Shown here piece by piece: positions 1-64,000 of a DNA stretch of 64,000 nucleotides. The notes beneath the pieces were generated by a model. That model was given only the letters and a program-made list of their open reading frames with translations. It did no database searches and had not been told where the DNA came from. The DNA comes from Escherichia phage EC100. How positions within the stretch are numbered: the stretch's first letter is position 1; every line of letters begins with the position of its first letter. The translations under genes and the position numbers were made by a program. The DNA lies in the sequence record NC_105587.1; one strand, given 5' to 3'.

Positions 1-269
1 TACATAATAAGTAAACTTTATAGTGTCATTCTAGACAGGACTCGAACCTGTTATCACTTGTGCGGACTTACGAGAACCATTCTTTCACTCGAATCGAACG
101 AGCTTCTGCCCTCGCCAAGCTGGTTTCCCCATCAACCACGCTAGAATGTTTGATTGTTTTCAGTGCAAGAGTCCGAGTCTTGGACACGACCGCTTCGCAA
201 GTACATAGGCAGCTTATCATGAGTCAGCACTTCCGAATTGCTAGCTCCGTGTTCTGCACTGAAATTTTG

Positions 270-617
270 TTAATTTAATAGTAATGTATGATCTACTTCA
301 CCATTAATTGTTCGGCATTCCTCTGGAATTGCTGGTGTAGTCTTATATTCCCACCATTCAGAACCATCATATTCACCACGTTCTAACCAAGTTCCATCAG
401 TAAACCATACGTTACCATAAAGCAATTGTCCACCGAAACCAGAATCATATTTAAAGTCTAGATTATTTAGAAAATCTTCAATATCTTTTTCTGTATAACC
501 TACGGGTAATACCCAAACTTCTTTGTCCCCATAATAACCGAATTCTATTTTAATACACTTAATTTCAGAATTAATATTCTTTAGGGCAAGTAATAATTCT
601 TCTTTAGCATTAATCAT
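270..617 (-). CDS. hypothetical protein (115 aa)
   Basis: ATG-initiated minus-strand ORF directly downstream of tRNA-Lys; no recognisable motif. Confidence 0.4.
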   Translation of the reverse strand: MINAKEELLLALKNINSEIKCIKIEFGYYGDKEVWVLPVGYTEKDIEDFLNNLDFKYDSGFGGQLLYGNVWFTDGTWLERGEYDGSEWWEYKTTPAIPEECRTINGEVDHTLLLN

Positions 618-643
618 AGCATATTTCTCGTGCTAGTTTAGTT

Positions 644-719
644 TGGTACACCCACTAGGACTTGAACCTAGAACCCTCCGCTTAAGAGGCGGTAGCTCTA
701 ACCATTGAGCTATGGATGT
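644..719 (-). tRNA. tRNA-Lys (anticodon CUU)
   Basis: Minus-strand cloverleaf: 7-bp acceptor stem (ACATCCA/TGGGTGT), D-stem GCTC/GAGC, anticodon loop CTCTTAA, T-arm CTAGG-TTCAAGT-CCTAG, encoded 3' CCA. Confidence 0.7.
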
Positions 720-896
720 ATTAAATTACTTTTTCCAGTTCATCAGCTATGGCTTTGATTTTTTCAAAGTTTACATCACTAATAATGATACCTTCCAGTG
801 ATAGAGATATTCTAGCATTTTTCGTAGCAGATTCTTTTATCTGCTCTATATCTTCTGGAGTAAACTCTCTACGTTCCATAGCTAACCTACCTTATT

Positions 897-973
897 TGGC
901 GCGACCGATGGGATTTGAACCCACATTCCCTCCCGTGACAGGGGAGTACCATTACCAAGCCAGCCCCGGTCGC
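897..973 (-). tRNA. tRNA-Asp (anticodon GUC)
   Basis: Perfect 7-bp acceptor stem GCGACCG/CGGTCGC, anticodon stem CTCCC/GGGAG with loop CTGTCAC, T-loop TTCAAAT, encoded CCA. Confidence 0.75.
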
Positions 974-982
974 ATAATTCAT

Positions 983-1168
983 TTACTCAGCTTTGAGTTT
1001 TTCAATAGCTGCATTAAGTTCTTTAAGAAACTCTTTTCGTACATTAAGACGGTTGAGACTTACTAGTATATCATGTTTAAGTTCTTCGATGTATTTCTTC
1101 TCAACTTCAATATTGTTGATAGTGCTATCACGATGAACTTCTAGCTGCGCAATTACATTCTTGGACAT
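983..1168 (-). CDS. hypothetical small coiled-coil protein (61 aa)
   Basis: ATG start preceded by GAGGAA ribosome-binding site; sits between tRNA genes. Confidence 0.4.
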   Translation of the reverse strand: MSKNVIAQLEVHRDSTINNIEVEKKYIEELKHDILVSLNRLNVRKEFLKELNAAIEKLKAE

Positions 1169-1270
1169 GCTTGTTTCCTCAGTTATTAATGAAAATGGTA
1201 TCTGTGGCTGGATTCGATGTCAGCAATGATAGCTGGTTGGCTACCGGTTTACTTAACTCTACACAGAATT

Positions 1271-1353
1271 TGGCGGGCCGTGTAGGATTCGAACCTACGT
1301 TGTCTTTCGACATGGATTAACAGTCCACCGCCAAACCGCTTGGCTAACGACCC
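1271..1353 (-). tRNA. tRNA with anticodon GUU (Asn-type) but a 13-nt variable arm
   Basis: Acceptor GGGTCGT/ACGGCCC, D-stem GCCA/TGGC, anticodon stem GTGGA/TCCAT, loop CTGTTAA, extra arm GTC-GAAA-GAC, T-arm GTAGG-TTCGAAT-CCTAC, CCA. 83 nt. Confidence 0.5.
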
Positions 1354-1505
1354 TGAATTTGTATTGCTGACTAGGATTTTCACCTAGACGGAGTTAGCAC
1401 CGTAGCGTGTAGCGGCATACCTCTCCAAACCGTGCCTCATCTTTCAATTACGGAGACAGTGTTCCTACGCGTGCCTGAATTGATTTAACAATTCTTTCAG
1501 CAAAT

Positions 1506-1581
1506 TGGACGACCGCATGAGATTTGAACTCACATAAAAAGGATTTGCAATCCTTCGCCTAAGCCATTCAGCCAACGGTCG
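1506..1581 (-). tRNA. tRNA-Cys (anticodon GCA)
   Basis: Acceptor CGACCGT/GCGGTCG, anticodon stem AAGGA/TCCTT with loop TTGCAAA, T-arm GTGAG-TTCAAAT-CTCAT, encoded CCA. Confidence 0.7.
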
Positions 1582-1650
1582 GTTTATCTTGTTCTGTCAT
1601 GTTGCTTCTCCAGTTCAATTTATGTAATTATTATACAGAACTTTTGGAAA

Positions 1651-1923
1651 CTAAGCAACTACATTTTTTAAGAATTTGATGCCTTTCTTTTTCTTCTTAT
1701 ATTTCCACGTTAATGGATTCTGTCGATTATGAACGCTTGAGATCTTTGTCTCGTCAAAGTTCTTCAATACCATGTAATCACAAGATAATTGTTTTAATGG
1801 AATGTGATCACCGTCAAAAGCGTATACATAAGGCTGTTGACTAGCACGATAATGATAGACTTTGTTAATTCTACGTTTCAGCAACTTATCCGCGCAGTAA
1901 ATAAAGAAGTTTTCAGGATGCAT
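1651..1923 (-). CDS. hypothetical protein (about 90 aa)
   Basis: Track ORF 1651..1938; internal ATG at 1923 has a GAGGGAG ribosome-binding site, so the start was moved there. Confidence 0.4.
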   Translation of the reverse strand: MHPENFFIYCADKLLKRRINKVYHYRASQQPYVYAFDGDHIPLKQLSCDYMVLKNFDETKISSVHNRQNPLTWKYKKKKKGIKFLKNVVA

Positions 1924-1940
1924 CAGCAGCTCCCTCAATT

Positions 1941-2015
1941 TGGTGCACCCTGTTCGTATCGAACGAACCTCTCAAGCTCTTCAGGCAAGCGCTAATCCAT
2001 CTCAGCTAAAGGTGC
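1941..2015 (-). tRNA. tRNA-like element, anticodon arm not resolvable (possible pseudo-tRNA)
   Basis: Good acceptor stem (GCACCTT/AGGGTGC), T-arm GTTCG-TTCGATA-CGAAC and 3' CCA, but no clean 5-bp anticodon stem could be folded by hand. Confidence 0.3.
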
Positions 2016-2101
2016 AAATTTTGGCAGGGGTAAAGGTATTCGAAACCTTTTCATGGGTTTTGGAGGCCCATTTGCAACCTATGCGTACCCCAATTATTAA
2101 T

Positions 2102-2176
2102 TGGCACACCCAACGAGGATCGAACTCGTGTTCCCACTGTGAAAGAGTGGTGTCCTAACCGCTAGACGATAGGTGC
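2102..2176 (-). tRNA. tRNA-Glu (anticodon UUC)
   Basis: Acceptor GCACCTA/TGGGTGT (two G-U pairs), anticodon stem CCACT/AGTGG with loop CTTTCAC, T-arm ACGAG-TTCGATC-CTCGT, CCA. Confidence 0.65.
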
Positions 2177-2183
2177 ATTAAAT

Positions 2184-2271
2184 TGGTGGGCGTTAATGGA
2201 GTCGAACCACTCGAGTCGCAATGACCAGGGATTTACAATCCCCTCCGCTACCACTTACGGAATAAACGCCC
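2184..2271 (-). tRNA. tRNA-Tyr (anticodon GUA), long variable arm
   Basis: Acceptor GGGCGTT/AACGCCC, anticodon stem GGGGA/TCCCC with loop TTGTAAA, long extra arm, T-loop TTCGACT, CCA. 88 nt. Confidence 0.7.
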
Positions 2272-2352
2272 ATATTTAGAAGTATTCAAATACTAGTTTA
2301 AACACTTTTAAATATGTTTCCAAATTAGATAACTATTATATCAAGTTTTAAG

Positions 2353-2391
2353 GCACTGAGCAAGTAAGATTTTGAAGAACTTGCTCAGTGC
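2353..2391 (-). terminator. stem-loop with 13-bp perfect stem, downstream of 2400..2675
   Basis: GCACTGAGCAAGT ... ACTTGCTCAGTGC inverted repeat; flanking U-tract weak, so possibly a processing or stability element. Confidence 0.4.
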
Positions 2392-2399
2392 TGTATTAG

Positions 2400-2675
2400 T
2401 TAGTCGAACTTAGGAGTGACAGATAAGGAGAACGGAAGTTCAAAAACTTCTTCACCCTCATTACTAACGGTAACTACACGACCTTTAAGTTCAGACATTG
2501 AAATATCAATATCAGCTTTTGCATCTGGAGACATGCCAGCTTCAACACATTTAGCTTTAACTTCCGGAAGGAGTTCTACATCGTAGAAATAAAGCCATTC
2601 AATCTCACCTTCCCAGCCTTCCCAGGATTTACAGATTGCACTTTCAATACCAGTTGCTATAACACGATTTTGCAT
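2400..2675 (-). CDS. hypothetical protein (91 aa)
   Basis: ATG start with GAAGGAG ribosome-binding site; followed by a 13-bp-stem hairpin. Confidence 0.45.
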   Translation of the reverse strand: MQNRVIATGIESAICKSWEGWEGEIEWLYFYDVELLPEVKAKCVEAGMSPDAKADIDISMSELKGRVVTVSNEGEEVFELPFSLSVTPKFD

Positions 2676-2765
2676 TCGTTAACTCCTTCATCAATTTATA
2701 TAACTATTATACCAGAAATTTAAAGCAAAAGGCAAGTACATTTTTAAAAATTCTGTTCGGAGGAG

Positions 2766-2972
2766 CTAAACTCCAGATTCTTCTGCCAAGTCTAGACTAA
2801 TAAGAGTTATAGCCATAATTGCTGCACCGTGTTCTTTTTCTCCGGTGTTTTTAGCAGAGTCTATAATAGTCTTAATCTGTTCGTAATAGCCTTTTACTTC
2901 TTGTTCAATACCTGCCTCGGCTATCATGCCTTTAGTCATGATTCGTTGCATAGTAATTTCACGGTTAGCCAT
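2766..2972 (-). CDS. hypothetical protein (68 aa)
   Basis: ATG-initiated ORF; its start overlaps the stop of a possible unlisted upstream small ORF (about 2965..3132). Confidence 0.4.
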   Translation of the reverse strand: MANREITMQRIMTKGMIAEAGIEQEVKGYYEQIKTIIDSAKNTGEKEHGAAIMAITLISLDLAEESGV

Positions 2973-3161
2973 GTTGTTTCTCCAGCTTCATTTTTAATAG
3001 TTTACAAATGAAATCAACGTCTTCATCTGTACCTAGATCTCTATCTTCAAGGGTTGCCTTGAAATTTTTCGTTAGTTCCATAAGAATAACTTCCCTAGAA
3101 CGACGTGTTGGCGGAGGTGGATGTCTATACATCTTAATTCCTTAACTTGGTAGGGGTTATA

Positions 3162-3845
3162 TCATCTATTTTTCTTAATACTTTTAGGATCTTTCCCTGT
3201 TAGGGACTTATACCTTTTCCTTAATCCAGTATCAGACAATCCTAGTTCTTTGGAGGCACGAATCCAGGAATATTTAGATACCCAGTACTCTATTTGCTCC
3301 ACAGTAATATCTGGATTTATAGTTATCTCTTTAGGAGTACATGATTTACAGTGTGTTGCTCTTGAGCTAATTTCGCAGTGACAAATAGCACACGTATTTA
3401 CAGTCCTTTCTGTATACCTGCCAATATTTTTGCCTGCATGAGTAGGTGTTAGTGCATGGCAATTTGGGCATAGGAAGGCTAAGTTATCCCATTCATTATT
3501 ATAGTGATTTCCATCCTTGTGTTCAAGTTCTAAAGGAATTGGTTTATCTAACCAACTTTCTAAGCCACAACTCTCACATTTATGTGGTTTTAGCCCCTCG
3601 TTAAGAATTTTATTCTTTAGTTTATAGGAAGAAATAGGGCTGCCGTTATATAAATACTCTGTTGCAGACTTATATTTATTATCATACTGCCTATTCGCAG
3701 GAATAACTACTATTCCTAGTTTTCCTAAATATGCTTCCAAAGTGTTCGAGGAGCAGGATAGCATTCTTGCTATCTCTGCTTTAGATTTTCCCTGAGCTAT
3801 CCACTGAGCTATTTCTTCCTTTCTATCTAGTATATCAGTTCTCAT
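3162..3845 (-). CDS. HNH homing endonuclease with N-terminal helix-turn-helix domain
   Basis: HNH motif region HKCESCG...ELEHKDGNHYNNEWDNLAFLCPNCH plus further Cys/His clusters; weak ribosome-binding site; located inside the tRNA island. Confidence 0.7.
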   Translation of the reverse strand: MRTDILDRKEEIAQWIAQGKSKAEIARMLSCSSNTLEAYLGKLGIVVIPANRQYDNKYKSATEYLYNGSPISSYKLKNKILNEGLKPHKCESCGLESWLDKPIPLELEHKDGNHYNNEWDNLAFLCPNCHALTPTHAGKNIGRYTERTVNTCAICHCEISSRATHCKSCTPKEITINPDITVEQIEYWVSKYSWIRASKELGLSDTGLRKRYKSLTGKDPKSIKKNR

Positions 3846-3868
3846 AGTTTATGACTTTATAATTAAGT

Positions 3869-3946
3869 TGGTGGCTCCCCGAGGATTCGAACCTACGTAC
3901 CTTCCGGTTATGAGCCGGGTGCTCATACCATATGAGCTTGAGAACC
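3869..3946 (-). tRNA. tRNA with anticodon CAU (Met or Ile2-type)
   Basis: Acceptor GGTTCTC/GGGAGCC, D-stem GCTC/GAGC, anticodon loop CTCATAA on a CCGG stem, T-loop TTCGAAT, CCA. T-stem pairs only partially. Confidence 0.5.
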
Positions 3947-3952
3947 AAAATC

Positions 3953-4041
3953 TGGCGGAAGAAGTGGGAATCGAACCCACAAGGCTATATTTCAAACCGA
4001 CAGATTAGCAATCTGCTGCAATACCGTTATGCTATTCTTCC
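3953..4041 (-). tRNA. tRNA-Ser (anticodon GCU), long variable arm
   Basis: Perfect acceptor GGAAGAA/TTCTTCC, anticodon stem GCAGA/TCTGT with loop TTGCTAA, long extra arm, T-arm GTGGG-TTCGATT-CCCAC, CCA. Confidence 0.7.
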
Positions 4042-4062
4042 GAATTTATAAGATATATTATA

Positions 4063-4581
4063 TTAGAAATTTAGCTTCATAGCAAGAAAATTTTTCAAGT
4101 TTTCGGTAGACATCTCATCCACATCTACAGGAGAAACAAATCCATTTAATTTTCTAGCAAATTTTTCACCCGCAGGATCGTTGTCCCCGACAGCTACCAA
4201 TTTAAAAGGTAATAATTTCAGTTGCTTTAATAAGGCTTTTCCTGGAGAAGAACCCAACATTGCCAGGGCTGGATAACCAGCGTTATGTAACGCAACTGCC
4301 TTAAATACAGATTCAGCAATCAATACTACTTTTTCATCTCCATTGAGAGTTTCTAGTCCCCATACACACTGTGTAGTAGAATAGGTAAAATATTTAGCTT
4401 CAAAGGGGCACTTACCATGCCCTTTTGGAGCAGAAGGATTATAAGTCTGATAGCCTCTCAACATCCCAGAGAAGTCATACAACGGGACTGTTAGCCATCC
4501 TTCTGGACTTAACCAGCAATGATATTTATCTGTATCAAATCCCCTAGATAAGAGGTGCTGTGTTAGCTCATCAACATTCAT
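4063..4581 (-). CDS. Toprim-domain protein (primase-like catalytic core without zinc ribbon)
   Basis: Toprim signature VVLIAESVFKA (Glu) ... LVAVGDNDPAG (DxD); start moved to the ATG at 4581, which has a GAGAGAGGAA ribosome-binding site. Confidence 0.5.
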   Translation of the reverse strand: MNVDELTQHLLSRGFDTDKYHCWLSPEGWLTVPLYDFSGMLRGYQTYNPSAPKGHGKCPFEAKYFTYSTTQCVWGLETLNGDEKVVLIAESVFKAVALHNAGYPALAMLGSSPGKALLKQLKLLPFKLVAVGDNDPAGEKFARKLNGFVSPVDVDEMSTENLKNFLAMKLNF

Positions 4582-4756
4582 ATTTGGTTCCTCTCTCAAA
4601 TTTATAGATATATTATACAGAGAATTTAGCATTCAAGCAATCAAATTTTTTAACTTTTTAGAGGAAAATCATAGGGCACTTAAGGGTAGCAGATAAGTGG
4701 TGAGGACCAAAATTTGTGACCCCACTAAAAATCCGGGGGCAATTTTTAAAGACCCC

Positions 4757-4785
4757 TTGACATTTTCGCTGGGGTAGTGTAAAGT
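4757..4785 (+). promoter_or_regulatory. sigma70-type promoter (TTGACA, 17 bp, TAAAGT) for the plus-strand low-complexity module
   Basis: TTGACATTTTCGC -35 core shared with the element at 32904; 60 nt upstream of the GGAGG ribosome-binding site. Confidence 0.45.
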
Positions 4786-4848
4786 ATATGTTATGGATGA
4801 GTGATCAAAGAGACACACATTTTCTGTATACTAGGAGGTGTCAAAAAA

Positions 4849-5840
4849 TGACAGAAGAAGTAGCTAAGAGTCCTGAGACCGTCGCTAGCGTTGCGGCAGA
4901 ACTGCACCGTCACGAGGAATCAGATAAGAAAAAGTGGGAGAAGGTCAGAGCCTACGAAGAAAAACATCGTGAACACGATGATGAAGACGATGAAGATGAC
5001 GATGATGAACATTGTCATAAATATGGAAAACATAAAATGCAAGAACCAGTAAACGTATTTACTAATGGCTTCCCTGGCCTACTAGGTGGTTACCCAGCAA
5101 ACGTAGGTGCTTTCGGTGGTGAAGGTATGGGACTATTCGGAGCTATCCTAATCGGCGCTCTATTAACAGGCGGATTCGGTGGTTTCGGTGGATTCGGTGG
5201 ACGTGGTGTTGTTGGTGAAGGTACCGCAGTTGATGCAGTACTTCAGAACCAAGATACCGCTAGTATTCTAGCAGCTATCAACACTACTCGTACAGAAGCT
5301 AACCAGGGTACCGGAGCTGTTTTAAGCGCAGTTAACAATGGTTTTAGCCAGACATCCCAAAACCAGAGCCGTGATACTCAGTCTGTATTAACTACGATCT
5401 ATGGTACAGGTGCTAATCTGTCTAATCAGATCTGCCAGGAAACCCGCAACGTTATTCAGGGTCAGTTCGATCTTTCTCGCCAGATTGATCAATCTTTCGC
5501 AGCTAACCAGATAGCTCGTGCACAAGATAAATTTGATTCTGCACAGATAGCTTTCCAGCAGACTTTACAAACTAATAACCAGTTTGCCGCTGTTCAGGCT
5601 CAGATGTGTGCTAACCAGAACTCTCTGGAACGTCAGATCGCTGAATGTTGCTGTGAACTTCAGACTGCGATCGCTGGTGTAACTACTGCGCGTATCCAGG
5701 ATGAGTTAGATGCATGTCGCCTACGTGAAGCAATCGCTGCGGGTAGCGGTGCTAACGGTCAGGTAATTAATCAAATCGCTTTAAGTCTTGGTGCTATCAC
5801 TCAGACTCTGGCTGGTCTGCAGGCTAAACTGCCGGCTTAA
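4849..5840 (+). CDS. low-complexity protein: acidic N-terminus, Gly-zipper hydrophobic segment, Q/N/T-rich Cys-containing C-terminus
   Basis: GGAGG ribosome-binding site 9 nt upstream of the ATG at 4849; acidic run DDEDDEDDDDE, GLFGAILIGALLTGGFGGFGGFGG, roughly 200 aa Q/N/A/T-rich tail with CCC. Confidence 0.55.
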
Positions 5841-5861
5841 TATTAAGGGGAGGAGCCCATT

Positions 5862-6275
5862 ATGAGTAAATATGGTTTTGTAAATAACGGACTTAATCAA
5901 AGTATGGGCTCCCAGCAGCCCATTCCGGGTCTGGATAACCCCTACTTACAACAGTTGCAACAGCGTTTAGCAGAAGCGCAACAGATGCAGCAACAACTCC
6001 AGCAAAACCCTGGAAGTGTGAGTCCTATGCAAATGATGCAGCAAATGAGCGGGCAGTCGCAAATGCCTCAACAAATGCAGCAACAGATGCCGCAGCAAGT
6101 TCAGCAACAAACCCAACAACCGCAGGTTTCTGCGGAAGGACAGGCAGTACTAGCCCTTTTCGAAGACTTCGCAAAGACAGAGGATGGGAAACAGCTTGTA
6201 TCACTTATGGGTAAGTTTAATAGCTTCTGCCAAAGCCAAATTGCAAAAGCTCAAAATAGCGGTAATAACTCCTAA
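5862..6275 (+). CDS. glutamine-rich protein (137 aa)
   Basis: GGAGG ribosome-binding site; QQLQQRLAEAQQMQQQLQQ...QQMQQQMPQQVQQQTQQPQ; codon usage of highly expressed genes. Confidence 0.55.
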   Translation: MSKYGFVNNGLNQSMGSQQPIPGLDNPYLQQLQQRLAEAQQMQQQLQQNPGSVSPMQMMQQMSGQSQMPQQMQQQMPQQVQQQTQQPQVSAEGQAVLALFEDFAKTEDGKQLVSLMGKFNSFCQSQIAKAQNSGNNS

Positions 6276-6284
6276 GGAGGGATT

Positions 6285-6479
6285 ATGTGTTGCAGAAAAT
6301 CTGTTTCGTGCTGCCCAATGCCTGTAGCACGTTGTTGCTCTCCAGCAATGTTTACGCAAATACCGGCGTTCAATCCGTTTGCCTTTAAGCCTACTCTTAT
6401 CCTGCCCCCTAGAGTAGATTTTCAGTCAAGATTGGCCTCCCGTATGGGTGGTTGCTGTAATAAGAGTATATGGTTCTGA
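6285..6479 (+). CDS. cysteine-rich small protein with four vicinal CC pairs (64 aa)
   Basis: AGGAGG ribosome-binding site; MCCRKSVSCCPMPVARCCSP...GGCCNK; followed by an intrinsic terminator. Confidence 0.45.
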   Translation: MCCRKSVSCCPMPVARCCSPAMFTQIPAFNPFAFKPTLILPPRVDFQSRLASRMGGCCNKSIWF

Positions 6480-6495
6480 AGAACCAAACAATAAA

Positions 6496-6529
6496 GCCCC
6501 TAGTCGAAAGACTTAGGGGCTTTTCTTTT
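6496..6529 (+). terminator. intrinsic terminator ending the plus-strand low-complexity module
   Basis: GCCCCTAGTC-GAAA-GACTTAGGGGC hairpin followed by TTTTCTTTT. Confidence 0.75.
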
Positions 6530-6540
6530 ATCTTAAATAC

Positions 6541-6574
6541 AGAAAAGCCCTGCGCTCTCCAGGAAACGCAGGGC
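6541..6574 (-). terminator. intrinsic terminator after the SPFH gene
   Basis: GCCCTGCG ... CGCAGGGC hairpin with a U-tract on the minus strand; convergent with the 6496 terminator. Confidence 0.65.
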
Positions 6575-6599
6575 TTACTTCAGATGTTACATGCGGGTA

Positions 6600-7547
6600 T
6601 TATTTATTACGCATATCCATAATCATTTGGCCATCATAGCCAGTGCCAACCACAGTCTGCGGTACACCACCCTGATACTTCTGAGCACGAATCATTTCAA
6701 CTTCCAGTTGCTTCCAGCGAATCATCTCAGGAGTAATGGTACGTTGCAGTGCGGCGTTAGCTTCAGCTTCTTTCTTAGCTGCGTACAGTTTAGCATCTGC
6801 ATCACGTTCATTAGCAATAGCTTGGTTGTTGCGAGCTTCACGATCTGCTTCTGCTTGTTTAACTTTTTGCTGTGCTTCCTGTTCAACACGAGCTAATTCA
6901 GCTTTAGCAGCATTAACCTGTTCTTCACGAACTTTGGTATTCTGTACCTGTTCCATGATTACCGGTGGCAAAGTAATATCCTGAAGGAACACCTGCTTAA
7001 CTGTGTAACCATATGGGCGTGCATACTCTTCAACTTCCTGTTGAATTGCAGTTTGCAATTGAGCCTGAATTTTAGCATCAAACAAATCTTGTGCTTTAGG
7101 CACAGACTTACCAAACTCACGAATAGTAGACAATAATTTTTCAGTTACATATTTGTCTAACGCTTGATCCTGAGTACCTGCATTAATACGGTTAATCGGT
7201 GCCTTAGAACCATCAAATTGCAACATAACAGTCAAGTCAACAGTGGATTTAAACTTATCCTGACTAGGAACCTGAAGTTTATCTAATTTTACAGCAATAT
7301 CTTTTGTACTAAAAGTATCGAAAGATGCAAACGGGTTTACAAGATGGAAACCAGGTAATACTGGGTTAGGATCTACTTTACCCAGAAATGTTTGGGTTTT
7401 AACCGTACCATCAGAAACAATAGTATATGAATTAAAAGCTAGGATTAAACCTGCTAAACCAACTACAGCACCAATACCCCAACGTTTAATAGTACGAATT
7501 ACTTTCTGCTCAGAAGTCAGTTCTTTCATATTTTTAGTATTAAACAT
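6600..7547 (-). CDS. SPFH/band-7 (HflC/prohibitin-like) membrane protein
   Basis: N-terminal transmembrane helix (WGIGAVVGLAGLILAF), SPFH-like core, C-terminal Ala/Glu/Gln-rich coiled coil; ATG with AGGA ribosome-binding site. Confidence 0.65.
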   Translation of the reverse strand: MFNTKNMKELTSEQKVIRTIKRWGIGAVVGLAGLILAFNSYTIVSDGTVKTQTFLGKVDPNPVLPGFHLVNPFASFDTFSTKDIAVKLDKLQVPSQDKFKSTVDLTVMLQFDGSKAPINRINAGTQDQALDKYVTEKLLSTIREFGKSVPKAQDLFDAKIQAQLQTAIQQEVEEYARPYGYTVKQVFLQDITLPPVIMEQVQNTKVREEQVNAAKAELARVEQEAQQKVKQAEADREARNNQAIANERDADAKLYAAKKEAEANAALQRTITPEMIRWKQLEVEMIRAQKYQGGVPQTVVGTGYDGQMIMDMRNK

Positions 7548-7581
7548 ATATTTCCTTTGTTTTAGTTACAGTTAATAAAGT

Positions 7582-7656
7582 TGGCCGAGGTGACAGGATT
7601 CGAACCTGCATAAAGGAATTTAGAAGACTCCTGCCTCTCCCTTAGACTACACCCCG
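7582..7656 (-). tRNA. tRNA-Arg (anticodon UCU)
   Basis: Acceptor CGGGGTG/CACCTCG, anticodon stem GGAGT/ATTCC with loop CTTCTAA, T-arm GCAGG-TTCGAAT-CCTGT, CCA. Confidence 0.7.
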
Positions 7657-8157
7657 TTTAAGTATTTTTAAGAACTCTCGTAAAAACTCTTAAAAATACA
7701 GACGATACCGGGAGAGTCATAAGTCTCACTCATTAAGTATTTCAAGACAAAATACAGTAACGTCTATTATTTTCCAGTTTAAGTCAAGGTGACTTAGTGG
7801 TTATGTCCTGCGGTATATTGAGGACTCGGTTAGGTTAGGGTCATGACTCCCCACCTTTTTGCTGCTACTCAACAGGAGTTATCGCGAATTACCTGTGCTA
7901 TTGTGCACCATTAGTGGCATCTCTCATGCCAGCATTTCCCACTTTATGTATAGCTTGAAAAACTACTCCGATATGGAGGAAAAACTTCACTATCTAGAAT
8001 ACCTTCTAAAGTTCTTCTTTAGCCTGGACATAGTTAAATCGTAATAAAACTATTCAGCAGACTGGTTGGTTAGTCTGGAACCAACTACCGCGTGGTTTAG
8101 GCAGTGCGCAACTAACCTCGGAAGCTTTTACGTTAAAAGCATCAGTTATCCAGTTCT

Positions 8158-8229
8158 TACCGACCGTAGGATTCGAACCTACATCTTCCACCAGTTACGG
8201 CTTGATAATACCAATTATACTAGGACGGC
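8158..8229 (-). tRNA. tRNA-like element (degenerate, possible pseudo-tRNA)
   Basis: T-arm GTAGG-TTCGAAT-CCTAC identical to the one in the 1271-1353 tRNA, acceptor stem with one mismatch, no clean anticodon stem, no CCA. Confidence 0.25.
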
Positions 8230-8305
8230 AGTGTTACTACATAAGTGATTTCCACACCCCACTATTTATAAATTAGATAGAAATTACTCTCTAATTTATG
8301 AATAT

Positions 8306-8334
8306 ATTATATAGAATTTATAAGCATTTAGCAA
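8306..8334 (-). promoter_or_regulatory. T5 early-class promoter (TTGCTA, 17 bp, TATAAT)
   Basis: Minus-strand TTGCTA-17-TATAAT with the conserved CATAAATT downstream box. Confidence 0.6.
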
Positions 8335-8342
8335 ATGAATTT

Positions 8343-8777
8343 TTAGAAAAATTCGCTAGCAATCAAAGCAGTTGTTTTACCATCATAACGCCCTGGAAAC
8401 TCTGCCTTAATGGTTTTCATTAAGAGAGCTTTGGTAATACCCGGGTTTAATTTAACCAGTTCTGCAAAATACTCACGAATCTGAACTTCAGTTAACTGCT
8501 CTAGAGCATATTCATACTCTAGACCTGCTAACAAGTCGAGATATTCAGCATCTGGAGTATATTCGATATTTGCTTTTGCAGCAGAAGTCATTGTATTCTC
8601 AATTGCTTTGAACTGTGATTTAATCCAGTTAGTAAATTCTAGTCTAGATACGCAATCTTTATCAATTCGTTGTAGGTCGCCTAAAATCGTGCTAAGGTGC
8701 TTGACTGACGCAGTATCACCGTGTTTGCGAGCTTTTTCAATTAATTCTCGCAGTACACGAATCATATTCGTACCCAT
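8343..8777 (-). CDS. hypothetical protein (144 aa)
   Basis: ATG start overlapping the stop of an upstream small ORF in a TAATG arrangement. Confidence 0.5.
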   Translation of the reverse strand: MGTNMIRVLRELIEKARKHGDTASVKHLSTILGDLQRIDKDCVSRLEFTNWIKSQFKAIENTMTSAAKANIEYTPDAEYLDLLAGLEYEYALEQLTEVQIREYFAELVKLNPGITKALLMKTIKAEFPGRYDGKTTALIASEFF

Positions 8778-8947
8778 TATTTCATCCCCAATGCTTGGTT
8801 AAAAGATTGTTCTGTCATAACTGCTGAGACTTTGGCGAAATCAAACTTTTTAGGGTTCGTAGTGATTTCAGCAATGTTAGAAGTTTTAACAGTTTTCGTA
8901 GTACGAATACCGCGAGTGTTAACACCAATAATTACAACTGATTTCAT
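8777..8947 (-). CDS. hypothetical small protein (about 56 aa, below the track size cutoff)
   Basis: ATG at 8947 with GAGGAAG ribosome-binding site; stop overlaps the downstream start (TAATG). Confidence 0.3.
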   Translation of the reverse strand: MKSVVIIGVNTRGIRTTKTVKTSNIAEITTNPKKFDFAKVSAVMTEQSFNQALGMK

Positions 8948-9015
8948 ATTTCGCTTCCTCTCATTAATTTATGAAAGTATTATACAGAAATTTAAGTATT
9001 TAAGCAAGTAAATTT

Positions 9016-9465
9016 TTAAGTTTTAGTGACAACAGGTTTATAGAATGTATGTCCCTTAATCTTAGTTGTTTTCTTAAATTTCTTTGTCCAGTAAGGTTTA
9101 TCTTTACCACTATGGAAGTATAGTGCTCCATGTGTAGGATCTTGTGGTAAATCAACGTAGTATATCACTCTAGCTAAATTCTTAGCGGTTTGCCAAGCCT
9201 CATCAGTTTTATCAACTTTTGGTCTCTTAGATACCCAAGAGAACTGGTTAGACTGATATACTACTTTACAGTAGGAATCTGGGAATTTACCGGAGTTTAC
9301 ACGGTTTTTAGTAACATGTGCAATCGCCGTCATTCCCTTTATGCCCTCACCACGACTTTCGAAATAGATATTTTTAGCAATGCAATCTATTTCTTTTGCA
9401 TCGTGCGACGCCTGACTACTAAAGCTGAAGGTAAGGGCAGCTACTAAAAGCAAAGCTGCCTTCAT
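9016..9465 (-). CDS. secreted cell wall hydrolase, SleB/Hydrolase_2-like
   Basis: Signal peptide MKAALLLVAALTFSFSSQA; conserved block IYFESRGEGIKGMTAIAHVTKNRV...VVYQSNQFSW; start moved to ATG 9465 with AGGAG ribosome-binding site. Confidence 0.6.
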   Translation of the reverse strand: MKAALLLVAALTFSFSSQASHDAKEIDCIAKNIYFESRGEGIKGMTAIAHVTKNRVNSGKFPDSYCKVVYQSNQFSWVSKRPKVDKTDEAWQTAKNLARVIYYVDLPQDPTHGALYFHSGKDKPYWTKKFKKTTKIKGHTFYKPVVTKT

Positions 9466-9470
9466 TCTTT

Positions 9471-9788
9471 TTACTCCTGCCAATCATATTCAACACGATT
9501 GGGATTTTCTTTATACCCTAAGTCAAGCAAATCATTACGCATATTTTGCTTAGCTACTGGGTTCGAGGTTACTAGTACCACTTTCTTTGGTCTCTGCCCA
9601 AATTCTAAGAGTAAACGAAGAATTTGATAACCTTCCATACCATCTACAGCCAAGTCATTATCCATATAAACGAAGTGGCCTGTGGTATCAGTTTTATTCA
9701 GAAACTCTACAGCGGCTTCTGGGGTTCGAATGATAATGTCCATTCCGTGAAGATTACGCACATCATCAATCAAAATATGAAAAGTCAT
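9471..9788 (-). CDS. stand-alone CheY-like receiver (REC) domain protein
   Basis: Aligns by eye to CheY: ILIDD (acidic pair), YMDNDL..GMEGYQIL (phospho-acceptor Asp), VVLVTS (Thr), GYKENP (Lys); 105 aa. Confidence 0.5.
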   Translation of the reverse strand: MTFHILIDDVRNLHGMDIIIRTPEAAVEFLNKTDTTGHFVYMDNDLAVDGMEGYQILRLLLEFGQRPKKVVLVTSNPVAKQNMRNDLLDLGYKENPNRVEYDWQE

Positions 9789-10230
9789 AATAGCCTCGTT
9801 TCATCAATTTAAAAATATATTATACATATAATTTAGTAGATTAGCAAATACATTTTTAAATTGTGAAACTAGTAAACCGATAAACAGCCTAGAGGCGCCA
9901 CAGGCCATATCTTATGAGCCATGTACCTTTGATCTAGGGTTTGAATCATCAACGAATACTTTGCATCTTTTAGCTTTAGAAGTTTAGAAGTTTGAGTTCT
10001 TTAAACTTTTCAGCTTTCATACTTAAATGTTGATCTTTGAAGTTGTGTCGGTAATATCAACGACGCTTTGTTCTTACGTGTCAGCTTAAAAGGCTGGTGT
10101 AATAAACATAATCTCCAATAGATTATACTTTATAGTATGGTCAGCGGTCTTATTTAACCTCGTATTTCAACCGCTGTTGCGAGGTAAGATGCTTGGGCTT
10201 TCGTCTACCGATTTACTAGCTTTTAAATTA

Positions 10231-10869
10231 TTACTCTACTTCAATAAAGGTAGAGGCGTTAGACTCGGACAGAACAAAGTCAACATTTGTTGCAAAGTCC
10301 TGGTATTCCTCGTCATGCTGCTTAATCAGCTTCTCCAGTTCCAGCGGATCAATCAAGAATGGAGTATTCTTGAGTTCCAGCAGGTTGAGCTGCATTTTAA
10401 CTTCATCTTCGGAAGTTTTCTTATCGCGGGTAGCCATGCTATCCTGCAAACGCTCGTATTTAGCATCAAACTGTGCTTTCTGCGTATTAAACTTAACCGT
10501 AGCGGCATGGAACTGCTTACGCATGTTAGCCAGCAGTTGAGCTTTAAGTTCCATACAACGCTTAGCTTCAATTGCTTCCGCAACAGTCATCTTACGAGAA
10601 CCGATCTCAACGATTGTTTCTGCATTGCTCTTAATCAGAGCAGCTTTGATACGATCACGCTGGGACATCATATCCAGCAGAGACTGGAAATCTGTCTTAA
10701 TACGCTCAGATAAATCAGCTACTTCGATTGCAGCACCAACTACAACCTGGTTTTTATCCTTACCTTCACCAACAGCGATCAGAAGCTGCTGTTCAGTAGC
10801 TTTACGGATTTTAGCTTCCAGAGATTTGATAGTTGCTAGAGCGCGAGTTTTAGAAATACGAGTAGTCAT
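10231..10869 (-). CDS. hypothetical coiled-coil protein, likely abundant (212 aa)
   Basis: AAGGAAG ribosome-binding site; E. coli-optimal codon usage; no catalytic motif. Confidence 0.55.
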   Translation of the reverse strand: MTTRISKTRALATIKSLEAKIRKATEQQLLIAVGEGKDKNQVVVGAAIEVADLSERIKTDFQSLLDMMSQRDRIKAALIKSNAETIVEIGSRKMTVAEAIEAKRCMELKAQLLANMRKQFHAATVKFNTQKAQFDAKYERLQDSMATRDKKTSEDEVKMQLNLLELKNTPFLIDPLELEKLIKQHDEEYQDFATNVDFVLSESNASTFIEVE

Positions 10870-10922
10870 TATTTGCTTCCTTATATGAAGTTTGAGATTT
10901 GAATTTGTTTAAATTTGGTCTA

Positions 10923-11105
10923 TTACAGGCCAATTGCCAGTAAGGTACGCAGAACAGTATCGTTACTGTTATTAATTTTAGGATTAGCACGATTTAGCAG
11001 ATCAAAGATTTTCTGGATACCTGATTGACGTTCAGCCATACGACGGATACCCAGATTACGAGTAGCTTTCTTACCATTTTTACGAACATTTTTAGATACT
11101 GGCAT
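10923..11105 (-). CDS. small basic protein (60 aa)
   Basis: ATG-initiated, Lys/Arg-rich. Confidence 0.4.
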   Translation of the reverse strand: MPVSKNVRKNGKKATRNLGIRRMAERQSGIQKIFDLLNRANPKINNSNDTVLRTLLAIGL

Positions 11106-11145
11106 ATTTGTTTTCCTTTTATTGTTTTCTCAAATTTATGAATAT

Positions 11146-11174
11146 ATTATACAGAATTTTGGAGCCGGAAGCAA
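11146..11174 (-). promoter_or_regulatory. T5 early-class promoter (TTGCTT, 17 bp, TATAAT)
   Basis: Minus-strand consensus hexamers with 17-bp spacer, followed by ATATTCATAAATTTGAGA. Confidence 0.6.
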
Positions 11175-11175
11175 A

Positions 11176-11877
11176 TCAAATTTTCATTTTTTCGATCATA
11201 GCTGCAACACAATAGCTCTCAACTAAGGCATCAAATGCTGGGTCGTGCTTAACCGGATAGATCCCATAACGAATGGTGTCCATCTTCTCCATTTTAGCTT
11301 TTGCCCAGCTAATACCTTCAGCCTCTAGATCTTTGTAACTATAACCAGCTTGCATCCAGAGATTACGGAGAGATCGAACATTGCCCAAATTCCAGAATTT
11401 CCACGGAACTACCTCTTCATTGGTTCCAGCATGGAACGTGTTTGCAGAGTAGATAGTCATATCAAACTCTGGGCCATTGCCATAATACAAAGCATTTTCG
11501 CCTAGAGCCAACTCCATAATATTTTGAGCCATAGAGAAGGCAGCATAGTTTGAGCCGAGTTTATTAGTGCAATGATGTTTACCATTTTGGAAGGCAATCA
11601 GTTTTGGATTACGTCCCTTCATAGCTTCCATAATGTGGATAGCAGACGGGCTATTTTTAGCTTGATCCATCCAGAATGCTAGAGTAGATGCTGTAACTTT
11701 GGCACCAGAATTAAGCTGATCTTGTACATCCAAAGTAACAAATATTAGATCAGGGTCTTTATCAATTCCTTGCATAGCCACAAAAGCGAAAGAAGGCATT
11801 GCGATATGAGTAGTACCACAATCTCCTGGAGTTCCCAGAGATTCAATATCTAGCATACCAAATGGTTTTACTTTCAT
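11176..11877 (-). CDS. DEDDh-type 3'-5' exonuclease (DnaQ-like fold)
   Basis: Exo I motif MLDIESLG, Exo III motif YPVKHDPAFDA; AAAGGA ribosome-binding site. Confidence 0.6.
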   Translation of the reverse strand: MKVKPFGMLDIESLGTPGDCGTTHIAMPSFAFVAMQGIDKDPDLIFVTLDVQDQLNSGAKVTASTLAFWMDQAKNSPSAIHIMEAMKGRNPKLIAFQNGKHHCTNKLGSNYAAFSMAQNIMELALGENALYYGNGPEFDMTIYSANTFHAGTNEEVVPWKFWNLGNVRSLRNLWMQAGYSYKDLEAEGISWAKAKMEKMDTIRYGIYPVKHDPAFDALVESYCVAAMIEKMKI

Positions 11878-11905
11878 AACTTATCCTTTATTGTGTAGAA
11901 AACTA

Positions 11906-12142
11906 TTAAAGAGCTGTCTCTTTAATAGACTCCCACTTCTTGGGGTCTTTAAAACCAGGAAGCATATCCTCACTGACATCCCAGTTCTCTTCCATAGAGA
12001 AGTCGGGCCACTCATTCCAGCTACCTTCCAGCTCTTCATAACAGGTATCCATTACCTCATGACTAGAAAGTCGTGTATAATCTCTAGCGGACTTATGAGT
12101 GCTAGCACGGTTAAAATCATTCTTTGCTACAAAATTACGCAT
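11906..12142 (-). CDS. hypothetical acidic protein (78 aa)
   Basis: ATG with GGAGA ribosome-binding site. Confidence 0.45.
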   Translation of the reverse strand: MRNFVAKNDFNRASTHKSARDYTRLSSHEVMDTCYEELEGSWNEWPDFSMEENWDVSEDMLPGFKDPKKWESIKETAL

Positions 12143-12149
12143 AGTTTCT

Positions 12150-12176
12150 CCAAATAAGAGGGGCTTTCGCCCCCTG
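12150..12176 (-). terminator. GC-rich hairpin terminator (AGGGGCTTTCGCCCC family)
   Basis: Hairpin GGGGGCGAAAGCCCC followed by TTATTT on the minus strand, after 12184..12399. Confidence 0.5.
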
Positions 12177-12183
12177 ATTTAAA

Positions 12184-12399
12184 TCATTTGCCCAGCAGTT
12201 TAAGGATATTTTCCATAATAGTTTGGGCAGATTTTTCACTCTTGCTGGTTTCAGCCAACTTTAAAGCTAGTTCTTCCTGCTGTTTCTGAATATCCGCAGC
12301 AATTTTTTGATCAGCCTCAATACGAGCTTGAAGCTCATCAGTGATAGTGGTAAAGGAAGCAACGATTTCAGCAACGGAACGTGGTTTCTTAGAGAACAT
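12184..12399 (-). CDS. hypothetical coiled-coil protein (71 aa)
   Basis: ATG with AAGGAT ribosome-binding site; flanked by GC-rich hairpins. Confidence 0.45.
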   Translation of the reverse strand: MFSKKPRSVAEIVASFTTITDELQARIEADQKIAADIQKQQEELALKLAETSKSEKSAQTIMENILKLLGK

Positions 12400-12463
12400 A
12401 AAAATATCCTTGATTAGTTAGAGAATTAGTCGATTGTAAGGGGCTTTCGCCCCTATTTATCTG

Positions 12464-12979
12464 TTACTTCGCTTTACGCTTGCGCGCTGGTTTAGCAGAT
12501 TTACGAGCAGAATCACCCGTGAACTTAATGCCTACACCGTAGCACAGAGCACGAACATTATCTTTACTATACTCTACGCCAAAGATATTTGGCTTAACAG
12601 ACCCAAACTGTCCATGAGTATCACGCAATACATCTGCTGTTGGTTTACGCTTCTGGTTAACTGCCTTCTCATAGTCTTTCATAGACATACCATTACGAGA
12701 GAACAACTCAGCCCCAGCGTTGAAGCTCAGGGAAACTGGGACAGATTTGTGGCCGTAATTTTCTACATACATAACCATTTTGTAAGATTTACGGGTGGCA
12801 TTTTTAGCTTTAGGCTTCTGACGAATCGGAGCCGGATTATTCAGTGCTTGCGCAGCCTGAGCATCGGTAGGGTGCTTACGCAGGTGGCGTTCCAGACGAG
12901 CTTTGCGATTAGCCTCGGTCTGTGGGAAAGTTTTAACTGTAGTAGCTGCTTGAGTTTTTGCGTTTTTCTGCTTAGCCAT
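12464..12979 (-). CDS. lysine-rich basic protein, possibly nucleic-acid binding (171 aa)
   Basis: ATG start; basic N- and C-termini (KARLERHLRKH, KPARKRKAK). Confidence 0.5.
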   Translation of the reverse strand: MAKQKNAKTQAATTVKTFPQTEANRKARLERHLRKHPTDAQAAQALNNPAPIRQKPKAKNATRKSYKMVMYVENYGHKSVPVSLSFNAGAELFSRNGMSMKDYEKAVNQKRKPTADVLRDTHGQFGSVKPNIFGVEYSKDNVRALCYGVGIKFTGDSARKSAKPARKRKAK

Positions 12980-13017
12980 TATTTGTTTTCCTTTTTGTTT
13001 ATCAATTTATGAAGTAT

Positions 13018-13046
13018 ATTATACGAGAATTTGAAGCGTTTAGCAA
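13018..13046 (-). promoter_or_regulatory. T5 early-class promoter (TTGCTA, 17 bp, TATAAT)
   Basis: Minus-strand consensus hexamers upstream of 12464..12979. Confidence 0.6.
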
Positions 13047-13054
13047 ATGAATTT

Positions 13055-13504
13055 TTAATTTATTAACTGTAAGCTTCTTTTAATTTCAGACCTTACCTGC
13101 ATCAAAAGAACTCCCAAAGTATTATCCCCGATGCCTCGGCAAACACCCCAATATGTATCTCCCCAGGTATTTCCTTCAATCAAAGTTGCATTTTCTGTTG
13201 CTAACAGTTTATCTCTCAAATCAGGGAGTGCAAACTTTAACCGTAAAAGCTCTAGCATTACATCATCTTTTACCTTATCCCAGTCAGAGCGTAGAGTTAA
13301 TTTACGTCCTCTACGTTTAGCAACTCCTGCATTTAGGGAGCGTAGTACATGAGCTACATCATCTTTTTGGTCGGATTTCATAGCCTGAAAAGCATGTTCT
13401 ACAGTATCAGCATGCCATATTTCATTTAGATATTCGAAAGTAATTGGTGATAAATAAAAGTTAGATAAGAAACTATAAGCACCTTTAAATTCAGTAATCT
13501 TCAT
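13055..13504 (-). CDS. NADAR / YbiA-like domain protein
   Basis: Family motifs FLSNFY, EHAFQAMK, and C-terminal WGDTYWGVCRGIGDNTLGVLLMQVR. Confidence 0.65.
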   Translation of the reverse strand: MKITEFKGAYSFLSNFYLSPITFEYLNEIWHADTVEHAFQAMKSDQKDDVAHVLRSLNAGVAKRRGRKLTLRSDWDKVKDDVMLELLRLKFALPDLRDKLLATENATLIEGNTWGDTYWGVCRGIGDNTLGVLLMQVRSEIKRSLQLIN

Positions 13505-13785
13505 TTTTTACGCCCCGCATCTTTGGCCTCTTCGGCTGTATAGATATACTGGTAAGCCCCTTTGGAGTAGGCTGGAGCAGTACACAGTTTCTTACGCTCA
13601 ATCTCTTCTTGAGCTTTTCTTTCGCGTTCAGCTAATTCTTCATCCAGATAAACTAAACGTTGTTCTGGAGGAGGTGGAAGACGTGTTTCTGGCTCACCAA
13701 TATTAGCCTTTCTTATTTGACGAGGTGATTGTGCACGTTTTCTCAATGATTTAAACCCTAGTGAATTTGAGTTATAAATTCGCAT
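13501..13785 (-). CDS. hypothetical protein (94 aa)
   Basis: ATG with GAGGAGG ribosome-binding site; stop overlaps the NADAR start. Confidence 0.5.
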   Translation of the reverse strand: MRIYNSNSLGFKSLRKRAQSPRQIRKANIGEPETRLPPPPEQRLVYLDEELAERERKAQEEIERKKLCTAPAYSKGAYQYIYTAEEAKDAGRKK

Positions 13786-13861
13786 AAAGCCCTCCTCACT
13801 TTCAATACGAATATTATACTAAATTAGAGAGCTTTAAGCAAGAAGATTTTTAATTTATTTA

Positions 13862-14338
13862 TCACATCTCAGCCATTTCAGCTTCAGTAATAACTGTGTT
13901 ACACAAAGCATCTACAGCTTCATTACCACTAATACCAGAATGTCCTTTAACCTTAATAAAGGTAGGATTAGTATTATGAAAGTTGATATACTGCTGTGTT
14001 AATTTAAATGCTTCCTGCCAAAGTTCTAGATTAAGAGGAACTTCACCATCTGCTTTCTTCCAGCCTTTTCTTTGCCAAGAAAACATCCAACTTTCCATAC
14101 CATTTTTGCAATAAGCAGAGTCAGTATAGATAATAATTGGTCTATTATCTTTTTTAACGGACCAACGTAGAGCTTCTACAATAGCCGTGAGTTCCATCTC
14201 ATTATTTGTAGTTTTAGGACTATACCCAGATTTAGAACCTAAACGATCGTCGTTATCATCATAGACAATAAAACCCCAAGCACCTAAACCCGGATTGCCT
14301 TTACATGCACCATCTGTGTAAATGTGGAAAACCGACAT
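13862..14338 (-). CDS. rnh: ribonuclease H (RNase HI-like)
   Basis: IYTDGACKGNPGLGAWG and downstream TNNEMEL...YTDS catalytic residues; 158 aa. Confidence 0.85.
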   Translation of the reverse strand: MSVFHIYTDGACKGNPGLGAWGFIVYDDNDDRLGSKSGYSPKTTNNEMELTAIVEALRWSVKKDNRPIIIYTDSAYCKNGMESWMFSWQRKGWKKADGEVPLNLELWQEAFKLTQQYINFHNTNPTFIKVKGHSGISGNEAVDALCNTVITEAEMAEM

Positions 14339-14538
14339 TATTTTTCACCTTCTGTTATCTCTTTAGTTTTTGACTGGGTAGGAGACTTGGGTTTTATAGC
14401 CTCTAACTCTCTATCCAGAAATTCCTCTATTGCTCTATCTACAAAATAATCATATGGTAAATGATAATATTCTGATAGAGTAAGAAGTTTGAGTTCTTGC
14501 TTTTCTGTTAAATAAACTTTCTTTCTAAAGAGTCCCAT
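14338..14538 (-). CDS. hypothetical protein (66 aa)
   Basis: ATG ORF whose stop overlaps the rnh start (TAATG). Confidence 0.4.
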   Translation of the reverse strand: MGLFRKKVYLTEKQELKLLTLSEYYHLPYDYFVDRAIEEFLDRELEAIKPKSPTQSKTKEITEGEK

Positions 14539-14632
14539 ATGTGTATCTCCAATTTATAAAATATATTATATTTAAATTTCACTAAATAAGCAAATGAAAT
14601 TTAAATATAATAGCCCCGAAGGGCTATTTAAG

Positions 14633-15472
14633 TTAAGAGGACATTTTAGCTTTAAGAGCTGGATGAGGATCGTACCCCTCTAAATGGAATGACCAAGCTG
14701 CCGTATTATTTTCTAGTAAGTCGTAAAGATCTACAAACTCTGGCATTACTAGAGTTGGTAAAGAACGAGGTTTACGTTTTACCTGTTCTTCTACCTGTTC
14801 CATATGGTCATTATAGATATGAGTATCACCACCACTAAAGATAAGATAACGAGGTTTTAATCCTGTCAGTTTTGCTAATATATGTGTTAATAAAGCATAA
14901 CTAGCAATATTGAAAGGTAAACCGAGGAAACAATCTACAGAACGTTGTGTCCATTTAAGGTCTAGGTATCCATCGTTACTTACATAGCATTGGAAGCCGT
15001 AGTGACAGGGTGGTAATGCCATCTTATCCAGTTCAGCAACGTTCCATGCAGAAACTAGATGTCTGCGGCCATGAGGATTATTCTTGAGTCCCTCAATAAG
15101 TTCTAGAATCTGATCTCGCCCACCAAAGTTACGCCACTGTTTGCCATATACTGGTCCTAGATTACCCTTATCATACCCCATACTTATAGCTTGGTCTTCA
15201 TAATTTGGAGTCCAGATGGTCCACTGCCCTTCGTCACGACCAAATGTGAATACACGTAGATCATGAAGATTTGTGGAACCAGACAAGAACCATAAAAGTT
15301 CTCCTACTACTGATTTCCAGGCCAGGCGTTTGGTAGTTACAGCTGGGAACCCTTCACGTAGGTCGAACTTAGCATAGGAATCAAAAATTGAAACTGTGCC
15401 TGTTCCTGTACGGTCATTACGGGGTTCACCTAGTAAAATTACATCTGTCAAAATTTTTAAATATTGTTGCAT
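14633..15472 (-). CDS. thyA: thymidylate synthase
   Basis: Active-site block LPPCHYGFQCYV and overall ThyA layout; 279 aa; start overlaps the DHFR stop. Confidence 0.9.
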   Translation of the reverse strand: MQQYLKILTDVILLGEPRNDRTGTGTVSIFDSYAKFDLREGFPAVTTKRLAWKSVVGELLWFLSGSTNLHDLRVFTFGRDEGQWTIWTPNYEDQAISMGYDKGNLGPVYGKQWRNFGGRDQILELIEGLKNNPHGRRHLVSAWNVAELDKMALPPCHYGFQCYVSNDGYLDLKWTQRSVDCFLGLPFNIASYALLTHILAKLTGLKPRYLIFSGGDTHIYNDHMEQVEEQVKRKPRSLPTLVMPEFVDLYDLLENNTAAWSFHLEGYDPHPALKAKMSS

Positions 15473-16005
15473 TAATAAGTAACCAATTCCTGTACAAATC
15501 GCAGGCTGTTATCACTGTTTGCGCCAACTGCATAGACTAATCGGGTGGATTCATAATTATAATCCAGTATCATACTATCTAGGTGTATATCTGCCTCTAG
15601 CTTCTGTTCGCTAAAGATTGTAGATACAAAAGCACTTTCTATATGCCCATGTTGGTACATTTCTAGAAGAAGATTAGCTCCGCCTAGAACTACTGTTTGC
15701 TGATCTTTTAGAAAAGTAGGTAATGTATCACCTATCATTGATATGGGAGTGTAAATATCATGTGTAATATCGTCTGGCAGTGGACGATCAGCACGAATAA
15801 ATAGGTCAGAAGCTCCAATCATACGTTCCCTAACGGCGTATGGAAGAGCTAAATAAGTACCTGCCCCAATAATAATATTATCAGGATTTAGTACATCTAA
15901 TTGTGAATAAAAAGCATCTAGTTCTTCTTTAAAAGAACCCCAGGGAAGCTTACCTCGGAGGCCGAACTCCCCATTCGGCCCAACTGCATATATTGCTGTA
16001 ATCAT
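15472..16005 (-). CDS. frd: dihydrofolate reductase
   Basis: N-terminal IYAVGPNGEFGLRGKLPW typical of DHFR; 177 aa; translationally coupled between nrdB and thyA. Confidence 0.85.
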   Translation of the reverse strand: MITAIYAVGPNGEFGLRGKLPWGSFKEELDAFYSQLDVLNPDNIIIGAGTYLALPYAVRERMIGASDLFIRADRPLPDDITHDIYTPISMIGDTLPTFLKDQQTVVLGGANLLLEMYQHGHIESAFVSTIFSEQKLEADIHLDSMILDYNYESTRLVYAVGANSDNSLRFVQELVTY

Positions 16006-17147
16006 AGGAAATCTCCAAATTCATTGCCCAGATCTTTCAGAGTATCAGTAGAGGTCTCAGTTACCTGACCTACACGGTAAGCTGCACCAATCTGGATTTC
16101 TTGTGGAGCAGGCTGTAGAGAAGTAGTATCCAACCAGTTCATGATCCACGGAATAGGGTTTTTGGTGATTACTGGTAAGTGACTAGGCCATTCTACACCA
16201 ATGTGCATAAATGCGTTACGTCCCACAAAGTACAAGTATTCTTCTAGAAGTTCTGCATTCAAACCAATCAGACTACGACCTTTGAAGATGAAATGACCCC
16301 ATTCAATTTCAGTTTTCAGAGTTTTCAGGAGCTGTGCTGGTGCTTTAGCCACTGCTTCATCTACCAGATCTTTGTCAAACTGCTGGAACATAATCTGGAT
16401 GATTGTTTTAGACATCTGAGTATGTAGGGCTTCATCTTTAGCAATCAACTGCAGATTTTTAGCAATACCTTGCAGAATATCGTTCTCTGCTAACGCAAAG
16501 GTACATGCAAAGGATGCGTAGAACTGCATTGCTTCTAGACCGTAGATTGCAAAATAAGCGTCTAATAACTTAGCCTGAGTTTCACGTTTAACTTCAGGAA
16601 ACTCTGTTTCTGGGTAAGTATTATCACCACGATGATCGCGTACTGCGATGAAATACTGACCTAACTGGTACAATTCATCGAACAGTTCAACAGAATCAGC
16701 GATACGTGCGAATGCTTCTTGGTTTTTAGTTACAGAATCAATAAATTCTGCCGGATCAGTCAGCACATTACGGATAATATTGCTATACGCACGACTATGC
16801 AGGTCTTCAAAATAGCTCCACTGCTTGAGCATACCTTCCAATTCTGGACGGCTTACAAGCGGCATAATAGCTGCTTCAGGAGCACGACTGATAAAGGAAT
16901 CTGTTTGAGTCTGCCATGCTAAGTTCAGGAGTGTGATTTCCTGGATTTCACGTGGGAGATTGGGCCATTGTTTCTTATCTGCTTCCAGACTGATTTCAGT
17001 TTCAGTCCAAAATTGAGAGCGTTGCAGAAGTGCCAGACGTTCTAGTTCTGGATGTGCTACACGTACATAATCTGCGATACCTAGAGAATCGCCCAGGAAA
17101 AGATCAGCGTTAGTATGATCCCAATTCAGGTTTAGTAAAGTAGTCAT
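16002..17147 (-). CDS. nrdB: ribonucleotide reductase class Ia beta subunit
   Basis: 381-aa R2-like protein with di-iron ligand region (DEALHTQM); T5-class promoter immediately upstream. Confidence 0.9.
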   Translation of the reverse strand: MTTLLNLNWDHTNADLFLGDSLGIADYVRVAHPELERLALLQRSQFWTETEISLEADKKQWPNLPREIQEITLLNLAWQTQTDSFISRAPEAAIMPLVSRPELEGMLKQWSYFEDLHSRAYSNIIRNVLTDPAEFIDSVTKNQEAFARIADSVELFDELYQLGQYFIAVRDHRGDNTYPETEFPEVKRETQAKLLDAYFAIYGLEAMQFYASFACTFALAENDILQGIAKNLQLIAKDEALHTQMSKTIIQIMFQQFDKDLVDEAVAKAPAQLLKTLKTEIEWGHFIFKGRSLIGLNAELLEEYLYFVGRNAFMHIGVEWPSHLPVITKNPIPWIMNWLDTTSLQPAPQEIQIGAAYRVGQVTETSTDTLKDLGNEFGDFL

Positions 17148-17178
17148 TGATTTTCCTCTTTCTCACTATTTCAGGAAT

Positions 17179-17207
17179 ATTATAGCAAATCAGGTAGCGA
17201 TTAGCAA
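17179..17207 (-). promoter_or_regulatory. T5 early-class promoter upstream of nrdB
   Basis: Minus-strand TTGCTA-17-TATAAT between the nrdA terminator hairpin and the nrdB start. Confidence 0.55.
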
Positions 17208-17216
17208 GTAAAATTT

Positions 17217-17254
17217 CAAAGAAAAAGGAGACCCGAAGATCTCCTTGTTTTTTA
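17217..17254 (-). terminator. bidirectional hairpin terminator after nrdA
   Basis: AAGGAGA-CCCGAAGA-TCTCCTT hairpin with T-runs on both strands. Confidence 0.6.
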
Positions 17255-19585
17255 TTATAACTGGCAACCACCAGAAGCACAACCCGCTGCTTCTTCACCA
17301 GCTCCTCCACCATTCGCAGTGTTAAAGTTAGCATAATACCAAGTTTTTATACCGTACTTAACAGCAGTCATGAAATCACGAACTACTACTGGGCCAGGGA
17401 TGATTTCATTCTCGAATTTAGAGTAATCATAATACATCTGGAAACTTGATGACTGATTCAAGAATTTTTGGTAAACGGCGTTCCACTTGATCCACTCAGT
17501 GCGATCAATATCATAGGCCAGTTTATAGCTCATTAATGTTTCCCAATCAGTCGCACCTGGGGCAATTGCAATTACTTTATTCACTGCACTACCCTTGATA
17601 GATACAATCTTACGAGGTGGCTCAATTGAGTTGGTAACACCTAACAGAACAGAGGAACTTTCTCCCGGCATCTGAGCAGTCAGAACAGAGTTACGCATAC
17701 CGTATTTCAGAATATCTGCACGGAGAGATTCCCAATCCATTTCTAGACCTACGGATACCAGCTCATCAACAGTTTTCTTATACGTGTCGATTACCAGAAT
17801 TCCTTTGGATGGTTTAGTACGATTAAACCATTCACATGCACCTTGTTCTTTAGCCAGACGTACAGAGGCTTTATGTAGGAAGTAAGACAGTTTTTCAGCC
17901 TCACGGTGAATCCAGTTACGTGCTTCAACGCCTTCATAAGCCAGACCTTCTGCTGCCATTGCACCTGCTGCGTTCATAAGGCCAATACCAACGTTACGAC
18001 GTTTCTTAGCTGTATATTCCATAGTTGGGAACGGATAGTCCTGAATTTCAATAATTGTATCAACGAATTTCAGGAGGATGTAGCAAGTTTTTTCCCACTC
18101 AGCCAGAGATTCCATGCGTCCTAGTACAACACCACCTAAGTTACACAGAGATACTTCCCCAATATCCTCCGGCTTCATTTGATCAAGTTGTTCTTTTGTT
18201 TTATACAGTTCCGTGATATGATGGAGCGGGCGTGTAGGCTGAGTAATTTCAACACAAAGGTTTGTCATACGGATTGGATCAAGGAAGTTACCGTGACGAT
18301 TAGATTCCCCAATGTGGTGCGCATACATGCGTCCTGTTTCCATTCGGATACGTAGCCAGGTATCTAGGATTTCTTTTGCAGAGACTTTAGGAGCTGCTGG
18401 AACTGTTTTTCCTTCGTGGTCGATCTTTGTAAGAGATGCCACACGTTTCTCCGCTGCCACATAGATTTCTTCAAATTTAGCCTCGTCATCACTATAAAAC
18501 GCTTCATGAACTTCTGGAGCATAGAAGTATGACATTAGCGTAATATCTTCATTTTTCAGATAACGTTTTAACAAAAGATTGTTGAAACTCAGAGAATAAT
18601 CCATCTTATCGATTTTATTCTCATCTGTAGCACGTTGTTGCTTAACCTGCATCAACTGGATGATTTCAGGGTCAAAGTAAGGATAGGATACAGTAGCAGA
18701 ACCACCACGAGTTTGCTGAGTATTAGCCTTTACTGATCGGTCAATGTGTCGATAATATGGCAGTTTTCCGGAATGCGGGAATGCCCCATTTCGCACCGGA
18801 TCAGCAATTGATCGGCTTTCAAGATGATACCCGATTCCCGCTCTGGCTGCGACCATTTTAAAAACGATGTGCTCGGCTGTGTCGATTGAATCCAATGTGT
18901 CAGTGGAATCCACGAGGCAGCAACTAGCAAATCCACGGTCACTAGAGCGCAAGCCAACCAATGGCGGCGTAGGAACGTTGATTTTGTGGAGCGACATTGC
19001 ATTGTAGAGGTCGATTGCATCTAGAATTGTCCAGTTAGGTTGAGATAACATCGCCATTGCCATGCCCATATAGGCAAATTGCGGGGTTTCGTAAATTTCG
19101 CCAGTTGCGATATTACGACGGGAATACTTATCAAAGAATTGTTTCAGTCCTCCGCTAGTGAAAAGACGGTCACGATCATGATCAATAACCTGATTCAAAG
19201 CCTCAAACTGCTCATCGGTAATCCATGCACTCATGTCTTCCCATGCACCTACACTAACCATATGATCGTGGAAAAAGCGTAGAGAAGGTGGTTCGAAGGA
19301 ATCATAAAGGCGTTTACGCATCTGCGCAAGACGTAATTCCTTTGCAGGCACGTCGTATGCTGGATTATCTTTGATAAGACTTTCAGCAGCTTTAATTAAC
19401 GCATCCATCAGAGTATCGGAATCTACAACCCCTTTAGGCAGAGTTTTTTGAGCAGCCATAGTAATGGCTGACCAACTTACATCAACTGTTTTGCAACCAT
19501 ACTCTGCCCAACCATTGAGTTTTTCAGGAGCAAAGTCTTCTACAGTACCGTCACGTTTAATTACTTTTTCAATGCGATGGCTCAT
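17255..19585 (-). CDS. nrdA: ribonucleotide reductase class Ia alpha subunit
   Basis: N-terminal ATP-cone (VIKRDGTVEDF), C-terminal Cys pair (GCASGGCQL); start moved to ATG 19585 with AAGGAAAA ribosome-binding site. Confidence 0.9.
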   Translation of the reverse strand: MSHRIEKVIKRDGTVEDFAPEKLNGWAEYGCKTVDVSWSAITMAAQKTLPKGVVDSDTLMDALIKAAESLIKDNPAYDVPAKELRLAQMRKRLYDSFEPPSLRFFHDHMVSVGAWEDMSAWITDEQFEALNQVIDHDRDRLFTSGGLKQFFDKYSRRNIATGEIYETPQFAYMGMAMAMLSQPNWTILDAIDLYNAMSLHKINVPTPPLVGLRSSDRGFASCCLVDSTDTLDSIDTAEHIVFKMVAARAGIGYHLESRSIADPVRNGAFPHSGKLPYYRHIDRSVKANTQQTRGGSATVSYPYFDPEIIQLMQVKQQRATDENKIDKMDYSLSFNNLLLKRYLKNEDITLMSYFYAPEVHEAFYSDDEAKFEEIYVAAEKRVASLTKIDHEGKTVPAAPKVSAKEILDTWLRIRMETGRMYAHHIGESNRHGNFLDPIRMTNLCVEITQPTRPLHHITELYKTKEQLDQMKPEDIGEVSLCNLGGVVLGRMESLAEWEKTCYILLKFVDTIIEIQDYPFPTMEYTAKKRRNVGIGLMNAAGAMAAEGLAYEGVEARNWIHREAEKLSYFLHKASVRLAKEQGACEWFNRTKPSKGILVIDTYKKTVDELVSVGLEMDWESLRADILKYGMRNSVLTAQMPGESSSVLLGVTNSIEPPRKIVSIKGSAVNKVIAIAPGATDWETLMSYKLAYDIDRTEWIKWNAVYQKFLNQSSSFQMYYDYSKFENEIIPGPVVVRDFMTAVKYGIKTWYYANFNTANGGGAGEEAAGCASGGCQL

Positions 19586-19729
19586 TTGGTTTTCCTTTTT
19601 ATAGTTATCAGGATTTAGGAAATAGTTTACTTTATTCTCAGTCATTTGGCAAATAAAATTTTCTGATAGAAAAGGCCCGAGTATTTTCATACCCAGGCCT
19701 TCTGTGTTGTCAGTCTAGTTTTTGGCCAC

Positions 19730-19927
19730 TTAAGTTCTCAGCAGAATATCTATTGAGGTACTTAGTTCATTATAATTGAAGGGCCGATTTGGATTTGAGG
19801 TTACAATTTTCCACGCTAGGGTAGTCTTAGGACTATCTTCCCCTTCCTTACGTGTAATCATATTAGCAGCACTCAGTGAAGTACGATGTATTTTTGTTTT
19901 ACGGTGTAGATGTACGACGTTTCCCAT
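19730..19927 (-). CDS. hypothetical protein (65 aa)
   Basis: ATG-initiated ORF immediately downstream of phoH. Confidence 0.35.
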   Translation of the reverse strand: MGNVVHLHRKTKIHRTSLSAANMITRKEGEDSPKTTLAWKIVTSNPNRPFNYNELSTSIDILLRT

Positions 19928-19928
19928 A

Positions 19929-20681
19929 TTACACCTTCCCCATGTCTTTAAAAATATCGTAGAATGCTTTAGACTCAGCAGAACGAACGTTATCGATCAA
20001 TTCGATCATTGAGAATGGAGCATTTTCATATTTCTCATAAACTTCCATAAGAAGTGCTAGACCTGAGTCACCTTTAATGTCTTTCTGAGCTATATCTCCG
20101 CAGATAATTAAACGGCAGTCTTGTCCTACACGAGTTAGGAGACAAACCATTGCCTCAACGGAAATATTCTGAGCTTCATCGACAATTACATAGGAGTTGT
20201 TGAAAGTTCTGCCACGAGCATGTTCTATAGCCAAAAATTTAATTTTCTGGCGTTCGACATATCCCTTATAGGCATGATCACCGATGGCCCATTTCATACC
20301 ATCAGCTATTGGCTCCAACCAAGGCTCTAGCTTTTCTGCTAGATCACCAGGAAGCATACCAAGAGACTTACCTAGAGGTTCATTAGGACGTACGAGAATC
20401 ACTTGCTCAATATCTGAGTGAATGTCTACGAGTTCCTGAGCTGCAAGAACGGACGGGATAAAGGTTTTACCTGTACCTGGTTCACCGATACCTACAGTCA
20501 CTGTGTTGTTCTTGATCATATTGATATATGATTTTTGCTCTCGGTTTTTACCTACTAGGGATTTAGCAACTGGGTTAGCGTAATCATTAGAAAAATCAGC
20601 CTGAATTACGTTATTCTCATATTTGTTGCCACGCTTTCTTGAACCATTGCGGTTCTCTCTTTTTTGACGTGCTTTTCCCAT
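19929..20681 (-). CDS. phoH: PhoH-like ATPase
   Basis: Walker A GEPGTGKT, Walker B YVIVDEAQN; start moved to ATG 20681 with AGGAG ribosome-binding site. Confidence 0.85.
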   Translation of the reverse strand: MGKARQKRENRNGSRKRGNKYENNVIQADFSNDYANPVAKSLVGKNREQKSYINMIKNNTVTVGIGEPGTGKTFIPSVLAAQELVDIHSDIEQVILVRPNEPLGKSLGMLPGDLAEKLEPWLEPIADGMKWAIGDHAYKGYVERQKIKFLAIEHARGRTFNNSYVIVDEAQNISVEAMVCLLTRVGQDCRLIICGDIAQKDIKGDSGLALLMEVYEKYENAPFSMIELIDNVRSAESKAFYDIFKDMGKV

Positions 20682-20993
20682 AAATAACACTCCTATAGTG
20701 TACTTCGCTAACAGAGGATCAACAAAAAGATCTTGTTTATCAACTTACAAATATATTATACCAGTATATGCAGTAAAAAGCAACTACAATTTTAAATAAG
20801 CCTATGATATTGCATTTAAATAAAAAATTTGCTTGCTTTTAACGGGAAATGTATGGTATTAGATAATCATTTTATACCGCGTACATAGGTGCGTGATTAT
20901 ACTATTTTAAGTACAAAATAGCAAATAAATTTTTTAACAATTTGCTAACCTTTTAGCACAGATCAAAATACAATATCTAAGAGAAAAATTATA

Positions 20994-21022
20994 TTGACAT
21001 TTGCCCTTGAATAAGCTATAAT
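20994..21022 (+). promoter_or_regulatory. sigma70 consensus promoter upstream of nrdD
   Basis: TTGACA, 17 bp, TATAAT in the AT-rich divergent region between phoH and nrdD. Confidence 0.6.
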
Positions 21023-21051
21023 AGTAGTCTTAGCTAGAGAAGGAGAGTATA

Positions 21052-22926
21052 ATGAATCGCAATGATGAACTAAAGTACAAGGAAATGCAGTCCTTGATTA
21101 GAAACTGCAAAGAAATTATTGAGGGTTCTGCTGATGAAGAGCTTCTCTTTAATAATGCGAATAAACCCTCTGAGCGTTTCCCTACACAAAGGGATATGCT
21201 TGCAGGGGAATTGAGTAAATATCTGATTCTAGAAGAAATGCCAATTCAGATTCGAAATGCTCATATGATTGGTGATATTCACTTTCATGATGCTGATTAC
21301 GCTGCTTTAGGCATGACTAACTGTTGCCTAGTAGCCCTGGAAGATATGTTGAAAAATGGTATGAAAGTTGGTAATGCTGAAATTAGCACTCCAAACTCTA
21401 TCACTACTGCGGCTGCTATTACAGCTCAGATTATCACACAGGTTAGTTCCCATCAGTATGGAGGTACTTCTGTAGACCGATTAGATGAGGTATTGGCTCC
21501 TTATGTTCGTAAGTCTTATGATAAGAATCATGCGTTTGCAAAACGTTGGACTAAGGATGAAGCCAAAGCATCAGTAATGGCTACGGAGATGACTGAAAAA
21601 GAAGTCTATGATGCTTGTCAAGGTCTAGAGTATGAAATCAATACGATGTTCAACTCTAATGGTCAGAGTCCATTTATTACCTTTGGTTTTGGTCTAGGAA
21701 CTTCTTGGGAAGCACGTCTAGTACAGAAAGCAATACTGAAAGTACGTATGGATGGCTTAGGCATCAATAAACGTACAGCTATCTTTCCGAAACTGGTGTT
21801 TGTTCTGCGTGATGGCGTAAATATGAAGCCAGGAGATGTTAATTATGACATCAAGAAGTTAGCTATGAAATGTACTGCTGAACGTATGTATCCGGACTAT
21901 ATAAGCTATGATAAGGTTGTGGAAGTTACGGGCGACTATAAAGTTTCTATGGGCTGCCGTTCATTCCTAGCTGCTACAGAAGATGGTGAAACTGCCGGTC
22001 GTAATAACTTAGGTGTTGTTTCTATAAACTTGCCTAGAATTGCTATCGAAGCTGAGGGGAATATTGATCTATTCTTTGATTTGCTTGAGTTACGTGTGGA
22101 TACAGCGTTAAAAGCATTGGAGTGGAGGGTTGATCGCTTAAAATACATTCAAGCTAAAGCCGCACCCATCCTCTATATGTCAGGAGCCTTTGGATTACGC
22201 TTAGGGCCTGATGAGTATGTATTCGATCATTTCTATAACCGTGCTTCTGTATCTCTGGGGTATATTGGTTGCCATGAAATGTTACAGTTCATGTTTGGCA
22301 AAGATGTGGATACAATGTCAGACACCTGTATTAAGTTTGTACAACGTGTTCTACAGTATATGCGGGATAGAGTGGATCAGAAGAAGGAAGAGACTCAGTT
22401 AGGCTATAGTCTGTATGCTACACCATCAGAGTCCCTATGTGATCGCTTTTGTCGTCTAGACCATGAATATTTCCCGGAGCATGAAGATATTCTGTCCAAA
22501 GGTTACTACACTAACTCACACCACCTCGATGTGGAGCGTAAGGTTGCTCCAAACGTGAAGTTTGACTATGAATCTAATTTTACTCCAATTGCATCTGGTG
22601 GGTGTATTTCCTACGTGGAATTACCAGACATGAAACGATTCCCAGATGCACTGGAATGGGTTATTAACTATGCTGCTAGTAAGGTTCATTACTTTGGTAT
22701 TAATACTCCAGTGGATTCTTGTGGTAAATGTGGATTCTTAGGTGAAACAGTAGCATCCGAAGATGGATTCAAGTGCCCTATCTGTGGTAATCATGACCCT
22801 GAAACTCTTGAAGTAACTCGTCGAGTTTGTGGGTATCTTGGAAATCCAGGTGCTCGTCCGTTTAACCCAGGCAAACAACATGAGGTTATGGGCAGGGTGA
22901 AACATCAGGATATTCTAGCTAAATAA
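21052..22926 (+). CDS. nrdD: anaerobic ribonucleoside-triphosphate reductase (class III)
   Basis: C-terminal zinc ribbon CGKCG...CPICG and glycyl-radical motif RVCGYLG; 624 aa; TTGACA-17-TATAAT promoter and GAAGGAG ribosome-binding site upstream. Confidence 0.9.
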   Translation: MNRNDELKYKEMQSLIRNCKEIIEGSADEELLFNNANKPSERFPTQRDMLAGELSKYLILEEMPIQIRNAHMIGDIHFHDADYAALGMTNCCLVALEDMLKNGMKVGNAEISTPNSITTAAAITAQIITQVSSHQYGGTSVDRLDEVLAPYVRKSYDKNHAFAKRWTKDEAKASVMATEMTEKEVYDACQGLEYEINTMFNSNGQSPFITFGFGLGTSWEARLVQKAILKVRMDGLGINKRTAIFPKLVFVLRDGVNMKPGDVNYDIKKLAMKCTAERMYPDYISYDKVVEVTGDYKVSMGCRSFLAATEDGETAGRNNLGVVSINLPRIAIEAEGNIDLFFDLLELRVDTALKALEWRVDRLKYIQAKAAPILYMSGAFGLRLGPDEYVFDHFYNRASVSLGYIGCHEMLQFMFGKDVDTMSDTCIKFVQRVLQYMRDRVDQKKEETQLGYSLYATPSESLCDRFCRLDHEYFPEHEDILSKGYYTNSHHLDVERKVAPNVKFDYESNFTPIASGGCISYVELPDMKRFPDALEWVINYAASKVHYFGINTPVDSCGKCGFLGETVASEDGFKCPICGNHDPETLEVTRRVCGYLGNPGARPFNPGKQHEVMGRVKHQDILAK

Positions 22927-22930
22927 GCTA

Positions 22931-22962
22931 ATCAGCCAGGTTGCTAGTCGACCTGGCTTTTA
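22931..22962 (+). terminator. intrinsic terminator after nrdD
   Basis: AGCCAGGT-TGCTAGTCG-ACCTGGCT hairpin followed by TTTATTTT. Confidence 0.7.
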
Positions 22963-22968
22963 TTTTAT

Positions 22969-22997
22969 TTGCTTTCAGCTAAAAATTTATGTATAAT
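22969..22997 (+). promoter_or_regulatory. T5 early-class promoter (TTGCTT, 17 bp, TATAAT)
   Basis: Followed by AGATTTATAAATTTGAGAGGAG and the ATG at 23026. Confidence 0.65.
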
Positions 22998-23025
22998 AGA
23001 TTTATAAATTTGAGAGGAGAAAGAT

Positions 23026-23238
23026 ATGAGGATTCATAAGGTAGATAAAGATCGTATCTATTTTGTTATGGACTCAGGAGCATATGGTTCCATTCTCTGT
23101 GAGGATATAACTAAATTATGTTTAGTAAATACTTGGATGGACGAAGAGAAGATTGATCCTAGGGCGGGATTGTGCTTATCTGAGCCCGCCCTTTCTATTG
23201 CTAATGCAGAAATTGAAATGTTTGAGGAACAAGAATGA
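23026..23238 (+). CDS. hypothetical protein (70 aa)
   Basis: GAGAGGAG ribosome-binding site downstream of a T5-class promoter. Confidence 0.4.
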   Translation: MRIHKVDKDRIYFVMDSGAYGSILCEDITKLCLVNTWMDEEKIDPRAGLCLSEPALSIANAEIEMFEEQE

Positions 23239-23438
23239 AAAACGTAAAACATCTTAAATATCGCTTAATTTACAACGGACGTATGGAAACAGAAGATCTG
23301 GCCCAACTAGCTATTAATTCTAATGAGGTTACAGTGCGTGCACTGGCAATTGAAAAGTTGCGTGCTTCTTATGAAAATCGTGTTATGGAACTAGAGGAGA
23401 AACTTTATGGACTTCTTGAATCAGAATCTAAAAAGTAA
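23235..23438 (+). CDS. hypothetical protein (67 aa)
   Basis: ATGA overlap with the upstream stop (translational coupling). Confidence 0.4.
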   Translation: MKNVKHLKYRLIYNGRMETEDLAQLAINSNEVTVRALAIEKLRASYENRVMELEEKLYGLLESESKK

Positions 23439-23601
23439 TCCAGAAAACATGCTTATTGAGCAGTGGAACTTTGGTTATAATGCTGGTGTAGCTACTTGTA
23501 TTGCTAGATTGGATATGCTTATTAAACAAGAAAAGGTACGCCCGGAGGAAGCAATTTTACTCCGAAATATTATCGAAGGATTTAAGCAAGGAATCGTATA
23601 G
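23407..23601 (+). CDS. hypothetical protein (64 aa)
   Basis: GGAGAA ribosome-binding site; overlaps the preceding ORF. Confidence 0.4.
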   Translation: MDFLNQNLKSNPENMLIEQWNFGYNAGVATCIARLDMLIKQEKVRPEEAILLRNIIEGFKQGIV

Positions 23602-24437
23602 TGCGTAGATTAATTATTATTAGCGGTGCGGGTTTGAGTGTTGAAAGTGGTGTACGAGCTTTTCGTACTGATACTGCTAGTGGTAAAGCATTGTGGGATG
23701 ATTATGACTTAGAAGAGGTATGTAATATTCATGCCTTTCGTGGTAATTTTTATCATAAAACTCATATGTTTTACAACAAGCGTCGTGAAGAGCTAAAAAC
23801 TGTTGAACCCAATCTTGCACACTTGCGTATTGGTGAATGGTATAAGAAATATCCGGGTCAAGTAGTAAACTTGACTACCAACGTTGATGACCTTATTGAG
23901 CGTGCTGGCGTTCCACATAGTGACATTCTGCACATTCATGGGTATTTAAAAGAGGTTGTTGTAGCTGATAGCTACAATAGTAGCAATAAACGAATTATTG
24001 ATATTGGGTATAGCTCTATTGACCCAGATGATTATAAATGGGTTAAACCTAATGTAATCTTCTTCGGGGAACATGCTCCAGCATATGCAGAAATGTACAA
24101 TGTTTTTGATGGTATTACCAGTCAAGATATGATCATTGTGGTTGGTTGCTCTAATCAAGTAATTAACTTCTACTGGGAATTATTCCCTGTTCTTAATCTG
24201 ACTTCTGCAAAACTTATGGTAGTTAACTACTATGATAGTGCTCTAGCGGTGGAACCAGGCTATCAAGGTATGACTCGTAGTGAGATGTACCAATTGGAAG
24301 AACGCGGTATCCCTTACTGGAGTAAAGGTGCGGTAGATGCTTTCAGTGACCCTGGTTTTATTGCTCGTGTAGAAGCCCATTTAGAGGGTAGACCTTATGT
24401 GCCGGAGAGAATGGGGAACAAATATGTCCATAGTTAA
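23601..24437 (+). CDS. Sir2-family (sirtuin/CobB-like) NAD-dependent enzyme, lacking the zinc-binding Cys cluster
   Basis: GAGLSVESGVRAFR (NAD-binding), TTNVDDL, catalytic HIHG, NVIFFGE; no CxxC pairs between HG and FGE; GTG start overlapping the upstream stop. Confidence 0.75.
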   Translation: MRRLIIISGAGLSVESGVRAFRTDTASGKALWDDYDLEEVCNIHAFRGNFYHKTHMFYNKRREELKTVEPNLAHLRIGEWYKKYPGQVVNLTTNVDDLIERAGVPHSDILHIHGYLKEVVVADSYNSSNKRIIDIGYSSIDPDDYKWVKPNVIFFGEHAPAYAEMYNVFDGITSQDMIIVVGCSNQVINFYWELFPVLNLTSAKLMVVNYYDSALAVEPGYQGMTRSEMYQLEERGIPYWSKGAVDAFSDPGFIARVEAHLEGRPYVPERMGNKYVHS

Positions 24438-24606
24438 ATCTGTGTATACACATCCCGATGATATATTTGTATGGGCGGATGGTAGTTGGTGTTATCGATG
24501 TGAGCTATGGGAAATGGACTATAAATCCGATGACTATGGTGTCATATATGTTGATACGGCTGAGTATGATACGTTCTTAGAAAGGAACAAAAATGGAAAT
24601 AAGTAA
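24424..24606 (+). CDS. hypothetical small protein
   Basis: Track ORF 24397..24606; ATG at 24424 chosen; overlaps the Sir2 3' end. Confidence 0.3.
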   Translation: MSIVKSVYTHPDDIFVWADGSWCYRCELWEMDYKSDDYGVIYVDTAEYDTFLERNKNGNK

Positions 24607-25099
24607 TACTCCAATTATTTTTCTAGACATTGATGGGGTGCTTAATTCGAGCATCTCCCACCATCATGCACCTGATGATGAAAAGATTTTCTTTGGAAGT
24701 GACTGGGTTTTTAAACCACTTCTCAAGGCTTTTCAGGACTTTATTCGTCCTTCTCCAATAATGATTGTTGGGGTATCTTCATGGTTCTCTGTCAAGAATG
24801 AGATGGAGAACGTTCAGATTATGGCCGGATTAGATCTTATCGATCGTTTTCTTGGTACAACGGATTTTACTGGTGGTGGGCTATCTAGAGGTAATTCTGT
24901 TCTTCGCTTCGTTGAAAAGCATAAGCTCAAACATTGGTGTGTGCTGGATGACGCTGGTGCTATGATGTATCAGTATCCAACGGTTATAGTCAACGGTAGA
25001 ACTGGAATAAATCTTCAAGATTTAAGAGCTGTTAGCTATATGTTAGAATTTAGTCCAGATCTTGAAATGTGTAAAGCCCTACAACAATTTAAGGTGTAA
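24593..25099 (+). CDS. HAD-superfamily phosphatase-like protein (capless)
   Basis: HAD motif I FLDIDGVLN, motif II VGVSSW, Lys region KHKLKH, motif IV VLDDAG; 168 aa. Confidence 0.55.
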   Translation: MEISNTPIIFLDIDGVLNSSISHHHAPDDEKIFFGSDWVFKPLLKAFQDFIRPSPIMIVGVSSWFSVKNEMENVQIMAGLDLIDRFLGTTDFTGGGLSRGNSVLRFVEKHKLKHWCVLDDAGAMMYQYPTVIVNGRTGINLQDLRAVSYMLEFSPDLEMCKALQQFKV

Positions 25100-25101
25100 A
25101 T

Positions 25102-25530
25102 ATGTTCAATAATGTATTCTCTAAAGAAGCTAACCCAATATTGGTTAATTTTTGGCGTACTCTTCCAGACAACCTGTACAATGAGGCTATTAATGCTCTG
25201 AAAATATGGTGTGAGAATAATGAAATCTCCTTTGCTTTTAAAGGTGAGATTGAAGAAGCTCCCTGTATTGGTTTAATTGTGCAGGTAGAGGATGGCTTTG
25301 AAGAGATTGTCGGCTGGAAAGAGTTAGATGAAATGGGCTTGGTTTTTGCGTTAAACTATAAGCTGTTTATGCCTAATAAGCACCGTATTGTTGTTAACTA
25401 TAAAACCAGTGAATCTCCGGGCTTTCAAGTTAATGAACATTACGGTTGGTCTTACTCACCGGAAGAAGTAAATGATGGTATACAAAAACTTCGTCGTTTT
25501 GGTTATCAAATTCCGGGTTTAACCGCCTAA
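25102..25530 (+). CDS. hypothetical protein, paralog A of a tandem pair
   Basis: Shares SFAF..PCIG, W.EL..MGL..ALN..LF.P and W.Y.P...L.R.G...PGL blocks with the next ORF. Confidence 0.5.
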   Translation: MFNNVFSKEANPILVNFWRTLPDNLYNEAINALKIWCENNEISFAFKGEIEEAPCIGLIVQVEDGFEEIVGWKELDEMGLVFALNYKLFMPNKHRIVVNYKTSESPGFQVNEHYGWSYSPEEVNDGIQKLRRFGYQIPGLTA

Positions 25531-25540
25531 AGGGGGCACA

Positions 25541-25933
25541 ATGGAACAAGTATATTGGCGTCAGATTGATCCTAGTTTGGTGAAGCGTGCGGAGAAGCTG
25601 CTACAACGTTGGTTGGGGGTAAGACAAGCCTCCTTCACTTTTCCGGAGCAGCAAATAGACGATCCCTGTGTTGGTGTTTTCCTATCAGGCTACGCTAGGG
25701 AATGGGAATTGGATTGGAATGAATTGTCTGCTATGGGTTTAATTGTTGCACTAAATTTCTCTTTGTTCCATCCACGTGGTTTGGCCATATGTCGTGTGCC
25801 TGATGACGGTTGTTCGCCCCATCTTTTACAGGTGGAAGATGATATTTGGGAGTACACTCCAGATATTCTCAAAGAAGCCAAAGAACAATTAAACCGTGTT
25901 GGGATCTATGTTCCGGGGCTAAATGATAAATGA
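25541..25933 (+). CDS. hypothetical protein, paralog B of a tandem pair
   Basis: Collinear similarity to 25102..25530; AAGGGGG ribosome-binding site. Confidence 0.5.
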   Translation: MEQVYWRQIDPSLVKRAEKLLQRWLGVRQASFTFPEQQIDDPCVGVFLSGYAREWELDWNELSAMGLIVALNFSLFHPRGLAICRVPDDGCSPHLLQVEDDIWEYTPDILKEAKEQLNRVGIYVPGLNDK

Positions 25934-26550
25934 TTTTTATTAGTTGACCTCTGATTACCGAGTCATTTTGGCTCGGTTTTCTCTATGCTCAAAGACACTG
26001 ATAGCACCATCCGGAAAATTTTACTTGCAGGATGCCCAAAATCTTGATATAATATTTATATTGAATTGAGAGACATTAGTAAAAATTGATTTTGCTAATT
26101 TTTCTTGTTTACAATCCGCGATACGGAACAGTTAGGCTGCCCCATTAAGGGTTGTTTTAACTATTACTAGTGTTTATATTGCATTAGTTAATCTTCAATT
26201 AAGTGATCTGTGTACCCTGAATTCGGAAAGGTAAATCCAAACCGTGCATATTTAGCTCGTTATATAGGCAGAGTTTTATATGGGGGTGCGAACGAAAAGA
26301 GCAGCGAATGGCGGCACGTACAGTAGTCACCTACCAATAGGATAGTGAGGACAAATAGAATCGGCTTAGCGGCCAATGACCTAGGTTCTATTCTGTATAT
26401 GAGCGAAGAGAGCACAGCACTGAGATATGATAACTTATTCATATTGTTTGATGATAATTGATGTTTACGTAAATAGTAGTAATAGTTGTTCTATTCTTTC
26501 TGAATAGTCCTAAAGAAAAGATTTCGATTAACCAACACAGGAGTATTGTT

Positions 26551-28389
26551 GTGTTTTCTATCCTTCAAGGTCACGCCGGATTTTCTCGTGATTTAGCAAC
26601 AGGTATTTGGCGAGAAATCAAAGCGGAAGATTATACCTTTGCCAAGCGATTCTCGAAAGAGCATCCAGAAGGTAAACCAGCTTCTATGCCCTTCAAATTT
26701 GATGTAATAGAAGAGCACGACCCACAAAGCCTTGCCGAAATGTTACCCCTTATGAGACGTTTAACGTCTGACCCTCATATCGTTGCGGTACGAGGTCGAT
26801 GTCTTGCACCTAAAAATAATGTGCGACGTAAGAAAGGTAACTTTAATGTATCTAATCCTAGTAATATTATTGCTATGGACGTGGATGGTATCCTAGATAC
26901 CGGTGGGTACGACAAATTTAATCTTGTTGGTATGGCCCGCCACATTATTAAGATGTTGAATAGTATTAGTGAGGATATGTTTCCTCTTGATGCAGGCTTT
27001 ATAGCTCATGCATCATCTTCGGCTGGGCTAAAACCAGGTATCCGAATGCACTTAATGCTAGAATCTAACGTCAAGGTAACTCAGGGTCAGCTAAAGTTCT
27101 TATTTACATCTATCAACGATAGTAGTAAGCAAAAATTTGGTTTTGATATTGCCGACCTAGCTTATTATTCATCTGTCCAGCTCCACTATTTTGCCGACCC
27201 CTTATTTAGCGATGGTATTGTTGATCCGTTTAAAGCGGAGAGTAAGCCACGTCTGGTGTATGTTAAAGGTTCGAAAGTAAATTTGCCCAATAATCTAGTT
27301 GACTATGAAACAACTAGAGGGGAGTTTAAGGAAGAGTTTTATTCTTTACTTGATCAAATTAAAGGCAAAAAGATTGCTTCTGATAAAGTAGAAGAAACCA
27401 TCAGCGAGTTAGAAGAGGCTGATGATGGAGTGTATTTGCGTATTATCCCCAAACTATACCATAGAGCATTAGAGGATGGTGTTGATTTTGCATGGCTAGA
27501 ACGTGAGATTAAACCAGCTTTATCTGAATATATTGCAACTAAAGATAACAGTCGTAATATTCAAGATTACTTTAATAACGGTCGTAAGCAGGCTCTCAAA
27601 GCGTTTGTTAATAATTCTAAACGTGAGATTCCATTAAATCTGAAAGGTGTTCCACTTAAGAAATTAGAAGTGGATTCTCCACCAGAAGTTCCATACCTGA
27701 AGATTAATATTGTGCCCCCAAAAGGCCATATAACATTTGTTAAGGCAAGTCTTGGTACGGGTAAAACTACGGCAGTAACTAAATGGCTGGACGCAGGTGT
27801 TCTTCCGGGCAACTTTTTAGCAGTTACAAATACTAGAGCACTGGTATCTTCAAATGCCAAGAAATTTAGTGCAGGACAATACGATAAGTCTGTAGATATG
27901 CTCAACTTTAAGCGTGGAGCTATTGATCGTATGTCCACAACTATTCACTCTTTGCATAAGTTCAAAAGTTTTATTGGGCAAATAGACACCATTTTTATTG
28001 ATGAATGTGACGCTGTAATGAATGACCTATTATTCGCCCCTGTTGTTAAACAACGTCGTGAGTGTATTCAAGTTCTACGTGACATCCTCATGACAGCTAA
28101 GACTGTAATCTTATCCGATGGTGATATTAGTGCTGAGACGATTGAAGCATATGGTTCTCTAATTGATTTTGATAAACCGGTTGCATTTTATAATCATCAC
28201 CGTAAAATGCTGTCAAAAGCTCATGCTTATGAGTTCCCTGATGAGTCCAGTATTTGGGTTGCACTTCAGACTTCTCTAGAGATGGGTGAGAAATCTATTC
28301 TAGTATCTGATTGTGGCCCGGATGAGCTAAATGAGAAAGGTATGGCACTGCGTCGTAATACGGGTGCGTTAGTTAAGGAAATCCATTGA
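26551..28389 (+). CDS. P-loop NTPase / helicase-like protein, N-terminal part (ends at an in-frame TGA)
   Basis: GTG start with AGGAG ribosome-binding site; Walker A SLGTGKTT, Walker B IFIDECDAV; the frame stays open beyond TGA 28387-28389. Confidence 0.6.
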   Translation: MFSILQGHAGFSRDLATGIWREIKAEDYTFAKRFSKEHPEGKPASMPFKFDVIEEHDPQSLAEMLPLMRRLTSDPHIVAVRGRCLAPKNNVRRKKGNFNVSNPSNIIAMDVDGILDTGGYDKFNLVGMARHIIKMLNSISEDMFPLDAGFIAHASSSAGLKPGIRMHLMLESNVKVTQGQLKFLFTSINDSSKQKFGFDIADLAYYSSVQLHYFADPLFSDGIVDPFKAESKPRLVYVKGSKVNLPNNLVDYETTRGEFKEEFYSLLDQIKGKKIASDKVEETISELEEADDGVYLRIIPKLYHRALEDGVDFAWLEREIKPALSEYIATKDNSRNIQDYFNNGRKQALKAFVNNSKREIPLNLKGVPLKKLEVDSPPEVPYLKINIVPPKGHITFVKASLGTGKTTAVTKWLDAGVLPGNFLAVTNTRALVSSNAKKFSAGQYDKSVDMLNFKRGAIDRMSTTIHSLHKFKSFIGQIDTIFIDECDAVMNDLLFAPVVKQRRECIQVLRDILMTAKTVILSDGDISAETIEAYGSLIDFDKPVAFYNHHRKMLSKAHAYEFPDESSIWVALQTSLEMGEKSILVSDCGPDELNEKGMALRRNTGALVKEIH

Positions 28390-28404
28390 AACTCTACCTC
28401 AGAT

Positions 28405-29340
28405 GTGGATATTCGACGTATTCTGGATTACACAACTAATGAACTAATTGATCAACAAATTGATTGCTTATTATGTAGTCCATCCGTAACGAGTGGTGTT
28501 GACTTTAACTATTTTGATAACGTATTTGTGATTACTAGAACTAGTAATCAAGCGCCAAACATGCGTTTCCAAGCAATCAGGCGCGACCGTGGTGCTCAGA
28601 ATATCTATTATTTTATTGATAAATCCACTAGTGGATTCTCCGCAGGTTCTGAACAATATAATATTGATGAGGGTTGGCTGGAGTTAGCACAGCAATTATA
28701 TGCACGTCGCAGGGAGCTGGAATCTAGGAACTATACTAGTACTTTACGTTATTACTTGCTTGATCAGGGTGCAACTATTGATATTTTCAGTGAAAGCTGG
28801 GGAACTATTGAAGGTGCTGGTAAAGAGTACACAGAAGAGCGAATCAAAGCTATTCTGCACTCAACTCCTGATTATTGTGCTCCACGTCATGCGGATGCGT
28901 ATGAAGCTAAGCTACTTCTTGTTCGCTATTATCATCTCGAGTCTATTAAAGATGTAACAGTTGAGCATGTTGAACAATATATAAAAGATAAACCGAATGA
29001 TCGAGCTGCATTCTTCCATAAGATGCACGAGATGTTCTGGGAAGATATTAAGAAGTGTTCAAATGTGACCATTAAACCATTCATAGAGGCTCTGAAAGGT
29101 AAGAAGAAAGATTTCTTCCTTAAAACCGGTCAGAGTGCTAACCCAAAATATGCTAGAATGTATCTTGGCATGATGGGTATTGGTAAGGATATGAACACGG
29201 AGAATATCGTAGACTGGTACAGAACCTACTGTAAAATCGAGTGTATGCCAATTCCTTATAAATTCATGACTGACGAGGAAAAACATATGCACGATGAAGC
29301 AATGTCAGAGCTAGGTGCTAGAAATGACAGTGAAGAATAA
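28405..29340 (+). CDS. helicase-like protein, C-terminal continuation (same frame as 26551..28389)
   Basis: Same reading frame as the upstream ORF, five codons after its TGA; begins with helicase-like block LLCSPSVTSGVDFN. Confidence 0.5.
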   Translation: MDIRRILDYTTNELIDQQIDCLLCSPSVTSGVDFNYFDNVFVITRTSNQAPNMRFQAIRRDRGAQNIYYFIDKSTSGFSAGSEQYNIDEGWLELAQQLYARRRELESRNYTSTLRYYLLDQGATIDIFSESWGTIEGAGKEYTEERIKAILHSTPDYCAPRHADAYEAKLLLVRYYHLESIKDVTVEHVEQYIKDKPNDRAAFFHKMHEMFWEDIKKCSNVTIKPFIEALKGKKKDFFLKTGQSANPKYARMYLGMMGIGKDMNTENIVDWYRTYCKIECMPIPYKFMTDEEKHMHDEAMSELGARNDSEE

Positions 29341-29557
29341 AAAATGGGAAACAAGGAAGTTTCCAGTAAAAGAACGTAAAGTTCCTGTTTATGATACTTC
29401 GGAAAAGCTATGTAGGGTGGTACCACATAGATTAGCTGGTATCCCTAACATATCCGAGTGGTTACTTAAACAACGGAGGACTAACGTATCTCTTCGCATA
29501 GGGTTTGAGTTAGATAAAGTATATGCTGAACTTTCTTCTTTGCTCAAGGAATCGTAA
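29315..29557 (+). CDS. hypothetical protein (about 80 aa)
   Basis: Overlaps the 3' end of the helicase-like gene; basic N-terminus. Confidence 0.35.
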   Translation: MLEMTVKNKKWETRKFPVKERKVPVYDTSEKLCRVVPHRLAGIPNISEWLLKQRRTNVSLRIGFELDKVYAELSSLLKES

Positions 29558-29565
29558 AAATTTAT

Positions 29566-29594
29566 TTGCTTTCAGGAAAATTTTTCTGTATAAT
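29566..29594 (+). promoter_or_regulatory. promoter matching phage T5 PN25
   Basis: TTTATTTGCTTTCAGGAAAATTTTTCTGTATAATAGATTCATAAATTTGAGAGAGGAG matches the PN25 sequence as I remember it, including the downstream ATGGCTGGTTCTCGC. Confidence 0.8.
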
Positions 29595-29625
29595 AGATTC
29601 ATAAATTTGAGAGAGGAGTTTAAAT

Positions 29626-30330
29626 ATGGCTGGTTCTCGCAGAAAGAAACATATCCATGAAATCCCGGATGAAGTCTTTAAAAAAGTTATAGAGCATCTG
29701 GAGAATGGTGGTACTAAGAAAGCAGCATGTGAAATGCTCGGCGTATCATCCAATCCAACTATGGAAAGGATGATTGAAGAATGGCAAGACCGCCAGATTC
29801 AAGTTGCCGAAATGAAGAAAAAGAAACGTGGCACACTTATTGAAGGCATAGAGTTAGCCAACGTTATTGAGCAGTATTTATCTGGTGATTCTTTTGAAGA
29901 AATTGCCGATCGTAATTATCGCTCTGTAGCAATGGTTAAATCTGTTCTGGAACGATATGGTGCTCTACTTCGTTTTAACGATATTGTAGATCCATTGAAT
30001 CCTCCAATTATTCCTGATGATGCTGTAGCAGAAGAATTTGCAGTTGGTGAGCTTGTTTGGGTTCCTGGATACCAGTGTATCGGTGAAATCAAAAAAGCAA
30101 TGGATAATCCTGTTGGTTGTTACCGTGTTTGGCTTCTATCAGAAGGCAAACAACAGAACGTTCATTATATGAATTACGAGCTGGCTTCTGTTAAACATCT
30201 GGAAAAGTTAGGAGTAGACGTAAAATCTTTAGGATATAAGTGGACTCGTGAAGAAATTATTACGTTGATTAACGAAGCTGTTAAGGCCGCCTTGAAACTT
30301 GATAAAGAAAAAGGAAAACGCCGTGAGTAA
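29626..30330 (+). CDS. helix-turn-helix DNA-binding protein, first gene of the PN25-type transcription unit
   Basis: Immediately downstream of a promoter matching T5 PN25 as I remember it; GAGAGAGGAG ribosome-binding site; N-terminal helix-turn-helix (TKKAACEMLGVSSNPTMERM). Confidence 0.6.
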   Translation: MAGSRRKKHIHEIPDEVFKKVIEHLENGGTKKAACEMLGVSSNPTMERMIEEWQDRQIQVAEMKKKKRGTLIEGIELANVIEQYLSGDSFEEIADRNYRSVAMVKSVLERYGALLRFNDIVDPLNPPIIPDDAVAEEFAVGELVWVPGYQCIGEIKKAMDNPVGCYRVWLLSEGKQQNVHYMNYELASVKHLEKLGVDVKSLGYKWTREEIITLINEAVKAALKLDKEKGKRRE

Positions 30331-30586
30331 ACTAACAGATTTGCTTAAAGATGGAGATGTAAAATATCTCCAGCGGGATAGCTGGGGTAACTGGGATGCT
30401 CGTACTTATTACTCTACTATTATAAAAGTAGATGTTGATAATAATGATATTGTCGAGTTTACCTGGTGGCCCAATGAAGATGGGTATACCAAGTTCGGTA
30501 TAAAAGACGCAACATGGAAAACCACCTCCCTAACCCTAGAAGAAGCTCTGGCGGATGATTGGGAGATCGTTGAGCTAGATGTGTAG
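30323..30586 (+). CDS. hypothetical protein (about 87 aa)
   Basis: GTG start overlapping the end of the preceding gene. Confidence 0.4.
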   Translation: MSKLTDLLKDGDVKYLQRDSWGNWDARTYYSTIIKVDVDNNDIVEFTWWPNEDGYTKFGIKDATWKTTSLTLEEALADDWEIVELDV

Positions 30587-30605
30587 CAATTACTGAAAAA
30601 TTTCA

Positions 30606-30634
30606 GTTGCTTAATCCTATAATTCTTGATATAA
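30606..30634 (+). promoter_or_regulatory. T5 early-class promoter (TTGCTT, 17 bp, TATAAT)
   Basis: Upstream of 30693..31103. Confidence 0.6.
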
Positions 30635-30692
30635 TATTCTCATAGTTTGAAAGAACTATTCTGTTTAATTCTTAATTAAGGAAATATAAAAT

Positions 30693-31103
30693 ATGACTAC
30701 TCCAACTCAGTGGACTGATGAACTGTTTGAAAAAATGTCTTCCGAATATGTTGCTCGTATGGAGCAATTCCCAGAGGATGAACGTCCGGGCGTTAGCATG
30801 GAAATTGTTAGTGAAATTGCCCAGGAAAATGGTGTAACTCCGAACGGTTTTCGTATGAAGCTGACTAAAGCAGGTTTGTATATCAAGAAAGCTGCTGGTT
30901 CTACTTCTAAATCTAGCGCATCTACTGGAGAAAAAGCTTCCGGTGGTTCTCGTACCTCCAAAGCTCAAGCCCATGCCGACCTTCGTTCAGCGTTCTCTGA
31001 TGCTGGCTTAGCACCAGATTTTCTGGATGATGCAATTATCGACAAATTGACCGGTAAAGCGGCTGCTCATCTGGCAGAAGCAATCCGAGCTATCACTAAG
31101 TAA
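30693..31103 (+). CDS. hypothetical protein, likely abundant (136 aa)
   Basis: T5-class promoter (30606-30634) and AAGGA ribosome-binding site; E. coli-optimal codons; Ser/Thr/Ala-rich linker. Confidence 0.5.
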   Translation: MTTPTQWTDELFEKMSSEYVARMEQFPEDERPGVSMEIVSEIAQENGVTPNGFRMKLTKAGLYIKKAAGSTSKSSASTGEKASGGSRTSKAQAHADLRSAFSDAGLAPDFLDDAIIDKLTGKAAAHLAEAIRAITK

Positions 31104-31138
31104 TTTTAGATAAATCCACCACAAAAGGAACTATAGCT

Positions 31139-31435
31139 ATGACTAAAGCTGAAATTATTGCACAGTGCGAAAAATTTGGTGAGTTTTATCTTCATTACGA
31201 GAAACTTCGTCAGAAAGGAACCACGTACCTTCAGGGTACAATGGAATTTGATCCAGCCCAAGATAAATATCTGGCTGAGCGTATTAAACGTGAACGTATT
31301 CGTAAAGCGAAAGATGATGAAATCCTTGTCTTCTCTCGTACTAATGATAGCTTCCGTTTTATTCCTGTCGAGAAAGTTCGTCGTGTGACTAGCCTCCAAT
31401 CAGAGTTAGATCGTGCTTCTCCAGTAGGCCGATAA
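31139..31435 (+). CDS. hypothetical protein (98 aa)
   Basis: AAAGGA ribosome-binding site; followed by an intrinsic terminator. Confidence 0.5.
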   Translation: MTKAEIIAQCEKFGEFYLHYEKLRQKGTTYLQGTMEFDPAQDKYLAERIKRERIRKAKDDEILVFSRTNDSFRFIPVEKVRRVTSLQSELDRASPVGR

Positions 31436-31443
31436 GAAAACAA

Positions 31444-31466
31444 TTAGCCCCTATATGGGGCTTTTT
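31444..31466 (+). terminator. intrinsic terminator
   Basis: AGCCCC-TATAT-GGGGCT followed by TTTTTG. Confidence 0.7.
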
Positions 31467-31485
31467 GTGTATTTGGGATATGTAA

Positions 31486-31794
31486 ATGAGCGAACAGGTA
31501 AATCAAAACTATGAAGGACACGTTGATGACCAGTCCATCATACTTTGGGAGAAGGAGGGAGAACAAGTAAGATTAACAGTATCTGAATTTCGTGGGAATC
31601 TATACATGGGTATTCGTTACTGGCTTCTTGATATTAATGATGAATGGTTTCCAACGAAATCTGGCTTCTCTTTTCCTTACACCCTAGAAACAACATCACA
31701 GCTTTTCTATGCGTTTACACAGATTCTCAGCGAATCTGAGGTTTTACATGAAGTACAGAAACGAGCTGAAGAACTCAAAGCCAAGAATGCCTAG
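31486..31794 (+). CDS. PC4/YdbC-like ssDNA-binding protein
   Basis: PC4-fold signature: WEKEGEQVRLTVSEFRGNLYMGIRYWLLDINDEWFPTKSGFSFP; 102 aa. Confidence 0.5.
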   Translation: MSEQVNQNYEGHVDDQSIILWEKEGEQVRLTVSEFRGNLYMGIRYWLLDINDEWFPTKSGFSFPYTLETTSQLFYAFTQILSESEVLHEVQKRAEELKAKNA

Positions 31795-31821
31795 TTCTTG
31801 GCTTTTTCTTTATAAATGTAT

Positions 31822-31850
31822 TTGCTTTCAACTCAGTTTTGATATATAAT
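31822..31850 (+). promoter_or_regulatory. T5 early-class promoter upstream of the ligase N-terminal gene
   Basis: TTGCTT, 17 bp, TATAAT followed by ATTTATATAAATT. Confidence 0.6.
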
Positions 31851-31881
31851 ATTTATATAAATTAATGAGAGATATAAATAA

Positions 31882-32853
31882 ATGACCAATGTAAAAGAAT
31901 TTATTAAACGCTGTCAAGAAGCATATTATCAAGGCATGTCTTTAATCTCTGATGAAGAATATGATCGCCTGGTAAAACGCTTCCCGTTAGAGGAAGAGAT
32001 CGGGCCTAAGGGTGATATTCCACACCTATATCGTATGTATTCTTTACAGAAAGTTTATTATAACCGTGGGGATAAACCACCATTTAATCCTTTAGGTCAG
32101 GTAGAAACTGATAAGTTAGATGGTTGTGCAATTTCTCTGCTATATATTAACGGTGAATTTGTTCAAGCATTAACCCGTGGTAATGGTATTCTGGGAAATG
32201 ATGTAACAAGCAACGTAAGATTGCTGAACATTCCTAAAAAGATTTCCCAAAAAGTACCTACTCAAATCACTGGTGAAGTTCTAATTACAAAAGAAGTAGA
32301 AAATAAACGTAACTTTGCCTCTGGTGCTATTAACCTCAAAGATAGTGATGCTTTCGTACAACGCATTGGAGAAGGCGGTTTAATCTTTGTTGCTTACGGT
32401 ATCCAATGTTCTGCTGAATCTGTAGGTATTACAGAAGCATATTTAAAAGATATGCTTTGGCTAGAGAAGGAGAACTTCTTAACAGTTGTTAATGTGCGTT
32501 CCTTTTTTAAATGGATTCCTACGGACGGTAAAGTTGTTCGTATTAATGACAATAACAAATTCTTCCGTGAAGGCTGGACTAATAAATTCCCTCGTGGAGC
32601 ATTCGCCATTAAAGAGGATGAAGAAGGCGAAATTACAACTCTTACTAAAGTTGAATGGCAGGTAGGGGCTTCTGGTAAAGTAACTCCAGTTGGTTATTTC
32701 GAACCGGTAATTATTGATGATGCTACAATTGTTAAAGCGACTCTTAATAACGTTGATTATATTAACTCTCTTGATCTAGAGATCGGTTGCCAGATTCGAG
32801 TGATTCGTGCTGGTGGTGTAATCCCGTGCATAGTAGAGCGAGTATACGATTAA
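31882..32853 (+). CDS. NAD-dependent DNA ligase, N-terminal adenylation/OB part (split gene)
   Basis: LigA-type adenylation block KLDGCAISLLYINGEFVQALTRGNG; own T5-class promoter upstream. Confidence 0.8.
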   Translation: MTNVKEFIKRCQEAYYQGMSLISDEEYDRLVKRFPLEEEIGPKGDIPHLYRMYSLQKVYYNRGDKPPFNPLGQVETDKLDGCAISLLYINGEFVQALTRGNGILGNDVTSNVRLLNIPKKISQKVPTQITGEVLITKEVENKRNFASGAINLKDSDAFVQRIGEGGLIFVAYGIQCSAESVGITEAYLKDMLWLEKENFLTVVNVRSFFKWIPTDGKVVRINDNNKFFREGWTNKFPRGAFAIKEDEEGEITTLTKVEWQVGASGKVTPVGYFEPVIIDDATIVKATLNNVDYINSLDLEIGCQIRVIRAGGVIPCIVERVYD

Positions 32854-32903
32854 TACATAACCCTTTGCTACCCATCTACCATATCGGAATTATAAAGTGG
32901 TTA

Positions 32904-32932
32904 TTGACATTTTCGCCGCTTAGGTATATACT
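32904..32932 (+). promoter_or_regulatory. sigma70-type promoter (TTGACA, 17 bp, TATACT) between the ligase halves
   Basis: TTGACATTTTCGC core identical over 13 nt to the 4757 element. Confidence 0.45.
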
Positions 32933-32996
32933 ATTATCATTCAGTTGAGGGATAGAAAGTTATGGCGAGGGTAAGCAAAGTTAGTTAAAATTGTAG

Positions 32997-33025
32997 TTGC
33001 TAAATGCTTAAATACTTGCTATAAT
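32997..33025 (+). promoter_or_regulatory. T5 early-class promoter upstream of the ligase C-terminal gene
   Basis: TTGCTA, 17 bp, TATAAT followed by ATTTATATAAATT and the AGGAAG ribosome-binding site. Confidence 0.6.
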
Positions 33026-33055
33026 ATTTATATAAATTGATAAGGAAGAAATTTG

Positions 33056-33835
33056 ATGAAAATCGAAATTCCAACACAATGTCCCTCTTGTGGTTCTAAG
33101 CTAGATCTTGTCAACGGACAATTATTCTGTCGTAATAAGTCCAACTGTCCAGCGCAATCAAGTAAGTTAATTGAGAACTTCTGTTCAAAAATGAAGTTAA
33201 AGGGCTTTGGCCCAAAAACTATTGAGAAGCTGGAGCTGACGAAGATTTCAGAACTATTTTACCTAACCGAAGAAGATTTGGTTAGAGCCGTGGGTAGCAA
33301 GGTTGCCGCTAAGTTAATTAGCGAATTAAATACTAAAGTTCGCGGAGACATTGACTTTGGTTCAGTTCTCGGTTCTTTAGGAATCCCTCTAATTGGAGAG
33401 GTTGCAGCAAAGAAATTGTCCCAAAATTGCACCAGTTTTCAAGATGTGAAGGCTGACGGCAAGGCTGGAGAAAACTATAAAGCCTGGCTAAATTCCCCAC
33501 AAGGCAAGGATGTTATCGAATTACCGTGGAAATTCACAACTGGTATTAAAGGTGCTAAAGCTGAGGTCATCATTACTGATGGTCTAGTAGCCCAGCCAAA
33601 TGGAATCGCGGTGTGTATTACCGGGTCTTTGCAAGATTTTGCAAATCGAACGGATGCAACAAACTATTTAGAAGGTCTAGGATATACGGTTAAGAAATCC
33701 GTTACCAAAGACGTCAAATACCTAATCTGTGAGGATGAATCTAAGCGTTCTTCCTCATCTTATAAGAAAGCCGAAACGAATGGGATAGAAATCCTGTCGA
33801 TTAAAGAACTATTGGAGAAAAATAATAATGTCTAA
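33056..33835 (+). CDS. NAD-dependent DNA ligase, C-terminal zinc finger/HhH/BRCT part (split gene)
   Basis: Zinc finger CPSCGS...C...C, helix-hairpin-helix region, BRCT-like C-terminus; AGGAAG ribosome-binding site and own promoter. Confidence 0.75.
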   Translation: MKIEIPTQCPSCGSKLDLVNGQLFCRNKSNCPAQSSKLIENFCSKMKLKGFGPKTIEKLELTKISELFYLTEEDLVRAVGSKVAAKLISELNTKVRGDIDFGSVLGSLGIPLIGEVAAKKLSQNCTSFQDVKADGKAGENYKAWLNSPQGKDVIELPWKFTTGIKGAKAEVIITDGLVAQPNGIAVCITGSLQDFANRTDATNYLEGLGYTVKKSVTKDVKYLICEDESKRSSSSYKKAETNGIEILSIKELLEKNNNV

Positions 33836-34595
33836 ACTGAACTGGAACGTAGAAGGTGTAACCGAGTCTCTGAAAGCAAAAGCCACTGCTCTGGGTGTTG
33901 CTGTAATCTCTCAAGAACAAGTAGCGGCTATCGCTGCTGAACTGGCTGCTGAAACTGGCAAAGACGTTACCGCTCGCTCTGTTGGCTCTAAGCTGCGTAA
34001 AGAAGGTTTCGAAGTACAGAAAGCTAACGAAGTACAGAAATCCCCGTGGACTCCTGAGCAGGAAGCTGAACTGGTTGATTTCCTGAACGCTCATGCTGGT
34101 CAGTATACCTATGCTGAAATCGCTGCTGCTGTAGCTGGTGGTCAGTTCGGTGCTAAGCAGGTACAGGGTAAGATCCTGAGTCTGGAAATGACCGCTTCTG
34201 TTAAACCAACTGAAAAAGCTGCTGCTGTTCGTTCCTTCACTCCGGATGAAGAAACTGACTTTGTTAATCAGGTTGTTGCTGGAGCTACTATTGAAGCTAT
34301 CGCTGCTCACTTCGGTCGTAATATCAAACAGATCCGTGGTAAAGCTCTGAGTCTGCTTCGTGAAGGTCGTATCGCCGCTATGCCGGTACAGGAAACTTCA
34401 AGTGCTAAAACTCGTGAAGATCTGTTAGAAGGTCTGGATCTGGCTAACATGACCGTTGCTGAGATCGCTGAGAAAACTGGTAAGTCTGAGCGCGGTGTTA
34501 AATCTATGCTGTCTCGTCGTGGTCTGGTTGCTAAGGACTATGATGGTGCCGCTAAGCGTGCTAAACTGGATGCAAAAGCTGCGGCTGCTGAATAA
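33828..34595 (+). CDS. abundant DNA-binding-like protein with three helix-turn-helix-like repeats
   Basis: Three repeats (YTYAEIAAAVAGGQFGAKQVQGKILSL / TIEAIAAHFGRNIKQIRGKALSL / MTVAEIAEKTGKSERGVKSMLSR); optimal codons; terminator downstream. Confidence 0.6.
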   Translation: MSKLNWNVEGVTESLKAKATALGVAVISQEQVAAIAAELAAETGKDVTARSVGSKLRKEGFEVQKANEVQKSPWTPEQEAELVDFLNAHAGQYTYAEIAAAVAGGQFGAKQVQGKILSLEMTASVKPTEKAAAVRSFTPDEETDFVNQVVAGATIEAIAAHFGRNIKQIRGKALSLLREGRIAAMPVQETSSAKTREDLLEGLDLANMTVAEIAEKTGKSERGVKSMLSRRGLVAKDYDGAAKRAKLDAKAAAAE

Positions 34596-34611
34596 TCTGG
34601 TAAATTAAACC

Positions 34612-34646
34612 TAAGGGGAGGGGGCTATGCTCCTTCCCCTTTTTGC
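34612..34646 (+). terminator. intrinsic terminator after the helix-turn-helix repeat gene
   Basis: AGGGGAGGGGGC...GCTCCTTCCCCT imperfect hairpin followed by TTTTTG. Confidence 0.6.
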
Positions 34647-34677
34647 ATTTAGAAGGCACGAAAGCGTGCAAAGGAGA

Positions 34678-36150
34678 ATGACCTTGTTTAACGTGCAAGC
34701 TGTAGTGTTGAAGATGCTTCTAGCTTCCGAACAGAAGCAAATAGCATTGGAAACATTCTCAAAACTGCATAAAGATCATTTTAATGACGCTTTCTCCTCA
34801 ATTTACCAAGCCGTCCAGAATTATTATAAAAAATATAACACAATGCCGTCCATTGACGCACTGATGCTTGAGTCTAATAGGAACGCCCGCCTTTCTCAAG
34901 CTCTAGTCGTCTTAGCTAACACTCAAATTCCAGAAGTGAGCATGGAACAGGCACTTGAAGTCCTAGAGGCCGAATATACACAGGATTTATTCCTGAAGCT
35001 TCTAGAAACAGACGTGCTTCAAGATTTAACAATGCTGGATCAGGGAGAAATTCTCAACCGAGTTGCCTCCCTTCACTTAAAATTAGAAGAGAAAGTAACG
35101 AATACTGGAAAAGTATTCAACGCAGATAACATGCGTATTTTCCAGAGAGAAGAAGATACCAAACTGAACTTAATCGCTCTTGGTATTTGTAATGAGTTCG
35201 ACGCTCAAATTGGTTTAGCTCGCACAGAAACGTTACTGCTTGGTGGTTGGCGTGGTACTGGTAAATCCATTATCTGTTCAAACATACAGGTTCAGCAATA
35301 TTTGAATGGAGATATTGCTCCATACTTCTCAATTGAGATGAAAGAACATGAAGTATTTAGACGTAATCTAGCCATGTTAGCTGGTGTATCAGCATTAGCA
35401 ATGCGTAATAATACTCTAGAAGGTGCAGCTCTGTTGAGGTTGGCCAGAACTAGAGCTAGAATGTTTAATGGTGGTGAAGAGCTTTTTGATAACTTCGTTA
35501 AACAGTACACAATGGCTAAGATGAGTGATTTCTACGATATGGAGAGTAAGCTAATAGAGGGATATGAACTACATACTCCTATGATTATTGTTTATGATCC
35601 TGAGCTGTCCATTACAACAGTTGACGTAGAATTAAATAAATTAGTTGCTAGATATGGTGATAAAGTTACAGTAGCTTTACTGGACTATATTAACCAAACC
35701 CGACTTCCAGACTCTAAAACCATTGATATGTATGACTGGAAAGAACAGATGGTTGTTAGCTCGTCTTTCAAATCTATCTGCCAGAAACATAACGTGGCTG
35801 GAGTAGCTCCTTACCAGATCGATCAAGATGGTAGAACACGTATGTCAAAGGGGATTCTTGATTCCGCAGACATGGCTGCTAATCTTAATGCTGCAAAAGC
35901 TGATAATGGTCAAGGTGCTATTATGTTTGACTTCGTTAAGACTCGTTCTTCTGATAGCGTGAAGTTTATGCCTAAAATGAACTGGGAAACTCTGCGAATG
36001 GATAACACTACCAATCTAGCAATGGAAGATATATCTCAAATGGAAGCTGAGTTCGTTATCCCTATTGAGAAGGATAAGTCGGCTCAACCTAAACGTGCTA
36101 AGAAAGACAAAGCTGAAAATTCAACAGGTGAACAGGCCAGCGATATATGA
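34678..36150 (+). CDS. DnaB-like replicative helicase (RecA-fold ATPase)
   Basis: Walker A GGWRGTGKS, DnaB-like FSIEM block; exact start uncertain (ATG 34678 or TTG 34684). Confidence 0.7.
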   Translation: MTLFNVQAVVLKMLLASEQKQIALETFSKLHKDHFNDAFSSIYQAVQNYYKKYNTMPSIDALMLESNRNARLSQALVVLANTQIPEVSMEQALEVLEAEYTQDLFLKLLETDVLQDLTMLDQGEILNRVASLHLKLEEKVTNTGKVFNADNMRIFQREEDTKLNLIALGICNEFDAQIGLARTETLLLGGWRGTGKSIICSNIQVQQYLNGDIAPYFSIEMKEHEVFRRNLAMLAGVSALAMRNNTLEGAALLRLARTRARMFNGGEELFDNFVKQYTMAKMSDFYDMESKLIEGYELHTPMIIVYDPELSITTVDVELNKLVARYGDKVTVALLDYINQTRLPDSKTIDMYDWKEQMVVSSSFKSICQKHNVAGVAPYQIDQDGRTRMSKGILDSADMAANLNAAKADNGQGAIMFDFVKTRSSDSVKFMPKMNWETLRMDNTTNLAMEDISQMEAEFVIPIEKDKSAQPKRAKKDKAENSTGEQASDI

Positions 36151-37037
36151 GTAGAATAACAGAACTACTTGATCTGAAAGGCATTGAATATAAAGACACA
36201 GGTGGGGACATCCTCATCTGTTGTCTCAATCCAGATCATGACGATAAACACCCAAGTTTGCGTATTGATCCTGAAACAGGTATTATGCACTGCTTGAGTT
36301 GTGGCTTCGGTAAAGGTATACCGAGCATTTACCATTATTTTAATGAGACTCAGTACCGACAGTCTCCAAGACTATCACAGGTACGTAAAAAGATTTCAGA
36401 GATTAGGAATGGATCTACGAATCTTGCAATTCCTGAATCTGCTTACCTTTTCGAAGGTGATTTCCGAGGTATAAGTTCTAAGACCTTGAAGAAATATTTT
36501 GCTTTCCAACACCAAGCAGACTGGGAAGGCAGAATTGTATTCCCAATCACAGATGCTGTTGGACGCAATATCCTATTTTTGGGTCGTTCTATAAACAGTT
36601 CTGCCCCTCCTAAATACTTAGTAAAACCAAAACAAGTTTCACCACCAATTTTTCCTGTACGATATAATACTCCAGTTCTTATTCTAGTTGAAGGTATCTT
36701 TGATCTGCTAAATCTAGAGGATAATGGTATAGACTATGCTTCTTGTTGCTTTGGTACACATCAGTTTACTTCAGACAACATTGCGGATAAGTTTAGTCCT
36801 TATATTATTGCTGGTGTAAAAGTTGTTGTTATCTTACTAGATAATGATGCTTCGGGTAATAAAGCTGCACAAGCACTGGCCAAGCTAATTCGTACAAAAA
36901 CGCGTTTAACACCTGTAGTTGCTAACTTTCTTCTACCTGAAGGTAAAGACCCAGGTGACCTAAATAAAGAAGAAATTGATATGTTAGCAAAACGTATTGA
37001 AATTTTAGTTGCTGAATCGCTTAAAGATTTGGTATAA
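36147..37037 (+). CDS. DNA primase (zinc ribbon plus Toprim)
   Basis: Zinc-binding CCLNPDHDDKHPSL...HCLSCG, Toprim LVEGIFD...LLDNDASG; ATGA overlap with the helicase stop. Confidence 0.8.
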   Translation: MSRITELLDLKGIEYKDTGGDILICCLNPDHDDKHPSLRIDPETGIMHCLSCGFGKGIPSIYHYFNETQYRQSPRLSQVRKKISEIRNGSTNLAIPESAYLFEGDFRGISSKTLKKYFAFQHQADWEGRIVFPITDAVGRNILFLGRSINSSAPPKYLVKPKQVSPPIFPVRYNTPVLILVEGIFDLLNLEDNGIDYASCCFGTHQFTSDNIADKFSPYIIAGVKVVVILLDNDASGNKAAQALAKLIRTKTRLTPVVANFLLPEGKDPGDLNKEEIDMLAKRIEILVAESLKDLV

Positions 37038-37099
37038 TATATTGGTAAGTTAGAGAAGAAACACTGAAGTTATACTTACTTACCAAGAGGAGATTAAAT

Positions 37100-39667
37100 T
37101 TGAAAATCGCAGTAGTTGATAAAGCTCTAAATAACACTCGTTACGATAAATATTTCCAGCTATACGGCGAGGAAGTTGATGTATTTCATATGTGTAACGA
37201 GAAGTTATCTGGTCGTTTGCTTAAAAAGCACATTACTATTGGAACACCAGAAAACCCATTTGATCCGAATGATTATGATTTTGTTATACTGGTAGGTGCC
37301 GAACCTTTTCTGTACTTTGCAGGTAAGAAAGGTATTGGTGATTATACCGGTAAACGTGTAGAGTATAATGGATATGCTAACTGGATTGCGAGTATCAGCC
37401 CAGCCCAACTACACTTTAAACCTGAAATGAAACCAGTTTTCGATGCAACAGTAGAGAATATCCACGATATTATCAATGGTCGTGAGAAGATTGCAAAAGC
37501 TGGTGATTATCGTCCTATTACTGACCCTGATGAGGCAGAAGAATATATCAAGATGGTGTATAATATGGTTATCGGACCTGTCGCATTCGACTCCGAAACC
37601 TCAGCACTATACTGTCGAGATGGTTATCTGCTCGGTGTTTCTATGTCTCACCAAGAGTATCAGGGTGTATATATCGATTCTGATTGTCTCACAGAGGTTG
37701 CAGTATATTATCTCCAGAAAATTCTGGATAGTGAAAACCACACTATTGTTTTTCACAACTTGAAGTTTGATATGCACTTTTATAAGTACCATCTGGGACT
37801 TACTTTTGATAAAGCGCATAAAGAACGCAGGCTTCATGATACCATGTTGCAACACTATGTTCTAGATGAACGTCGTGGTACTCATGGCTTGAAATCTCTA
37901 GCGATGAAGTACACCGATATGGGTGACTATGACTTCGAACTAGATAAGTTTAAAGATGATTACTGCAAAGCACATAAAATTAAGAAAGAAGATTTCAGTT
38001 ATGATCTGATTCCTTTTGATATTATGTGGCCATATGCTGCAAAAGATACAGATGCTACTCTACGTCTTCATAACTTCTTCTTACCAAAAATTGAGAAGAA
38101 TGAAAAACTTTGCAGTCTGTATTATGATGTTCTAATGCCTGGTTGTGTATTTCTCCAGCGTGTTGAGGATCGTGGTGTACCTATTTCTATTGATCGTTTA
38201 AAAGAAGCTCAGTACCAATTAACCCATAATCTGAATAAAGCTCGTGAAAAGCTGTATACTTATCCAGAAGTAGTTCAGCTAGAGAAAGATCAGAACGAGG
38301 CATTTAACCCTAACTCTGTTAAGCAGCTACGTGTTCTTCTGTTTGACTATGTTGGCTTAACTCCAACAGGTAAACTGACGGATACTGGAGCAGACTCTAC
38401 AGATGCAGAAGCTCTGAACGAATTGTCTACGCAGCATCCAATTGCTAAGACTCTACTAGAGATTCGTAAGCTGACTAAGCTGATCTCTACTTATGTTGAG
38501 AAAATTCTTCTGAGCATTGATGCTGATGGTTGCATTCGTACTGGCTTCCACGAACACATGACTACTTCTGGTCGTCTGAGTTCTTCTGGTAAACTGAACC
38601 TGCAACAGTTACCTCGTGATGAATCTATTATCAAGGGTTGTGTAGTAGCTCCTCCTGGGTATCGTGTAATTGCATGGGACTTAACAACTGCGGAAGTTTA
38701 TTATGCTGCTGTTCTATCTGGTGATAGAAATATGCAACAAGTATTTATCAACATGAGAAATGAACCAGATAAATACCCCGACTTCCACTCTAACATCGCA
38801 CACATGGTATTTAAGCTCCAATGCGAGCCTCGTGATGTTAAAAAGTTATTCCCAGCTCTGCGTCAAGCAGCTAAAGCAATCACCTTTGGTATTCTGTATG
38901 GTTCTGGCCCAGCTAAAGTAGCTCATTCTGTTAACGAAGCTCTTCTGGAACAGGCTGCTAAGACAGGCGAACCGTTTGTAGAATGTACGGTTGCAGATGC
39001 GAAGGACTATATCGAAACTTACTTCGGTCAGTTCCCGCAGCTTAAGCGTTGGATTGATAAGTGCCATGATCAGATCAAGAATCATGGGTTTATCTATAGT
39101 CACTTTGGTCGTAAGCGTCGTCTGCACAATATCCACTCCGAAGACCGTGGTGTTCAGGGTGAAGAAATTCGTTCTGGATTTAACGCAATCATTCAGTCTG
39201 CTTCCTCTGATAGCCTCCTTTTAGGTGCTGTAGATGCAGATAATGAGATCATTTCTCTTGGCCTGGAACAAGAGATGAAGATTGTTATGCTGGTTCATGA
39301 CTCCGTAGTTGCTATTGTTCGTGAAGATTTGATCGACCAATACAATGAAATCCTGATTCGTAATATCCAAAAAGACCGTGGTATTAGTATTCCTGGCTGT
39401 CCGATTGGTATTGATTCTGATTCTGAGGCTGGAGGTTCTCGTGACTATTCCTGTGGTAAGATGAAGAAGCAGCATCCATCAATCGCTTGTATTGATGATG
39501 ATGAATATACTCGTTATGTCAAAGGTGTGTTACTTGATGCAGATTTCGAGTATAAGAAACTAGCTGCAATGGATAAAGAGCATCCAGATCATAGCAAATA
39601 CAAGGATGATAAGTTTATTGCTGTATGTAAAGATTTGGATAACGTAAGAAGGATTCTCGGTGCTTGA
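37100..39667 (+). CDS. DNA polymerase, family A with 3'-5' exonuclease (T5 DNA polymerase-like)
   Basis: 855 aa; exo motif FDSETSALY, motif B RQAAKAITFGILYG, motif C LVHDS; TTG start with AGGAG ribosome-binding site. Confidence 0.95.
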   Translation: MKIAVVDKALNNTRYDKYFQLYGEEVDVFHMCNEKLSGRLLKKHITIGTPENPFDPNDYDFVILVGAEPFLYFAGKKGIGDYTGKRVEYNGYANWIASISPAQLHFKPEMKPVFDATVENIHDIINGREKIAKAGDYRPITDPDEAEEYIKMVYNMVIGPVAFDSETSALYCRDGYLLGVSMSHQEYQGVYIDSDCLTEVAVYYLQKILDSENHTIVFHNLKFDMHFYKYHLGLTFDKAHKERRLHDTMLQHYVLDERRGTHGLKSLAMKYTDMGDYDFELDKFKDDYCKAHKIKKEDFSYDLIPFDIMWPYAAKDTDATLRLHNFFLPKIEKNEKLCSLYYDVLMPGCVFLQRVEDRGVPISIDRLKEAQYQLTHNLNKAREKLYTYPEVVQLEKDQNEAFNPNSVKQLRVLLFDYVGLTPTGKLTDTGADSTDAEALNELSTQHPIAKTLLEIRKLTKLISTYVEKILLSIDADGCIRTGFHEHMTTSGRLSSSGKLNLQQLPRDESIIKGCVVAPPGYRVIAWDLTTAEVYYAAVLSGDRNMQQVFINMRNEPDKYPDFHSNIAHMVFKLQCEPRDVKKLFPALRQAAKAITFGILYGSGPAKVAHSVNEALLEQAAKTGEPFVECTVADAKDYIETYFGQFPQLKRWIDKCHDQIKNHGFIYSHFGRKRRLHNIHSEDRGVQGEEIRSGFNAIIQSASSDSLLLGAVDADNEIISLGLEQEMKIVMLVHDSVVAIVREDLIDQYNEILIRNIQKDRGISIPGCPIGIDSDSEAGGSRDYSCGKMKKQHPSIACIDDDEYTRYVKGVLLDADFEYKKLAAMDKEHPDHSKYKDDKFIAVCKDLDNVRRILGA

Positions 39668-40157
39668 TTTCAAATTGCCCGTCTATGCGTTACGGGCGTT
39701 TGTATCAATTGAGCAAGAAGGTGATTATTCCGTAATTACAACAAGATATAATAAATATGTGCTAGATAACAGGAAGTTGCCTGGCACGTTTTCTCAACGT
39801 AGGCTTATTCTATTTGAGAAACGGAAAGAATTACCGTACAAGCTCTATCCTATTAGAGGTAGAATATCAATGTTGTCCCAATTAGTTGGGTCAAAGCGTA
39901 GCCAATTTATAGATTCTGATGGAAATCTTATTAATTGGAAGAAAACTACGTTCTATGATGTTGTTACCTCTAAAGTTTTGCATTCAGCTAGAATTTATAA
40001 CGGAAAATACCAATGCTATGTAGCTAAAGTTCCATATCCATTTGTATTATCCTATGTTCCAGCGTATATAAGCTATATTCTGGTAAATAATAGCCCTGTT
40101 ATTTATCAAGTCCATCAAGAGGAGCCTGAAATTCCTAGACTTAGAATAAAATTATGA
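39660..40157 (+). CDS. hypothetical protein (165 aa)
   Basis: GTG start overlapping the polymerase stop; no motif recognised. Confidence 0.4.
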   Translation: MLDFKLPVYALRAFVSIEQEGDYSVITTRYNKYVLDNRKLPGTFSQRRLILFEKRKELPYKLYPIRGRISMLSQLVGSKRSQFIDSDGNLINWKKTTFYDVVTSKVLHSARIYNGKYQCYVAKVPYPFVLSYVPAYISYILVNNSPVIYQVHQEEPEIPRLRIKL

Positions 40158-41506
40158 AGGTTGTTATATCTAATAAAGCCTATTTCAAGCCCGATGATGA
40201 ACTTTGGGATTATTGTAGTAAGCAAACCACTTATCACATTGAGACAATGACTAGTAAATACCCTATTATGTATAAGAATAGTGGTGTTGTTGCTAAAGAG
40301 ATTAAGTGGATTCCTATCACGCGTCTAGATTTACTAGATGCTAAAGGAGTAAAATACGAATTAGTCGATAAACGCACATTAGCCCCAGTAGATATACCAA
40401 AACCTAAGTTTAAGCTGCGTGAAGAAGACCAGCTCCCAATATATGAAGAGTGCGATGATACCTGTATTATTAATGGTAAGCCTGGATTTGGCAAAACTAT
40501 CCTAGCCCTGGCACTTGCGTATAAATTTGGCCAGAAAACTTTGGTAATTTGTACCAACACATCTATTCGTGAAATGTGGGCGGCAGAAGTTCGTAAATGG
40601 TTTGGGTTCGAACCGGGCATTATAGGTTCTGGGAAATACAATATTGATCCACCAATTGTAGTCAGTAATATTCAAACAGTAAATAAACATGCGAATAATC
40701 TTTCTAAAGTATTCGGTACTGTTATAGTTGACGAAGTTCACCATTGTGTGGCTACAACTTTCACTAACTTCCTAGAAATATCATGTGCTCGCTATAAGAT
40801 TGGACTATCTGGAACATTAAAACGTAAAGATGGTCTACAAGTTATGTTCAAAGACTTCTTTGGATATAAGATCTTCAGCCCGCCTGTTAATAATACTGTT
40901 GCACCTACAATCCATAGGTACTCTGTACCTGTTGAGTTATCAGGAAATCAGAATGTGCCATGGGCATTACGTGCTAATGATGTGTACAACCATCCTGAAT
41001 ATCGAGAGACTATTATAAACTTAGCACACTTATACGTGAATATGGGGCATAAAGTACTCATTGTAAGTGACAGAACAGAGTTAATCCAAACAGTACTAGA
41101 AGCTCTCGCACAGCGTGGTGTTACAACATATGAAATTATAGGGGCAACTCACTTAGATGACCGATTAAAAATTCAGGAAGATATAGCAAAAGGTGGACCT
41201 TGTGTACTTGCAGCAGCTCAAAGTATCTTCTCTGAAGGTATTTCCCTTAATGAGTTGTCTTGTTTAATAATGGGAAGTCTCATTAATAATGAATCTCTCA
41301 TCGAACAGCTTGCAGGACGTGTTCAACGTATTGTCGATGGTAAACTAGACCCTATTGTTGTAGATCTAATTATGAAAGGTGGCACTGGACTAAGACAGGC
41401 TTCTGGACGTATGGCAGTATATCGTAACAACGGGTGGAAAACTATTACCATGACCCCTGAGAAAGCAGTTCAATTAGCTAAAATTGCATTTGGCAACAGC
41501 TCATAA
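40154..41506 (+). CDS. SF2 DEAH-type helicase (T5 D10-like)
   Basis: Walker A GKPGFGKT, motif II IVDEVHH; 450 aa; ATGA overlap with the upstream stop. Confidence 0.8.
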   Translation: MKVVISNKAYFKPDDELWDYCSKQTTYHIETMTSKYPIMYKNSGVVAKEIKWIPITRLDLLDAKGVKYELVDKRTLAPVDIPKPKFKLREEDQLPIYEECDDTCIINGKPGFGKTILALALAYKFGQKTLVICTNTSIREMWAAEVRKWFGFEPGIIGSGKYNIDPPIVVSNIQTVNKHANNLSKVFGTVIVDEVHHCVATTFTNFLEISCARYKIGLSGTLKRKDGLQVMFKDFFGYKIFSPPVNNTVAPTIHRYSVPVELSGNQNVPWALRANDVYNHPEYRETIINLAHLYVNMGHKVLIVSDRTELIQTVLEALAQRGVTTYEIIGATHLDDRLKIQEDIAKGGPCVLAAAQSIFSEGISLNELSCLIMGSLINNESLIEQLAGRVQRIVDGKLDPIVVDLIMKGGTGLRQASGRMAVYRNNGWKTITMTPEKAVQLAKIAFGNSS

Positions 41507-41518
41507 ATGATGTATAAT
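41490..41518 (+). promoter_or_regulatory. sigma70 promoter (TTGGCA, 17 bp, TATAAT) overlapping the helicase 3' end
   Basis: First of two tandem promoter-plus-leader copies (TATAATATATACATAAATT). Confidence 0.5.
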
Positions 41519-41588
41519 ATATACATAAATTTGAGAGAGAAAGTTTCGGATTGATAAGAAAGTCCGAAGCAGAAAAATAAAAATTTTA

Positions 41589-41618
41589 GTTGCTAAATTC
41601 TCTCGAAATCTAGTATAA
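41589..41618 (+). promoter_or_regulatory. T5 early-class promoter (TTGCTA, 18 bp, TATAAT), second tandem copy
   Basis: Followed by ATATATACATAAATTCGAGGAG; no ATG at canonical spacing from the GAGGAG site. Confidence 0.5.
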
Positions 41619-41726
41619 TATATACATAAATTCGAGGAGAAAATAAAAATTAAATTCTTCGATTATGAAAAGCTATACTTACTAGCTAGAGGAAATTCCG
41701 ACCTAATTATTAAGCTATTCAAAAGA

Positions 41727-42011
41727 ATGCTTACAGAGCCTGATGCTCACCAATTATTGGTCGGTCCCTCATTCATTTTGAATGAATCAACTATTGTTGA
41801 TAATCCAAATAAATTGTCTAATAGACAACTGGCAGAATATCTAGGAATTTTAAGTCTACGAAATTATGCCGAATACAAGTTTACAAACGATCCTAGTTTG
41901 GACATACAATATGTTCCAGTATGGATACCACGTTTAGTAATCGACACTAACCCACTAATCGCAATTAACAAATCGAAATTAATCTTTAAAGAGGAAATAA
42001 AATATGGCTAA
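41727..42011 (+). CDS. hypothetical protein (94 aa), start uncertain
   Basis: The frame is open from 41613 but the first ATG (41727) lacks a ribosome-binding site; an orphan GAGGAG site lies 90 nt upstream. Confidence 0.3.
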   Translation: MLTEPDAHQLLVGPSFILNESTIVDNPNKLSNRQLAEYLGILSLRNYAEYKFTNDPSLDIQYVPVWIPRLVIDTNPLIAINKSKLIFKEEIKYG

Positions 42012-42777
42012 GTCTTGGGGCGAAACTACTGGCGGTTCTAACGATAAAATCGAATTCCTGAAGTTCAACAACGGTATCACTCGTGTTCGTATCGTTTCTG
42101 GTGTTCTTCCACGTTATGTCTATTGGCTGACCAATAAAGAGGGTAACGTAGCTCCTTTCGAATGTCTCCGTTTTAACCGTGACAAAGAGAGCTTTGTTCG
42201 TGGTAAAGCTGATCCGGTTCATGAGATGGGCTTCTTCGAGAAAGAGCTGGATAAAGACGGTAATCGTGTTCCGCTGAAACCGAAGAAAAACTATATCGCT
42301 TTTGTTATCGACCGTTCTGATAACAAACTGAAAGTAATGGAAGTCAAGGCTACTATTCTGAAAGGCATCCAGTCTATCATGAAGCAGCTGAGCCTGGCAA
42401 CTCCGTTTGATATTGATATTTCTATCGAGAAAAAAGGTAAAGGTTTCGATACTGAGTATGATGTACAGCAGATTGCTGCTATGCAGTTCCAGATTAAGCT
42501 GCAAGATCCTAACAGTGCAGAATCTAAGCAATATGCTGCAGATGTAGATCTGATCGGTGAAGCTATGTGTGATGAAGATGGCGACATCATTAAGTTCGAA
42601 AAAGTTCCTTCTCTGGAACAAACCTATCCGGTTCCTACCTATGAAGAGCAGAAAGAAGCAATTCAAGCCTTCATGGAGGGTCGTGAGAATAAAGATGATG
42701 ATGCCAAATCTGGTAATAGCAATGCAGGCTCCCAGAAAGGTATTGACACAGAAGCTGCAAGCGATCTGGATGACTAA
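42004..42777 (+). CDS. abundant replication-module protein with acidic C-terminal tail (possible gp2.5-like ssDNA-binding protein)
   Basis: GAGGAA ribosome-binding site; optimal codons; C-terminus DTEAASDLDD; own terminator. Function is inferred, not motif-proven. Confidence 0.5.
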   Translation: MAKSWGETTGGSNDKIEFLKFNNGITRVRIVSGVLPRYVYWLTNKEGNVAPFECLRFNRDKESFVRGKADPVHEMGFFEKELDKDGNRVPLKPKKNYIAFVIDRSDNKLKVMEVKATILKGIQSIMKQLSLATPFDIDISIEKKGKGFDTEYDVQQIAAMQFQIKLQDPNSAESKQYAADVDLIGEAMCDEDGDIIKFEKVPSLEQTYPVPTYEEQKEAIQAFMEGRENKDDDAKSGNSNAGSQKGIDTEAASDLDD

Positions 42778-42784
42778 TAAATAG

Positions 42785-42808
42785 AGGGGCTTCGGCCCCT
42801 TTCTTTTT
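42785..42808 (+). terminator. intrinsic terminator (AGGGGC-TTCG-GCCCCT hairpin)
   Basis: Hairpin followed by TTCTTTTT, directly after the stop of 42004..42777. Confidence 0.7.
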
Positions 42809-42813
42809 AACCA

Positions 42814-43791
42814 ATGAGAATATTATTTAGTGCTGATCATCATATCAAACTAGGACAAGATAAAGTTCCAAAGGAATGGCAGAAGCGTCGCTTCCTGATG
42901 CTAGGAGAACGGTTAAATGATATATTCCATAATCATAACTGTGATCTTCATATTGCTGGTGGTGATATACTTGATGTTGCCGACCCGTCGTCAGAAGAAA
43001 TAGAACTGCTTGAACAGTTCATGTCAAGACTCGACCATCCAGGCAAAATCTTTACTGGAAATCATGAAATGCTAACTAAAACCATTTCATGTCTATATCA
43101 CTATGCAGGAGTTATTAATAAAGTAACTAGTGGGAAGTGGGAAGTAATTACCAAACCATATCGTTCTCCTGAATTTGATATTGTTCCATATGATGAGATC
43201 CATAAATCTAAGTGGAAATCTCCTGAATCAAAACTATGTTTCACACATGTTCGTGGTGAAATCCCTCCACATGTAAAACCAGAAATTGATCTAACTAAGT
43301 ACAACTGTTATGATACTGTAATTGCTGGTGATTTACATTCTTATACTAATAGCCAGACTATCGGACCTACTAGACTTCTCTACCCAGGGTCTCCATTAAC
43401 TACGTCGTTCCATAGAGAACGCACAAAAGGTACAAATGGTTGCTTTATCGTTGATACCGACACATTAAAAGTAGAATGGATTGAACTAGGTGATTTACCT
43501 CAACTGATTCGTAAAACAATCGGAGTTGGTGAAGAGATGGAACCTAGTGATTATGATCGTGTAGTCTATGAAGTTACTGGTGACGTTGTTCAATTAAAGT
43601 CTATCAAAGACTCTGATTTATTAGATAAGAAGATTAACCATCGAGTTACTAAAGACGCTAAGTTAAATCTTGTTGATCTTGATATGTTAGGTGAACTTGA
43701 ACTTTACTTCCGTGAAGTTGAGAAGCTATCTCAAGGCGACATTGATAGAATCTTGGCTAGAGCTGCGAAATATGTCAAAGATTACAATTAA
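42814..43791 (+). CDS. SbcD/Mre11-like nuclease (calcineurin-like phosphoesterase)
   Basis: Phosphoesterase motifs FSADHH, IAGGD, TGNHE; 325 aa. Confidence 0.85.
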   Translation: MRILFSADHHIKLGQDKVPKEWQKRRFLMLGERLNDIFHNHNCDLHIAGGDILDVADPSSEEIELLEQFMSRLDHPGKIFTGNHEMLTKTISCLYHYAGVINKVTSGKWEVITKPYRSPEFDIVPYDEIHKSKWKSPESKLCFTHVRGEIPPHVKPEIDLTKYNCYDTVIAGDLHSYTNSQTIGPTRLLYPGSPLTTSFHRERTKGTNGCFIVDTDTLKVEWIELGDLPQLIRKTIGVGEEMEPSDYDRVVYEVTGDVVQLKSIKDSDLLDKKINHRVTKDAKLNLVDLDMLGELELYFREVEKLSQGDIDRILARAAKYVKDYN

Positions 43792-45610
43792 GACACTAAA
43801 ATTTAGTAACGTTATGTCTTACGGTAAGGACATCGTAATCCATTTCGATAAGAATCCAGTTACTCAACTAATTGGTGGCAATGGGCTAGGGAAATCCACC
43901 ATCGCTACGGTTATCGAGGAATTGTTTTATAACAAGAACTCACGGGGTATTAAGAAGGATGCTCTGTTCTCTTGGTCTTCCCCGAAAAAAGAGTATGATA
44001 TGCACGCTTATTTCTCGAAAGATGAAGATGAGTATGAACTGCATAAAGTAGTTAAGTCAACTGCTAAAGTAACTCTTATTAAGAATGGGGAAGATATTAG
44101 TGGGCACACGGCAACCCAAACATACAAGATGATTGAAGAGATTATGGGTGGTGACTTCCAAACATTCACCAAACTAATTTATCAATCAGTAGGTTCCAAT
44201 CTAGACTTTCTAAAAGCAACAGATGCAACACGTAAGGCTTTTCTTGTTAACTTGTTCAATCAAGAACAGTACAAAGAAATGTCAGAAACTATTAAGGCAG
44301 ACCGTAAAGAAATAGCAAATACCTTAAATAATTTGCAGGGCCAAATGGCTGTAATTACGAAAATCCTTGATGGAAAGAATAATCTAGGAACTTTGCAGGA
44401 ACCTGTAGAAGTACCAGAGTTTGATGAAGAGCCATTAGCACAAGAACTTACTAAATCGAAAATTAAGGCGGCATTAGCCAAGTCTCAAGAGGCTAATATT
44501 ACTAAATTGCGTAATTTGGACAAAGCTGTACAAGTTGCCGAACAATCTTTCGAGCCTTTCAAAAATTTACCCGCGCCCACTGACCAAAATGAAGAGATCT
44601 CGAGTGTTACGCGTGACCTAACGATTGTGACCTCACGTGCGGGCGAAGTTAAGAAACGTTATCAGAAGTTCAAGCAAGAGGCTTCAAATACTGAATGTCC
44701 TACCTGTGGTACTCATCTGGATACAACTGCTGCGCAAAAAGCAATGGATATGGCTAGAACAGAATATGATCCTCTGTTCAAAGAGAAGCAATCTCTTGAA
44801 GCTAAGCTAGAACAGTTGAAGAAAGAACAACTTGAGTACGTTGCATATACTAGAGCAAAAGATGCTTTGGATAAGGCAGTAGCAGCTAGAGACGAATTCA
44901 AGAATTCAATGAGTGATACTTCTTTTGAAGAACTCAATGTGCAAAACCTACAGGTGCAAATCCGACAACTAGAACAGGAAATCGCCGATGGCCGTTCTAA
45001 GGTTGCAATTGCCAAAGAGCATAATGCAAATGTTGAATTAGCCAATGCAAAATATAAAGCGAAACTAGAACAGATTGAGAAAGCTGAGGCAGAAATGTCT
45101 GAGATTACTTCCAAACTGGATGGAGTATCAGAAGCTGTTGCTGATCTCGATATTCTGATCGCCGCATTGAAAAATCTGGTAGGGTATAAACTAGAGCATA
45201 GTGTGAAAGTATTTGAAGAGCTTATCAATAAATATCTTTCTATTATGACTGGCGGTAAATTCGCACTTGGATTTGAACTTGATGAAACAAAATTACAAGT
45301 AGTAATCTTCAATGATGGAAACCGTACTAGTATGGAGAACTGCTCCACTGGTCAGCAAAGTCGAATCAATCTAGCAACCCTGTTAGCTATTCGGATGCTG
45401 TTAACATCTATTAGTAAAGTTAATATTAATCTTCTATTCCTTGATGAAGTAATTAGCTTTATTGATACAAAAGGACTTGATACTCTCGTTGAACTATTAA
45501 ATGAGGAAGAAAGTCTAAATTCTATCATTGTTTCTCATGGGCATACGCATCCATTAGCCCATAAGATTACTGTTAAAAAAGATGCAGAAGGATTTTCCTA
45601 CTTAGAATAA
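43772..45610 (+). CDS. SbcC/Rad50-like ATPase
   Basis: Walker A GGNGLGKST, central coiled coil with CPTCG zinc hook, C-terminal LLFLDEVISFID; start taken at ATG 43772 overlapping the SbcD end. Confidence 0.85.
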   Translation: MSKITIKTLKFSNVMSYGKDIVIHFDKNPVTQLIGGNGLGKSTIATVIEELFYNKNSRGIKKDALFSWSSPKKEYDMHAYFSKDEDEYELHKVVKSTAKVTLIKNGEDISGHTATQTYKMIEEIMGGDFQTFTKLIYQSVGSNLDFLKATDATRKAFLVNLFNQEQYKEMSETIKADRKEIANTLNNLQGQMAVITKILDGKNNLGTLQEPVEVPEFDEEPLAQELTKSKIKAALAKSQEANITKLRNLDKAVQVAEQSFEPFKNLPAPTDQNEEISSVTRDLTIVTSRAGEVKKRYQKFKQEASNTECPTCGTHLDTTAAQKAMDMARTEYDPLFKEKQSLEAKLEQLKKEQLEYVAYTRAKDALDKAVAARDEFKNSMSDTSFEELNVQNLQVQIRQLEQEIADGRSKVAIAKEHNANVELANAKYKAKLEQIEKAEAEMSEITSKLDGVSEAVADLDILIAALKNLVGYKLEHSVKVFEELINKYLSIMTGGKFALGFELDETKLQVVIFNDGNRTSMENCSTGQQSRINLATLLAIRMLLTSISKVNINLLFLDEVISFIDTKGLDTLVELLNEEESLNSIIVSHGHTHPLAHKITVKKDAEGFSYLE

Positions 45611-45613
45611 AAC

Positions 45614-46096
45614 ATGGCCGTAGATAGTAGAGAGAAAGGTAAGCGTGGTGAATATCAGGTAAGAGATATTCTACGTGAGCGTACAGGTCTTGAGTGGGAA
45701 CGTGTTCCTGGCTCTGGTGCTTTTGGCCAGAGCCACGGATTGAAGGGTGACATCTACCTTCCACCACAAAGCGGACACATTAGTAAATACTGCTTCGAAG
45801 TTAAGTGGTATAAAGATGATAATATATCAAGTAATTTATTTAATGTTGGTGAATCCACTCTAGAGAAGTGGTGGCAGCAGTGCTCACGTGAAGGCGAGCA
45901 GATGAACTCCAAACCTGCATTAATATTCAAAAAAGACAGAGGACAGTGGTTAATAGCTTTGGATAGCTCAGACCCGATGGTTGACAACTTAATGAGTCGT
46001 ACCCATATGGTGTTAAATAAGAAAGGCATGGAAATCGTAATCGGTTTATTTGAGCCGTGGCTACATAATGCATCTGTTGAGGACTTAATTAAATAA
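45614..46096 (+). CDS. putative PD-(D/E)xK family nuclease
   Basis: Candidate catalytic D...EVK arrangement (GDIYL...CFEVKW); 160 aa. Confidence 0.45.
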   Translation: MAVDSREKGKRGEYQVRDILRERTGLEWERVPGSGAFGQSHGLKGDIYLPPQSGHISKYCFEVKWYKDDNISSNLFNVGESTLEKWWQQCSREGEQMNSKPALIFKKDRGQWLIALDSSDPMVDNLMSRTHMVLNKKGMEIVIGLFEPWLHNASVEDLIK

Positions 46097-46971
46097 TGAG
46101 CAAATCCTGGGGAAAATTTATTGAAGAAGAGGAAGCTGAAATGGCTTCCCGTCGTAACCTAATGATTGTCGATGGAACTAACTTAGGCTTTCGCTTCAAA
46201 CATAACAACAGTAAAAAACCATTTGCCTCAAGTTATGTTTCAACTATTCAATCTTTAGCAAAATCCTACTCCGCAAGAACTACGATTGTTCTAGGTGATA
46301 AGGGGAAATCTGTATTTCGTCTAGAACATCTACCAGAGTATAAAGGTAATCGTGATGAAAAATACTCACAACGTACAGAGGAAGAGAAAGCACTGGATGA
46401 ACAGTTCTTTGAGTACCTGCGTGATGCTTTCGAGTTGTGTGAAACCACATTCCCAACTTTTACCATTCGTGGTGTAGAAGCTGATGATATGGCAGCTTAT
46501 ATTGTTAAGCTCATCGGGCATCTTTATGATCACGTTTGGTTGATTTCTACCGATGGTGACTGGGATACTTTATTAACGGATAAAGTTTCCCGATTTTCTT
46601 TTACTACACGTCGTGAGTATCATCTTCGTGATATGTATGAACATCATAATGTTGATGATGTTGAGCAGTTTATTTCCCTGAAAGCAATTATGGGAGATCT
46701 AGGGGATAATATCCGTGGTGTTGAAGGTATTGGGGCAAAACGCGGGTATAACATTATTCGTGAATTCGGTAACGTTCTGGATATTATTGATCAGCTTCCA
46801 CTACCCGGAAAACAGAAATATATACAGAATTTAAATGCTTCGGAAGAATTGCTTTACCGAAACCTAATTCTGGTTGATTTACCTACCTACTGTGTGGATG
46901 CTATTGCTGCTGTAGGTCAAGACGTATTAGATAAGTTTACAAAAGATATTTTGGAGATTGCAGAACAATGA
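46096..46971 (+). CDS. D15: flap endonuclease / 5'-3' exonuclease (T5 D15-like)
   Basis: 291 aa; N-terminal LMIVDGTNLGFRF typical of the 5' nuclease family; precedes dut as in T5. Confidence 0.9.
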   Translation: MSKSWGKFIEEEEAEMASRRNLMIVDGTNLGFRFKHNNSKKPFASSYVSTIQSLAKSYSARTTIVLGDKGKSVFRLEHLPEYKGNRDEKYSQRTEEEKALDEQFFEYLRDAFELCETTFPTFTIRGVEADDMAAYIVKLIGHLYDHVWLISTDGDWDTLLTDKVSRFSFTTRREYHLRDMYEHHNVDDVEQFISLKAIMGDLGDNIRGVEGIGAKRGYNIIREFGNVLDIIDQLPLPGKQKYIQNLNASEELLYRNLILVDLPTYCVDAIAAVGQDVLDKFTKDILEIAEQ

Positions 46972-47414
46972 TTAAAATTAAGTTAACTCATCCAGATTGT
47001 ATGCCTAAGATTGGATCTGAAGATGCCGCAGGTATGGATCTGCGAGCATTCTTTGGTACTAACCCTGCAGCGGATTTACGTGCTATTGCACCCGGCAAAT
47101 CCCTGATGATTGACACCGGTGTCGCGGTAGAAATTCCGCGAGGTTGGTTCGGTTTGGTAGTTCCGCGTAGTTCTCTAGGAAAGCGTCATCTGATGATTGC
47201 AAATACCGCGGGGGTGATTGATTCAGACTATCGTGGTACTATTAAGATGAACTTGTTCAATTACGGTTCTGAAATTCAAACTCTGGAGAATTTTGAAAGA
47301 CTTTGTCAGTTAGTGGTACTACCGCATTACTCAACCCATAATTTTAAAATCGTTGACAAACTAGGAGAGACTGATCGTGGTGAAGGTGGGTTTGGAAGTT
47401 CGGGAAGCAAATAA
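46968..47414 (+). CDS. dut: dUTPase
   Basis: dUTPase motifs AAGMDLRA, PRSSLGKRH, GVIDSDYRG, RGEGGFGSSG; 148 aa. Confidence 0.9.
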   Translation: MIKIKLTHPDCMPKIGSEDAAGMDLRAFFGTNPAADLRAIAPGKSLMIDTGVAVEIPRGWFGLVVPRSSLGKRHLMIANTAGVIDSDYRGTIKMNLFNYGSEIQTLENFERLCQLVVLPHYSTHNFKIVDKLGETDRGEGGFGSSGSK

Positions 47415-47440
47415 CCTACATATCAAATAAATAATAAACC

Positions 47441-47483
47441 CCAGAGGATTTTGTCCTCTGGGGTTTTCTTTTACTTAGCTTTC
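47441..47483. terminator. bidirectional terminator between dut (plus) and the tail fibre gene (minus)
   Basis: CCCCAGAGGA-TTTTG-TCCTCTGGGG hairpin flanked by an A-tract upstream and TTTTCTTTT downstream. Confidence 0.75.
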
Positions 47484-49201
47484 AATATATTTATTTCTTC
47501 TTGCAATTCTTCAACTTTATTAATAAGCCACTTAACCGCAGCAACGGAATCAAGCAACATAACATTTTCATCGATGGCTAACGTTTTCTCTCTTCCTGGA
47601 TCTCCGTATTCCCGTACATATTGGGGATCTATTTTCTGTAAATCCTGGGCTATAAAACCGCGCCTCACTTGTTCATTCTCATCATTTTTATAGATGTATG
47701 ATTTATAGGGCATCTGCTTAATATTACTTATTGCAATATTAGTATCGATGGACTGAATATTTTTCTTTAGTCTTTCATCACAAATCGGAGATTTTGAAAA
47801 AATATAATTTAACGAACCATCGTTGTACCCATATTGAATATCAAATGAATTATCAATAAATGTAAACACGGTAATACTCTTGCCATTACCTTGTTCACCA
47901 TCTGGCAGTGCCCAATCCCTTACTTGAGCAATTGCAGCTCTAGGATAACTATTGCTAGAATCAGGATAAGATATTTGTCCAAAACAAGCAAAAGATCTAT
48001 AGTTTTTTAGTGAATTACCGCTACCACCCCCAAGAATTGGAACGAAGGCACTATACGCTGTGTTATTCCACCAGTCTGGCGCGCGATAAGCGCAGTGACT
48101 ATAGGAATTCCCTGTACCGACTCCGGCCGGCCTATGAGATGTTGAAAACTGACCATTACTGTCATACTTAATGCTTACAGGGATTCCTCTATCATCTGAT
48201 ATAGTTAAACTAACACCCCATGCACCATTAACCACTTTACTTGATTTTAGTTCCGCTACTACATTTGCACTGGGTGATTTATACTCAGATTTAACACTAC
48301 CTCCAAAAACGACAACACCTGAATTGGGGGTTGTTTTATCCGCATTAATAACACTCCACGAGGTATTAGCAGCCACGAACCCACCAGAAGCACGGATTAC
48401 CCACACACCGACAAAGTTTCGTGTAAGAATCTCATCTGTTGATGCCCCGTAAATCGGACTTGATATTGAGGCATTGAATTCGCAGGTATTATAACGCCCA
48501 GATAAAGCTGTAGACCCTGGAGCGATTCCGTCACCTCTTCCGTCAGGAAACGCATTATTGTTTGCATTAAAGCAACCACCTGTATGTCCTAATACCTGGG
48601 CATAGGTTTGAGAGGCATATGTGGTGAAAAAACCTGTAATATTAGGCGCAGCGGATTCGAACAGTTGCCCATTTGCACCACTATTCCCACCATCTCCACG
48701 GCCATAAAGAGCACGTATTGATCCCTCCTGCACCCCATTCTTATCTGGAACACGAAAGGTTGTTGTCCCATCCCCAGATGAGTATCTGCCACGCTGAAAT
48801 TTATCTGCTAACCAAACTGAATCATCTATAGCCCCAACCATTTGTGCATACGCCCAAAGTTCAGGCCAGTCAGCCCTATTAAGAAGCTGTCCATCCGAAA
48901 CGACTTCGTATGGTTGAATATACGCACGACTATCTCGGAGGTGAAAATCACCAACACCGTAGTTCATAACACCATTCATAGTGGGTCCAACTGTACCAGT
49001 GTTAATCTTATTCTCTACCCAACGTTTAGTTGCGGCATCATAATCCCCAACAGGATCACCAGCAAGAGGGGTTGAACCAATAGGTCTTACATTTAGCCAC
49101 GCTGCTGCACGGTCTGCTAAGTCACTCAGGTTATTATTTTTATTAAGTGACTCATTTTTAAGTTTTGTAATATCCGTAGGAATTACTGTTTTAGTTACCA
49201 T
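47471..49201 (-). CDS. tail fibre protein with phage tail-collar domain and C-terminal intramolecular chaperone (S74-type) domain
   Basis: Collar-domain block LNRADWPELWAYAQ...GDGTTTFRVPD; C-terminal chaperone block DERLKKNIQSID...YKSYIYKNDE...RRGFIAQDLQ; 576 aa. Confidence 0.8.
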   Translation of the reverse strand: MVTKTVIPTDITKLKNESLNKNNNLSDLADRAAAWLNVRPIGSTPLAGDPVGDYDAATKRWVENKINTGTVGPTMNGVMNYGVGDFHLRDSRAYIQPYEVVSDGQLLNRADWPELWAYAQMVGAIDDSVWLADKFQRGRYSSGDGTTTFRVPDKNGVQEGSIRALYGRGDGGNSGANGQLFESAAPNITGFFTTYASQTYAQVLGHTGGCFNANNNAFPDGRGDGIAPGSTALSGRYNTCEFNASISSPIYGASTDEILTRNFVGVWVIRASGGFVAANTSWSVINADKTTPNSGVVVFGGSVKSEYKSPSANVVAELKSSKVVNGAWGVSLTISDDRGIPVSIKYDSNGQFSTSHRPAGVGTGNSYSHCAYRAPDWWNNTAYSAFVPILGGGSGNSLKNYRSFACFGQISYPDSSNSYPRAAIAQVRDWALPDGEQGNGKSITVFTFIDNSFDIQYGYNDGSLNYIFSKSPICDERLKKNIQSIDTNIAISNIKQMPYKSYIYKNDENEQVRRGFIAQDLQKIDPQYVREYGDPGREKTLAIDENVMLLDSVAAVKWLINKVEELQEEINILKAK

Positions 49202-49210
49202 TATAAAACC

Positions 49211-49489
49211 TTATGCCCATACTCTAAGAGGCTGTTCTAGCTGAACTATAAAAGGCTCGAAGTATTCGTAAGTAAAGGATTCATCAAGAATCCTTACATT
49301 AACATAGTATCCTTCATTACGGACGTACATAGGCTCCTCATCATCTGGCGAGGAGATTTCAGTATAAGTATAGCCAATCTCGTCCAGGAGAAACATATCT
49401 CGTAACTCTTCATTTTCTTGCCAACTTATTCCAACTAAGAAATTTTTATATTCATTCTTGTCTTTAAATTTTAGTGTTATGTCTTTCAT
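49211..49489 (-). CDS. hypothetical small acidic protein between the two fibre genes (92 aa)
   Basis: ATG with GAGGGAG ribosome-binding site; start overlaps the stop of the upstream fibre gene. Confidence 0.45.
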   Translation of the reverse strand: MKDITLKFKDKNEYKNFLVGISWQENEELRDMFLLDEIGYTYTEISSPDDEEPMYVRNEGYYVNVRILDESFTYEYFEPFIVQLEQPLRVWA

Positions 49490-51900
49490 ACAGACTCCCT
49501 CATTTGACGATCTGTTAATTCTTTATGCCAGATTCTAAAGTTTCTGACATGCCCGAAAAGATGTTTCCCACCATCTGCACTAATGCCGCCAATACGAAGA
49601 TTTTTAGATAAACCAGCTTTCCATGTTGTTTTTACAGGCGCACCGAACACAGCGTTTGTTACGCATCTTAATTCTGAGTTTTTGTTACAAACGAAACCTG
49701 TCACCATTTTCCCGCTTGTTTTTGTTGATACTGGCGTATATGACTGACTTACTCCCAACTGAGAATAAGGCAGCGGTTCTACTGTATCACTTGATGGAGC
49801 TCTGAAAGCAACTAATAACTGGTCTTCTGGTAAATTTGCTACATGTACTATCCTTGGGGCTGAGTTTGGAGGTATATCCCAGTTTCTGTTTACCTCAACA
49901 AGTAGACTTAATGGTATAGATGATGGTTGATTGCAATCAGTTGGTATTAAAACCATGTCACTAGCGCGAGTTGCTGGCGCACCTCCTGTGATTATGAATG
50001 AAGAAGCGCACGATCCGGTCTCTACTTGAGGTGTAGCTAAGTTAAGCGATGCACCTGTTTGTATAACACTTTCATTTTCAGGGCATACAATCTCAAAACG
50101 ACAAACAGCAGATAGATCTGTATCAAATCCGAATGTCGTTTCAAAGTACCACCAATCACCATCTTTTACCGATCTTGATGTGTATAAAGGACCAGAAGTT
50201 ACCTTACCAGTATCAAGATCGAGAACTGAATCAGAATGAAAAATTGCTACACCATCAGTTACTTTTGCAAGCCTCATTCGAAGCCTAGAATTAGACCCTG
50301 CTTTAGCACGACATGACACTGTAATATAATCACCCGTTGTTCCGCTAATAGCATTACCTATCACCATGCTCAAAATTTGATAGCCGGCAGCGTTTGGTGC
50401 TTCGTTTGTTACAGTTACACGCCCATAATTGAATCTACCATCGTTTGACTCCTCGATACCTATCGATGCTGTTTTATTCCATAATGCCGGTGAGTTGGAA
50501 TTTAAGAAATAATTAGTTCTTTGCCCTTCAATAAGCAAACCATCTCGTTCAAATCGCGGTTCGTCAACTTCAGCAATGGTCAATATACCGGACTTATTAA
50601 TATATGTCGCAGTTGATGCACGGGTAAAGCTAACAATCTTGTCGCTAGGCAGTGTTATTTCCTCATCACCGACTGTTATTTTTTTATAGCCTGGTGCAAA
50701 GCCGGTGATCATATCTAGAGAATCGTTAAACGGTATCCATACATCTGGAAGAGGTTGAATGTCGGGGGTAGAATTAGCAGCAGCTTCTGATCTATCAGCC
50801 TCAGTTTTTGAACGGTCGGCTTCAGTTTTAGCAGTATTAGCACTATTGGCAGCATTAGTAGCTTGTTTTCCAGCTTCAGTAGCAGAATTTGCAGCATTAG
50901 TTGCAGAAGCAGCAGCTTGGTTTTTTAAAGTTGTTGTCTCAGATACCGCGCTATCCTTAATACCTTGTGTATCTATTTTTAATTGCTCAACATCTGCTTT
51001 TAAAGCTGTTGTCTCTGTTACAGCACTATTTTTAATGGCTTGGGTATCTGTTTTTAATTGCTCAACATCTGCTTTTAAAGCTGTTGTCTCTGTTACAGCA
51101 CTATTTTTAATGGCTTGGGTATCAGATTTTAACTGTTCAACATCTGATTTAAGTCCTTGAATAGTAGTTACAGATTGACTGGCGGAAGTTGCAGATCCTG
51201 CAGCATTAGTTTCACTAGCCTTAGCTTTTGTTTCCGAGGTTTTTGCATTGGTTTCAGAGATTTTTGCCGCAGATGCCGATGCAGCAGCTTGCTCAGAGAA
51301 TATTTCCGCCTCATTCCTAAAACCGTTAGAAGCAGCAGCTGATTGAGCTGCATTAGTCTCACTGATTTTTGCTTTATCTTCACTAATTTTTGCAGCTGCA
51401 GTCGAAGCAGCAGCATTAGTTTCACTAGCCTTAGCATTAGTCTCGGAGGCCTTAGCTTTGGTTTCACTAGACTTTGCATTAGTTTCTGATGTTTTTGCAT
51501 TAGTCTCGGAGGTTTTAGCCTTAGTTTCACTAGCTTTCGCATTAGTCTCGGATACTTTAGCTGCTGCAGCTGATTCTGCAGATTTAGTAGCAGAAGTGGC
51601 AGACTGAGTAGCAGAAGTAGCTGATTGGGTAGCCGATGCTTCAGAAGCTCCAGCGGAAATAGCAGCTTCCTGCTCCGAATTCTTAGCATTAAGTTCTGAG
51701 GTTTTAGCTGCTATTTCAGAATCTTTTGCAGCCGCAGCAGATTTAGCAGCGGCCTCTATAGAGGATACTAACTCATTAGCAGTAATAGAGCTAATAGAAT
51801 TTCCAAGAGTTACTGTGTATCTAGGAAATTTACTAGCAGTAGCTTTAGTATCATCAATATTTAATATTTGTTGTACAATAATCTTAGTAGTTATTGCCAT
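49486..51900 (-). CDS. tail fibre protein with Ala/Ser/Thr-rich repeat shaft and C-terminal LamG-like domain
   Basis: 804 aa; SETNAK-type hexapeptide repeats, two to three 25-aa repeats (TETTALKADVEQLKTDTQAIKNSAV), C-terminus GHVRNFRIWHKELTDRQM resembling LamG jelly-roll ends. Confidence 0.7.
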   Translation of the reverse strand: MAITTKIIVQQILNIDDTKATASKFPRYTVTLGNSISSITANELVSSIEAAAKSAAAAKDSEIAAKTSELNAKNSEQEAAISAGASEASATQSATSATQSATSATKSAESAAAAKVSETNAKASETKAKTSETNAKTSETNAKSSETKAKASETNAKASETNAAASTAAAKISEDKAKISETNAAQSAAASNGFRNEAEIFSEQAAASASAAKISETNAKTSETKAKASETNAAGSATSASQSVTTIQGLKSDVEQLKSDTQAIKNSAVTETTALKADVEQLKTDTQAIKNSAVTETTALKADVEQLKIDTQGIKDSAVSETTTLKNQAAASATNAANSATEAGKQATNAANSANTAKTEADRSKTEADRSEAAANSTPDIQPLPDVWIPFNDSLDMITGFAPGYKKITVGDEEITLPSDKIVSFTRASTATYINKSGILTIAEVDEPRFERDGLLIEGQRTNYFLNSNSPALWNKTASIGIEESNDGRFNYGRVTVTNEAPNAAGYQILSMVIGNAISGTTGDYITVSCRAKAGSNSRLRMRLAKVTDGVAIFHSDSVLDLDTGKVTSGPLYTSRSVKDGDWWYFETTFGFDTDLSAVCRFEIVCPENESVIQTGASLNLATPQVETGSCASSFIITGGAPATRASDMVLIPTDCNQPSSIPLSLLVEVNRNWDIPPNSAPRIVHVANLPEDQLLVAFRAPSSDTVEPLPYSQLGVSQSYTPVSTKTSGKMVTGFVCNKNSELRCVTNAVFGAPVKTTWKAGLSKNLRIGGISADGGKHLFGHVRNFRIWHKELTDRQMRESV
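50910..51140. repeat. tandem repeat of about 75 bp, roughly three copies, inside the 804-aa fibre gene
   Basis: GCTCAACATCTGCTTTTAAAGCTGTTGTCTCTGTTACAGCACTATTTTTAATGGCTTGGGTATC occurs twice nearly identically with a diverged third copy; encodes 25-aa repeats. Confidence 0.7.
51170..51560. repeat. short 18-bp coding repeats (hexapeptide SETNAK-type) in the fibre gene
   Basis: Recurring TTAGCATTAGTCTCGGAGG / TTTGCATTAGTTTCTGATG units on the plus strand. Confidence 0.6.
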
Positions 51901-52322
51901 TATCTAGTTACCCCATCACTGATAAATACTTTACCCTCCATTATACGAAAAGAGCTAATAGCTGATCCTATGACATCTCGTGTCATAATTATATCATAGT
52001 ATCCTGCAAAACGTTGGCGAGGGTTATACTTATCTCTCTCTTTGGTAGCTTTTTCACCAATATTATCTACCGCCTCTACAGGTAAACTTATAGCTATGGC
52101 ACCTTGAGCAGCATCAATAATTTTAGTAGTAAAAGATGCCAAAGTTTCCGCATTCTCATCAAGCCCGGCCTTTATAGTACCCCTTAGAGAATACCCCGTT
52201 AAGTTAACAGGGGTATTTGTAGGTGGATAAGTACTATCATCAACATCTAAGAATTGCATCATTAGACCATAAGGTACTTTCTCATCTATCACTAAGTCTA
52301 TAACTCTATTTTCAGTACTCAT
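51900..52322 (-). CDS. tail collar protein (T5 p132-like)
   Basis: 140 aa; position between pb4-like and fibre genes and size match the T5 tail module; no catalytic motif. Confidence 0.55.
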
Positions 52323-52328
52323 TATTTA

Positions 52329-54386
52329 TTACCTTATATGGATATACCCACTATTTAGGTCTATCTTCATCTTGTAGTATGCCTCAGGATTCCCGGATAA
52401 CGCAGCATTTCTATCATAAATGATGTTAACACCGATCTGAGATAAGAAAGCATTTCCTGCTACAATTTTATCTGCCGTCACCGTCCCATTAACAATCATG
52501 TTTCCGTGGAGAACCATTGCAGGGCTAACCCAACCAGACCCATTCCATTGCCTTGTAAATGCTGATTGTGGAGCATTACTATTAAATTCGGTTAATACAT
52601 CATATCTAACAGGAGGACTACCAAAGTTATTCTGGAAGAAGGCATTAGCCTGCCCATCATCCCAGCCCCCAAGACCAGGAATACCTAAGGAGTACATTCC
52701 AGGACCACGTTGTCCATCATGTCCTATAGTACCCTCAGTACCACTCCACTGAACTACATCAGACCAGCTAGTACCTTCAAGAAGTTTGTTAGTAACGGGA
52801 TCAAGCGTACCTGTAGTGGCATAGATATTCTGTGTCATATCTGTACGGTTAGGTGGAGTTTTTGACCAACCAGGAGGCGGATAATCTTGTTCTAGTGGTT
52901 TAGCAGGTAGAGATGTTGCTAACTTATAAACAAATACTGTTTGCTTACCTTGCATACCAGTACCCAGATCTACATCACCATTAGGAGTTCCAATAACTAC
53001 TCCACTAGAAATACGTAGCACATCACCATCATAACGAATCCACTGTGTGGCATTACCAATGTCTAATTTAGCTTTGGCAGAGGTATTATCCATACCCATC
53101 CAAATACCAGAGTTATTATCCCCCCAAGATTTACCTTGAGTGTAAATTGCTGGATTATCCTTACCAGATAAGTTAGTCATGATAAAGTTCGCAGCATTAA
53201 TATCTCTAGTAATTACTTTACCATCAACGTTAACAACACGGTTTATAGGGTCAAAAGAAATAGGTGCTTTTCCTTCTTCATCTAGCAGACCAATGTTAAT
53301 AGCACCAGTAGCTGCGTCGATTAAGAATGTCTGTCTCCAGATTTCTCCATCTTTCATGCTGCCCTTAATAAAGGCATAATTAACATCAATACCCGTCTCA
53401 TTGACAAAGCTGTTGTCTAGAGGAGTATCTTCATTAAGTATAAACGTTACAGGAGCTGATTCTGTTATATCTTGCTTATTTGGTCCCCAGGCAATTGATG
53501 ATACCTTAAAAGTATGCTCAACTTTCCATGGGAATGATATAATCGTTGCAGCTCTAGCAGCCCCAACGTTTATCTTTTGAGCTTTAGCCCAGCCAGTCTT
53601 AGCGTATTCTTCAGAGTTTATATAAGTAACCAGAAATTCACGGACATTAGCACCCGCACCACGTTCCCAGTCCCACTCTATTCTGACATCATATCGTTCC
53701 TTACCATCTGCAATTCGTGCAGCTTTAAAGGCAATGTTAGTAGGTGCAGTAGGTGGTACAAAATTATAAGCTACAGTGAAAACGCTAGGATATTCATAAT
53801 AACCAGATGAGTCAACTGTAACACCATCTGGCATCGTAACTTGACCAGATATTCTGATCTTATAGTCGCCAACAGGAACACCACCAAATTTGATAGTAGG
53901 TCCCAGCGCACCTATATAATACTTAACCCATTCACTATCTTCTGATGCAGTACTTTTTAATTCAATAGTGCAGTAACTAGCTTCACCAGTAGTATCTACA
54001 ACAACTATTGGAGCACCAACACCTACGTCGACGGGTTCTGATTCAGATCTTGCTGCAACAATTATTGGCTTTTCCTTTGTTCTAAAGTTAGTTTCATTAG
54101 AGAGGTTGATACCAATTTTTGCATTTAAAAGCTCTGAGTCAATAATTGAGTCATAGAAAGCCCCCTGAATCTCATAGGAGGTAGAGGGGGTTAGATTATT
54201 AATCATTACGAAGAAAGTATCTATACCGGTGTAATCACGTCTATCTATACTTTCTCCTATTTTTAACCAAAAAGATCTACCAATAACATCATAATCAGTA
54301 TAAATGGAGTGCTGGACATAAGCCAAAGTATATCCAGTCATTATACTATTTAAGACCATTTTGGCTGGTGCATTATTTGAAATCAT
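52329..54386 (-). CDS. tail tip protein (T5 pb4-like)
   Basis: About 685 aa after moving the start to ATG 54386 (TAATG overlap with the pb3-like stop); call rests on size and synteny. Confidence 0.6.
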   Translation of the reverse strand: MISNNAPAKMVLNSIMTGYTLAYVQHSIYTDYDVIGRSFWLKIGESIDRRDYTGIDTFFVMINNLTPSTSYEIQGAFYDSIIDSELLNAKIGINLSNETNFRTKEKPIIVAARSESEPVDVGVGAPIVVVDTTGEASYCTIELKSTASEDSEWVKYYIGALGPTIKFGGVPVGDYKIRISGQVTMPDGVTVDSSGYYEYPSVFTVAYNFVPPTAPTNIAFKAARIADGKERYDVRIEWDWERGAGANVREFLVTYINSEEYAKTGWAKAQKINVGAARAATIISFPWKVEHTFKVSSIAWGPNKQDITESAPVTFILNEDTPLDNSFVNETGIDVNYAFIKGSMKDGEIWRQTFLIDAATGAINIGLLDEEGKAPISFDPINRVVNVDGKVITRDINAANFIMTNLSGKDNPAIYTQGKSWGDNNSGIWMGMDNTSAKAKLDIGNATQWIRYDGDVLRISSGVVIGTPNGDVDLGTGMQGKQTVFVYKLATSLPAKPLEQDYPPPGWSKTPPNRTDMTQNIYATTGTLDPVTNKLLEGTSWSDVVQWSGTEGTIGHDGQRGPGMYSLGIPGLGGWDDGQANAFFQNNFGSPPVRYDVLTEFNSNAPQSAFTRQWNGSGWVSPAMVLHGNMIVNGTVTADKIVAGNAFLSQIGVNIIYDRNAALSGNPEAYYKMKIDLNSGYIHIR

Positions 54387-57235
54387 TAAATGGATGCCCA
54401 CTCCACAGACTGTTCTCCATCATCCCCTTCAGCTCTAATACGAAAATACAATTTTCTATTTATACCTAGAGCACCGCTGTTCTGGAGAGCAAAATCTGCC
54501 TTATTATACGTTAATAAATAGTCATAAGTATACTGATTTTCAATACGTACACTTCTTAACATCCTATTTTGTGAATCGTGTATTTCAAGGGTATAAAATA
54601 TACTCTCTATTATATCTTCTTCAGGTATTCTATCCCAGGCTAGTTTCACATCTGGGCCAACAAACTCAGTTACATCTCCAGAAGCAGTATTAGTTACCCT
54701 AAAATTAGATACTACACTAAGATTTTTAGCGGAGTTAAGTTCTATGGACAGAGTCACCGGAGAACTTCTTCTACCATTAATATCTACTGCCCTTATTTCA
54801 AATATTGCTAAACCTGCAGGCTCTCCAATTACCTCTTGGATCATGCGTTCATTGGGATTTGTTTCTAGTTGCTGCACAATATAAGGTTCAGCATGACCGG
54901 AATGCACAATAGAGTAGTAAACTACATTATTGGTTAGACTCGGAAACCAGGATAACTCACCATTTTTACCTATAGAGCCTACTAAACCGCCAGGAGTAGG
55001 AGTATATTTAAAGTCTCTAGGAGGAAGGACATTGTTACTAATATCAGGAATATCATTACTGCTATTATCAACCTGCTCAGAGTTGATGAATACATCCTCT
55101 CCATACTCCTGTAAGGTAACATTTATCTTTCCTTCTCTAGAGTTTTCCACTTCGTCTACTAGGAAGTACTTTTTATCCCATCCGTAACGATCGTAAGTAA
55201 AGGCGATAGCATCATTGGGTTCAATCCCTATGAACTGGTATGGTAATGAGAAAGAAAGTGTTCTTGAGTATCTGGATTTCTTAAGTTCTCTGTCTGCAAA
55301 ACTTCTAGCAGTATAGTAGTTAGTTATATTTGCAAAAGATAATTGTAATTTTTTATCTAAATTTTTATCTTGCTCTTTATATTTAGAATTATAGAATGTG
55401 ATGGCATTCGTTTTCCAGCTTAATGCAGGATCTACAATAGATGCCTGCACTGAGTTGAATTTATTTCTACCAGTAGTATCTGATAGCTCCAAATCACCGT
55501 AAGTATCTAGAAAATTAATCTCTAATGGAGTATTAGAGTATTTTTCTACAGTAACTCTATACTGGCCAGATAAGTTGTTAATAGCCCCGCCATAGGACTC
55601 TAACAAACCTTGCACATTTTTAAATACTGATTCAGATGTATCTAGAATAGTATTCATTTGTACTATTTGTCTATTTTCTGCTACTGGGTCAGTCCACCCA
55701 ACGTATCTCCAGTATGGCTGCCAAGATACTTGGTATGATTCATCTATAATATCTAGGATAGCAGCTTCTTGTATTAATTGCTGAAGAGGGAACTGATCAA
55801 TAGTAATGTTTGCGCCATACCTATCTGAAGTTAAGTAGTCAAGCGTTTGCCAGATACCATTTAAACTAGTACTATTAGCCGTTACTCTACCATCAGAATG
55901 ATAGATTTTTATCTTCTTACCCTGAATTTCAGCACTAACTTCTGGAATCTCAGTTCTATTTTCATTAATAGTAAAGCGCACTACCGCATATGCAGTATCC
56001 AATAGCTTATACCTAGCATCCCAGTATTCAGGTCCATTGCCATTCATATTTTGAAGATAGAACCCTCGTTCTTTCGCTATGTTTACTAATACTTCAGAAG
56101 CCGTTTGATTAGATTTCCCATGATAAGTCCAAATTCTTATATCACCATTACCATCGTTGTATTTATACTCCTGTCCATGTACGGAAGGGCTACTAGAAGA
56201 TGTTCCTGATGCTATTCTCTGCATGGTATCTCCGGCTACTTTTTTAACACCGAAACAGGTTCTAGCAGAGCTATCATTAGAGTCCATACAAATCATAGGA
56301 TTATCACCAAAGGAAAAATCAAGAAAACCGTCTATCTCTCCCTCAGCAAAAGCATATACTACGTAAACTATATTAGGATTGTGTAGTTCTGTATCCGCAA
56401 AAACAGGTATTCCAGGTATTTTCTGTACACCATAAACTACTGGTATATACTTAGCAGCAAGGTTAAAATCTATATCTACTTCTTTAGTAACAGTCTCATA
56501 GTATTTTTTAAGACTATAGCTTCTAGATAAACCAAATAGTTTTTTCTTAGACTTTAGTTTATATCTTTCTTCCTGTACCTGATACTTTGCTAGAATAGAG
56601 ATACTTTTATTGGCATGAAAGAATCCATAGTCTTCTTGATATTCAGGTCTTTTAGCACCGTTAGATGGAACTAATTGTCCTGCTACAACTTCAAGTCCTC
56701 TATGAGAAGCATCATCAGTATATCTACCATTAACTCTATCGAAGTCATAGAACTGATTAGAACAATTCCAAGTAATTGTAGAGGTTCCAACTCCAGAAGT
56801 ACTAACGTTGTCCTTAATACCTCCCCCAGTAATTCTCCCCCTAAAATATAGTAGAGGACCATTTGTATCTGGGTCTACAGGTAAAATGGAGCCATCCTCC
56901 ATAATAATTGCTTGGTGAATTGATACTATTCTATCTAAAAAGGACACACCATTCTGCACTAATTTCAGTACTTCATCCTGCGCTGTACCCGTAATAGTAA
57001 AAGATAGACTGCCAATAGATAAATCTCTATTTTGTTTATGTGTGCTAATGGACTTAACCTTACCGGCCTGGTACAAAATACCATTATATAGTACATCTCT
57101 AAAATAATCAGTTAAATAAATAAAAGCAGTACTAGTACCAGTAGAGCCAGGTAATTCTAGGGAAATTAGACTAGCAGTTTTTATTCTGCTATTATTTTTT
57201 AAGTAGTTTCTAGCACTATCTAGTATTTTCTTCAT
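54386..57235 (-). CDS. baseplate hub / tail tip protein (T5 pb3-like)
   Basis: 949 aa, same length as I recall for T5 pb3; follows the Dit-like gene. Confidence 0.65.
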   Translation of the reverse strand: MKKILDSARNYLKNNSRIKTASLISLELPGSTGTSTAFIYLTDYFRDVLYNGILYQAGKVKSISTHKQNRDLSIGSLSFTITGTAQDEVLKLVQNGVSFLDRIVSIHQAIIMEDGSILPVDPDTNGPLLYFRGRITGGGIKDNVSTSGVGTSTITWNCSNQFYDFDRVNGRYTDDASHRGLEVVAGQLVPSNGAKRPEYQEDYGFFHANKSISILAKYQVQEERYKLKSKKKLFGLSRSYSLKKYYETVTKEVDIDFNLAAKYIPVVYGVQKIPGIPVFADTELHNPNIVYVVYAFAEGEIDGFLDFSFGDNPMICMDSNDSSARTCFGVKKVAGDTMQRIASGTSSSSPSVHGQEYKYNDGNGDIRIWTYHGKSNQTASEVLVNIAKERGFYLQNMNGNGPEYWDARYKLLDTAYAVVRFTINENRTEIPEVSAEIQGKKIKIYHSDGRVTANSTSLNGIWQTLDYLTSDRYGANITIDQFPLQQLIQEAAILDIIDESYQVSWQPYWRYVGWTDPVAENRQIVQMNTILDTSESVFKNVQGLLESYGGAINNLSGQYRVTVEKYSNTPLEINFLDTYGDLELSDTTGRNKFNSVQASIVDPALSWKTNAITFYNSKYKEQDKNLDKKLQLSFANITNYYTARSFADRELKKSRYSRTLSFSLPYQFIGIEPNDAIAFTYDRYGWDKKYFLVDEVENSREGKINVTLQEYGEDVFINSEQVDNSSNDIPDISNNVLPPRDFKYTPTPGGLVGSIGKNGELSWFPSLTNNVVYYSIVHSGHAEPYIVQQLETNPNERMIQEVIGEPAGLAIFEIRAVDINGRRSSPVTLSIELNSAKNLSVVSNFRVTNTASGDVTEFVGPDVKLAWDRIPEEDIIESIFYTLEIHDSQNRMLRSVRIENQYTYDYLLTYNKADFALQNSGALGINRKLYFRIRAEGDDGEQSVEWASI

Positions 57236-57846
57236 AAACTTTCCCGTAAATTTAATGAGATGCCGGAATATGTTCCGTTATTATTTAATGTAGATCCGAA
57301 AGCATCACCATTCATGAGTTTTGTTCTAAATAGTATTCCGTTAAACACTGGTTTCTCAGCCCCAGTAGTAGTTATAAATAAATCAGGGTATAAGTTTATA
57401 GACCACGTATTGCCTGATTTATTGAATGATGTTATTTTATATACTTTTGGATGGTTAGATAGCTTAAATAGATCCCCCGGTTTTGGAGTACCGATAAGAA
57501 GTCCTTTTGTATCCATAGTTATATTAGAACCCTTCTGTCCAGCAGGTATACTTACTAGACTAGTATTACCTCTAACTCTAAAAGCTTCGTATTGTGGTAA
57601 TATAACATCTATATAACCACCAGTCCTTTTGTATTCTAGAATAAAAGCATCTAGAACACTATATTCATCTGGAAATAATTCTGGGTAAGAAATATTTATA
57701 CCCCAGTATTGAGCGGATACCTTAACTTCGTTAACTTTACCATTTGGTAACTCATCACGAATTACTGGGTCATTATCAATCAGGTTAACACTTTCGAATC
57801 CTAAGCCTGAAAGTTCCGGATTCGTGTATGGGTCTGGTAATCTCAT
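57232..57846 (-). CDS. distal tail protein (Dit; T5 pb9-like)
   Basis: 204 aa immediately downstream of the tape measure gene; promoter-like element upstream. Confidence 0.65.
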   Translation of the reverse strand: MRLPDPYTNPELSGLGFESVNLIDNDPVIRDELPNGKVNEVKVSAQYWGINISYPELFPDEYSVLDAFILEYKRTGGYIDVILPQYEAFRVRGNTSLVSIPAGQKGSNITMDTKGLLIGTPKPGDLFKLSNHPKVYKITSFNKSGNTWSINLYPDLFITTTGAEKPVFNGILFRTKLMNGDAFGSTLNNNGTYSGISLNLRESL

Positions 57847-57866
57847 AGTTAATTTCTCCTCTTTAA

Positions 57867-57895
57867 TAACAATATTATAATAGTATTAGAAAATT
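57867..57895 (-). promoter_or_regulatory. sigma70-like promoter (TTGATA, 17 bp, TATAAT) upstream of the Dit-like gene
   Basis: Minus-strand CTTGATAAAATTTTCTAATACTATTATAAT between the tape measure terminator and the Dit ribosome-binding site (GAGGAG); coordinates approximate. Confidence 0.4.
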
Positions 57896-57929
57896 TTATC
57901 AAGAAATTTTTATTTTTCCATAAAGAAAA

Positions 57930-57959
57930 GGAGGACTCAAAGTCCTCCTCCAGTTTTAA
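57930..57959 (-). terminator. hairpin terminator after the tape measure gene
   Basis: AGGAGGAC-TCAAA-GTCCTCCT hairpin with TTTCTTT on the minus strand; overlaps the tape measure stop codon. Confidence 0.6.
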
Positions 57960-60900
57960 GAATTTCCTAATGTTTTCAGACTAGCACCGTTCTCATTCAG
58001 AGCTAATTCTACTGCGTCTCTTAGAGCACTACTATTACTAGAAGCAAACTCTCTAAAACTTGCAGCATCCATAGCACTAATATTCAAGATGATAGGTCTT
58101 CCTGAAGTTGAGTTAGATGAGGTTTTTAACTCATCATTAGGTGTAGCTTTCATAGGAACCATAGGGGTAACTACTTCTGTACCATGCTCACCCATTTGAT
58201 AGCTAACCCCAGGGTACATATTACCACCCTCAGCACGAGGAACGAAAGAGTTAGCACCGCCTATGCCTTTATCGCCACGAATATAAGATAATTCACCAGC
58301 ATTAGCAGACATGGACACATCTATATTCTTCTGACGTTCTCCTAAGGTTAAATAACTAGTTGTATCCGCCCCAGAATCTGCAATAGAAGACATGCCAGAT
58401 GCAGAAGATGCTTGTGCTAACGCCAATGCACCCGCTAAACCTGCCGCAACCATTAAAGGAATAGAGAACGGGTATGGTACAGCTGTTGCCGCTTGCATTA
58501 CAGCTACTGCAGTTTGGATGATAATCTGCTTCTTAGCTGCGTCTTGTTGAATCTTCAGCTTTTCAGCTTCCAACTTCTTCAACTTAGCTTTAGATGCTTC
58601 TGATTTACCATCACGTTTCTGTTCTGCTGCAATAGCCTGATCAATTGCACTAACTTGTTGGCTAGTACTATATTGAATCATCGAGGCTACAGTCTGCATA
58701 CCAGAAGCAATCATAGACGTAGTATCTAGGGATCCCTGGGAGAACTGAATCATAGAGTTAGTTAAATTACCCATGCTTTGAGCTACAGCAGTTGCTTCGG
58801 AATTTAACTCAGATAGTTTAGAAATTGCTTGGTCATACGAAGACATCCTATTCTGCATATCAGCAAAATCTTTATCTGCTCCAGATAGGCCAGTTGTAGG
58901 AGTATAAGTAGCTCCAACAGAAGAACCTACCTGTTGCTGCATCTGAGCATTACGTTGTGCTGTTAAAGCTGACATCTGAGCCCTTGTCTTAGCTATTTCA
59001 GCATTCCAACGCATTTGCTCATTAGCGTTACCTTTGGTAAGTTCTTTCATCTGAGTATAAAAATCTAACTGCATTTCCATTTTTTGCATTTCCCCTGCCA
59101 GAGGGAACATGGAAGTTAGAGTATTTTCAAAGGCTTCTTGCCTTTTACTGGTCATTTCAGCTTGCTGGTTCTGACGGAATTTCCATATTTCACGTTCAAT
59201 TTGGGCTTGAGAACGTCTAGACTGTTCAGCCTCTTTCTGTTTGTCCGCTTGTTTTGTATACCATTCGTACTTCTCTTTTTCAATGGTCAATTCAAGATTT
59301 AACTGTGCTAGACGATACTGAGTATCTGTCATAGTACGGTTATTTAAGAGAGCTATCTCACGATCTACACCAAGAATTTTATCTGTGTAATCCTTGACCT
59401 TCTTCTGAGCTTCCATACCCTGATTGGTAAGTTTAAGTTTCTCCAGCTGAATTTTTTCAATTTCTTTCTCAACAGCTTTATTTCCCTGGTTTGTTTGAAG
59501 AACACGGCGTAAAGCAGCTTCTTGCTCTTCTAACTGTTGGAGTTCTAAACGCCTACCGGCTTCCTGTGCTTTTTCTTTATCCTTAGTTTGGTTATATACA
59601 TCAGCTATCTTCTGTTGAACTGCTAACTGATTTTTAGTTTCATTACCGGTTAGTTTAACATACTCAGATAAGGCCTGAGACGCAGTTTTCATTTCAGACA
59701 GAGTGTTATAGCCTAGGTTAAGATTTTTAACGTACTCATCTGCACTTTTACCAGTACCTAGAGATAGAGATTCTATATTTTTTATAGCATCTGCTAAAGT
59801 AGCACTAGTTTTAGCAGCAGTATCTGTATTCTGAGCAACGTTCTGTATGTCATTAGCTAAGTCACTAGCCGTTTTCTTAGTCTGATTGTACGCTTTCTGC
59901 TGCTCAGTTAGTCCTTTTAATACAGTAGAGTTAAAATCGTATACAGCATCAGGATCAGTAGTATCTCTCTGTAGATTAATCTGTTTCTGAAACTCTGGAT
60001 TAGCTTTTGCAGCAGCAGCACCCGCAGCTTGATAGGCTGACTTCCAAGCATTAAGGTTTTCAGTAGAATCTTCTACTTCCTTACCTAGTCTGGTTACTTG
60101 TAGACCCATAGCCGCAGTTTCTTCTACGAACTTTTTATTAGCTTCGGAAGCACCAGCAGCAGCAAGACCAACAGGAATACCTTCACCAACTTGACGTATG
60201 GCTAGTTTTGTATAGAAATCTGCTTGTTCCATTCGTTTGTCGAACTCAGATTTTAGCTTATTACGCTTATCAAGAGATTCCTTATACATATCTAGAGCTT
60301 TATTATAGCCTTCTTCAGAAGCAGCCAAACTTAAAGCAACAGCACCAACGTTGGTAGGATCTATCTGTCTATTAGTTTTTTCTTGCGCTCTAGCTGCCTC
60401 AGCAGATATCGAAGCCTGAGAAGTGTAGAATACAGTATTGATAGCATCAATTACTGGCCCTAAATACTTAGCAGCAGCCTGCTGAATCTTTCTCAGGGCG
60501 GCATCTGCATTAGCAGCAAATTGCTCCCATGGAGTTGCACGTAGTACTTCATCTAGGTAGCCAAACCTCTTAGTAGATTCAGCAATTACCGCGTTAGCGT
60601 ATGCTTGTTGTTTCTGGAAAGTGGTAAGACTATTAACATTATATGTTATACCTGTGTTTGCAGCATTTAACTGTTTAACATAATCGGCGTATGCGTCATT
60701 AAGACGGATGGTGACACCAAGTTCATCCAGAAGTTCGATTTCTTGTTTAGATACGCCCTTAATTACACGGTTAAGTGCATCAGTCATATCAACACCAAGA
60801 ACAGCAGCAGCACGACGAGCTACTAAACCAAATTTATTAAGTTGTTCGGCATCAAATCCATAAGCAGATGCTGAAGATGCCTGTCTCATTGCTTCCTCAA

Positions 60901-61639
60901 AAGAAATAGCATATCCAGCAGCTTCTTGTAGTGATCTAGCAAGGGTCTGAACAGGAGTACCTGTCTGAGTACCTACTATAACACCAAATTTTTCTAGACG
61001 ATTTAGCTGGTCACCTAGTTTAAGTTGTTCGAACGCTGATTGCAAAACGAAGATGTTGGAAGCAAGAGCTGCGTACATAATAGGTAAACTACCACCTATC
61101 TTAGCCATTGCTGCAAAATCACGAGTTGCACCACGTGCTGAACCAGAAGTATTACCAATAGCTCTAGAAGCTCTACCAGCGGCACCAGCAGTGTCATTAA
61201 AACCCCTAGCTGTGCCACCTAATGCTCTATTAGTATCATATAACCTATCTTGAACTTTCTCTGTTGCAGCTGCAACATCATTGCCCATTGTTTTAACAGA
61301 TCTAGAAACCCCATCGAATCCAACTTCTAGCTTATCAGCTACCTCTATCATTGTAATAGCAAGGTCGTCCAGCTTAGTTCCTATATCATTAATAGATTTA
61401 GTAACACTAAGCATACCCCTACTAGCTTGCATTTTAGTAAGACTTTTTGCTGCTCTATCTGCTGCCCTCTCAATGGAGTATAGAGTTTTGGGCATTTTAC
61501 CTAACTGTTCATTCGTTAGCTCAGAAGCCGCAGCAGCATTCTCTAATGCATCAGATACGTTTTCAATAGACTTTGCAGTACGAGTTGCCCCCTTCTGTTT
61601 AACGTCTATTAGTAATTCTCGTATTAGCTTATCAGTCAT
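57956..61639 (-). CDS. tail tape measure protein (T5 pb2-like)
   Basis: 1227 aa, extended Ala/Gln/Glu-rich coiled coils, hydrophobic Gly-rich segment near the C-terminus. Confidence 0.85.
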   Translation of the reverse strand: MTDKLIRELLIDVKQKGATRTAKSIENVSDALENAAAASELTNEQLGKMPKTLYSIERAADRAAKSLTKMQASRGMLSVTKSINDIGTKLDDLAITMIEVADKLEVGFDGVSRSVKTMGNDVAAATEKVQDRLYDTNRALGGTARGFNDTAGAAGRASRAIGNTSGSARGATRDFAAMAKIGGSLPIMYAALASNIFVLQSAFEQLKLGDQLNRLEKFGVIVGTQTGTPVQTLARSLQEAAGYAISFEEAMRQASSASAYGFDAEQLNKFGLVARRAAAVLGVDMTDALNRVIKGVSKQEIELLDELGVTIRLNDAYADYVKQLNAANTGITYNVNSLTTFQKQQAYANAVIAESTKRFGYLDEVLRATPWEQFAANADAALRKIQQAAAKYLGPVIDAINTVFYTSQASISAEAARAQEKTNRQIDPTNVGAVALSLAASEEGYNKALDMYKESLDKRNKLKSEFDKRMEQADFYTKLAIRQVGEGIPVGLAAAGASEANKKFVEETAAMGLQVTRLGKEVEDSTENLNAWKSAYQAAGAAAAKANPEFQKQINLQRDTTDPDAVYDFNSTVLKGLTEQQKAYNQTKKTASDLANDIQNVAQNTDTAAKTSATLADAIKNIESLSLGTGKSADEYVKNLNLGYNTLSEMKTASQALSEYVKLTGNETKNQLAVQQKIADVYNQTKDKEKAQEAGRRLELQQLEEQEAALRRVLQTNQGNKAVEKEIEKIQLEKLKLTNQGMEAQKKVKDYTDKILGVDREIALLNNRTMTDTQYRLAQLNLELTIEKEKYEWYTKQADKQKEAEQSRRSQAQIEREIWKFRQNQQAEMTSKRQEAFENTLTSMFPLAGEMQKMEMQLDFYTQMKELTKGNANEQMRWNAEIAKTRAQMSALTAQRNAQMQQQVGSSVGATYTPTTGLSGADKDFADMQNRMSSYDQAISKLSELNSEATAVAQSMGNLTNSMIQFSQGSLDTTSMIASGMQTVASMIQYSTSQQVSAIDQAIAAEQKRDGKSEASKAKLKKLEAEKLKIQQDAAKKQIIIQTAVAVMQAATAVPYPFSIPLMVAAGLAGALALAQASSASGMSSIADSGADTTSYLTLGERQKNIDVSMSANAGELSYIRGDKGIGGANSFVPRAEGGNMYPGVSYQMGEHGTEVVTPMVPMKATPNDELKTSSNSTSGRPIILNISAMDAASFREFASSNSSALRDAVELALNENGASLKTLGNS

Positions 61640-61653
61640 ATTTTATTTTTCCC

Positions 61654-61687
61654 AATAAAAAAGGCTCTGGGCAAATCACCCAGAGCC
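61654..61687 (-). terminator. hairpin terminator/attenuator between tail chaperones and tape measure gene
   Basis: GGCTCTGGG-CAAATCA-CCCAGAGCC followed on the minus strand by TTTTTT, 15 nt before the tape measure ribosome-binding site. Confidence 0.55.
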
Positions 61688-61721
61688 AAGCCTCATCGTG
61701 GAACGCCCATTGGAGGAAACT

Positions 61722-62213
61722 TTACCGTGCTCGAGATTTGGCATGCGGCTTAACGTTAGGTATTCTACCGTTTTGCGGCTTATGCTTCTCAGCACGTTTA
61801 CGTGCAGCGTCTACAGCTTTAGCATCAAATATATTGATAATGTGTAGAACAAATTCTTTTTCTATAGGGTCGGTAATCCCATAAATATCAAATAAAACAC
61901 CTAAAGCAGCCTTGTCTTTACCTATAAAGATAGGGAAGTCACCAGGTATGAAACAGTCAACTAGACTATTATAAATATTCATACTAATAGCTACAATAGG
62001 TGGAAAGTCTTCAAGTTCAACAGGCATAGCCTTAGGATCAGGTTCTATACCCATTGACTCACAAAGTATTAAATATTGTTGTTTAGTCATTTTAGATGCT
62101 GAGCTTTTAATACACTTATCTGCAAAATCAGCAACAGCATCTAGTAGTTCTTTACGCTTTTGAGCTACGAAAAGTGTCGAGGTGGAACACTGTCTGGTTG
62201 ATCCAAGAATCAA
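61722..62213 (-). CDS. tail assembly chaperone, downstream frame (possible frameshift extension)
   Basis: Overlaps the upstream chaperone ORF by about 60 nt in the +1 frame; first internal ATG is only at codon 42. Confidence 0.4.
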   Translation of the reverse strand: MILGSTRQCSTSTLFVAQKRKELLDAVADFADKCIKSSASKMTKQQYLILCESMGIEPDPKAMPVELEDFPPIVAISMNIYNSLVDCFIPGDFPIFIGKDKAALGVLFDIYGITDPIEKEFVLHIINIFDAKAVDAARKRAEKHKPQNGRIPNVKPHAKSRAR

Positions 62214-62556
62214 ACGCAGCAGAGTTCTGCATAAGCATTACAGCATTATCACGACTAAATGGAACTTCAGTAGTAGGATCAGCATCTGTCTCAATCAGCA
62301 TCAGCTTTTCAACGTCACCTACAGTCAAACCAGTCCAACCTTTAATTGCAGCATCAACGAAAGCTTCAATAAACTTATCGTCATCCTGTACTTGAATTAG
62401 AGTACCATTAACCCACTCATCGCGTTTGGCGGAAGAGATAACACGCTTAGAGGTAGCACGAGACATATAGTTAAGCTCTAGCTTAAAGTTTGGCATACCT
62501 GGGTATGAAAGAGTAATAGTACGGGTATCAAGGGTAATATCTTTTAAATTAATCAT
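62152..62556 (-). CDS. tail assembly chaperone
   Basis: Start moved to ATG 62556 with GGAGA ribosome-binding site; sits between the p140-like and tape measure genes. Confidence 0.55.
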   Translation of the reverse strand: MINLKDITLDTRTITLSYPGMPNFKLELNYMSRATSKRVISSAKRDEWVNGTLIQVQDDDKFIEAFVDAAIKGWTGLTVGDVEKLMLIETDADPTTEVPFSRDNAVMLMQNSAAFDSWINQTVFHLDTFRSSKA

Positions 62557-63451
62557 TTTTAATTTCTCCAAAGAAATCTATTCTCACTGGGTCTGAAGAA
62601 GCAGTAGGTATAATATCCCACTCAACTTTATACACATCTGAGAAATCTAGGCGTTTTGTAATACGTGCTAAAGGAAAATCTATAGAAATACTATTATTTC
62701 TTATATTTAAAGGTACATCGGTCTCTGGTTCGATATTGTAAACCATATCTCCAGCAAAACGTTTTAAGTAATATAGAGAAATGGTTGCCGAAGCATTCAT
62801 TTCATTTACATAGGCTCTTTTATTATTATAGATTTTATTTATATCAAAAACACTCTTATCTTCTCTCCAAGAGCATTGCTGTTGAAAAGATAAAGAGGCG
62901 GAAATAAGGCCAGGTAAGATGCTACCGTTAGTAGAAACTATTACCGGGCTATAAGACATTGCTTCACCCTGTATAATAGAAGCTGCTTCTCTATATGTAG
63001 ATACTTCGGAGAATTTCCCTGACTCAATACCAACGTTAAGAATTGGTATATTCTTATCTAAAGAAAAATCTACTGTAGATACATAACAGTTTTCAAAATA
63101 TACACAGTTGTTATCTTTATTTACTATATAGATATTAAACATAATAGGTTCAATATTGTTACTATATAGTGGTAGTAAGAAAGTATTACCTTTTCTGTCA
63201 AAACCTAGCCATTCAAAAAAGTTAGCTTCAGTAAGTGTATTACTAAAATTTATTGCTAGAGAGATAGAAGAAGGAGTTTGAGCATTTATAATAGAGTCTG
63301 CATAGTTAGTTCTACGATGAATAGTCCTACGAAGGGTCTTAAATTCTTCGTAGGATGTTTGTACATCATAGTTTGATAGGGCATCAAAATGAAATGCCCT
63401 ACCATCATACTCAACTATAACTTTTGACTCTCGCATTAGAGAGTAGTACAT
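62549..63451 (-). CDS. minor tail protein (T5 p140-like)
   Basis: 300 aa directly downstream of the tail tube gene; call by synteny and size. Confidence 0.5.
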   Translation of the reverse strand: MYYSLMRESKVIVEYDGRAFHFDALSNYDVQTSYEEFKTLRRTIHRRTNYADSIINAQTPSSISLAINFSNTLTEANFFEWLGFDRKGNTFLLPLYSNNIEPIMFNIYIVNKDNNCVYFENCYVSTVDFSLDKNIPILNVGIESGKFSEVSTYREAASIIQGEAMSYSPVIVSTNGSILPGLISASLSFQQQCSWREDKSVFDINKIYNNKRAYVNEMNASATISLYYLKRFAGDMVYNIEPETDVPLNIRNNSISIDFPLARITKRLDFSDVYKVEWDIIPTASSDPVRIDFFGEIKND

Positions 63452-63455
63452 TTAT

Positions 63456-64000
63456 TTAACCACCAGCACTAACTGTGATAGTTTTAGTACCTTCTACACC
63501 AGAACCGTCTTTAGCTACAGCCTTCACAATAACTGCACCAGTTTTAGAAGCGTCAGCTGTTAATAGCCCAGATTCTGCATCAATCGTAGCTGCGTTACCA
63601 CTAGAAATAGACCAAGTTACAGCCTTATTAGTAGCTTCTGGAGGTGTTACCTCAACAGACATCTGTAAAGTATTACTATTTGTTACAGAAACAGCCTCAC
63701 CTGCAGATTTAACTATAATGGATTTAACGGGAACTGGAGGAGTTTTAGCACCATCTCCGGTAGCAATTAGATTCGCTATTGTAGTTTTGGTATACTTGTT
63801 AGAGAAGCCTAAGTATCCTTCGTCACCAGTATCCAAATCAGTAGGAATAGCTTTAAACTCTACTGAAGTACCAAGTACATCATCAGTCTCAATAGTAGGA
63901 ATGTTAACGTGCGCCTGTTTAGCAACTAACACAGCTGCCGGACGTTCATCATCGTATTCACCACCCAAAATAAGTGCAATTTCAAAACGGTTAACTACCT
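63456..64000 (-). CDS. tail tube protein (T5 pb6-like), C-terminal part only; 5' end lies beyond the window
   Basis: ORF runs open to the window edge; C-terminal Ig-like block (AVTWSISSGNAATIDAESGLLTADASKTGAVIVKAVAKDGSG). Confidence 0.6.
   Translation of the reverse strand, partial: VVNRFEIALILGGEYDDERPAAVLVAKQAHVNIPTIETDDVLGTSVEFKAIPTDLDTGDEGYLGFSNKYTKTTIANLIATGDGAKTPPVPVKSIIVKSAGEAVSVTNSNTLQMSVEVTPPEATNKAVTWSISSGNAATIDAESGLLTADASKTGAVIVKAVAKDGSGVEGTKTITVSAGG

Follow-up and report, generated by a model that had tools for sequence, protein, structure and literature searches.

The two adjacent genes found on the minus strand at positions 9016–9788 of the window (the whole 64,000-nucleotide stretch of Escherichia phage EC100 DNA that was analysed) code for a stand-alone protein of the cREC family and for a SleB-like cell-wall hydrolase with a predicted signal peptide. 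The explanation which we favour, and which as a whole seems to us reasonably probable if far from certain, is that the cREC protein is a phosphoesterase, that the hydrolase is a separate and presumably exported enzyme with an accessory role, and that the two genes are packed in an ordinary way. The first-pass annotation of this DNA had proposed an orphan CheY-like receiver, tapping host phosphorelays or serving as a phosphate sink and coupled to a periplasmic hydrolase. What it had observed turned out to be largely correct: the open reading frames of 105 and then 149 aa both exist on the minus strand and are real genes. Its interpretation in terms of a phosphorelay and a functional link is unsupported, and so is the idea of a phage that hijacks host two-component signalling in connection with cell-wall hydrolysis.

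Comparison of the 3-kb region 8000–11000 with phage genomes showed 100% identity to Escherichia phage EC122 and 93.6% to T5; 447 phage records, chiefly Salmonella and Escherichia T5-like phages, matched it. The two open reading frames are homologues of T5.084 and T5.083, and the elements of the locus are as follows:

9471–9788, minus strand: gene of the cREC_REC protein, 105 aa, ATG start, T5.084 homologue; a stand-alone divergent receiver-fold domain

9016–9465, minus strand: gene of the SleB-like cell-wall hydrolase, 149 aa, T5.083 homologue (Pfam PF07486; phrog_938 in PHROGs; SleB of PDB 4F55/4FET)

9409–9465, minus strand: Sec-type signal peptide predicted for the hydrolase, residues 1–19, MKAALLLVAALTFSFSSQA before the putative cleavage point and S after it (from hydropathy and an A-x-A-like site)

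9474–9478, minus strand: AGGAG, Shine-Dalgarno sequence of the hydrolase gene, read from the sequence; it coincides with the five coding bases that precede the cREC stop codon

9819–9847, minus strand: sigma-70-type promoter-like site TTGCTA-17-TATAAT directly 5' of the cREC gene (consensus scan, 10/12 matches)

8953–9027 (approximate), minus strand: next early promoter (T5 "P-D/E 33"), placed by homology mapping from the T5 annotation

The candidate promoter in front of the cREC gene occupies the same position as an early promoter annotated in the T5 records, and in both of these records early promoters flank the T5.084/T5.083 pair. The promoter predicted at approximately 8953–9027 starts the following unit (homologues of T5.082–T5.081) and thereby bounds the cREC and hydrolase genes as a unit of two. 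No terminator-like sites were found in the region 8000–10400. This arrangement is best explained by one early transcription unit, in which both tightly packed genes are co-transcribed from the early promoter. The neighbours of the cREC gene in the window are the Hydrolase_2 gene and a DUF7616 gene, and an Rv2179c-like exonuclease is encoded two genes off.

The 105-aa product scored 56.8 bits (E = 3.8e-15) against the Pfam profile cREC_REC (PF20274; cut-off 27), with residues 4–87 of the protein aligned to positions 2–86 of the 88 in the model, whereas the Response_reg profile (PF00072) gave 12.5 bits (E = 0.17) at a cut-off of 30.2. In PHROGs the protein falls into phrog_1479, which has no assigned function there, and searches of NCBIfam and PADLOC with it returned no match. 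The name cREC stands for "Cyclic-phosphate processing Receiver domain"; the family was defined by Iyer, Anantharaman, Krishnan, Burroughs and Aravind in 2021 (PMC7824862) and revisited in a later paper, according to which up to 18% of jumbo phages carry it (PMC9503650). Some GenBank records (Elw_00107, SIA3lw) already designate the gene as a [quoted passage not shown]. The 105-aa gene is thus a member of an already described family and is in this sense already known. A search of the PDB with the single sequence gave chance matches only (designed beta-trefoils), with CheY chains at E values of 0.3–1. The family profile also retrieved TAL effectors from the PDB (E~1e-9). These hits were discarded as artefactual: they add up from numerous weak matches to the repeats, "VVAIASNxGGKQALE" being aligned with "VvlVtsNpvgrknme", and no single one of these is significant.

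Conservation of the cREC reading frame at the protein level in 492 phage records indicates a real gene, and a profile search through 1.84 billion cluster representatives (clusters at 50% identity) registered 431 relatives at E≤0.001. Among the representatives listed beyond the T5 group 140 of 148 are 80–139 aa long, so that cREC normally takes the form of a free-standing domain of roughly 100 aa; the earlier remark that the protein consists of a single domain with no output domain is borne out. Over 142 representatives the residues D8, D9, R11, D17, R21, D43, D45, G47, G53, P67, T/S74, N76 and P77 are near-invariant, and D8, D9, D43 and D45, all present in the query, are conserved in 99–100%. 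The query keeps every near-invariant residue except G47, which is replaced by A, and its key residues are D8, D9, R11, D17, R21, D43, N44, D45, T74 and N76.

The T5-type proteins thus share with the cREC_REC family a score above the cut-off, the stand-alone format of about 100 aa, phage encoding, the absence of a nearby histidine kinase and the conserved motifs DD, D-[HN]-D-L-G and [TS]-x-N-P. They deviate from the family consensus by A47 in place of the near-invariant G, by N44 in place of the commoner H and by the lack of a C-terminal K/R that is present in 79% of family representatives. Unlike the published cREC associations, they are not situated beside genes of RNA ligases, sirtuins, Nudix proteins or kinases.

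An AlphaFold model of the cREC protein, built with a 129-sequence alignment, was confident, with a pLDDT of 92.5 and a pTM of 0.84. Its strands comprise residues 4–7, 18–20, 39–42, 69–72 and 100–102, with a short bridge at 93–94, and its helices residues 23–32, 53–62 and 77–90. No helix is modelled between strands 1 and 2 (alpha1), and the C-terminus is devoid of a helix as well (alpha5). The predicted structure is a receiver-like Rossmannoid fold, which does not amount to the full (beta-alpha)5 architecture with alpha1 and alpha5, and T5.084 may therefore be described as a minimised receiver in which three helices accompany five or six strands. Alignment to E. coli CheY by hhalign placed D43 opposite D57, T74 opposite T87 and N95–P96 opposite K109–P110; its statistical confidence is low, yet it is consistent with the fold match. 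The first-pass annotation had seen the whole set of CheY residues in place. This was right for the acidic pair, the phospho-acceptor Asp and the Thr, but the Lys is absent, K109 being aligned with N95, and the Response_reg quintet (DD, D, T/S, K) is accordingly incomplete. No conserved Lys occurs past residue 92 at any position across the 142 cREC representatives; the alternative position, occupied by the C-terminal K/R in 79% of them, is Q104 in the query.

In receivers alpha1 and the beta5-alpha5 region form the surfaces for docking of kinases and Hpt domains, and alpha4-beta5-alpha5 makes the output face. All of these surfaces appear reduced or absent in the cREC model. The D+2 and T+2 positions are known to control or tune dephosphorylation in CheY-type receivers. 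In cREC they are taken by invariant polar residues, D45 and N76, and two invariant arginines (R11 and R21) reside in the loop that replaces alpha1. Compared with CheY and PF00072 as a whole, cREC scores below the Pfam cut-off and lacks alpha1 and alpha5, the conserved Lys and a kinase partner; it has instead additional invariant residues R11, D17, R21, D45 and N76. Such a pocket, in our reading, looks more like an enzyme site for an anionic substrate, with turnover, than like a stable switch.

A suggestive analogy is offered by the HAD phosphatases, in which a DxD motif supplies an Asp nucleophile and, at Asp+2, a general acid/base. In cREC a D-x-D (D43-N-D45, with invariant Asp+2) is likewise found at the C-terminal end of a central strand of a Rossmann-like sheet. 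The topology and the position of the motif differ, since in cREC it lies at the end of strand 3, not strand 1; a cap domain is absent and no relationship was detected between the sequences. The D-x-D of cREC would suit phospho-Asp catalysis with turnover, the analogy being functional only.

According to the proposed mechanism the kept acidic pocket (D8, D9, D43 and T74), ringed by the family residues R11, D17, R21, D45 and N76, would make cREC a cytoplasmic enzyme rather than a signalling switch, presumably a phosphoesterase with Asp-based chemistry acting on a small phosphorylated or cyclic-phosphate substrate. Receiver phosphochemistry is Mg-dependent. The cREC literature, however, calls the site "metal-independent", a discrepancy that makes the proposed mechanism tentative. 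Candidate substrates are ADP-ribose cyclic phosphate and 2',3'-cyclic phosphates at the ends of RNA or on nucleotides, which cREC was predicted to resolve by the authors of the family, who also report its linkage to RNA ligases, sirtuins, Nudix proteins and kinases (PMC7824862; PMC9503650). The family itself is described as "experimentally uncharacterized" (PMC9503650), and our literature search for the cREC family and for T5.084/T5.083 found no experimental paper on cREC.

The genomic context bearing on this proposal is partly favourable. SIR2 (E = 9e-25; 23601–24437) and HAD_SAK_2 (E = 3e-20; 24593–25099) proteins are encoded at 23601–25099, 14 kb from the cREC gene and on the opposite strand, and these genes match the sirtuin-HAD module described for the close relative phage SP15 (PMC9503650). 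The window further contains nine tRNA genes at 644–7656, and in T5-like phages the tRNA-rich region next to the locus is a site of anti-defence genes (bioRxiv 10.1101/2023.03.15.532788). Together, the SIR2/HAD_SAK_2 module, the tRNA genes and the tRNA-rich anti-defence region make a role of cREC in processing RNA ends or nucleotides plausible, and cREC may cooperate with the distant module in this tRNA-rich genome. Within the window no RNA-repair or NAD-related genes adjoin the cREC gene, and a scan of its vicinity and of the flanks of the SIR2/HAD_SAK genes, these being the places inspected, revealed no RNA ligase. Diverse loci were retrieved from IMG/VR with a 15-sequence subset of the alignment, and in one of them (L040) the genes that come after cREC encode an AAA_33 kinase and, next to it, T4 RNA ligase 1, which reproduces one of the published linkages. 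The other diverse loci are heterogeneous, with HD_4, adenylosuccinate synthetase, thymidylate synthase and many unannotated genes.

A more specific version of the phosphoesterase proposal can be formulated, which we consider possible though less likely than not. T5.084 would be an active Asp-nucleophile phosphoesterase with a HAD-like D43-x-D45 and, together with the unlinked SIR2 and HAD_SAK_2, would clear 2',3'-cyclic phosphates or ADP-ribose cyclic phosphate arising from tRNA cuts made by defence nucleases of the host, or else would destroy a cyclic-nucleotide immune signal. If true, it would represent a counter-defence enzyme complementing the tRNA island of the phage, and T5 would become the first tractable model of cREC. 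The family was described computationally in 2021–2022 and the gene occurs in the classic model phage T5; since T5 and its relatives from the BASEL collection are easy to manipulate, T5.084 is a convenient entry point to the family in any case.

A small protein with invariant Asp residues could also be a ligand binder and not an enzyme. As a non-catalytic "sponge" cREC would sequester a nucleotide-derived immune signal or some other small ligand, in the manner of other small anti-defence proteins of phages. Its size of about 100 aa, its stand-alone nature and its wide occurrence in phages fit this possibility, as do the conserved charged pocket with two arginines and the proximity of the tRNA-rich region, where anti-defence genes are located in T5-like phages (bioRxiv 10.1101/2023.03.15.532788). 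However, the residues that are conserved constitute a phosphoryl-transfer site (DD, D-x-D, T/S-x-N), the published operon links, as well as the L040 locus, point to enzymes that process RNA ends and ADP-ribose (PMC9503650), and neither PADLOC nor any other source provided an anti-defence annotation. We regard a purely binding role as rather improbable.

Still less can be said for an orphan CheY-like receiver, which would receive its phosphate from histidine kinases of the host or from acetyl phosphate and would either serve as a phosphate sink or alter the host's two-component signalling. The protein does have a receiver fold with a conserved acidic pair, central Asp and Thr, and autophosphorylation from small donors is compatible with the sequence. 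The family is nevertheless reported never to be linked with histidine kinases (PMC7824862; PMC9503650), and inspection of neighbouring genes in the window, in T5 annotations and at 12 diverse loci, a limited sample, revealed no histidine-kinase gene. The score of Response_reg below its cut-off, this lack of a kinase link, the model devoid of the alpha1 and alpha5 docking and output surfaces and the missing conserved Lys make phosphorelay tapping or a phosphate sink very unlikely, and the invariant polar D+2 and T+2 residues would fit turnover better than a stable switch.

The assignment of the second gene made in the first-pass annotation, a signal-peptide protein of the SleB/Hydrolase_2 type, was confirmed. 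The 149-aa product matched Hydrolase_2 (PF07486) with 89.7 bits (E = 2.2e-25; cut-off 27) over all model positions (1–100 of 100), its domain corresponding to residues 39–142 (nt 9040–9351). Comparison with Bacillus cereus SleB (4F55) gave E = 2.6e-8 and set FESRGE (residues 35–40) opposite GESRGE, E36 of the ESRGE motif being the candidate catalytic residue. With its full-length match to the catalytic domain and the aligned ESRGE the phage protein resembles SleB/CwlJ. The TIGR02869 (SleB) profile, in contrast, yielded 50.3 bits at a cut-off of 236.5 and covered the C-terminal catalytic part only (model positions 79–201); from a score so far below the cut-off we conclude that the hydrolase is not a true SleB equivalog. 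It differs from B. cereus SleB by the absence of the N-terminal peptidoglycan-binding domain, by the predicted Sec signal peptide and by the Gram-negative host.

Export is predicted from the N-terminus, which consists of MK, a hydrophobic core (top 11-residue Kyte-Doolittle hydropathy 2.61) and SQA/S with an A-x-A-like site. This layout is kept, with different sequences, in four divergent orthologues, those of Ace, KKP_3711, phiKp_27 and Slocum. Homologues of the hydrolase at about 40% identity were also found by tblastn in Vequintavirinae, for which SleB-like proteins with a signal peptide have been described, e.g. Pectobacterium phage CB7_83 and Cronobacter phage CR3_087, CB7_83 being reportedly toxic on expression in E. 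coli (PMC7344957). The Vequintavirinae proteins share both the domain and the signal peptide with the T5-like hydrolase. In those phages, however, the SleB-like protein is a candidate main lysin with a holin-like gene adjacent to it, whereas T5-like phages have a separate holin-endolysin cassette.

The first-pass annotation had raised the question whether the hydrolase is the lysis enzyme, and this is probably not so. Its gene was not found in a lysis cassette beside a holin and spanins: in the close relative IrisVonRoten, whose SleB-like protein is 99.3% identical, the holin, endolysin and spanins are encoded about 19–23 kb from the SleB-like gene (some 22 kb for the cassette as a whole), a place outside the window, and lysozyme, holin and SleB are listed as three separate genes in a T5-like phage (PMC3326045). 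Given these separate holin-endolysin-spanin genes, the SleB-like protein most likely has an accessory part, as judged from its sequence features and gene position: it would be a separate murein hydrolase of the Hydrolase_2 type, produced early and exported by the Sec pathway to the periplasm, where it would assist the holin-endolysin-spanin cassette and not replace it.

At the junction of the two genes the coding strand reads CAG GAG TAA AAAGA ATG. The stop codon had been placed inside the AGGAG, which proved to be inaccurate: AGGAG makes up the last five coding bases, TAA (9471–9473) comes directly after it, and the ATG of the hydrolase (9463–9465) begins 8 nt past AGGAG. A TTG at 9483, with which the hydrolase gene would overlap the cREC gene, was considered as another start codon and dropped; the ATG at 9465 is preferred because of the AGGAG 8 nt upstream and because T5 annotations use this start.

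The order of genes around the junction varies among relatives. In Ace (Epseptimavirus) an HNH homing endonuclease is inserted exactly between the cREC and hydrolase genes, reusing the CAGGAGTAA end, and in KKP_3711 the two are separated by a crAss001_48-like gene. In My1 a promoter and a DUF7022 gene come next after cREC, and the hydrolase lies about 3 kb away; in phi-pp2 (KVP40-like) cREC stands beside a tRNA cluster, with no hydrolase in the five neighbours tested. The phages phiKp_27 and Slocum have the hydrolase and no cREC within 2.5 kb of it. No Hydrolase_2 was found near 16 diverse IMG/VR cREC loci (phmmer E≤1, flanks of up to 5 kb on each side, as far as the contigs reached). Elsewhere in the genome of a close relative, over 38 kb of annotated sequence, about 20 other gene junctions overlap or fall within 10 nt. 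Insertion of genes, separate occurrence and the commonness of tight junctions argue for a lineage-specific gene order with a shared SD/stop junction that would be ordinary compact packing rather than functional coupling.

That cREC and the hydrolase form a functional pair, for instance with cREC controlling synthesis, export or activity of the hydrolase via translational coupling, can in view of these comparative data be considered largely refuted and is hardly credible to us: adjacency with the shared junction is kept across Tequintavirus (the 3-kb region is matched over at least 80% of its length by 233 records), but the predicted compartments differ (cytoplasm for cREC, periplasm for the hydrolase), either gene occurs without the other next to it, other genes may come between them, tight junctions are the norm in a T5-like genome, and Hydrolase_2 homologues are present in 1277 phage records versus 492 for cREC.

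The most unusual feature near the locus lies just 5' of cREC (9867–10220, minus strand): a structured RNA, conserved and about 354 nt long, for which Rfam gave no match. The predicted folding of the whole 442-nt gap on the 5' side of the cREC promoter is much better than that of shuffled controls (z = -5.75). Homologues of the RNA occur in Epseptimavirus, KKP_3711 and Slocum, as well as in unrelated Seunavirus-type phages of about 146–148 kb; since Slocum contains the RNA without cREC, it is not tied to the cREC/hydrolase pair. In phage 4MG a tRNA gene lies within about 10 nt of the end of the element, and in two further sequences (L050 and L075) it runs straight into a tRNA-like 5' sequence; in phages of the 4MG type the RNA would be expected to be processed by RNase P. 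In an alignment of eight RNA sequences the 40 predicted pairs are 99.1% paired. Changes on both sides were registered in 20 of the pairs, compared with 11.7 ± 2.0 in shuffles (0/500 shuffles reached this value) and 1–7 in slid controls. The 20-bp closing helix contains 13 covarying pairs, and the invariant G-U pairs of the RNA fit the gene-sense strand only.

Between the T5.085-like gene and the promoter of the cREC gene, which encodes a stand-alone receiver-like protein, the intergenic DNA contains a candidate conserved structured RNA, detected by its MFE z-score and by covariation:

9867-10220, minus strand: candidate conserved structured RNA, ~354 nt

Its folding gave an MFE z-score of −5.75, and covariation backs a closing helix of 20 bp together with at least four further helices, the structure covering the central A-rich ~250 nt only in part. 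Over the 40 predicted pairs, 99.1% of the cells were paired, and both-side changes were registered in 20 of these pairs versus 11.7 ± 2.0 in shuffles. G-U pairs are compatible with the minus strand only. No Rfam family was found for positions 9867-10220. The same RNA occurs in T5-like phages and in the ~146-kb Seunavirus-type phages (4MG), and it is present in Slocum, a relative that has the downstream SleB-like hydrolase and lacks cREC. In 4MG a tRNA gene lies within ~10 nt of its end, and at the loci L050 and L075 a tRNA-like sequence is directly continuous with it.

A tRNA match was also registered in the window itself:

8158-8229, minus strand: tRNA match (Rfam, 35.5 bits at a cut-off of 29)

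ARAGORN called no tRNA at these positions. The match falls within a stretch annotated in T5 as stable “RNAX”, where one T5 record marks a pseudo-tRNA. Proximity of cREC to a tRNA gene cluster is common to T5-like and KVP40-like phages: in the KVP40-like Vibrio phage phi-pp2 the cluster is located ~2 kb from the cREC gene (1-1031 and 2998-3357 of locus L028). Since accessory genes sit in both regions, this proximity could be a coincidence.

Phage Ace (Epseptimavirus) carries an insertion beside cREC:

2823-3347 of the Ace locus L025: HNH homing endonuclease gene, exactly between cREC and the hydrolase

The inserted gene takes over the SD located within the 3′ end of cREC. In one database protein (P0033, 273 aa) an endonuclease-like N-terminal region is fused to cREC, and in phage Kenya-K44 “HNH endonuclease” is the annotation given to the cREC match.

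Some of the labels given to three neighbouring genes look doubtful:

8343-8777, minus strand: T5.081 homologue, 144 aa, PHROG-derived labels “tRNA amidotransferase” and “recombination-related exonuclease”
10231-10869, minus strand: early-region T5.085 homologue, 212 aa, PHROG-derived label “tail fiber protein”
11176-11877, minus strand: T5.087 homologue, Rv2179c-like 3′-5′ exoribonuclease domain (Pfam, E = 4e-8), PHROGs “exonuclease”

Depending on the record, the T5.087 homologue is called “metallopeptidase” or “exonuclease”, and the former looks wrong. For the other two, the PHROG-derived labels disagree among records, found no support in Pfam and are probably annotation carry-over.

A possible partner of cREC, unlinked to it, is the pair formed by the first two of the following genes, which corresponds to the sirtuin-HAD module described in phage SP15 (PMC9503650):

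23601-24437, plus strand: SIR2-family protein (E = 9e-25)
24593-25099, plus strand: HAD_SAK_2 phosphatase (“Swiss Army Knife RNA repair”, E = 3e-20)
25102-25933: two DUF7415 paralogues in tandem

Follow-up and report, generated by a model that had tools for sequence, protein, structure and literature searches.

The tract at positions 9789–10230 of the window (the 64,000-nt stretch of Escherichia phage EC100, NC_105587.1, that was analysed) consists of two independent units on the minus strand: a structured RNA of ~357 nt (10222–9866), recognized by its fold z-score, low polymorphism and homologs, and, outside it, a separate unit holding the promoter, 5′UTR and RBS of the cREC gene (9865–9789). 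We consider it very probable that the RNA is a conserved structured element genetically coupled to the phrog_1491 protein encoded upstream. The overall explanation that we favor, with the two units and this coupling at its core, is given a probability of about 75%.

As the preliminary description had it, the tract is bounded by the stop of a 212-aa ORF (10231) and the start of a 105-aa ORF (9788), both on the minus strand. The 212-aa gene (10231–10869, minus strand) is the T5.085 ortholog and encodes a helical, putatively DIP1984-like protein of phrog_1491, the upstream partner of the RNA; the 105-aa product matches the Pfam family cREC_REC (PF20274, E = 3.8e-15). The statement that the coding strand carries no ORF here was correct for conserved ORFs, but two short ones of 34 aa (9804–9908) and 27 aa (9869–9952) are present. 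The 34-aa ORF overlaps the promoter, is annotated in few records only and is broken in 5 of 29 distinct T5-like sequences, by a stop codon in four and by loss of the start in one; there is therefore no conserved ORF, and a small-ORF reading was rejected on this basis. In T5 st0 an opposite-strand ORF reaches into the tract, but the conserved 212-aa frame contradicts it. This ORF and the 'tail fiber protein' label are propagated mis-annotations that are corrected here. We also note that T5 genome records leave the ~360-nt element unannotated, the promoter excepted. The locus lies at 35.4–35.7% on the T5 map. The GCGC within GGCGCC raised the idea of a possible T5 nick site, which was dropped because the element is also present in non-T5 phages and in bacteria.

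A T5-class promoter had been proposed at about 9800–9850, and the sequence TTGCTA-N17-TATAATA at 9847–9818 agrees with this placement. The predicted promoter of the cREC gene (9819–9847, minus strand; −35 TTGCTA at 9847–9842, −10 TATAAT at 9824–9819) matches 10 of 12 sigma-70 positions and fits the T5-type early promoter consensus TTGCTT-N17-18-TATAATA (given in the AKFV33 record after Wang et al. 2005). A homologous site is annotated in AKFV33, T5 and BF23. Since a generic promoter scan gave three candidates compared with 4.1 expected from shuffled sequences, and thus no enrichment, support for the promoter comes from consensus and conservation and not from the count. The promoter spacer is the second variable patch of the tract in the T5-like alignment, and the 5′UTR, RBS (GAGG, 9797–9794) and ATG (9788–9786) of the cREC-domain gene follow at 9786–9818 (minus strand). 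Further upstream, TTGCTT-N17-TATAATA can be read from the sequence at 11145–11173 (minus strand), the place homologous to a T5-consensus promoter annotated upstream of orf084 in AKFV33; it was missed by the generic sigma-70 scan. This is a candidate early promoter for a unit comprising T5.086, T5.085 and the RNA, and the RNA would be transcribed from it as the trailer of the T5.086–T5.085 message.

Because the RNA ends at 9866, before the −35 box of the cREC gene at 9847, it is not in that promoter's transcript, and the earlier suggestion of a long structured leader fails. In phage falkor, a homing-endonuclease cassette sits exactly between the RNA and the promoter (between window-equivalent positions 9867 and 9866), and the downstream neighbor of the RNA differs in every lineage, with cREC absent near distant copies. 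A 5′ leader or riboswitch of the cREC gene was rejected on these three grounds and because of the terminator-like sites, described below, behind bacterial copies. By its position in the sequence, the structured RNA is best read as the 3′ trailer of the 212-aa gene. The other suggestion, a small RNA, survives in part: a structured RNA is strongly supported, but it is a multi-domain RNA of ~290–440 nt that is genetically locked to an upstream protein gene. Of four bacterial copies that were read, in non-phage contexts, three (L322, L323 and L321) have an intrinsic terminator-like hairpin with a U-run just behind the RNA. No site of this kind (GC-rich hairpin plus U run) occurs in 9789–10230 of the window, so that a discrete RNA species in T5 hinges on putative processing; on the same result, an intrinsic terminator of the upstream operon was rejected as an identity for the tract. 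The ends of the RNA would be set by its closing helix, P1, through processing in T5 and through the terminator in bacteria.

The stem-loops noticed at the outset are borne out by folding. The sense strand has a minimum free energy of −114.2 kcal/mol compared with −81.2 ± 5.7 kcal/mol for shuffled sequences (z = −5.75), and 0 of 100 shuffles was as stable; a second z-score, for the structured RNA, is −5.13, and the antisense strand gives −3.61. A 27-nt long-range inverted repeat (10203–10229 with 9859–9885) closes the domain, and its G–U pairs are possible on the minus strand only. Among 29 distinct T5-like sequences, 12.9% of the tract columns are polymorphic versus 26.9% and 24.8% of those in the flanking genes, where third codon positions reach 59% and 49%. 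Both P1 arms are invariant among the T5-like phages, with no polymorphic column in 10229–10190 or 9889–9870. Compensatory changes are present even within this group, from AU to GC in P1 and at pair 136–144 of a variable-region hairpin, where CAGC/GCUG alternates with CAGA/UCUG (AU to CG or the reverse).

The RNA has five parts, a closing helix, a CGAAA junction, an H-type pseudoknot, an A-rich array and a 3′ hairpin module, to which variable hairpins are added. It starts 9 nt past the stop codon of the 212-aa gene with the 5′ strand of P1 (AAGCUAGUAAAUCGGUAGACG, 10202–10222, minus strand), which belongs to inverted repeat I1, and ends with the 3′ strand of the same repeat (UGUUUAUCGGUUUACUAGUUU, 9866–9886, minus strand). 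In the window P1 comprises 20 bp including four G–U pairs; its 5′ strand ends in ..CG-AAA and its 3′ strand starts directly after GGCUG, the arrangement proposed for the family. All 35 family members analysed have a helix in this position, formed by unrelated sequences. For P1 and P5 together, 88.4% of cells are paired (88.2% for P1 alone) compared with 34–44% in slid controls, although these pairing figures are inflated because complementarity was among the criteria for picking the pseudoknot strands and the 5′ anchors of P1. Cells with double changes number 275 versus 66–74 in the controls, the covariation score is 0.858 versus 0.12–0.17, and the P1 helix length is 14.9 versus 8.3 in shuffles. 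A G–U pair at the P1 junction is invariant.

The conserved junction strand (10186–10203, minus strand) reads CGAAAG... in the window and CGAAAAC.AURAACUU in the family consensus, with G16, A17 and A18 conserved to at least 90% in A4. YGRA directly follows the best-helix position in 29 of 33 sequences, and the search did not require YGRA. The H-type pseudoknot (10142–10185, minus strand), identified from compensatory changes and its score against shuffles, lies 15–25 nt past the CGAAA junction in the window as in the proposed family. Its helix A pairs ACCUCG (10185–10180) with CGAGGU (10162–10157), and helix B pairs CAGCGGUU (10176–10169) with GACCGCUG (10149–10142). Both helices show compensatory changes with unambiguous flanks: ACCUCG/CGAGGU in T5 versus ACGUCU/AGACGU in KEY for helix A, and CAGCGGU/ACCGCUG in T5, CAGCCAC/GUGGCUG in KEY, CGAGGC/GCCUCG in L061, CGGGGC/GCUCCG in L062 and CGGGAA/UUCCCG in L064 for helix B. 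The automated pseudoknot score is 26.5 compared with 17.4 in shuffles; the hand-picked count is paired by construction. Unsupervised MAFFT and RNAalifold predicted no pairs in the 5′ domain, the alignment being too poor, so that the pseudoknot is the least rigorous of the family features.

The region that follows (10042–10141, minus strand) forms variable hairpins and is the most polymorphic part of the RNA, with 22 polymorphic columns in 10109–10050; its length and sequence differ among lineages. The 3′ module (9885–9942, minus strand) reads AAACC, P5 (CCUAGA/UCUAGG), inner helices and GGCUG. In the family, the AAAUCC-P5-GGCUG module adjoins the 3′ strand of P1, and the window has AAACCC in place of AAAUCC. 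Covariance model R1, whose seed includes the window sequence, matches 9876–9949 on the minus strand (54.8 bits, E = 1.5e-12) as the sole significant match in the 64 kb. Covariation in P5 is extensive among 58 model-aligned sequences, with AU in 22, UA in 21, CG in 7 and GC in 4 at pair 14–78 and AU in 19, CG in 14, UA in 12 and GC in 10 at pair 15–77. The inner helices are 66.7% paired, which gives them partial support only; RNAalifold recovers only the outer helix of the module, whose inner helices are in different registers from one subfamily to another.

Between the variable region and the 3′ module lies an A-rich periodic array (9943–10041, minus strand) of ~8 AAAG or AAG units in the window; the family unit is NUYAAAG with a period of 7. 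Across the family, AAG-to-AAG spacings peak at 7 (54 cases), 14 (25) and 8 (19), and the autocorrelation is 0.439, 0.409 and 0.373 at lags 7, 14 and 21 over a baseline of ~0.25. Lag 7 is the maximum in 29 of 33 sequences and lag 8 in the window sequence, and the window array appears from its sequence to be a slightly degenerate version of the 7-nt family array. AAAG occurs 5–18 times per 120 nt downstream of homologs compared with a background of ~1. Simple AAAG counts are misleading in L076, L078 and L067, where an (AAAGGA)n insert is present and the true array lies further downstream. AAAG positions are predicted to be more unpaired across the family (0.55 versus 0.42, p = 2e-5), and the window array is predicted to be partly paired (unpaired probability 0.40 versus 0.43 elsewhere). 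The short tandem repeat that had been noted, TTAGAAGT(T) twice on the plus strand at 9976–9992, is present and falls inside the array as two copies of AAACUUCU on the sense strand (9978–9993, minus strand). It is predicted in both the MFE and consensus folds to pair with an upstream AAAAGUUUAAAGAA. Two copies alone could be chance, and the AGAAGTTT repeat is, on sequence grounds, a piece of the longer 7-nt-periodic array.

Linkage of the RNA to the partner gene extends far beyond the T5-like phages. By nhmmer, the element was located on the 3′ side of the gene in Enterobacter phage KKP_3711 (E = 2e-21), Erwinia phage KEY (E = 4e-9) and Klebsiella myophages (E = 1e-12 to 1e-19), and it is kept where protein identity is only 30–45%. 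The covariance model gave a single same-strand match downstream of the gene in 55 of 57 viral loci, the other two being contigs that end too early. The RNA was also present in 6 of 6 named phages from other taxa and at 76 of 80 bacterial loci. In these sets, each phrog_1491 homolog with a long enough stretch of sequence beyond it had the architecture on its 3′ side. In the reverse check, the gene lay just upstream in all 23 of the model-positive loci that were found by DNA pattern alone. Orientation is fixed in all ~160 loci examined, with matches on the strand of the gene only, and the RNA follows the stop codon by 4–60 nt across the family.

The module is carried by T5-like phages, many unrelated large phages and Bacillota chromosomes. 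In Solibacillus, Tepidibacter and most Bacillota species sampled it lies in ordinary chromosomal contexts; phage copies, in viruses of both Gram-negative and Gram-positive hosts, are often embedded in tRNA arrays, and homing-endonuclease insertions adjoin the RNA. Eight T5 neighbors, among them cREC, SleB, an exonuclease and SPFH, were searched for by tblastn near 79 distant copies and none was detected there, so these neighbors are not part of the module. The partner family itself, of ~210-aa proteins, falls into at least 2,594 clusters when grouped at 50% identity. For the 212-aa protein, sequence searches of Pfam, NCBIfam, PADLOC and the PDB gave nothing usable, with no recognizable RNA-binding domain, and its only structural relative is 3kdq (DIP1984).

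No entry or description of the RNA was found in Rfam 15 or in the literature searched, and it appears not to have been catalogued previously. None of the 4227 Rfam 15 models matched 9789–10230 at gathering thresholds, and at E ≤ 10 the tract gave noise only (snoR09 at 18 bits and mir-84 at 14 bits). Over 37 related loci no model matched the element, the matches elsewhere being tRNAs, one drum and one skipping-rope RNA; these last two were thus found beside copies of the present RNA. ARAGORN identified nine tRNAs in the window, none of them in the tract, and no tmRNA. A search of openly accessible literature, covering T5 noncoding RNAs and the T5 transcriptome, T5.084/085, DIP1984, GOLLD and ROOL, heptanucleotide repeats and the surveys by Breaker and Weinberg, located no description of the RNA or of its expression, ends or binding.

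Several known systems share features with the element. ROOL, GOLLD and drum RNAs often occur in phages beside tRNA genes (PMC5737381, PMC12286853). Like these and like OLE, raiA and skipping-rope RNAs, the element is a conserved multi-domain orphan noncoding RNA, but the Rfam models of these classes do not match it and it is smaller than ROOL, GOLLD and OLE. It also differs from such ornate orphan RNAs in its strict linkage to a protein gene and in its array of 7-nt period; we know of neither in those classes. In Y RNAs, a long stem formed by the two ends of the molecule surrounds the functional domains, and the ends of the present RNA pair in the same way. The Ro60 (Rsr)–Y RNA pair is similar, too, in placing a noncoding RNA gene beside a protein gene on the same strand, in its occurrence in chromosomes and phages and in its RNA metabolism context. 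The partner here, however, is putatively DIP1984-like and not a TROVE/Ro protein, there is no tRNA-like domain, and the RNA is 2–3 times longer, with a pseudoknot and heptad array. A Ro–Y RNA system was rejected because the adjacent protein has no Pfam domain and the Rfam Y RNA models are silent even at E ≤ 10.

Similarity to tmRNA and RNase P RNA lies in size (~350–400 nt), paired 5′ and 3′ ends and, for tmRNA, a pseudoknot ahead of a single-stranded stretch. The P4 strands of RNase P RNA read AAGUCC...GGCU and resemble the AAAUCC...GGCU found here beside the P1 3′ strand. The AAAUCC/GGCUG helix, however, encloses only ~45 nt, with no catalytic or specificity domain; no T-arm or CCA is present, and at E ≤ 10 neither the tmRNA nor the RNase P models of Rfam yield a match. 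ToxI-like antitoxin RNAs consist of tandem 34–45-nt repeats that precede the gene of an endoribonuclease toxin and are separated from it by a terminator. A type III toxin–antitoxin RNA of this kind was rejected because the repeats found here have a 7-nt unit and follow the gene, and no ToxN/AbiQ-like or PADLOC match was obtained for the protein. Short-motif arrays in the CsrB/RsmZ RNAs (GGA), TRAP targets ((G/U)AG, 11 copies) and HutP targets (NAG-N4, three copies, period 7) are platforms for oligomeric proteins. The heptad array is likewise made of many copies of a 3–4-nt motif at regular spacing, which for HutP equals the 7-nt period found here. Its motif differs, being (A)AAG followed by N-U-Y, it lies inside a larger fixed fold and the candidate partner is unrelated to CsrA, TRAP or HutP.

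These features can be combined in a model in which the RNA would be the trans-acting RNA component of a ribonucleoprotein. If largely single-stranded, the heptad array would present a series of equivalent sites to which a multimeric protein could bind cooperatively, the co-encoded phrog_1491 protein being the most parsimonious choice, and the pseudoknot and P5 domains may supply a fixed fold or a nucleation site. We regard this specific scaffold mechanism, with the array predicted to be a multivalent protein-binding platform, as a tentative proposal with somewhat less than even odds. Frequent placement inside phage tRNA arrays hints at a role in RNA metabolism or translation.

Of the rival explanations, the RNA could be a cis-acting 3′UTR operator that affects its own message alone: the co-encoded protein or a nuclease would bind the pseudoknot and A/U-rich repeats and so determine how stable the phrog_1491 mRNA is or how well it is translated. 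The operator of T4 gene 32 is a precedent for autoregulation: there, a pseudoknot is followed by UUAAA/UAAA repeats and serves as the nucleation point for a protein that binds cooperatively, its site measuring ~7 nt. A pseudoknot followed by an A/U-rich periodic array is found here as well, and strict two-way linkage with the gene, a constant position 4–60 nt past the stop codon on the same side of the transcript and the terminators after the RNA in bacteria are all in keeping with control in cis. However, the T4 operator spans the RBS as a short 5′ leader, whereas the present RNA extends for 300–400 nt on the 3′ side of the ORF, far from its RBS; it has a long closing helix and an additional conserved 3′ domain and bears no sequence relation to the T4 element. 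A multi-domain fold of this size with an end-closing helix of 10–20 bp exceeds the usual needs of stability control, and P1 encloses the whole element as in a free-standing RNA. We consider the operator unlikely.

Also unlikely is a more ambitious form of the ribonucleoprotein model, a novel machine common to Bacillota and many large phages. The array would template a helical or ring oligomer of the partner protein with one protomer per heptad, and the pseudoknot–P5 core, in which the RNase P P4-like AAAUCC/GGCU strands adjoin P1, would act on tRNAs or other RNAs. If true, this would account for the placement of the module in phage tRNA islands.

Phage tRNA islands counter tRNA-targeting defences, and the RNA could instead be a decoy for counter-defence or host takeover, its array titrating a nuclease or an RNA-binding protein of the host, for example Hfq, S1, a toxin endoribonuclease or an enzyme that recognizes RNase E-like RN↓WUU sites. 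The multi-copy short motif, the early location beside tRNA and RNA-repair-type genes in T5 and the frequent embedding in phage tRNA arrays are compatible with such a role. This is nevertheless improbable, given that the module occupies ordinary chromosomal contexts in Solibacillus, Tepidibacter and most Bacillota species sampled, that the Gram-negative and Gram-positive phage hosts have no common candidate target, that its own protein gene is always required alongside and that PADLOC gives no match.

Direct 7-bp repeat arrays are typical of some DNA-binding sites, such as those of the omega/ParG type, and the heptads could be iterons of an origin, partition site or operator, with the inverted repeats as cruciforms or recognition sites. 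The stability of the antisense strand (z = −3.61) and the adjoining homing-endonuclease insertions could be taken in the same sense. We regard an element acting as DNA as very improbable, since the helices are kept through G–U pairs, one of them invariant, that would be A–C mismatches on the other strand, orientation to the gene is fixed in all ~160 loci examined, terminators are placed just after the element, and neither pseudoknot topology nor the long-range P1 has a role in duplex DNA. Finally, an ordinary spacer or decayed gene, that is, a promoter plus leftover sequence with chance structure and repeats, a pseudogene or a small ORF, might be suggested by the 34-aa ORF that some annotators call, the opposite-strand ORF extended into the tract in T5 st0 and a two-copy 8-mer that alone could be chance, but is already contradicted by polymorphism lower than in flanking coding sequence, disruption of the 34-aa ORF in 5 of 29 sequences, retention of the element at 30–45% protein identity, strong covariation and the fold z-score of −5.75.

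If our reading of a conserved RNA with a protein partner is right, the element represents a new and widespread class of complex-folded noncoding RNA in bacteria and phages. T5 is a classic model phage, yet the element has been left unannotated there, and with two decades of comparative RNA discovery already past, an RNA that occurs beside essentially every copy of its partner gene examined is a rare finding. It differs from most orphan RNAs in having an obligate protein partner and also a tractable host–phage system in E. coli and T5, with further tractable systems in Bacillus, Lysinibacillus, Pseudomonas and Vibrio phages. The pairing would also provide a first functional handle on the DIP1984-like fold and a new lead on what phage tRNA islands contain besides tRNAs.

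The tract at 9789–10230 of this T5-like phage (Tequintavirus) lies between two minus-strand genes, the T5.085 ortholog upstream (212 aa, 10231–10869) and the T5.084 ortholog downstream (105 aa, 9471–9788), a cREC receiver domain protein (PF20274, E = 3.8e-15). Across 9400–10900, sequence identity is 99.9% with Escherichia phages EC122, EC105 and EC104 and 98.3% with AKFV33, and at least 80% of the tract is found in 435 phage records by blastn. In line with the preliminary description, the coding strand carries no conserved ORF here: just ORFs of 34 and 27 aa are present, and the former, which overlaps the cREC promoter, is broken by a stop or lacks its start codon in 5 of the 29 different T5-like sequences compared. 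In a polymorphism comparison of these 29 sequences, the tract is constrained more strongly than the flanking genes, with 12.9% polymorphic columns vs 26.9% for the 212-aa gene and 24.8% for the 105-aa gene (59% and 49%, respectively, at third codon positions). Variation within the tract is concentrated in a hairpin region (10109–10050) and in the promoter spacer.

The predicted folding energy of the sense RNA is −114.2 kcal/mol, whereas dinucleotide shuffles give −81.2 ± 5.7 (z = −5.75; −3.61 for the antisense strand), which bears out the stem-loops noted previously. A long-range closing helix, P1, pairs 10222–10202 with 9886–9866 and bounds a domain of ∼357 nt; it contains four G–U pairs and is therefore possible only on the minus strand. 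Both arms of P1 are invariant in the 29 T5-like sequences, and compensatory changes within the T5-like set comprise AU to GC in the closing helix and exchanges of AU and CG in a variable hairpin.

The proposal of a long structured leader does not hold. The domain stops at 9866, upstream of the −35 box of the cREC promoter, which begins at 9847, and Salmonella phage falkor has RNA and promoter split by a homing-endonuclease cassette (538 nt; L006, 1564–2101) precisely between the equivalents of 9867 and 9866. The RNA is therefore not the leader of that promoter's own transcript and is probably the trailer of the upstream message, which would begin at a minus-strand promoter at 11173–11145. The cREC promoter itself (TTGCTA-N17-TATAATA, 9847–9818) was correctly assigned to the T5 class and is annotated at the equivalent site in AKFV33, T5 and BF23. 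The promoter at 11173–11145 matches the T5 consensus perfectly (TTGCTT-N17-TATAATA); a generic sigma-70 scan overlooked it because TTGCTT agrees with TTGACA at only three of six positions, and such a scan therefore under-calls T5 promoters. Homing or HNH endonuclease genes lie directly past the RNA 3′ end in two unrelated phages, falkor and Vibrio AG74 (L237, 2487–3164). We also note a 17-nt AT-rich inverted repeat (9805–9821 with 9847–9863, 94% complementary) that flanks the cREC promoter on both sides. In RNA that reads through from upstream, this repeat would fold into a hairpin extending into the 5′UTR just before the cREC RBS, and it could make translation dependent on the promoter used or act as an operator.

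The element is tied to the upstream gene and not to T5. By tblastn, the 212-aa protein occurs in 737 phage records whose hosts differ widely; a gene-free gap of 384–428 nt past the homolog is retained in distant Demerecviridae, and a 144-kb Klebsiella myophage likewise keeps a gene-free gap. When the T5-like tract was turned into an nhmmer profile, a first search of three such loci matched the gap in each (the E values being 2e-21, 5e-14 and 4e-9), and further matches came from more IMG/VR loci whose proteins are only 33–39% identical.

Linkage of the RNA to this one protein family is obligate in both directions. R1, a covariance model built on the 3′ module, has one significant match in the 64-kb window (54.8 bits, with the window sequence in the seed). 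Of 57 viral loci identified via the protein, 55 show a single match, on the same strand and downstream of the gene, and the other two contigs end just past the gene. Six of six named phages from other taxa match at the expected place: Bacillus Bc431v3 (Herelleviridae), Vibrio AG74, Pseudomonas KIL4, Lactococcus AM4, Clostridioides LIBA6276 and the Erwinia jumbo phage Bosolaphorus. Bacterial genome loci found via the protein, chiefly from Lysinibacillus, Solibacillus, Paenibacillus, Brevibacillus, Bacillus and Clostridia, are positive in 76 of 80 cases. When 80 IMG/VR loci were instead drawn by the module's DNA pattern alone, 23 of them scored with R1, and the protein gene lies directly upstream on the same strand in all 23. 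The gene and gap stand amid ordinary chromosomal genes in Solibacillus silvestris and Tepidibacter hydrothermalis, and what looks like an intrinsic terminator, a hairpin with a U-run, follows the RNA in three of four bacterial copies inspected (L321, L322 and L323).

In an uncultured Parabacteroides sp. MAG contig (L297), one copy of the gene is followed by two strong 3′ module matches (2329–2405 and 2691–2763; 48.9 and 47.6 bits) spaced ∼360 nt from each other, which may represent a tandem duplication of the RNA. One metagenomic phage group carries a low-complexity (AAAGGA)n / (AAAAGAGAGAAGGAA)n insert with inverted repeats at its flanks between gene and RNA (L076, ∼3200–3400; L078, ∼3190–3320; L067), displacing the RNA ∼470 nt downstream. 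Other orphan ncRNAs neighbor copies of the RNA: a skipping-rope RNA lies directly 3′ of it in Paenibacillus xylaniclasticus (L242, 2519–2647), and in an IMG/VR phage the tRNA array that precedes the gene includes a drum RNA (L098, 1600–1709).

Across these lineages the fold is conserved and multi-domain, and the preliminary view of a structured RNA was right but understated. By eye and pattern search, an AAAUCC-helix…helix-GGCUG arrangement is found ∼230–400 nt past the stop codon in nearly all of 57 distant loci. RNAalifold recovered the outer helix of this 3′ module from a 39-sequence alignment, with pairs UA18/AU11/CG5/GC3 and AU14/UA8/GC7/CG7; with 58 sequences aligned to the model, the pairs become AU22/UA21/CG7/GC4 and AU19/CG14/UA12/GC10, and 82% of cells are paired vs 32–48% in slid controls. 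Support for the inner helix is partial (66.7% paired). P1 forms in every lineage between the sequence directly past GGCUG and a 5′ segment close to the stop codon, the latter ending immediately before a conserved CGAAA(AC). In an anchor-based alignment of 35 sequences, whose 5′ anchors were picked by complementarity and whose pairing figures should be read accordingly, 88.4% of cells pair (34–44% in slid controls), two-sided changes number 275 cells (66–74) and the covariation score is 0.858 (0.12–0.17). As a control, the best P1 helix averages 14.9 pairs vs 8.3 in shuffled 5′ regions, and YGRA follows it in 29 of 33 cases, which the search did not require.

The junction strand CGAAAAC.AURAACUU is followed by an H-type pseudoknot, the least rigorous element: an unsupervised alignment gave it no support, and the hand-picked count is paired by construction. 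Sequences with unambiguous conserved flanks nevertheless carry double compensatory changes. Helix B reads CGAGGC/GCCUCG, CGGGGC/GCUCCG and CGGGAA/UUCCCG in loci L061, L062 and L064, CAGCGGU/ACCGCUG in T5 and CAGCCAC/GUGGCUG in Erwinia KEY; helix A reads ACCUCG/CGAGGU in T5 and ACGUCU/AGACGU in KEY. An automated search scored 26.5 vs 17.4 for shuffles.

The RNA also contains a periodic A-rich array with a unit of approximately N-U-Y-A-A-A-G. AAG-to-AAG spacings peak sharply at 7 (54 cases), followed by 14 (25) and 8 (19); autocorrelation reaches 0.44 at lag 7, 0.41 at lag 14 and 0.37 at lag 21 over a baseline near 0.25, and lag 7 is the maximum in 29 of 33 sequences. Motif positions are predicted to be unpaired more often than other purines (0.55 vs 0.42, p = 2e-5). 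The short tandem repeat reported earlier, an 8-nt unit in two copies (AAACUUCU), is real and lies inside this array, with AAAAGUUUAAAGAA as its predicted partner; the window copy is somewhat degenerate (best lag 8).

Our tentative reading, to which we give a probability of about 0.4, is that this transcript serves as the RNA component of a ribonucleoprotein, with the heptad array as binding platform. The array would offer a multivalent, mostly single-stranded surface for cooperative binding by a protein oligomer, for which the co-encoded protein is the simplest candidate, and the pseudoknot and P5 core would set the geometry or serve to nucleate binding. Such a particle would resemble the T4 gene 32 operator, which has a pseudoknot and UUAAA repeats with a site size of ∼7 nt. 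The target RNAs of HutP, TRAP and CsrA resemble the proposed platform, and Ro–Y RNA modules the gene organization. An operator in the 3′UTR acting purely in cis is an unlikely alternative. A decoy for a host factor is more doubtful still, being weakened by the chromosomal bacterial copies, and a DNA-level iteron array is highly improbable, contradicted by the G–U pairs, the fixed orientation and the terminators. Chance or decayed sequence can be practically dismissed. A ribozyme or tRNA-directed role gains no support from the tests made; the sole hints of one are the tRNA-island context and the P4-like AAAUCC/GGCU strands beside P1.

The putative partner belongs to phrog_1491, a family of at least 2,594 clusters at 50% identity (E ≤ 1e-10), all ∼205–215 aa and free of fusions. 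It matches no Pfam family, and NCBIfam and PADLOC searches gave no useful match. AlphaFold2 (68-sequence alignment) yields a confident model (pLDDT 90.5) of long helices and a small sheet from two SNA.T.(I/V)E motifs. A single specific structural relative emerged, C. diphtheriae DIP1984 (3kdq), with a Foldseek probability of 1.0 and E = 0.013; a profile run against PDB sequences gave E = 0.073 for it. The 'tail fiber protein' label of phrog_1491 is unsupported here, as the gene is early, occurs in bacterial chromosomes too and encodes a predicted DIP1984-like helical bundle; on T5.085 orthologs it looks like a propagated mis-annotation. The T5 st0 record (AY692264) places a 798-nt ORF, T5p083, with its own promoter opposite the 212-aa gene (window ∼10090–10890, plus strand; L004, 844–1641), which we consider spurious given the wide tblastn distribution of the 212-aa protein and the conserved minus-strand frame with its codon-position pattern.

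Further along the minus strand are nine tRNA genes, and a SleB-type hydrolase gene is next after T5.084. Two positions upstream of T5.085, the T5.087 ortholog (11176–11877, minus strand), variously annotated as metallopeptidase or exonuclease, has a Pfam Rv2179c-like 3′–5′ exoribonuclease domain (E = 4e-8). With the cREC protein (9471–9788) and the tRNAs it gives an RNA-processing flavor to the neighborhood that is specific to T5-like phages; none of eight T5 neighbor genes recurs near distant copies of the gene and RNA. Minus-strand segments 8158–8229 and 3872–3946 score 35.5 and 40.3 bits with the Rfam tRNA model and have no ARAGORN call. The former falls, by rough mapping, in a noncoding stretch (∼7750–8340) that the T5 reference record labels 'rnaX, stable RNA with unknown functions', a region neighboring the tract but distinct from it.

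Rfam 15 has no family over the window tract, even at E ≤ 10, nor over the homologous element in 37 other loci, and the promoter is the sole annotation at the tract in the T5 reference record. A literature search on the RNA, T5.084/085 and DIP1984-linked RNAs, with subscription journals mostly outside its scope, found no description. The element thus appears to be an undescribed and widespread class of protein-linked RNA, carried by a classic model phage.

Follow-up and report, generated by a model that had tools for sequence, protein, structure and literature searches.

An orphan NADAR-domain protein of Escherichia phage EC100 assigned by orthology to the anti-DarT1 factor AdfN

The stretch of Escherichia phage EC100 analyzed here (NC_105587.1; 64,000 nucleotides, hereafter the window) encodes, at 13055..13504 on the minus strand, an orphan single-domain NADAR protein that is very probably an ADP-ribosylglycohydrolase reversing DarT1 marks on phage DNA. 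By sequence orthology we assign this protein to AdfN (anti-DarT factor NADAR), as the ortholog of AdfN-Bas32, with E36, K43, and E110 as predicted catalytic residues; the assignment draws on the Pfam match, 98% identity, the invariant residues, and the predicted fold. The function is already known, having been published for an essentially identical protein, and nothing reported here is conceptually new with respect to that work. The anatomy of the gene (an ATGA coupling and a cassette organization), its distribution, its YbiA-class glutamate, and a divergent allele in phage UTK0009 are new but minor.

The main value of the analysis lies in annotation. In public records the gene is carried under the labels “GTP cyclohydrolase II,” “swarming motility protein YbiA,” “DUF1768 domain-containing protein,” “antitoxin-like enzyme,” and “hypothetical protein.” The first two of these are misleading, and a better label would be “AdfN-type anti-DarTG1 ADP-ribosylglycohydrolase.”

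The NADAR-domain protein and its active site

The CDS at 13055..13504 (minus strand; ORF listing) opens with an ATG and encodes 149 amino acids. The ORF is real, and its product is a clear NADAR-domain protein: Pfam NADAR (PF08719, DUF1768; gathering cut-off, 35.1 bits) matches it over profile positions 9-163 of 163 with E=8.9e-22 and 78.5 bits, phrog_1017 matches it with E=1.8e-44, and phmmer against PDB sequences recovers E. coli YbiA (2b3w, E=3e-15) and the NADAR domain protein 8bau (E=8e-7). The Pfam match lies far beyond chance and, together with phrog_1017 and the phmmer match to 2b3w, bears out the initial annotation, which had placed the ORF in the NADAR family. Two of the motifs named there, FLSNFY (residues 12-17) and EHAFQAMK (residues 36-43), are present as described. 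The third, given as WG.G...GDN, was slightly mis-transcribed, the protein reading WGVCRGIGDN at residues 119-128 (WG...G.GDN), with C instead of G at residue 122.

The protein was aligned with 52 homologs of 47-98% identity, drawn from 1038 hits at E<=0.001. Across these 53 sequences, L13, S14, N15, F16, E36, Q40, K43, E110, W114, D116, W119, G120, G126, and N128 are invariant, among others, and K63, G66, R72, and W75 are at least 90% conserved. The conserved Glu/Lys pair is represented by E36 and K43, within VEHAFQAMK. In NADAR enzymes the catalytic Glu and Lys lie seven residues apart, as in Phytophthora nicotianae (E43/K50) and E. coli C7 (E88/K95) (PMC11543638). A MAFFT alignment with YbiA, T4 gp30.3, and the UTK0009 homolog equates E36/K43 with YbiA E48/K55 and with T4 AdfN E36/K43, the latter being the residues mutated by Johannesman et al. 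(PMC11825919). In the same alignment, E110 pairs with YbiA E125 and with a His in T4 gp30.3. This third catalytic position is a Glu in the YbiA class, an Asp in DarT1-associated NADARs, and a His in T4-type phage NADARs (PMC11543638). Aligned with YbiA E125 and invariant among the homologs, E110 reads as the YbiA-class glutamate rather than the T4-type histidine.

The active site also bears on a reading in which the protein would be a non-catalytic, ADP-ribose-binding inhibitor of an NAD-consuming defence, e.g., Retron-Eco1. The work of Carabias and colleagues on Retron-Eco1 reportedly describes a phage-encoded inhibitor that binds ADP-ribose. Johannesman et al. raise this possibility by pointing to “another phage NADAR,” with Carabias et al. 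2024 as their reference (PMC11825919). Against an inhibitor of this kind, the full catalytic set is invariant in the clade, which argues for selection on catalysis, and we regard a purely binding role as very unlikely compared with that of an active hydrolase.

The residue roles are predicted from homology with the NADARs of Phytophthora and E. coli C7, with K63, G66, R67, D74, W75, D116, and W119 as the probable ADP-ribose contacts. The Phytophthora NADAR contacts ADP-ribose through K75, G78, R79, D86, W89, and R93 (PMC11543638), and the phmmer alignment to 8bau, with the chain numbering taken as native + 2 when mapping these contacts, places K63, G66, R67, D74, W75, and K79 at the corresponding positions. 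Phytophthora K75 is equivalent to E. coli C7 K115, which is required for in vivo rescue (PMC11543638). The adenine-stacking Y84 of the Phytophthora NADAR is replaced by R72 in the phage protein. Around E36, the HMMER alignment to 8bau is off by three residues, and the E36/K43 correspondence was taken instead from MAFFT and the E-x6-K spacing.

AlphaFold2, run on the 53-sequence alignment, predicts the fold with a pLDDT of 97.3 and a pTM of 0.91. When this model is compared with the PDB by Foldseek, there are two significant matches only, namely, YbiA (2b3w, TM 0.83) and the Phytophthora NADAR-ADP-ribose structure (8bau, TM 0.78). An above-threshold match over the full domain profile, a predicted YbiA-like core fold, and the Glu/Lys pair together place the protein in the NADAR superfamily.

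Locus, transcription, and distribution of the gene

In the 2-kb region around the NADAR gene, the window matches Escherichia phages EC122, EC104, EC105, and EC142 at 100% identity and numerous T5-like phages of Salmonella and Escherichia at 95-97%; EC122 belongs to the genus Tequintavirus (Demerecviridae, Markadamsvirinae). The gene is part of a co-directional minus-strand block comprising nrdA, nrdB, frd (DHFR), thy, a 66-amino-acid ORF, rnh, a 94-amino-acid ORF, NADAR, and a DUF7022 protein. Within it, the nrdA-nrdB-frd-thy-rnh segment is syntenic with the corresponding block of phage T5, which we take to be the early region of T5, and the claim that the gene lies in the early region of a lytic phage is upheld by this position. 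With rnh, the 94-amino-acid ORF, and the DUF7022 protein as its neighbors and no adjacent DarT, the gene is a phage-encoded orphan.

Elsewhere in the block, the T5 HNH homing endonuclease gene hegH (T5 49536-50060), located between nrdB and nrdA, is missing from the window (about 16000-19700), where the nrdB-nrdA gap amounts to about 100 bp only. The 66-amino-acid ORF between thy and rnh (14338-14538, minus strand) has a one-base overlap with the rnh start (ATG at 14338) and no Pfam match. At the same position T5 has no annotated gene, with a 133-bp spacer containing a promoter, and Bas33 has a 93-amino-acid ORF (bas33_0067); the ORF of the window looks like another small accessory insertion.

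The TGA stop codon of the 94-amino-acid ORF (13501..13785, minus strand), a homolog of T5.090, overlaps the ATG of the NADAR gene in an ATGA at 13501-13504. Because of this overlap, the two genes are probably cotranscribed and translationally coupled. The 94-amino-acid ORF itself has no Pfam match and no PADLOC match. When the DNA of the window, T5, and Bas33 is aligned three ways and read together with the T5 feature table, phage T5 is seen to lack the NADAR gene: T5.090 is directly followed in T5 by promoter P-H 207 and then T5.089. In Bas33 as in the window, the final ~70 nt of the 94-amino-acid ORF have diverged from T5 and are followed by the 450-nt NADAR CDS. T5 homology restarts at 13053, two bases past the NADAR stop codon (CDS end, 13055). 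Relative to T5, this delimits an accessory cassette at 13053..13570 (minus strand), consisting of the diverged 3' end of the 94-amino-acid ORF and the whole NADAR CDS.

The leader of the gene pair (13786..13830, minus strand) contains a TATAAT at 13813-13818 and the Shine-Dalgarno sequence GAGGAGGG at 13791-13798. A promoter consensus scan upstream of the 94-amino-acid ORF called no -35 and no full -35/-10 promoter. Because the leader is 100% identical to the T5 sequence annotated as the promoter upstream of T5.090, it is likely to be the promoter for the pair. Just 3' of the NADAR stop codon lies a sigma-70-like promoter, TTGCTA-17-TATAAT (13018..13046, minus strand), a homolog of T5 P-H 207, which serves the next gene (12464..12979, encoding the DUF7022 protein) and delimits the cassette on that side. 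From this arrangement, we infer that the NADAR gene is a promoter-less accessory cassette carried on the T5.090 transcription unit.

The lysine-rich DUF7022 protein (12464..12979, minus strand; 171 amino acids; full-length DUF7022 match, E=9e-76) is the homolog of T5.089, and thus conserved in T5, and is served by a promoter of its own (the P-H 207 homolog). Neither of the flanking ORFs matches any PADLOC defence model. When both (94 and 171 amino acids) were searched against family and PADLOC profiles, DUF7022 alone was informative, and there was no sign of a functional system with NADAR. Further along on the minus strand, a 233-amino-acid protein (11176-11877) is annotated as “metallopeptidase” in EC122 and Bas33 and as “exonuclease” in T5 (T5.087); the peptidase label looks wrong, since an Rv2179c-like 3'-5' exoribonuclease domain (E=4e-8) is the sole Pfam match. 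A Sir2-family protein (Pfam SIR2, E=9e-25) is encoded at 23601-24437 on the plus strand, some 10 kb away from the NADAR gene, which gives the phage two genes from NAD-using enzyme families. The neighboring ORF at 24593-25099 (plus strand) is labeled a second “Sir2” in T5 (T5.105), but its product matches HAD_SAK_2 (E=3e-20); after it come two paralogous DUF7415 proteins (25102-25530 and 25541-25933).

Phage records matching the 2-kb region number 442, and about 90 of them cover at least 80% of it, a coverage at which a record contains the NADAR gene. At the protein level, 94 records encode the NADAR protein at a minimum of 95% identity. We observe the cassette in about one fifth of T5-like genomes. 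The 90%-identity cluster of the protein comprises 235 member sequences, and outside it no full-length relative exceeds 60% identity; these relatives come mostly from metagenome assemblies, and those few that carry names are phage proteins. An Epseptimavirus, Salmonella phage vB_SenS_UTK0009 (NC_111487), has another NADAR allele, 60% identical, at 3489-3938 of the examined stretch. There the gene sits one position earlier than in the window, following rnh directly and preceding the T5.090-like ORF. The different gene position of this allele suggests independent acquisition in the same variable neighborhood, pointing to a repeated acquisition of NADAR genes in this variable spot of T5-like phages.

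Anti-DarT1 function and wider readings

In a tblastn search against phage records, a 98.0% identical protein was recovered from Escherichia phage HildyBeyeler (gene bas33_0070), which we identify as BASEL phage Bas33 because its locus tags read bas33_xxxx. The two proteins are identical at 146/149 positions, the differences being A9T, L93I, and E104K, and all three positions vary in the 53-sequence alignment. Bas32 and Bas33, Markadamsvirinae close to T5, encode identical NADAR proteins named AdfN-Bas32, as described by Johannesman, Awasthi, Carlson, and LeRoux (Nat Commun 2025, PMC11825919). In that study, AdfN-Bas32 neutralises DarT1 toxicity in uninfected E. coli, and its ectopic expression brings RB69, T5, and Bas25 back to full titre on DarTG1 hosts, with no rescue on DarTG2, a thymidine modifier (PMC11825919). 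Guanine is the base that DarT1 ADP-ribosylates, and the resulting bond is hydrolysed by NADAR enzymes (Schuller et al. 2023, PMC11543638; Cihlova et al. 2024, PMC11125620).

That the gene encodes a counter-defence enzyme reversing DarT-type guanine ADP-ribosylation, as initially proposed, is supported by the neutralisation of DarT1 reported for a 98%-identical protein and by the intact catalytic residues that we observe. The plaque assay on DarT-carrying hosts put forward as a check is in part already published, as ectopic AdfN-Bas32 restores plaquing on DarTG1 hosts (PMC11825919). Neither a native T5-like phage deleted for the NADAR gene nor an in vitro assay of the ortholog is described in the text examined, and the evidence for AdfN-Bas32 activity comes from ectopic expression. 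Phage T5 is described there as DarTG1 sensitive and as rescued by AdfN-Bas32 in trans (PMC11825919). Since T5 also lacks the NADAR gene, it provides a natural presence/absence contrast that is consistent with the proposed function.

In the mechanism that we propose, the gene would be expressed early, probably from the promoter belonging to the T5.090-like ORF that precedes it and to which it is translationally coupled. The host DarT1 toxin would ADP-ribosylate guanines in replicating, unmodified phage DNA, and the NADAR enzyme would bind the ADP-ribose and cut the ribose-guanine N-glycosidic bond, with K43, K63, and R67 predicted to hold the pyrophosphate and E36 and E110 to hold the distal ribose. 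Normal DNA would thereby be restored, and replication could proceed in DarTG1-carrying cells. We infer both the early timing of the gene and its benefit to the native phage. The three-residue difference from the tested AdfN-Bas32 counts against this explanation.

In addition to this activity, and compatible with it, the protein may act more broadly as a de-ADP-ribosylase, with main natural targets other than, or in addition to, DarT1 products; these could include C-ADPr, RNA-ADPr, and the marks left by other ADP-ribosyltransferases in defences or toxins. It has the YbiA-class E110, and YbiA-type and “NADAR”-type enzymes remove cytidine-ADPr from DNA and RNA, while T4 AdfN and DarG1 do not (PMC12945103). 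Because YbiA-type NADARs remove C-ADPr, a broader role is plausible as an addition, and Johannesman et al. suggest that further defences which ADP-ribosylate DNA or RNA may be detoxified by some phage NADARs (PMC11825919). However, the lack of rescue by AdfN-Bas32 on DarTG2 speaks against such breadth (PMC11825919), and a cytidine-targeting anti-phage ADP-ribosyltransferase was not found in the literature examined; we put forward the added role as a tentative possibility. Taken further, the Glu-type AdfN of T5-like phages would be a general eraser acting on guanine and cytidine in both DNA and RNA and protecting against several ADP-ribosyltransferase or NAD-based defences, and the patchy distribution of the cassette, to which the 60%-identical UTK0009 allele belongs, would reflect repeated capture under selection. 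This extension is speculative and rather unlikely to hold as a whole. If true, it predicts host-range differences among near-identical therapeutic T5-like phages.

A metabolic role, in which the protein would be a YbiA-type N-glycosidase destroying reactive intermediates of the riboflavin pathway, is suggested by GenBank labels such as “GTP cyclohydrolase II / COG3236” and “swarming motility protein YbiA,” by the 41% identity to E. coli YbiA, and by a score of 66.1 bits against TIGR02464 (riboflavin-intermediate N-glycosidase domain), as well as by the many homologs named “ribA/ribD-fused uncharacterized protein” by JGI. However, that score falls under the 73.7-bit cut-off, and no riboflavin gene is fused or nearby. 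The gene is also dispensable, being missing from T5 and most T5-like phages, and a near-identical protein has a demonstrated anti-DarT1 phenotype (PMC11825919). We therefore consider a metabolic role extremely unlikely and retain the assignment as AdfN.

The occurrence of the cassette in about one fifth of T5-like phages, with T5 itself lacking it, makes the presence of the gene a simple genomic predictor of growth on DarTG1 hosts. This predictor covers phage-therapy and biocontrol candidates against E. coli and Salmonella.

Comparison with known NADAR systems

The Phytophthora nicotianae NADAR (8bau) resembles the phage protein in structure (TM 0.78) at 26% identity, and differs from it by extra N-terminal and internal insertions. 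DarG1, the BC4488-type antitoxin of E. coli C7 and G. lovleyi, has the same guanine-ADP-ribose hydrolysis chemistry and the same fold core; E88/K95 of the C7 protein form its catalytic Glu/Lys pair, and C7 K115, important in vivo, corresponds to K63 of the phage protein. In contrast to the phage protein, DarG1 carries about 50 further residues before the Glu, in the form of an N-terminal beta-beta-alpha extension, has an Asp (D171) at the third catalytic position, and is encoded beside darT1. A DarG1/BC4488-type assignment was rejected, given FLSNFY at residue 12, E36 versus C7 E88, a Glu at the third position, and no DarT neighbor.

Several profile-defined families were likewise rejected as memberships. 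The protein scores 66.1 bits against the TIGR02464 equivalog (cut-off, 73.7) and 44.5 bits against the DS-32 NADAR anti-phage family NF053876 (cut-off, 240). The match to PADLOC PDC-M42C (27.9 bits) reflects domain-level similarity only, and those to DS32_2 and Drt5 (PADLOC/NCBIfam defence models) are weak and at the domain level.

AdfN-T4 (gp30.3, PF08010-type) is, like the protein at 13055..13504, a phage-encoded orphan NADAR of ~150 amino acids that counters DarTG1, with E36/K43 at the same positions. It differs in sequence (~20% identity) and has a His in place of E110. T4 AdfN is weak outside T-even infection and does not neutralise DarT1 in uninfected cells, whereas AdfN-Bas32 does (PMC11825919). 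Placement of the phage protein in the T4 gp30.3-type clade was rejected on a BLASTP E of 0.6, no PF08010 match, and the Glu E110 instead of His. Among its homologs at ~50% identity, P0042, P0091, and P0113 have precomputed matches to both PF08719 and PF08010, the latter presumably the phage gp30.3 family. Their dual matches hint at intermediates between the clade of the 13055..13504 protein and that of T4 AdfN.

E. coli YbiA (2b3w) is the best match among solved structures (phmmer E=3e-15; TM 0.83), with 41% identity by MAFFT and 36% in the Foldseek alignment. It has in common with the phage protein E48, K55, and E125, as well as the D130/W133 motif, and differs by an N-terminal leader of ~12 residues that is missing from the phage protein. 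YbiA acts on riboflavin intermediates as an N-glycosidase and hydrolyses both G-ADPr and C-ADPr in vitro. It is encoded by a chromosomal LexA-operon gene, and its in vitro activity on G-ADPr is not accompanied by in vivo DarT1 rescue (PMC11125620). Sequence class alone thus fails to predict antitoxin strength, and the AdfN-type phage enzyme is functionally distinct from YbiA despite their common signature. The earlier description of the protein as “YbiA-like” fits its sequence, with 41% identity and a Glu at the class-defining position, although E. coli YbiA itself shows no in vivo DarT1 rescue. In the published grouping, AdfN-Bas32 falls with archaeal NADARs and outside the YbiA group (PMC11825919).

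The closest known system is AdfN-Bas32. Like the protein at 13055..13504, it has 149 amino acids, the same predicted catalytic residues, and a Tequintavirus locus between a T5.090-like ORF and the DUF7022 gene. The two are set apart by A9T, L93I, and E104K and by their phages, which are EC122-like here versus Bas32/33 for the published protein.
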